DNA of 13,784 nucleotides, from assembly GCA_937907055.1 (NCBI GenBank), contig CALCTW010000122.1, positions 1 through 13,784 on the forward strand, in the 5' to 3' direction. Numbering within the stretch: the stretch's first letter is position 1; each line of letters begins with the position of its first letter. Shown piece after piece: positions 1 through 13,784 of the stretch. The notes under the pieces were generated by a model, which did not search any database, was not told the DNA's origin, and saw only the letters and a program-made list of their open reading frames with translations. This stretch comes from an uncultured Clostridia bacterium (lineage in GTDB: Bacteria > Bacillota > Clostridia > Christensenellales > Aristaeellaceae). The position numbers were made by a program, and so were the translations under genes.

Positions 1-1
1 C

Positions 2-1738
2 TATCGCCTCATGTGCAAGATGTTCTATGACCGCGACAAGACAAAGTTCAAGTATCTGTTGCTCTTTGGCGAGGGCTCGTATGACAACCGCGGTCTGTCG
101 AGCGTGAAGCCCAACCGCATCCTCACCTACGAGAGCGAAAACAGCACCAGCGAGACAAACTCTTATACAAGCGACGACTTCTTTGCTTGTCTCGAAGACA
201 ATGCGTCAAAGACTCCCACTGCCTGCAAGTTGAGCATTGCGGTAGGTCGTTTTCCATCGGCCAACCCCGCCGAGGCAAAGAGCGATGTTGACAAGCTCAT
301 CAAGTATGTGCTCTCACCCGATTATGGCCCCTGGCGCAACAACGCATTGCTATCGGCCGAGTGTAAGACCGAGACCTATGCCGACATGCATCAAGCTCAA
401 GCCGAGGGCATTGCAAAACTGATGGAAAACACCTTGGAAACAGGCTTTGCCATTGACAAGGCATATGTGTCAATGTTCCCCAAGGCAGTTAACGAGACAG
501 CCATAGTGAATATGGACGACCGCTCATCGTTTGAGGGCAACCGTCACTACACCGAGGCCCTGAAACGCGGTCAGTACTTTGCCTCTTACATAGGCCATGC
601 AGGATATAAGAACTTCACCGGCAGCCGCCTGTGGACCACACCGCATGTAACATCGGTTACCTATCCCCACCTGCCCATCTTCACAACCGCATGCTGCGAT
701 GTGGCACGATTTGACAGCGACCAGCGTGGCATTGCCGAGCACATGTTCCATGTGCCCAACGGTGGCGCAATCGCCCTGCTCACAGCAACCCGCGAGGTGT
801 TTGCCGACAGCAACCACAAACTGAACAAGAGTTGGACAACCCAAATGTTCACATGGGACCGCCCCGACGGCCTTCCCCGTCTGGGTGATGTATACCTGAC
901 AGCAAAGAAGAACCTCACATCATCGGCTCTCAACCACTTCAAGTATGTACTCTTTGGCGATCCTGCAATGAAGCTCGCCTACCCCGTACCTCTGTTCAAG
1001 ATCACTCAAGTCAACGGCGTGGACAACGATGGAGAAACGCAAGCCACAACACAACCTCTAGGTGAGGTAAAAGTGACCGCTCAAGTGACCAAGAAAGACG
1101 GTAGCCTCGACACCGACTTCAATGGTGACGCAACACTCACAATCTATGACCAGAAGCGCTTCTTCAAGAATGCAAACGATGTACAATTCCCATCTGACGT
1201 TATAGATATTTACTACCCCGAGGAGATTCTCACTCAGGTTCAAGGTCGTGTAGTTAACGGCATCTTCAACGGCACAGCCATCATGCCCCGCTACTGCCGC
1301 GCAGCAGGCGAGACAGGCAGCATTCGCATCTTCGCCCACCAGGATGGCACCGACAAGATGGTCAACGGCGTGTATCGCAACCTGCTCATCAACAAGTTTA
1401 CAACCGCGGGGGCTGTTACCGACGACAACGCTCCCGTAATCGAGAGCATGTACCTTAACGAGGAACAGTCATTCAACGACGGAGCAGTGGTTCCCACCAA
1501 CTCTACACTGTACATCAAGGCAAGCGACGATGTGGCCCTCAACAACCAGACGGTGTCTATGGGCAACAACATGCGTCTCGTGCTCGACGGAGGCAAGACA
1601 TCATACTATCTGGTCAACAACTTTGCAACCGTGGACAATGGTGGCAAGGACATGGAGATAGCCTTCCCGCTTAGCGACTTGAGCGAGGGACAGCACACAC
1701 TGTCCTATACCGTTCACGACATGGCAGGCAATGCTGCA
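2..1738 (+). CDS. Peptidase C25 family / type IX secretion sortase PorU-like protein, internal fragment (5' end runs off the window, 3' end cut at the 1721-1745 junction, no stop codon)
   Basis: The frame is open from nt 2 (YRL precedes the first Met at 11). The translation shows the gingipain/PorU layout: YLLLFGEGSYDNR, SYTSDDFFACLED, IAVGRFP, GPWRNN, His in YIGHAGY, Cys in FTTACCDVARFD, GGAIALLTATREV, VLFGDPAMKLAYP. Beta-sandwich-like sequence follows, ending QHTLSYTVHDMAGNAA. Past ~1740 the same frame becomes Gly/Ala/Asp/His-rich text that is simply the antisense of the DegV gene. Confidence 0.8.
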
Positions 1739-1745
1739 GGAGAGC
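1721..1745. other. Breakpoint between two unrelated, convergent, stop-less gene fragments (PorU-like vs DegV-like); probable chimeric or artificial join
   Basis: The + frame reads ...TVHDMAGNAA up to 1738. The - frame reads ...YHPLSCSIACH down to 1721. The 18 nt atggcaggcaatgctgca (1721-1738) make sense in both genes (MAGNAA / CSIACH). Neither gene has a stop codon or terminator, and there is no intergenic DNA. Confidence 0.7.
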
Positions 1746-2539
1746 GGATGATAGGTGACCTTGAAATCCGGGAAGGCCTTCTGCACGCGTTCGGTCCAGC
1801 GCGCGGCGTCCTCGGGATTGGGGAAGGTGCCGGCGGTGCTGACCTGCAGTTTCTCCTTCGGGATATCCTTGAACTGCTTTTCCATATCGGCTTCCGCGAG
1901 ACGGATCAGAGTCTTCTGCATATGGATCTCACCGCGGACCACGCACTGGGCGTCCAACTTGCCGCCGCGGATATTCAGCACGGGGTGCAGATTCAGCGCG
2001 GAAGCCAAAGAAGCGCCGGCGGCAGTTACACGGCTGCTCTTTTTCAGGAATTTCAGGGTATCAACGCAGATATAGATGCTGGCGATGCCGCTGTCACGCT
2101 CCAGAATGTCCTTGATCTCCTGTCCGCCTTTTCCTTCTTTGGCCATCTCCAGCGCGTTATAGACGCTCTTATACTGGCTGATGGAAATGCGGCGGTTGTT
2201 CACGACGAAGACTTTGCCTTCGTAATCTGTCGCCAGCTGCGCGGCGGTTTCGCAGGAATTGCTGAGACCGCTGCTCATGGGGATGTAGACCACCTCATCC
2301 GCGCCGTCAGCCAGCGCTTTTTCCCAAAGGTCGGTCACATCGGCAGGGGAAGGCTGAGAAGTGGTCACGTTCTTCCCGCTTTCCAGCGCGTCGTACAGAT
2401 CGTTGTGCGTGATATCGATGCCCTCGGTATAACAGTTGTTATCCACAATGACGGGCATGGGCAGAACATAGATGCCGTTTTCCAGACCTTCCTGAACGGA
2501 GATGCCGCTGTTTGTGTCGGTGATGATGGCAGTTTTCAT
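1721..2539 (-). CDS. DegV family (fatty-acid-binding) protein, C-terminally truncated at the junction (273 aa recognisable)
   Basis: ATG at 2539 is preceded by aagagg (ctgcaaaagaggtattgtATG). Translation: MKTAIITDTNSGIS..., TSQPSP, VVYIPMSSGLSNS, IYICVDTLKFLKKSSRV, LNLHPVLNI, ending HPLSCSIACH. A DegV protein would normally continue here with a (V)GPG-type motif and ~10-20 more residues. Instead the frame continues as antisense PorU sequence (VVNGIGQCVLSL...). Confidence 0.85.
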
Positions 2540-2613
2540 ACAATACCTCTTTTGCAGAATGATCATCATGATGGAATGGTTCGCGTTTCGCACGGAGGCG
2601 GAGCGCGAGTGGC

Positions 2614-2622
2614 AATATAACA
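2614..2622 (-). promoter_or_regulatory. Candidate extended -10 element (TGTTATATT) for the DegV-family gene
   Basis: The minus strand reads gtgTGtTATATTgcc about 75 nt upstream of ATG 2539. No convincing -35 was found. Confidence 0.3.
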
Positions 2623-2775
2623 CACAAATCTAAACTGAAACGAAACTGAGTTCACGGAACAGCGATCATTGACGGCATTTTGAGGCCTTTATCTGTGAAA
2701 AACAAGAGAAAGTGACCGATGAGAGAATAGATGATAAGAAAAAACGCGGATACGATGGAGGCGCGGCAAAGGGCA

Positions 2776-2806
2776 AATAAAAAGCAGCGAAGCGTTTTTG
2801 CTTCGC
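2776..2806 (-). terminator. Rho-independent terminator after the DUF4298-like gene
   Basis: Stem gcgaagc (2787-2793) pairs with gcttcgc (2800-2806) around a 6-nt loop. On the minus strand it is followed by TGCTTTTTATTT. It lies 16 nt after the stop at 2822. Confidence 0.75.
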
Positions 2807-2821
2807 CGCGGAATGATATTT

Positions 2822-3160
2822 TCAGGGTTGGCGGATGATCGACCGCGCGGCCTTCTCCGTGTCTTTCTTCAGGGCTTTCATCTGTGAGCACAGGCGGAGG
2901 GTATCGCTGAGCAGATCATAGACGCCGTCCTGTGAAAGAACGCCGCGCTTTAATTCATGGGGGATCCTGCCTTCCTCGTCGTCAGCATAATCCTGCTGCC
3001 AGAGCGGAGAGGCATAGTATTCGCTCAGTTTTTTCAGGGCGGGCAGGGCATTCTGAAACGCGTCCATGGCAGACTCGAGATCTTCGGCCGCGTGTAAGCA
3101 TTGATCAAAACACGATTCCATTTCTTTGATACGATTGATCTGTTCGTTATCCTGTTCCAT
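2822..3160 (-). CDS. DUF4298-like small cytoplasmic protein (112 aa)
   Basis: RBS aggaaagga precedes ATG 3160. MEQDNEQINRIKEMESCFD...LKKLSEYYASPLWQQDYADDEEGRIPHELKRGVLSQDGVYDLLSD matches my memory of the DUF4298 pattern (EYY..W..D...DE.G.LP..LKRGVLSED.VY.LL). It has its own promoter-like element and terminator. Confidence 0.7.
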   Translation of the reverse strand: MEQDNEQINRIKEMESCFDQCLHAAEDLESAMDAFQNALPALKKLSEYYASPLWQQDYADDEEGRIPHELKRGVLSQDGVYDLLSDTLRLCSQMKALKKDTEKAARSIIRQP

Positions 3161-3219
3161 AGGGGATTCCTTTCCTGAACCATCCCGATTCGGGGAGGCG
3201 TGATATCACGATACGCTTT

Positions 3220-3248
3220 ATTATAGCACAGACAGGGATTTATGAAAA
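3220..3248 (-). promoter_or_regulatory. Sigma-A-type promoter candidate for the DUF4298-like gene (TTTTCA-17 nt-TATAAT with TGC extended -10)
   Basis: The minus strand reads TTTTCA (3248-3243), a 17-nt spacer ending in TGC, then TATAAT (3225-3220), about 60 nt upstream of ATG 3160. Confidence 0.5.
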
Positions 3249-3320
3249 AGCAGCGGAACGAAAAACGGGGATGATTTATTTTTTCATGGAGAAAGAAGCT
3301 GTGCCGGGCGTTCTGATATG

Positions 3321-3360
3321 AAAAAATCGTCTCTGCGGCGCGAATACGTGCAGAGACGAT
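3321..3360 (-). terminator. Rho-independent terminator ending the five-gene partner-switching operon
   Basis: An 11-bp perfect stem, atcgtctctgc (3326-3336) with gcagagacgat (3350-3360), encloses a 13-nt loop. A run of six T follows on the minus strand (A run 3321-3326). It starts 30 nt after the kinase stop at 3390. Confidence 0.85.
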
Positions 3361-3389
3361 ATACTTATTGCCGGGAACGAAACGCTGTC

Positions 3390-3800
3390 TCAGCCTAATT
3401 TACGGCCGATCGTGACGATGTTCTTTCCGTCCTTCCGTTCATAGGTGAACAGATCCATACTTTTTTTGACCATGTAAATGCCAAGGCCGCCGATATCGCG
3501 TTCCTCCGCGGACAGGGTCACATCCGGATCTTCCTTTTCAAGGGGATTGAAGGGCTTGCCCCAGTCGTTCAGGATCAGGAGGATCATGCTGTCCTCATCG
3601 CGGTAATCCAGCTGGATCAGCGCTTCACCGGTCGCGGGCGCGTAGGCGTAGGAGGCAATATTGACATACAGTTCTTCCAGCGCCACCAGCAGCTGCATGG
3701 TGATCTTCGGAGGACATTCGAGATTCTCAAGTTCTTCTTCCAGAAAGGCGTTGACTTGATCCAAACTGTCACGGGTGGCAGTCAACCGCAATTCTTTCAT
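3390..3800 (-). CDS. Anti-sigma-factor-type serine protein kinase (RsbW/SpoIIAB-like, HATPase_c_2), 136 aa
   Basis: The size and motifs fit the family: N-box ALEELYVNIASYAY, G1-like ILNDWGKPFNP, G2 DIGGLGIYMVKKSMD. Its ATG (3800-3798) overlaps the upstream stop as ATGA, indicating translational coupling. Confidence 0.85.
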   Translation of the reverse strand: MKELRLTATRDSLDQVNAFLEEELENLECPPKITMQLLVALEELYVNIASYAYAPATGEALIQLDYRDEDSMILLILNDWGKPFNPLEKEDPDVTLSAEERDIGGLGIYMVKKSMDLFTYERKDGKNIVTIGRKLG

Positions 3801-5497
3801 TGCTTTTTCCCCTCCTTGCCGTAGTAGTCGAAGCCGAGCATGGTGATATCATCGAACTGCGGCGCGGTGCCGACAAAGCGGTTGACATCCTCGTGCACCT
3901 TCTGCAGCAGTACAGACAGCTTTTCGCCCTTGTTGCGGTTCAGGGCATCCAGCATACGGGCGGTGCCGTACAGTTCATTACGGTCGTTGGTGGCCTCCGG
4001 TACACCGTCGGTGTAGACGAACAGGGTGTCGCCGGGGAAGAGTTCAAACTCGTGCTGACGGAAGGGGATGCCCTCCATGGCCGCGACAGCGGGGGAATGA
4101 CGGTATTTGATGAGTTCAAAGTCACCGCCCGCGCGGCGAATGACGGGATCCTCGTGGCCGGCGTTGGCTGCCACGCCCTTGCCGGTGGAAAGGGTGAGGA
4201 TGCCGATCCAGACTGTGACGAACAGCTGCGCGTGATTGCCCTCACAGAGCATATTGTTCGCGTCGGCCAGGATCTCCGAGGGGGAACCGCCGGCCTGCGC
4301 GCGCCGCTTGATCAGGGTCTTGGCGATGGCCATGAACAGCGCGGCGGGAACGCCCTTGCCGGAAACATCCGCCATGACCATGGCCATATGATCGTCATCG
4401 ATCAGGAAGAAATCATAGAAGTCACCGCCCACTTCCTTGGCAGGCGTCATGCTGGCGTAAATGTCGAACTCGTGACGATCAGGGAAGGCCGGGAAAACAC
4501 TGGGCAGCATATCCGCCTGGATCTGGGTGGCAACGTGCAGCTCCGCGCCCACGCGCTCCTTTTCAGCGGTGATATCGGTGATATTTTTGATGTAGTCGTT
4601 GATCTCCTTCTCCATCTTCGTCATGGAGTCATACAGGGTGCCGATCTCATCCTGACGGTTGATGTTGACCGACGAGAAGATATTCTGCTGAGACTGATCA
4701 CGGTCGGATACGAAGTTGCCGGCTGTTTCGGAGATCAGCTTGATGGGACGCACCATCAGGCGGTTGAAGATGAAAAGGATGACGGGCATCAGCACCAGCG
4801 TCAGTACCAGCACCAGCAGACCGATATTGATCAGGAACTGATAGTCCTTTTCCTTCTCGGCGTTCATGGAGATATCCGCGTAGGCGTGCGCCACGATATT
4901 GCCCTCGGAGTCGTGGATGAGGGAGGTGGCGGTACAGAGCCAGCCGTACTCGGGGTAGGTGGTAATGAAGGCCGGGATATCATAATCGCCCCTGCGGATC
5001 TTTTCCAGATTTTCTTCTTCGATGTATTCGATCCAGCCGATGGGCGTGGAATCATCGATGGAACCGTCCATCAGGTAGATGACGGTGCCGTTTTCCACAT
5101 CCCACAGGTTGATGTACAGATAAAGCACATCATTGGCGCGGAGCAGATCCTGCAGACGGGCGACCATGTCGGCGTAGCCGGGCATGTCATATACTTCGCT
5201 GTACAGCGCCAGATAGGCTTCCTGCTCCTCTTCGGTCATGGCTTCCATGTCCGGAACAGCGCCGTGCTCTTCGGCATAGGCCTCATAGATCGCGCGAACG
5301 CGTTTTCCGTAGAGATCCAGCTGATCCCCGTCCACCATCAGCGCTTCGGTCTTGGTCAGGTTGACGGTCGTGGTCTTGTACTGATCATTGGTGGTCGATT
5401 CGTGAACGGCGTAACTGACCACAACGGAGATCGCGGACAGGGTGAGGGAAAACAACAGGATCAGCGCGAACATTTTCGCGCGAAGCGATTTTTTCAT
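3797..5497 (-). CDS. Membrane sensor phosphatase: TM / extracytoplasmic Cache-like domain / TM / HAMP / PP2C (SpoIIE/RsbU-type), 566 aa
   Basis: RBS agaggagga precedes ATG 5497. N-terminal TM is AKMFALILLFSLTLSAISVVVSY and the second TM is LINIGLLVLVLTLVLMPVILFIF. HAMP-like region: RLMVRPIKLISETAGNF...QDEIGTLYDSMTKM. PP2C motifs: EVGGDFYDFF, MVMADVSGKGVPAALFMA, NAGHEDP, LFVYTDGVPEA, FDDITMLGF. Confidence 0.9.
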   Translation of the reverse strand: MKKSLRAKMFALILLFSLTLSAISVVVSYAVHESTTNDQYKTTTVNLTKTEALMVDGDQLDLYGKRVRAIYEAYAEEHGAVPDMEAMTEEEQEAYLALYSEVYDMPGYADMVARLQDLLRANDVLYLYINLWDVENGTVIYLMDGSIDDSTPIGWIEYIEEENLEKIRRGDYDIPAFITTYPEYGWLCTATSLIHDSEGNIVAHAYADISMNAEKEKDYQFLINIGLLVLVLTLVLMPVILFIFNRLMVRPIKLISETAGNFVSDRDQSQQNIFSSVNINRQDEIGTLYDSMTKMEKEINDYIKNITDITAEKERVGAELHVATQIQADMLPSVFPAFPDRHEFDIYASMTPAKEVGGDFYDFFLIDDDHMAMVMADVSGKGVPAALFMAIAKTLIKRRAQAGGSPSEILADANNMLCEGNHAQLFVTVWIGILTLSTGKGVAANAGHEDPVIRRAGGDFELIKYRHSPAVAAMEGIPFRQHEFELFPGDTLFVYTDGVPEATNDRNELYGTARMLDALNRNKGEKLSVLLQKVHEDVNRFVGTAPQFDDITMLGFDYYGKEGKKQ

Positions 5498-5515
5498 TAG
5501 GGGAGATCCTCCTCT

Positions 5516-7279
5516 TTAAATGCGAATGACCAGAGAATTGAAGCCTTGATACTGACGATAGAAGAAGGATTTCACCTTCTTGCGGATCATCTGGATGCCG
5601 ATCGCGGAAATGTCCATCTCCTCATCGGCATCTGTCATCCGCTTCTCCTCCAGAGAGAAGGGATTGAACTGGACCGCGTTGTCGCGGATGTGGAATTCGA
5701 ATTCGCCGTCCTCCTGCGCGATCAGCGTCAGCTGGATATTGCCGTCCCTGGTGTGGGGGAAGCCCTCGCGCACGATGGCGGAGCAGACCTCCTCGGCCAC
5801 CAGATTGACCACCATCTGCTGCTTCATGCTGGAATCCCACTTTTCGCAGAAGGCTTCGATCTCTTCAAGCAGTACGGGCAATTCGTTCAGATCGCTGCGG
5901 ATGACGCCGCGGCAGATGCGTTCCTCTTCAGGCTCCGCCTGTCTGAAGCGCTTGCGTGCCAGGCAGATGACGGCATAGAGCAGAAGACTGACCCACTCCG
6001 TGACGGGGAAGAACCACCAGATGACGGTGCTTCCTCCGAAGGAGAAGAGCAGGATCATGGGGAACAGGATGACGCCCTTGCGGAGAAGAGTGAGCAGAGC
6101 CGCGCGTTTTTCATTGCCGCGGGCCTGTTCGTAGCCTTCCAGCACGATGGAGACGGCGCTGAAGAGCGCGCCCGAGCAATAGATGCGAAGGGCCTGAGAG
6201 CCCAGAAGAAGGCTTTCCTCCGCGTTGACGCCGAACAGCATGCAGATCCAGTCCGGCTTGACGGCGATGAGCAGGATCAGGGCGGAAACGGCGAAGAAGG
6301 TCAGGTACAGACCGGTCTGCAGCGCGCGCTGCATGCCGTTTTTGTTCTTTTCACCAAAGAGGGTGCTGACGATGGGCTGGATGGCGTTGACCGTGCCCTC
6401 GCTCAGATAGGCGACGACATAGGAGGTGTTCTGCAGCACATCGAAAACAGCCACGCCGTTTTCACCGGCCATGCCCAGCAGCAGACGATTGACCAGCATG
6501 AAGAAGAAAAACTGGCCGATATACTGCATGGAGGTGGAAAAGCCGGTGCGGAAGCAGCGAAAAACATCCTTGAAGCTGACTTTGGGCGCCCGGATCCGGA
6601 GCGCGGTCTGCTTTTTACCGAGGATACCCGGCAGATAGAGCAGGATGGTGAGGAACTGTCCGCTGAGGGTGGAGAGCGCGGCGCCGCTGACACCCATATC
6701 CAGCACCAGCACCAGCAGCACATTCAGGCTGATATCCGCGATATTGCCCGCGACGAACGCGGCGGTCGCCAGCTTTTCCCTGCCATCGGCAACGAGATAG
6801 TAATTGAGGATATAATCCAGTACAAAGAAGGGGATGGAGAGCATGATCAGACGGGCATAGGTGAGCGCCCAGTCGTAGATCTGGATCTCATCGGGGGAAT
6901 TTCGGTTCGCGCCCAGCAGGAAAACGACCTGCGGGCTGAGGATGAGCAGCAGCAGCGCGATTCCGGCCGCAAGCATGGCACCGCCCCAGAGAAGATTGTT
7001 GAAATTCTTCCGGGCTTCATCGGGCTTGCCTTCCGCCATTAATTTGGAGAAACGGATGGAGCCGCCCGTGCCGAGGCCGTAGATCAGCACATTGATGATC
7101 ATATACAGGGGCAGGCAGATGCTGACCGCGGTCAGGCCTTTTTCGCCCAGCCGCTGGCCGATCACCAGCGCGTCCGCGATATCACCGATCGAAAGACCGA
7201 TCGCGGAGAGCATGGCAGGGACCCAGAGCCGCCGAACCATTTTGCCGGAAAAGGGGTCTTTGATCTTTTTATCCTTCAT
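5516..7279 (-). CDS. MATE/MOP-family membrane transporter fused to a C-terminal degenerate RsbW-like HATPase domain (587 aa from ATG 7279)
   Basis: N-terminus: MKDKKIKDPFSGKMVRRLWVPAMLSAIGLSIGDIADALVIGQRLGEKGLTAVSICLPLYMI...GLGTGGSIRFSKLMAEGKPDEARKNF, a typical MATE start followed by ~12 hydrophobic segments. The last ~130 aa (nt 5519-5914) are soluble and align by eye with the 136-aa kinase (see findings). I prefer start 7279 over 7303 because of the weak ggacggcgg RBS and the typical MATE N-terminus. Confidence 0.8.
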   Translation of the reverse strand: MKDKKIKDPFSGKMVRRLWVPAMLSAIGLSIGDIADALVIGQRLGEKGLTAVSICLPLYMIINVLIYGLGTGGSIRFSKLMAEGKPDEARKNFNNLLWGGAMLAAGIALLLLILSPQVVFLLGANRNSPDEIQIYDWALTYARLIMLSIPFFVLDYILNYYLVADGREKLATAAFVAGNIADISLNVLLVLVLDMGVSGAALSTLSGQFLTILLYLPGILGKKQTALRIRAPKVSFKDVFRCFRTGFSTSMQYIGQFFFFMLVNRLLLGMAGENGVAVFDVLQNTSYVVAYLSEGTVNAIQPIVSTLFGEKNKNGMQRALQTGLYLTFFAVSALILLIAVKPDWICMLFGVNAEESLLLGSQALRIYCSGALFSAVSIVLEGYEQARGNEKRAALLTLLRKGVILFPMILLFSFGGSTVIWWFFPVTEWVSLLLYAVICLARKRFRQAEPEEERICRGVIRSDLNELPVLLEEIEAFCEKWDSSMKQQMVVNLVAEEVCSAIVREGFPHTRDGNIQLTLIAQEDGEFEFHIRDNAVQFNPFSLEEKRMTDADEEMDISAIGIQMIRKKVKSFFYRQYQGFNSLVIRI

Positions 7280-8156
7280 GCCGTACCGCCGTCCACATTT
7301 CATTGATTTTTTCGGGAAGCATTTGTTTTTTCATGACGCGCAGACCTTCGATCTCAAGATCATCCTCGAGATTGACGAAGTGAACGTTTTCCGGCAAAAG
7401 CCGCATGAGTTCTCTGCGCATATAGTAGCCGAGGCAGGGATCCTTGACGCATTCCTTGGCCAGGAAGAGATCGAATGTATCGTCGCTGAGCATATAGCCG
7501 GCGGCGACACCGAAGGGCGCGCCGTCCGCGTACATCAGGATGCCCCGGATGCCCAGCTGTTCCCGTTTCATCAGCGGTTCCGTATCCTCTTCATCGCCGT
7601 ACATTTCCAGCACACCGCCGGCAGTGCGGCTTCCGCGCCAGAGGCGGATGATCTCCAGCGCTTCCCCGACATTTTCATCATTGAGGGGCTTGATGGTGAT
7701 GGTGTGATCGCGCTCCGCGCGGTGGACCTTGTTGCGCAGCTTTTCATAGCGCTTTCCGGCGCAGGCGATGTGCCCCTGCCGGCTGACGATATACTCATTA
7801 TCTCCCGCGGAGGGGGATATAACGAAAAGACCGGGGAAGTGATTCTCCAGCCATTGAACGTCCTGCTCCCGAAGGTAGCAGAGCGAGAAATCCGGCTCGG
7901 CAAGATGGGCGGAAATAAAGCGGAACGCGGCATCTGAATCCCCGCAGGGGAAGAGCCATGTGTTCGCGCCTTTCGCGATGTATTGAAGGGTGAAAAGATC
8001 ATCCTCCAGATAAAGCTGAGCGCCGACAAAGCGCCGCCAGATATAGAGCGTATTAAAAGCGTGTGAAGAAGACCGGTGGTCGTAGTGATATCTGACCGCT
8101 TCGATCTGCGCCGCGTCTGACAGGGACAGAAGACCGGCCGGGCCTGAAGGAATCAT
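7269..8156 (-). CDS. DUF2156 / LPG_synthase_C-like protein (homologue of the MprF aminoacyl-phosphatidylglycerol synthase domain, tandem GNAT-like fold), 295 aa
   Basis: Motifs remembered from stand-alone DUF2156 proteins: HAFNTLYIWRRF, LFPCG, GDNEYIV, AGKRYEKLRNKVHR, GILMYADGAPFGVAAGY, and the C-terminal VNLEDDLEIEGLRVMKKQMLPEKINEMW. RBS aaagga precedes ATG 8156. Confidence 0.75.
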   Translation of the reverse strand: MIPSGPAGLLSLSDAAQIEAVRYHYDHRSSSHAFNTLYIWRRFVGAQLYLEDDLFTLQYIAKGANTWLFPCGDSDAAFRFISAHLAEPDFSLCYLREQDVQWLENHFPGLFVISPSAGDNEYIVSRQGHIACAGKRYEKLRNKVHRAERDHTITIKPLNDENVGEALEIIRLWRGSRTAGGVLEMYGDEEDTEPLMKREQLGIRGILMYADGAPFGVAAGYMLSDDTFDLFLAKECVKDPCLGYYMRRELMRLLPENVHFVNLEDDLEIEGLRVMKKQMLPEKINEMWTAVRHEG

Positions 8157-8182
8157 TCCATCATCCTTTCGGGAGCGTTTGG

Positions 8183-8482
8183 TTATTCGATGTTCAGGAT
8201 GTCGACAAAACCGGTGACCTCAAAGATGTCCATCAGATCATCATTGCAGTTGCGGATGACCATTTTGCCGTGCTTGGCGTTCATGGCCTTCTGCGCCATC
8301 AGCAGAACGCGCAGACCGGCGGAAGAAACATACTTGAGAGCAGCCAGATCAAAGGTCAGATCGGTGACATCGGGCAGGATGGTGTTGAGCTCTTTCTCGA
8401 AAGCGGGAGAAGAATTGGTATCCAGACGTCCTTCCAGAGAGATGGTCATTTCGTGGCCGTTGATCGTTCTTTTCATTTCCAT
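8183..8482 (-). CDS. STAS-domain anti-sigma-factor antagonist (RsbV/SpoIIAA-like), 99 aa
   Basis: AGGAGG (complement of 8492-8497) lies 9 nt before ATG 8482. ISLEGRLDTNSSPAFEKEL...LTFDLAALKYVSSAGLRVLL...MVIRNCNDDLMDIFEVTGF is the canonical STAS pattern. It includes the phosphorylatable Ser position (VSSAGL). Confidence 0.9.
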   Translation of the reverse strand: MEMKRTINGHEMTISLEGRLDTNSSPAFEKELNTILPDVTDLTFDLAALKYVSSAGLRVLLMAQKAMNAKHGKMVIRNCNDDLMDIFEVTGFVDILNIE

Positions 8483-8562
8483 TGCGGGTATCCTCCTGTA
8501 TGAGATATTCGTTTATTAAATGTCTTGATCATCGTATGACAGACATTTTTTATCCATTCACT

Positions 8563-8591
8563 GTTATATCATACTATAATGCAAAAAACAA
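8563..8591 (-). promoter_or_regulatory. Weak promoter candidate for the partner-switching operon (TTGTTT-17 nt-TATAAC)
   Basis: The minus strand reads TTGTTT (8591-8586), a 17-nt spacer, then TATAAC (8568-8563), inside the AT-rich block 8500-8590. Several other -10-like hexamers occur here, including TATAAT on the + strand at 8575-8580, so the exact promoter is uncertain. Confidence 0.3.
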
Positions 8592-8796
8592 CAGGAAACG
8601 GGATTTCTTTGGCGTTTTTTACTGTGTTTTTCTGCCGGTCCCGTGTGTAAAAAAGGGATGAGCGTGAGAGAAAACCGCTGATCCTGATCGCGAAACGGAA
8701 GGGGATACTGGCGGAACGGAAAACAAATGCAAAGCGAAATGTTCAATTTTTCAGGCCGGAGGACAGGGGGAAAAGGTGAAAATCGGCTGAAAACGG

Positions 8797-8825
8797 TTTA
8801 CATTGCATGCCGGTTGTGTTATGCT
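8797..8825 (+). promoter_or_regulatory. Sigma-A-type promoter candidate for the ECF sigma gene (TTTACA-17 nt-TATGCT)
   Basis: TTTACA sits at 8797-8802, followed by a 17-nt spacer and TATGCT at 8820-8825, about 70 nt upstream of ATG 8896. Confidence 0.5.
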
Positions 8826-8895
8826 TCGATGTAATGAGAGGCGCAGGACGGCGGAAAAGCAGGCGCCCCGGACAAGCGGAAAGGAGGAGACTTTC

Positions 8896-9423
8896 ATGGC
8901 GGAAAGAGAAAAACGGCCGCTTCAGGAGGTGTATGAGGACTATTTTTCATACATCTACAACATGATGTATATGCATGTGCTGAACCGGGAGACCGCGGAG
9001 GATCTGACCAGCGAAGTGTTCATGAAGGCTTTCTCCGCTTACGCGCAGTATGATCCGAAGCGCGCCGGGGAGAAGACATGGCTGTCGACCATCGCCAATC
9101 ATCTGCTGATCGATCATTACCGTTCCCGTTCCGCGAACAAATCCGATCTGGTGGAGGATGAGGTGCTGACCGCGATCCCCTGTGAGGACGCGGACATGGA
9201 AAGGATCTGTGATACCGCCAATGACGCGGTGCGCGTTCTGATGAGCGAGCTGGATCCGCAGGAGCGGCATCTGCTGGAGATGCGGTACTATATGGACATG
9301 AAAAACCCTGAGATCGGGGAAGTGCTGGGCATCAACGCGAAGGCTGTCAGCGAGCGGATCCGCCGCCTGACGGAAAAGTGCCGGAAGATCGCGGAGGTGC
9401 GTCATATACAGGAATGGCTGTGA
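8896..9423 (+). CDS. ECF-type (sigma-70 family, regions 2 and 4 only) RNA polymerase sigma factor, 175 aa
   Basis: aaggagg (8881-8887) lies 8 nt before ATG 8896. Region 2: EDLTSEVFMKAF...KTWLSTIANHLLIDHYRSR. Region 4 HTH: LDPQERHLLEMRYYMDMKNPEIGEVLGINAKAVSERIRRL. Confidence 0.9.
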   Translation: MAEREKRPLQEVYEDYFSYIYNMMYMHVLNRETAEDLTSEVFMKAFSAYAQYDPKRAGEKTWLSTIANHLLIDHYRSRSANKSDLVEDEVLTAIPCEDADMERICDTANDAVRVLMSELDPQERHLLEMRYYMDMKNPEIGEVLGINAKAVSERIRRLTEKCRKIAEVRHIQEWL

Positions 9424-9514
9424 ACAGCGTTCAGGAAGAGGCGAAGCGTGGATTTGGCCTGTTCGCGGCGTATATTCATTTGCGGGCGACCGCTTGAATA
9501 AAAGAGGAGAACAA

Positions 9515-9730
9515 ATGATGGACCTGTTGAAAAAAGCGGATTTTTCAAAGGAAACAGACCTGAAGGAACGCCTGTTCAGACAACTGTTTTCAGAACATAT
9601 TCTCGCGTTTCCGAATCGTGAACAGTTGACCGATGATGAAACGGAAATGGTTTTCGCGGCGGGTGCTCCCGGAGAACAGCAGCCGAAGGCTGACAGGGTA
9701 CAGGAGATCCCGGAGCGGAATAAGAACTGA
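9515..9730 (+). CDS. Small acidic hypothetical protein (71 aa) co-transcribed with the ECF sigma; no TM segment, no zinc-finger anti-sigma motif; leader-peptide-like LTDDETEMVFAAG segment
   Basis: gaggag (9504-9509) lies 5 nt before ATG 9515 (a second ATG is at 9518). The ORF ends 57 nt before the terminator that starts at 9788. Its coding status rests on the RBS, its position in the operon and its length only. Confidence 0.55.
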   Translation: MMDLLKKADFSKETDLKERLFRQLFSEHILAFPNREQLTDDETEMVFAAGAPGEQQPKADRVQEIPERNKN

Positions 9731-9787
9731 CGGCGCGGATCGTTTCTTATCACGGACGCGCGCGGAAGGACAGAAAAGAATATGCTT

Positions 9788-9828
9788 AAAATGGCCTTGC
9801 TCCCATGCCGGGAACAAGGCCATTTTTT
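9788..9828. terminator. Bidirectional rho-independent terminator shared by the sigma operon (+) and the ABC exporter operon (-)
   Basis: A 12-bp stem, aaaatggccttg (9788-9799) with caaggccatttt (9815-9826), encloses a 15-nt loop. A T-run follows on the + strand (tttttt to 9828) and TTTT follows on the - strand. It sits between stop 9730 (+) and stop 9848 (-). Confidence 0.8.
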
Positions 9829-9847
9829 GATTATGATCTCAGGGAGG

Positions 9848-12037
9848 TCATTCCGGTGTTACCATCTGACGGCGTACCAGATCGGCAAAAAGACCGTTCT
9901 TTTCGATCAGTTCTTCATAGGTGCCGTCCTCCGCGATGATGCCGTCCTTGAGGAACAGGATGCGGTCGCACTGACGGATGGTGGACAGACGGTGCGCGAT
10001 CACAAGGCGTGTGCAGCGCATCTTATCCATGGCTTCGGAAACGTGCTTCTGCGTCACATTGTCCAGCGCGCTGGTGGCTTCGTCCAGGAACAGGATCTTG
10101 GGCTTGGGCGCGACCGCGCGGGCGATCATGAGGCGCTGACGCTGTCCGCCGGAGATACCGCCGCCGCCCTCCTGAATGATGGTGTGCATGCCCATGGGCA
10201 TGGCGCGGATATCATCGGCGATGCCGGCGACCTCGGCGGCCTGCCACGCGTCATCCAGATTCAGCCACGGCGCGGAAATGGTGATGTTGGAGAAGATATC
10301 GCCCCAGATCAGCTTGCCGTTCTGCATGACCACGCCGATCTTGCGGCGGAGGGACTTGAGATCGAGACTGTCGATATTCTTCCGGTCGTAGTACACAGCG
10401 CCCTTCTGCGGCTTTTCAAAGCCCAGCAGAAGACGCATCAGCGTGGACTTGCCGCAGCCGCTTTCGCCCACGATGGCCACGTACTGGCCGGGGCGGATGC
10501 GGAAGGAGATGTCCTTGAGGATCTGACGATCGGATTCGGTGTCATACTTGAAGGACAGGTGGCTGACTTCGATGCCGCCGGAGAGACGGGTGACGACTTC
10601 CTTGTCTTCCGCCAGCTCGGGCTGCGCGTCCATCAGCGGCTTTACGATCTGCAGGACGGGGCGGATATCGGCAATGGTCTGCGCGATGCCTACGAGCGAG
10701 GCGAAGGCGGTGGCGATATAGCCGTAGGCGGCCATGAAGCTGTTGTAGTTCGCCACGGAGATCTGCATCTCGGTGGCCTTGTAATACAGAATGATGGTAC
10801 CGATCAGGCTGATGGCGCCGGTGACGACATTGCCGAGCAGCATGACGGCAGGCGGGGAATAGAGCAGCTGCGCGTGCCTGGCGTACAGATTGCCCCAGCG
10901 CGCGAAGGCGCGTTTTTCCGCGCCGCAGGTGCGGATCTTCTGCATGCCGCTGATCACGGAGTGCACCATGCCGCTTTCCTTGGCGGCGATATTCATTTCT
11001 TTTCCGGTGATCTTGGTGGAGACCAGCACGGTGATGATGCCCCATACCAGCGTGGCCAGCAGGATCAGCAGGGAGGGCACGACCAGAGACGGGGAATAAC
11101 GGAAGATCTGCGTGACATAGACCAGCGAGAACACGCCGGTGATACCCATGGAGAATACGGAAGAGACCAGCGCGTCGCACAGGGAATTGAGATAGCTGAC
11201 ATGCTGGCTGAGCTCACCGGAGCTGTAGTTGCGGAAGAAAGCGGTGGGCATGGAGAACAGGCGCATCATGGACGCGGATTCCACATTCATGCTCAGCTTC
11301 ATGCCGATGCGGTTGAGAAGCAGTGTCTTGATCCCGTTGATCACCTGACTGGCGATGGTCACGCTGATCATGAAGACGACGACGGAGATCAGAAGCTGAT
11401 AACTGCCGTAGGTGACCACCGATGAGAAGAGCAGGTTGGTCAGCTTTGGGATCACCATGCCCAGCAGCGTGATGATGGCCATGGCAACGAAATACCAGAA
11501 GAAATCAACAAAATCCAGCGAGGTGCGCATGTACTCGATCAGATCCCGGACGGAGATCGGGCGCAGCGGCATCGGGCGGTAGAAAACGATGGCTTCTTCA
11601 TCGATCAGATCGGCGTTCTTGCCGGTGATCGTGATCATTTTGCCGGTGGTGAAATCGCGGAAGGCATAGCCGCCGAACTTGCGCGGGAGAAGCGCAACGG
11701 GCTTGCCGTCCTCCCGGCGCACGGCCAGCATGGCACCCACGGCATCCTTGTGCCAGCCCTTGCGCAGCTTGACGGTGCGGCGCATGATGCCGCAGGGCTG
11801 CAGGGCGTAATCCATCTGGGCATTCACATCCTTGATGGATTCGGGCACCTCACGGGGCTTTAAGTGGTAATACTTGCAGATGTCCTCAAGCGCGTCCTTG
11901 GCGGCGCGGCTTTCATCCTGCCAGGCCTGCTGGATCTTGCGGCCCACCACGGCACCTACGATGTTCAGGTAGGCTTCGGACAGGACCTCATCATCTTTCA
12001 GCTTCGCGTAGGCGATCTGATCATCAAACCAACTCAT
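9848..12037 (-). CDS. Type-1 ABC exporter half-transporter (N-terminal ~165-aa accessory domain / 6-TM domain / NBD), bacteriocin/NHLP-exporter-like, 729 aa
   Basis: RBS aaggggg precedes ATG 12037. TM region runs from FVDFFWYFVAMAIITLLGMVIP onward. NBD motifs are intact: Walker A GESGCGKST, Q-loop VVMQNG, signature ISGGQRQRLMIARA, Walker B ILFLDEATSALD, H-loop LVIAHRLSTI. Confidence 0.85.
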   Translation of the reverse strand: MSWFDDQIAYAKLKDDEVLSEAYLNIVGAVVGRKIQQAWQDESRAAKDALEDICKYYHLKPREVPESIKDVNAQMDYALQPCGIMRRTVKLRKGWHKDAVGAMLAVRREDGKPVALLPRKFGGYAFRDFTTGKMITITGKNADLIDEEAIVFYRPMPLRPISVRDLIEYMRTSLDFVDFFWYFVAMAIITLLGMVIPKLTNLLFSSVVTYGSYQLLISVVVFMISVTIASQVINGIKTLLLNRIGMKLSMNVESASMMRLFSMPTAFFRNYSSGELSQHVSYLNSLCDALVSSVFSMGITGVFSLVYVTQIFRYSPSLVVPSLLILLATLVWGIITVLVSTKITGKEMNIAAKESGMVHSVISGMQKIRTCGAEKRAFARWGNLYARHAQLLYSPPAVMLLGNVVTGAISLIGTIILYYKATEMQISVANYNSFMAAYGYIATAFASLVGIAQTIADIRPVLQIVKPLMDAQPELAEDKEVVTRLSGGIEVSHLSFKYDTESDRQILKDISFRIRPGQYVAIVGESGCGKSTLMRLLLGFEKPQKGAVYYDRKNIDSLDLKSLRRKIGVVMQNGKLIWGDIFSNITISAPWLNLDDAWQAAEVAGIADDIRAMPMGMHTIIQEGGGGISGGQRQRLMIARAVAPKPKILFLDEATSALDNVTQKHVSEAMDKMRCTRLVIAHRLSTIRQCDRILFLKDGIIAEDGTYEELIEKNGLFADLVRRQMVTPE

Positions 12038-12049
12038 ACTTTCACCCCC

Positions 12050-12775
12050 TTACTCGCTGCAGACCAGCGTGGTATAAAGACCGCCGTTGGCCAGCAGTTC
12101 GGCATGCGTGCCGCGTTCCACGACCTGACCTTTTTCCAGCACCACGATCTCATCACAGTCGCGGATGGTGGACAGGCGGTGCGCGATCACGATGCAGGTG
12201 ATGCCGCGGTCGGTGATCCGCTTCACCACATCGTATTCGGTCTTGGCGTCCAGCGCGGAGGTGGCCTCATCCATGATCAGGATGGTGGGCTCCTGCGCCA
12301 GCGCGCGGGCGATCTCAAGACGCTGCCGCTGACCGCCGGAGAAGTCCTTGCCGTCTTCCAGCAGCCTGTGCTCATAGCCGCCCTCGCGCACCATGATATC
12401 CTCATGGATGCAGGCGTCGCGCGCGGCCAGGATCATTTCAAAATCCTCGATGGAGGTGTTCCACATTTTCACGTTGCCGGAAATGGTATCGTCGAACATG
12501 TTGATGTCCTGATCCACCACGGCCACGGAGCCGGTAAAGCGCTTGCGGTCGATCTCGGAAATGGGCTTGCCATCAAAGAGGATCTCGCCCGACCATGGCT
12601 GATACAAGCCGGAGATCAGCTTAGCCAGCGTGGATTTGCCGCAGCCGGAGGGGCCGACGATGAGGAGCTTTTCCCCCTTGCGGACAGTGAGATTGATGTC
12701 ATGAAGGGTCGGCGCAGACTGGGCGGTGTATTGAAAGGAAAAATGCTCAAAGCGAAGCAGGATATCATTATCCAT
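12050..12775 (-). CDS. Stand-alone ABC nucleotide-binding domain of the exporter (ABCB/bacteriocin-exporter) type, 241 aa, no membrane or peptidase domain
   Basis: RBS gggagg (atcgggaggaaacaccATG) precedes ATG 12775. Motifs are intact: Walker A GPSGCGKST, Q-loop VVDQD, signature FSGGQRQRLEIARAL, Walker B ILIMDEATSALD, H-loop IVIAHRLSTIRDCDEIVVLEKGQVVERGTHAEL. Its stop lies 12 nt before the 729-aa gene. Confidence 0.85.
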   Translation of the reverse strand: MDNDILLRFEHFSFQYTAQSAPTLHDINLTVRKGEKLLIVGPSGCGKSTLAKLISGLYQPWSGEILFDGKPISEIDRKRFTGSVAVVDQDINMFDDTISGNVKMWNTSIEDFEMILAARDACIHEDIMVREGGYEHRLLEDGKDFSGGQRQRLEIARALAQEPTILIMDEATSALDAKTEYDVVKRITDRGITCIVIAHRLSTIRDCDEIVVLEKGQVVERGTHAELLANGGLYTTLVCSE

Positions 12776-12790
12776 GGTGTTTCCTCCCGA

Positions 12791-12837
12791 TAATAAGAAA
12801 AGCCGAATACCGAAGCATTCCTGCCGGGTATTCGGCT
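12791..12837 (-). terminator. Rho-independent terminator after the ECF S-component gene
   Basis: An 11-bp stem, agccgaatacc (12801-12811) with ggtattcggct (12827-12837), is followed on the minus strand by TTTTCTTATTAT. It lies 16 nt after the stop at 12853. Confidence 0.8.
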
Positions 12838-12852
12838 GCGGTTATCAATAGC

Positions 12853-13401
12853 TTATTCCGCCTTCAGGCTGCCCTTCTTGGGCTTGGCAGCGGCATAGGC
12901 AAGGCAGAGCAGAGTGCCCACCACGGCAGTGGTGACAATGTTCGCCACGGCGGAGACGAGGCCCTGAGCAAAGAGCTTCTCAACAGGCTCGGCATAGATC
13001 AGGATATCCATCACGCGAGCCACAGCGCCCCAGCAGATCACATGACCAACCAGCTGAATGAGATTGAACTTCACGATGGCAGCCTTGCCGAACTCGCCCT
13101 CGTTCAGCTTGAACTTTTTGCCCACAAGACCCATGATGCCGCCGAACACGCCGGAGGCGATGACCCAGCTCCACCACACGCCCCAGCCGTAGCTGAAGTC
13201 GATGAGGGCATGGCCGATGAGACCGATGAGCGCACCCACCAGGGGGCCGAAGAGCGCGGCCATGAAGGCCAGCAGGCCGTACTGGATGGAGATGTTGGTG
13301 TTAGGCACGGGGCTGGGGATCGCAACGAAGCGGCCCAGTACAAAGAACAGAGCTGCGCCGATGCCGATGGCTACGATGGTCTGAACAGATGACTTTTTCA
13401 T
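12853..13401 (-). CDS. ECF-transporter substrate-specific (S) component, UPF0397-like integral membrane protein, 182 aa
   Basis: RBS aaaggaga precedes ATG 13401. MKKSSVQTIVAIGIGAALFFVLGRFVAIPSPVPNTNISIQYGLLAFMAALFGPLVGALIGLIGHALIDFSYGWGVWWSWVIASGVFGG matches the UPF0397/ECF-S pattern as I remember it. It has about 6 hydrophobic helices. Confidence 0.75.
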   Translation of the reverse strand: MKKSSVQTIVAIGIGAALFFVLGRFVAIPSPVPNTNISIQYGLLAFMAALFGPLVGALIGLIGHALIDFSYGWGVWWSWVIASGVFGGIMGLVGKKFKLNEGEFGKAAIVKFNLIQLVGHVICWGAVARVMDILIYAEPVEKLFAQGLVSAVANIVTTAVVGTLLCLAYAAAKPKKGSLKAE

Positions 13402-13451
13402 ACTTCTATTTCTCCTTTGCGATTTATGTGACTTCCCATCACAATGCATAC

Positions 13452-13479
13452 ATTATAGCAGAGATTCCGCCCCTGAAAA
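13452..13479 (-). promoter_or_regulatory. Promoter candidate for the ECF S-component gene (TTTTCA-16 nt-TATAAT with TGC extended -10)
   Basis: The minus strand reads TTTTCA (13479-13474), a 16-nt spacer ending in TGC, then TATAAT (13457-13452). This leaves a leader of only ~45 nt before ATG 13401. Confidence 0.5.
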
Positions 13480-13526
13480 GCCTCGTTATATTCGTTAAAA
13501 ATATCGTCAATGGCGCGGCAGAGCGC

Positions 13527-13676
13527 TCAGACGCTCTCCTCTGCAGCAGTTTCCTCCTCCGCGCTGCGGGAGCCGGCTGCTTTAAAGTGGGGCTTGCCCA
13601 GCAGCAGGAAAATGAGAATGTAATCGGAAAGGGTCGCGTTCAGGGTCTGCACGAGAGAGAGCAGCTTTGCTTGCAT
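13527..13676 (-). CDS. Hypothetical small protein (49 aa) with one hydrophobic helix and an acidic tail
   Basis: RBS tggagga (gtggaggaaaaaaccATG) precedes ATG 13676. Translation: MQAKLLSLVQTLNATLSDYILIFLLLGKPHFKAAGSRSAEEETAAEESV. I recognise no family, so the call rests on RBS and ORF only. Confidence 0.3.
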   Translation of the reverse strand: MQAKLLSLVQTLNATLSDYILIFLLLGKPHFKAAGSRSAEEETAAEESV

Positions 13677-13693
13677 GGTTTTTTCCTCCACAT

Positions 13694-13720
13694 AAAAAAA
13701 TAAGCCGCCATTCAGGCGGC
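13694..13720 (-). terminator. Rho-independent terminator of a gene lying beyond the right window edge
   Basis: GC stem gccgcc (13704-13709) pairs with ggcggc (13715-13720) around a 5-nt loop. On the minus strand it is followed by TTATTTTTTTAT. Confidence 0.6.
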
Positions 13721-13784
13721 AGCTCCAAAGAATAGGAAACAAGGGGGAAAAAACGACCCCTGCTCTGTCCTTTTGCCTGAGAGA

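Follow-up and report, generated by a model that had tools for sequence, protein, structure and literature searches.

Organisation of the locus

The window, i.e. the whole stretch of DNA analysed (13,784 nt; contig CALCTW010000122.1 of an uncultured Clostridia bacterium, assembly GCA_937907055.1), carries on its minus strand a five-gene operon in the order STAS, DUF2156, MATE with C-terminal tail, membrane PP2C and active kinase, whose genes overlap or are closely spaced, with the fusion gene in the middle (Table 1). The fusion gene lies in an uninterrupted minus-strand ORF (5516-7303, 595 aa). The database gene call uses the ATG at 7279 and yields 587 aa, as in the 100% identical sequence P0005 (587 aa); an alternative ATG is located further upstream, at 7303. 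The start at 7279 overlaps the stop of the DUF2156 gene by 11 nt. AGAGGAGGA lies between the TAA stop codon that ends the ORF (5516-5518) and the ATG of the PP2C gene, which is placed 18 nt past the fusion-gene stop and preceded by a strong ribosome-binding site. The kinase gene in turn overlaps the PP2C stop by 4 nt, and an ECF-type sigma factor gene is found in divergent orientation at 8893-9423.

Table 1. Features of the operon, with positions in the window and the basis of each assignment.
Feature	Position	Strand	Basis and remarks
STAS single-domain protein (anti-sigma-factor-antagonist type), 99 aa, first gene of the row	8183..8482	minus	Pfam STAS E 2e-15
DUF2156/LPG_synthase_C protein, 295 aa, aminoacyl-tRNA-dependent transferase superfamily	7269..8156	minus	PF09924 E 1e-16
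Whole fusion gene, MATE exporter with C-terminal kinase-dead RsbW-like domain	5516..7279	minus	587 aa plus stop; AF2 pLDDT 89.9, pTM 0.90
MATE core, residues 1-445, 12 transmembrane helices	5945..7279	minus	Pfam MatE E 8e-35, AF2 model
Kinase-dead RsbW-like (HATPase_c_2) domain, residues 455-587	5519..5917	minus	PF13581 E 6e-10, tail model
Degenerate N-box, residues 496-507 (EEVCSAIVREGF)	5759..5794	minus	Glu497 kept, Asn position = Ala501
Degenerate G1 box and FNPF motif, residues 532-541 (RDNAVQFNPF)	5657..5686	minus	Asp kept, first Gly replaced by Ala535
Degenerate G2 box, residues 556-565 (DISAIGIQMI)	5585..5614	minus	GGLG of the kinase replaced by SAIG
Membrane PP2C (SpoIIE-type) phosphatase, 566 aa	3797..5497	minus	Pfam SpoIIE E 2e-45, HAMP weak
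Soluble RsbW-type serine kinase, 136 aa, intact N/G1/G2 motifs	3390..3800	minus	PF13581 E 7e-21

The STAS protein exceeds the cut-off of NCBIfam TIGR00377 (63.6 bits against 53.45) and carries the acceptor-serine motif Y-V-S-S-A-G-L, with Ser54 as the putative acceptor; in related loci, all 72 STAS domains examined have the motif as Y-[ILV]-S-S-A-G-L. The PP2C is laid out as a transmembrane segment, an extracytoplasmic segment, a second transmembrane segment, HAMP and the PP2C domain, and the kinase is canonical in its motifs (EELYVN, DWG, GGLG).

The transporter core

Pfam MatE (PF01554) matched the fusion ORF in two stretches (E 8e-35), and the AF2 model comprises 12 helices (H11-H445), so that the protein shows both the two repeats and the 12-helix fold of the MatE family. 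In a Foldseek search, the best matches of the core were the PfMATE structures 6hfb and 4mlb, with a target TM-score of 0.85, and the fusion family shows no variation at D36 and D182. With NCBIfam TIGR00797 the protein scored 139.9 bits and did not reach the cut-off of 147.4, and the nearest tail-less MATEs found share 22-29% identity with the fusion clade; by these measures it is a divergent clade of the MATE family. In their fold and in the invariant acidic residues of TM1 and TM5, the fusion proteins resemble exporters of the DinF/PfMATE type; unlike them, they carry a cytoplasmic domain, whereas the known members found are about 440-460 aa long and have none.

Assignment of the core to the MurJ/Wzx branch was considered and rejected. 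MurJ and WzxE ranked 37th or lower in the fold search, with E 4e-9 to 2e-7; about 36 drug-type MATE matches came before them (E down to 1e-14), and PF03023 gave a weak match, in only a few members of the family. Given this ranking on modelled structures, an MprF-like lipid-flippase role for the core is not favoured.

The C-terminal RsbW-like domain

PF13581 (HATPase_c_2) was matched by residues 469-593 of the 595-aa ORF at E = 6.2e-10 (39.6 bits, curated cut-off 27.4), over profile positions 2-125 of 127. The sequence-only reading had aligned the last residues of the transporter by eye (5519-5914, residues 456-587 of the fusion protein) with the 136-aa kinase encoded two genes downstream; BLASTP reproduced this alignment with 31% identity at E = 1e-10. 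In Foldseek, an AF2 model of the tail alone (pLDDT 90.8) was most similar to SpoIIAB (1th8, 1til, 1tid, 1l0o; E 9e-8, TM 0.72-0.76), followed by UsfX (8ih8, 8jzt), RsbW (6m36, 6m37) and the SiaB-SiaC complex (6kko). The tail thus has the GHKL/Bergerat fold of anti-sigma kinases in a predicted, not a solved, structure. By sequence the similarity to SpoIIAB is marginal (profile comparison, E 0.007); phmmer against the PDB sequences returned just E ~0.07 to SpoIIAB for the tail alone, and no match at E <= 0.01 for the downstream kinase. In the AF2 model, about 9 residues link TM12 to the tail.

The initial proposal of a MATE transporter with a C-terminal RsbW-like domain is therefore upheld by profile, predicted fold and the family-wide conservation described below. 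That the gene encodes a drug-type MATE exporter with a complete RsbW/SpoIIAB-fold domain as its cytoplasmic C-terminus is well supported.

Occurrence of the fusion

The same layout was found in 98 homologues of about 545-660 aa, 82 of which carry precomputed matches to both PF13581 and PF01554; in the other 16 the tail falls below the Pfam threshold. About 100 protein clusters at 90% identity represent the fusion, at 35-78% identity, in at least 171 species genomes, mainly of Lachnospiraceae and Oscillospiraceae. The family is widespread among Clostridia of the human and animal gut; Enterocloster lavalensis KCTC 15153, Oscillibacter valericigenes An907 and Clostridium sp. AF27-2AA are examples of carriers in culture. 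A profile search with the tail yielded 102 clusters at 50% identity with E < 1e-30, the full-length matches being about 570-590 aa long and the domain lying at the protein C-terminus in nearly all among the matches listed. The architecture is thus not rare in databases, where all members are annotated merely as 'MATE family efflux transporter'.

This conservation argues that the fusion is real and old. It also bears on the notion that the tail has no part in signalling, being either the relic of a decayed domain or a passive aid to oligomerisation or stability, or that the fusion of two genes is artefactual. The 16 tails under the Pfam threshold could be taken in that sense, as could one close relative that is seemingly split into products of 455 aa and 103 aa on one contig. 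Against this, the tail is strongly conserved, with eight residues (F477, E496, E497, P540, F541, Y574, G579 and N581) invariant across sequences that are 35-78% identical. The frame is continuous, with a proper stop and a downstream ribosome-binding site, and the architecture recurs across the species given above. A frameshift or merged-gene artefact, named at the outset as an outcome that would overturn the fusion, was rejected on these grounds, and we regard a relic or passive domain as highly improbable.

Two further arrangements serve as Rosetta-stone hints for the switch proposed below, but each was seen in a lone database sequence and may be a gene-calling artefact: P0255 combines MatE, dead tail and intact kinase in a single chain, and P0216 combines DUF2156, MatE and tail.

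Loss of the ATP-binding motifs

Motif residues were counted in a MAFFT alignment of 156 domains, comparing 85 tails with 64 separate kinases from the same loci; the register was taken from this alignment and from an ungapped profile alignment of the tail to SpoIIAB and RsbW. The tail lacks each of the three features of an active kinase, namely the N-box Asn, the G1 D-x-G and the G2 G-x-G. For the N-box, the sequence-only reading had correctly recognised that the Asn is lost but had assigned its place to Ser500; in the alignment (tail EEVCS-A-IVREGF vs SpoIIAB SEAVT-N-AIIHGY) it is Ala501 that stands opposite the Asn, a register shift of one. Its other two substitutions were recovered as described, Gly to Ala in G1 (D-N-A in the tail, where the kinase has DWG and SpoIIAB has DEG) and GGLG to SAIG in G2.

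These losses extend across the family. At the Asn position the residues of the 85 tails are A55, S8, V8, L5, T3 and N3, as opposed to N in 62/64 co-encoded kinases; the first G1 Gly is A in 75 and G in 4, with G in 62/64 kinases; and the first G2 Gly is A in 40, S in 17 and G in 4, with GGxG in 62/64 kinases. All three motif residues are intact in 62/64 of the separate kinases, free or fused to PP2C. The proposal that the tail is probably catalytically dead is reinforced by this contrast within the same loci, and it is well supported, as far as alignments can tell, that the tail domain is devoid of Mg-ATP-binding residues across the whole fusion family. From the overall fold, and from the N-box Glu, G1 Asp and one G2 Gly that are kept, one could argue that the tail is nevertheless an active serine kinase or ATPase of an unorthodox kind, using other residues for Mg-ATP. 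Loss of the N-box Asn, however, abolishes activity in the GHKL kinases studied, the residue is absent in 82/85 tails, and a canonical kinase is encoded alongside; we therefore think an active tail very unlikely.

Other parts of the pocket are preserved. Of the 85 tails, 84 retain the adenine-contacting G1 Asp and 77 the last G2 Gly, and the pocket-lining EE, RD and FNPF motifs, the last comprising F538, N539, P540 and F541, are nearly invariant; a lid loop of low confidence (residues 542-555, pLDDT <50 at 546-550) precedes the G2 box. Because the Asp is kept, nucleotide binding without catalysis is conceivable, and the pocket may bind a nucleotide or another ligand. A tail that in this way couples export to the energy or metabolite state independently of STAS, without catalysis, would account for the conserved pocket residues. 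It would have to do so with the Mg-coordinating Asn and both hinge glycines lost family-wide, and would leave the strict linkage to PP2C, STAS and kinase genes unexplained, which makes it an improbable reading.

RsbW Glu49, the N-box Glu, hydrogen-bonds the acceptor Ser56 of RsbV (PMC7340262), and this Glu is invariant in the tails. The column of the STAS-contacting Arg of SpoIIAB (R20) and RsbW (R23) is occupied by Leu471 here and by S, T, L, M or D in the tails, Arg not being conserved; judged by eye, the local kinase has no Arg in this column either, so that the apparent loss in the tails is a weak argument against STAS docking.

A partner-switching neighbourhood without a sigma factor

Gene neighbourhoods were compared in 80 loci, 40 of which are fully flanked, with presence scored within 6 kb. 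In the fully flanked loci, PP2C was present in 40/40, an intact kinase in 31/40, STAS in 30/40, DUF2156 or a formyltransferase in 38/40 and a sigma factor gene in 3/40; about a quarter of these loci thus lack STAS and kinase genes over the 6 kb scored, with PP2C always there. PP2C follows the fusion gene directly in 72/75 loci, DUF2156 precedes it directly in 38/71, and the kinase is frequently fused to PP2C. A STAS protein with the Ser motif, a PP2C and an RsbW-type kinase are accordingly encoded together in the window and across the loci, and the conserved gene order bears out the suggested link of the transporter to a STAS/kinase/phosphatase switch. Clustering of all remaining ORFs in the 80 loci revealed no recurrent sigB/sigF-type sigma gene and no other recurrent component, the largest extra gene group being a response regulator (18/80). 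As judged from gene content, the operon constitutes a sigma-less partner-switching module. Besides the MATE exporter, a second type of transporter ends in a degenerate RsbW-like domain, namely an amino-acid ABC importer, fully fused, in 7 of the loci.

That the tail serves as a membrane-anchored anti-sigma factor, holding a sigma factor until displaced by STAS as in RsbW-SigB or UsfX-SigF, would fit its fold matches to SpoIIAB, UsfX and RsbW, the existence of UsfX-type anti-sigma factors without kinase activity (PMC7693655) and the divergent ECF-type gene in the window. The few sigma genes at the 3/40 loci, however, are ECF-type (BldN-like), no sigB/sigF-type gene recurs, and this role offers no reason for a fusion to a transporter. 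The ECF class is not known to be bound by RsbW-type proteins. With sigma genes rare in the loci and no co-encoded cognate sigma factor, we rejected this role; it has hardly any likelihood left.

The neighbourhood can also be read in the opposite direction, with the transporter as sensor. The tail would then pair with the active kinase in a beta1/alpha1 heterodimer or contact the adjacent PP2C in the way that RsbT activates RsbU, such that the transport cycle or substrate load tunes STAS phosphorylation and STAS acts on another target. PP2C is the sole universal neighbour, directly downstream in nearly all loci, and its frequent fusion to the kinase would put all three proteins at the membrane; P0255 even places dead tail and intact kinase in tandem in one chain. 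RsbW dimerises via beta1 and alpha1 (PMC7340262), and the kinase-dead RsbW3 binds RsbW1, probably as a heterodimer (PMC7693655), which provides a precedent. Against such a sensor stand the lack of an alternative output protein conserved in the loci and a PP2C that possesses input segments of its own (extracytoplasmic and HAMP) and in which no RsbU_N-type docking domain was detected. In the model, moreover, beta1 of the tail begins only about 9 residues past TM12, which may hinder a cross-strand dimer. Altogether we consider a sensor role rather unlikely.

Proposed mechanism

In the reading we prefer, and to which we give an even chance, the tail is a kinase-dead docking domain by which a sigma-less partner switch acts directly on the exporter. 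An envelope or extracellular cue, received through the extracytoplasmic and HAMP segments of the PP2C, would lead to dephosphorylation of STAS. Unphosphorylated STAS would then dock on the dead tail, which would hold it but neither phosphorylate nor release it, and docking would alter transporter activity, e.g. by restraining or freeing the C-lobe via the short tether. The separate active kinase would re-phosphorylate STAS and so reset the system. The tail would thus be the output receiver of the switch, and may stem from a kinase domain that was duplicated, lost its activity and came to serve as a phospho-sensitive adaptor for STAS. That STAS docks on the tail and that transport is gated were posed as hypotheses in the sequence-only reading too and keep that standing here, and we infer STAS binding by the tail, its loss of catalysis and its cargo from sequence comparisons. 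Since STAS and kinase are absent in about a quarter of the loci and PP2C is always present, the main partner of the tail could instead be the phosphatase or the kinase. The co-conserved DUF2156 and Fmt-like formyltransferase genes suggest as cargo an aminoacylated or N-formylated metabolite or lipid.

The closest precedents for docking without catalysis are mycobacterial. UsfX of M. tuberculosis and RsbW1 and RsbW3 of M. smegmatis are, like the tail, RsbW-fold proteins that have lost the motifs or activity of a kinase, and UsfX structures (8ih8, 8jzt) rank high in the fold search with the tail. RsbW1, which is the UsfX homologue and is kinase-dead, binds RsfB, a STAS protein, with RsbW2 as the sole kinase; such dead homologues thus still join partner switching while another paralogue, RsbW2, phosphorylates STAS (PMC7693655). 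Unlike the tail, these proteins are soluble, free-standing anti-sigma factors with SigF as output; here the dead domain is covalently attached to a 12-helix exporter with no linked sigma factor.

SpoIIAB/SpoIIAA/SpoIIE and RsbW/RsbV/RsbU of Bacillus share with the operon a STAS protein with acceptor Ser, a PP2C and a HATPase_c_2 kinase, and SpoIIAB and RsbW are the best structural matches of the tail, in which the Glu contacting the acceptor Ser is kept. The operon differs from them in its second, degenerate RsbW-like domain on a transporter, in the absence of a linked sigma factor and in its phosphatase, which is a HAMP-containing membrane protein. In these last respects it resembles SiaABCD of Pseudomonas aeruginosa, a partner switch with a membrane HAMP-PP2C, the kinase SiaB and a non-sigma output. 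SiaA is the best NCBIfam match of the window phosphatase (E 9e-20, far below the family cut-off), and 6kko, the SiaB-SiaC complex, appears among the fold matches of the tail. The effector protein on which STAS-like SiaC acts directly is a diguanylate cyclase, and it binds SiaC with no RsbW-like adaptor in between; in the fusion, by contrast, the effector would be a transporter with the dead kinase domain as adaptor.

A domain of the partner-switch type at the cytoplasmic end of a membrane effector is found in SLC26/SulP transporters, which have a C-terminal STAS domain, and in cyanobacterial All4160. These are the mirror image of the fusion, in that the effector bears the STAS half; the fusion transporter bears the RsbW half and STAS is free. 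All4160 is a STAS-glycosyltransferase whose fused STAS domain is controlled by a separate kinase and PP2C, and partner switches can control non-sigma targets directly (bioRxiv 10.64898/2026.04.08.717354).

Taken together, and only tentatively, dead RsbW-like domains might be portable receivers that plug transporters into a sigma-less switch, with a cue sensed by PP2C gating transport post-translationally via free STAS. The operon of these gut Clostridia would then be a regulated pathway for the synthesis and export of an envelope lipid or metabolite bearing an aminoacyl or formyl group, functionally an MprF analogue split over several proteins; this wider scheme is possible, though we would not expect all of it to hold.

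Implications

The initial remark that no described MatE-HATPase_c_2 architecture was known to the sequence-only reading agrees with our search: the literature searched, scant in subscription-journal papers, contained no MatE + HATPase_c_2 protein and no partner switch acting on a MATE transporter. The fusion suggests that a phosphorylation switch is coupled directly to a transporter in a manner not described so far. Partner switches are known classically for their control of sigma factors, and cases of direct action on enzymes have begun to emerge only recently. If confirmed, the fusion would be the first case found of a partner switch wired to membrane transport, and would illustrate a simple evolutionary route to bring any protein under STAS control. 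MATE transporters are usually regarded as not being regulated at the protein level, a view that an inbuilt regulatory domain would revise for the fusion clade.

The MATE protein and its C-terminal domain

The MATE ORF is continuous (Pfam MatE, E 8e-35), and HATPase_c_2 was matched on residues 469-593 of the 595-aa ORF (E 6.2e-10, 39.6 bits against a cut-off of 27.4 bits) over profile positions 2-125 of 127. In BLASTP, the tail shares 31% identity with the downstream kinase (E 1e-10); the likeness that the sequence-only reading had drawn by eye thus holds, far exceeding what chance would give. A full-length AlphaFold2 model, built from an alignment of 51 sequences, was confident (pLDDT 89.9, pTM 0.90) and predicts twelve helices up to residue 445, a short linker of lower confidence and then an alpha/beta domain, with a disordered loop (542-555) at the expected place of the ATP lid. 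When predicted structures were compared with the PDB, the membrane part was nearest to drug-type MATEs (PfMATE 6hfb and 4mlb, target TM-score 0.85), with MurJ and Wzx ranked far below. The separately modelled tail (pLDDT 90.8) had SpoIIAB, the protein originally proposed for comparison, as its best match (1th8, 1til, 1tid, 1l0o; E 9e-8, TM 0.72-0.76), followed by M. tuberculosis UsfX, B. subtilis RsbW and P. aeruginosa SiaB; the sequence profile of the tail reached SpoIIAB only marginally (E 0.007). The transporter core has the appearance of a working MATE of the drug type; TM1 and TM5 each have an Asp that is invariant in the family, putatively equivalent to the protonation sites of PfMATE.

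Loss of the ATP-binding residues

Conservation of the tail is high over the 98 family members: F477, E496, E497, P540, F541, Y574, G579 and N581 are invariant and the motifs RD(N)A, FNPF and YRxYQGFN nearly so. The Mg-ATP residues are absent. All 156 HATPase_c_2-like domains of the 80 loci were aligned with the window kinase, the window tail and a SpoIIAB fragment; the domains compared were 64 kinases (33 free-standing, 31 PP2C-fused) and 85 MATE tails. The N-box Asn was present in 62/64 kinases and 3/85 tails, the first Gly of G1 and that of G2 each in 62/64 and 4/85, the G1 Asp in 63/64 and 84/85, and the last G2 Gly in 63/64 and 77/85. At the Asn column, the tails have Ala (55), Ser (8), Val (8), Leu (5), Thr (3) and Asn (3), at the first G1 Gly column mostly Ala (75), and at the first G2 Gly column mostly Ala (40) or Ser (17). 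Both glycine changes first noted in the window protein thus extend family-wide. The loss of the N-box Asn also stands, but the residue in its place is not Ser500: the ungapped alignment with SpoIIAB and RsbW puts Ala501 there, in a register that also matches the following H/G/aromatic positions.

We strongly infer that the tail is catalytically dead, because loss of the Mg-coordinating Asn abolished activity in the GHKL kinases studied; as the adenine-contacting Asp is kept, it may bind nucleotide without catalysis. Possibly the tail pocket binds a small ligand or nucleotide as a sensor, with which the conservation of the pocket residues apart from the Asn and Gly is consistent.

Distribution of the fusion

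A whole-protein search returned 98 proteins of ~545-660 aa (35-78% identity, 93-100% query coverage), 82 of them with precomputed PF13581 + PF01554; the next-best MATEs (22-29% identity) are without the tail. Scanning one genome per species gave relatives in 171 genomes, from which the 80 loci were retained, mostly from gut and rumen Lachnospiraceae, Oscillospiraceae and other Clostridia, with Enterocloster lavalensis KCTC 15153, Clostridium sp. AF27-2AA, Oscillibacter sp. MSJ-31 and O. valericigenes An907 as cultured carriers. Given the continuous ORF, the 98 homologues of similar size and the 171 genomes, the fusion is not two genes joined by a frameshift, and the conservation of the tail across the family contradicts its being a relic or artefact. 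Against 1.84 billion representatives, the tail profile gave 102 clusters at E < 1e-30; among the matches listed, the tail is C-terminal in nearly all proteins, the full-length ones being ~570-590 aa and the shorter ones resembling contig-edge fragments, which points to a tail type essentially specific to this MATE clade. Where a current database name is given, it is 'MATE family efflux transporter' only.

A near-identical copy that clusters with the window protein at 90% is split on one ENA contig into MATE-only (P0127, 455 aa) and tail-only (P0128, 103 aa) products, probably by a sequencing frameshift. Several loci encode another MATE paralogue (see table), equal in length but more divergent; in L005, the one checked with Pfam, its tail is below threshold. 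The distant MATE proteins P0114-P0116 (~645 aa) bear a different nucleotide-binding-type appendage, PF13189 (cytidylate-kinase-like).

Gene neighbourhood

From the STAS to the kinase gene, the genes of the window overlap or lie no more than 26 nt apart; the MATE start overlaps the DUF2156 stop, and AGAGGAGGA lies between the MATE stop and the PP2C start. The ORFs of the 80 loci were searched against the window proteins with phmmer and afterwards jackhmmer. In 72 of the 75 loci with enough sequence, the fusion gene is immediately followed by PP2C, which in 30 of those 72 is fused to an intact kinase (~700 aa, PF07228 + PF13581). Among 40 fully flanked loci (at least 6 kb on either side), PP2C occurs in 40, an intact-type kinase in 31, STAS in 30, DUF2156 in 24, an Fmt-like formyltransferase (PF00551, absent from the window) in 29, either of the latter two in 38, and ABC transporter ATPase homologues (NHLP-type exporter pairs and others) in 18. 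Y-[ILV]-S-S-A-G-L, presumably the phospho-acceptor region as in SpoIIAA and RsbV, is invariant in 72/72 STAS domains. When the remaining ORFs of the loci were clustered, neither a sigma factor of sigB/sigF type nor any other recurrent component emerged. The ECF sigma factor of the window is probably not part of the module, since a homologous sigma is linked in only 3 of the 40 loci; this count and the clustering make it unlikely that the tail is a membrane anti-sigma factor.

The formyltransferase (~275 aa, in most other loci) lies between transporter and PP2C or upstream of DUF2156. The Pfam scan made for L019 shows a STAS-APH fusion (see table); STAS-matching ORFs of similar length adjoin the ordinary 99-aa STAS gene in L021, L028, L039, L049, L053 and L076. 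In the window, the position of the ATPase-only gene beside the riboflavin S-component gene suggests that it is 5'-truncated, and the Peptidase_C25 ORF, stopless and antisense to the complete DegV gene over ~900 nt, points to gene truncation, rearrangement or an assembly join around 1600-1700.

Coordinates of features in the window and in related loci (L numbers)
Feature	Location	Positions	Strand	Remark
Peptidase_C25 ORF	window	11-2620	+	enters at left edge
DegV	window	1601-2542	-	Pfam-scanned span; listed ORF extends to 2623
Terminator-like hairpin	window	2784-2809	-	3' of DUF4298, not kinase; sole strong one in row (consensus match)
DUF4298	window	2822-3160	-	
Promoter-like site	window	3220-3248	-	upstream of DUF4298; 10/12 matches, with TG (consensus match)
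HATPase_c_2 kinase, 136 aa	window	3390-3800	-	
Membrane HAMP-PP2C (SpoIIE-type) phosphatase	window	3797-5497	-	
MATE gene	window	5516-7279	-	alternative ATG at 7303
DUF2156 / LPG_synthase_C protein	window	7269-8156	-	
STAS protein	window	8183-8482	-	
ECF sigma factor	window	8893-9423	+	BldN-family-like, below equivalog cut-off; divergent from STAS gene
78-aa ORF	window	9494-9730	+	no Pfam match; after ECF sigma gene
ABC exporter, 729 aa	window	9848-12037	-	NHLP-bacteriocin-type; TIGR03797 688 bits, slightly below 709.4-bit cut-off
ATPase-only gene	window	12050-12775	-	exporter's expected partner; aligns to TIGR03796 positions 480-709 of 710
ECF riboflavin S-component	window	12853-13449		
ABC importer tail ORF	L005	8433-9512		
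ABC importer tail ORF	L011	2667-5411		
ABC importer tail ORF	L017	2-3334		
ABC importer tail ORF	L034	4997-8392		
ABC importer tail ORF	L049	13822-16512		
ABC importer tail ORF	L053	14097-17498		
ABC importer tail ORF	L066	5660-8359		
Second MATE paralogue	L005	3566-5263		
Second MATE paralogue	L015	2700-4511		
Second MATE paralogue	L022	2732-4513		
Second MATE paralogue	L031	16175-17965		
Second MATE paralogue	L056	6045-7763		
STAS-APH fusion, 393 aa	L019	6046-7227		APH-type phosphotransferase domain, PF01636
Fmt-like formyltransferase	L030	11747-12574		example
DUF2156-formyltransferase fusion	L052	8292-10010		Pfam-confirmed
DUF2156-formyltransferase fusion	L055	8331-10007		apparent

Proposed role of the tail

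The module lacks a sigma factor. Its membrane PP2C, which has an extracytoplasmic segment and HAMP, provides the input, the STAS protein serves as messenger and the kinase resets the switch; among the other constant proteins, only the transporter, in its tail, has a domain of the kind used in partner switches. Most simply, the tail would be the output receiver of the switch; we infer every step beyond the tail's being an RsbW-fold domain that is degenerate and encoded within a conserved partner-switch operon. The inactivated kinase-domain copy would still recognise unphosphorylated STAS, would be unable to phosphorylate and hence to release it, and the phosphorylation state of STAS would set the occupancy of the transporter's cytoplasmic face. 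As support for STAS recognition we count the alignment of the invariant tail Glu497 with RsbW Glu49, which contacts the acceptor Ser of RsbV (PMC7340262). The division of labour would resemble that in mycobacteria, where RsbW2, a distinct protein, is the sole kinase and kinase-dead RsbW1 (UsfX homologue) binds the STAS protein RsfB (PMC7693655), and direct non-transcriptional outputs of partner switches are documented, for example Anabaena STAS-glycosyltransferase fusions (bioRxiv 10.64898/2026.04.08.717354).

In the strongest rival reading, the tail pairs with the kinase or PP2C and the transporter acts as sensor. PP2C being the only universal neighbour is in its favour, as are the dimerisation of RsbW-type proteins via beta1 and alpha1 (PMC7340262), the binding of RsbW3 to RsbW1 (PMC7693655) and one database protein, P0255 (721 aa, representative search), in which MatE and the degenerate tail are followed by an intact HATPase_c_2 kinase (SNIV, DDG, GGLG); against it, the loci contain no conserved alternative output.

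Pfam describes DUF2156 as the domain by which MprF-type lipid aminoacylases act as aminoacyl-tRNA-dependent transferases, and it is found fused to the formyltransferase (see table) and, in P0216 (871 aa, representative search), to MatE and the degenerate tail within a single chain; P0216 and P0255, each a single database sequence, may be gene-calling artefacts. From this function, the overlap with the transporter start and the fusions, one may reasonably guess, though no more than that, that the cargo is a lipid or metabolite carrying an aminoacyl and/or N-formyl group.

A second transporter class

Most of seven related loci encode a polar-amino-acid ABC importer, fully fused, with an extra C-terminal domain of ~115 aa. 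SBP_bac_3, BPD_transp_1 and ABC_tran lie in one chain in the three scanned loci L011, L034 and L053; the scanned ORF of L005 holds the ATPase and extra domain only. The extra domain matches the kinase profile of the loci (jackhmmer E 1e-13 to 1e-22) and has the FEELC, FNP and GxN motifs, without N-box Asn or G2 box; judged by these sequences, the importer represents a second class of transporters whose tail is RsbW-like and degenerate.

MATE exporters, the RsbW fold, kinase-dead RsbW homologues and sigma-less partner switches are known kinds. In the searched literature we found no description of a kinase-dead RsbW domain covalently joined to a transporter, of the strict tie of such a fusion to a PP2C, STAS and kinase operon, or of the recurrence of a degenerate RsbW-like tail, within the same loci, on an amino-acid ABC importer. 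Based wholly on sequence and predicted structure, the fusion is of clear interest for the fields of bacterial signalling and transport.
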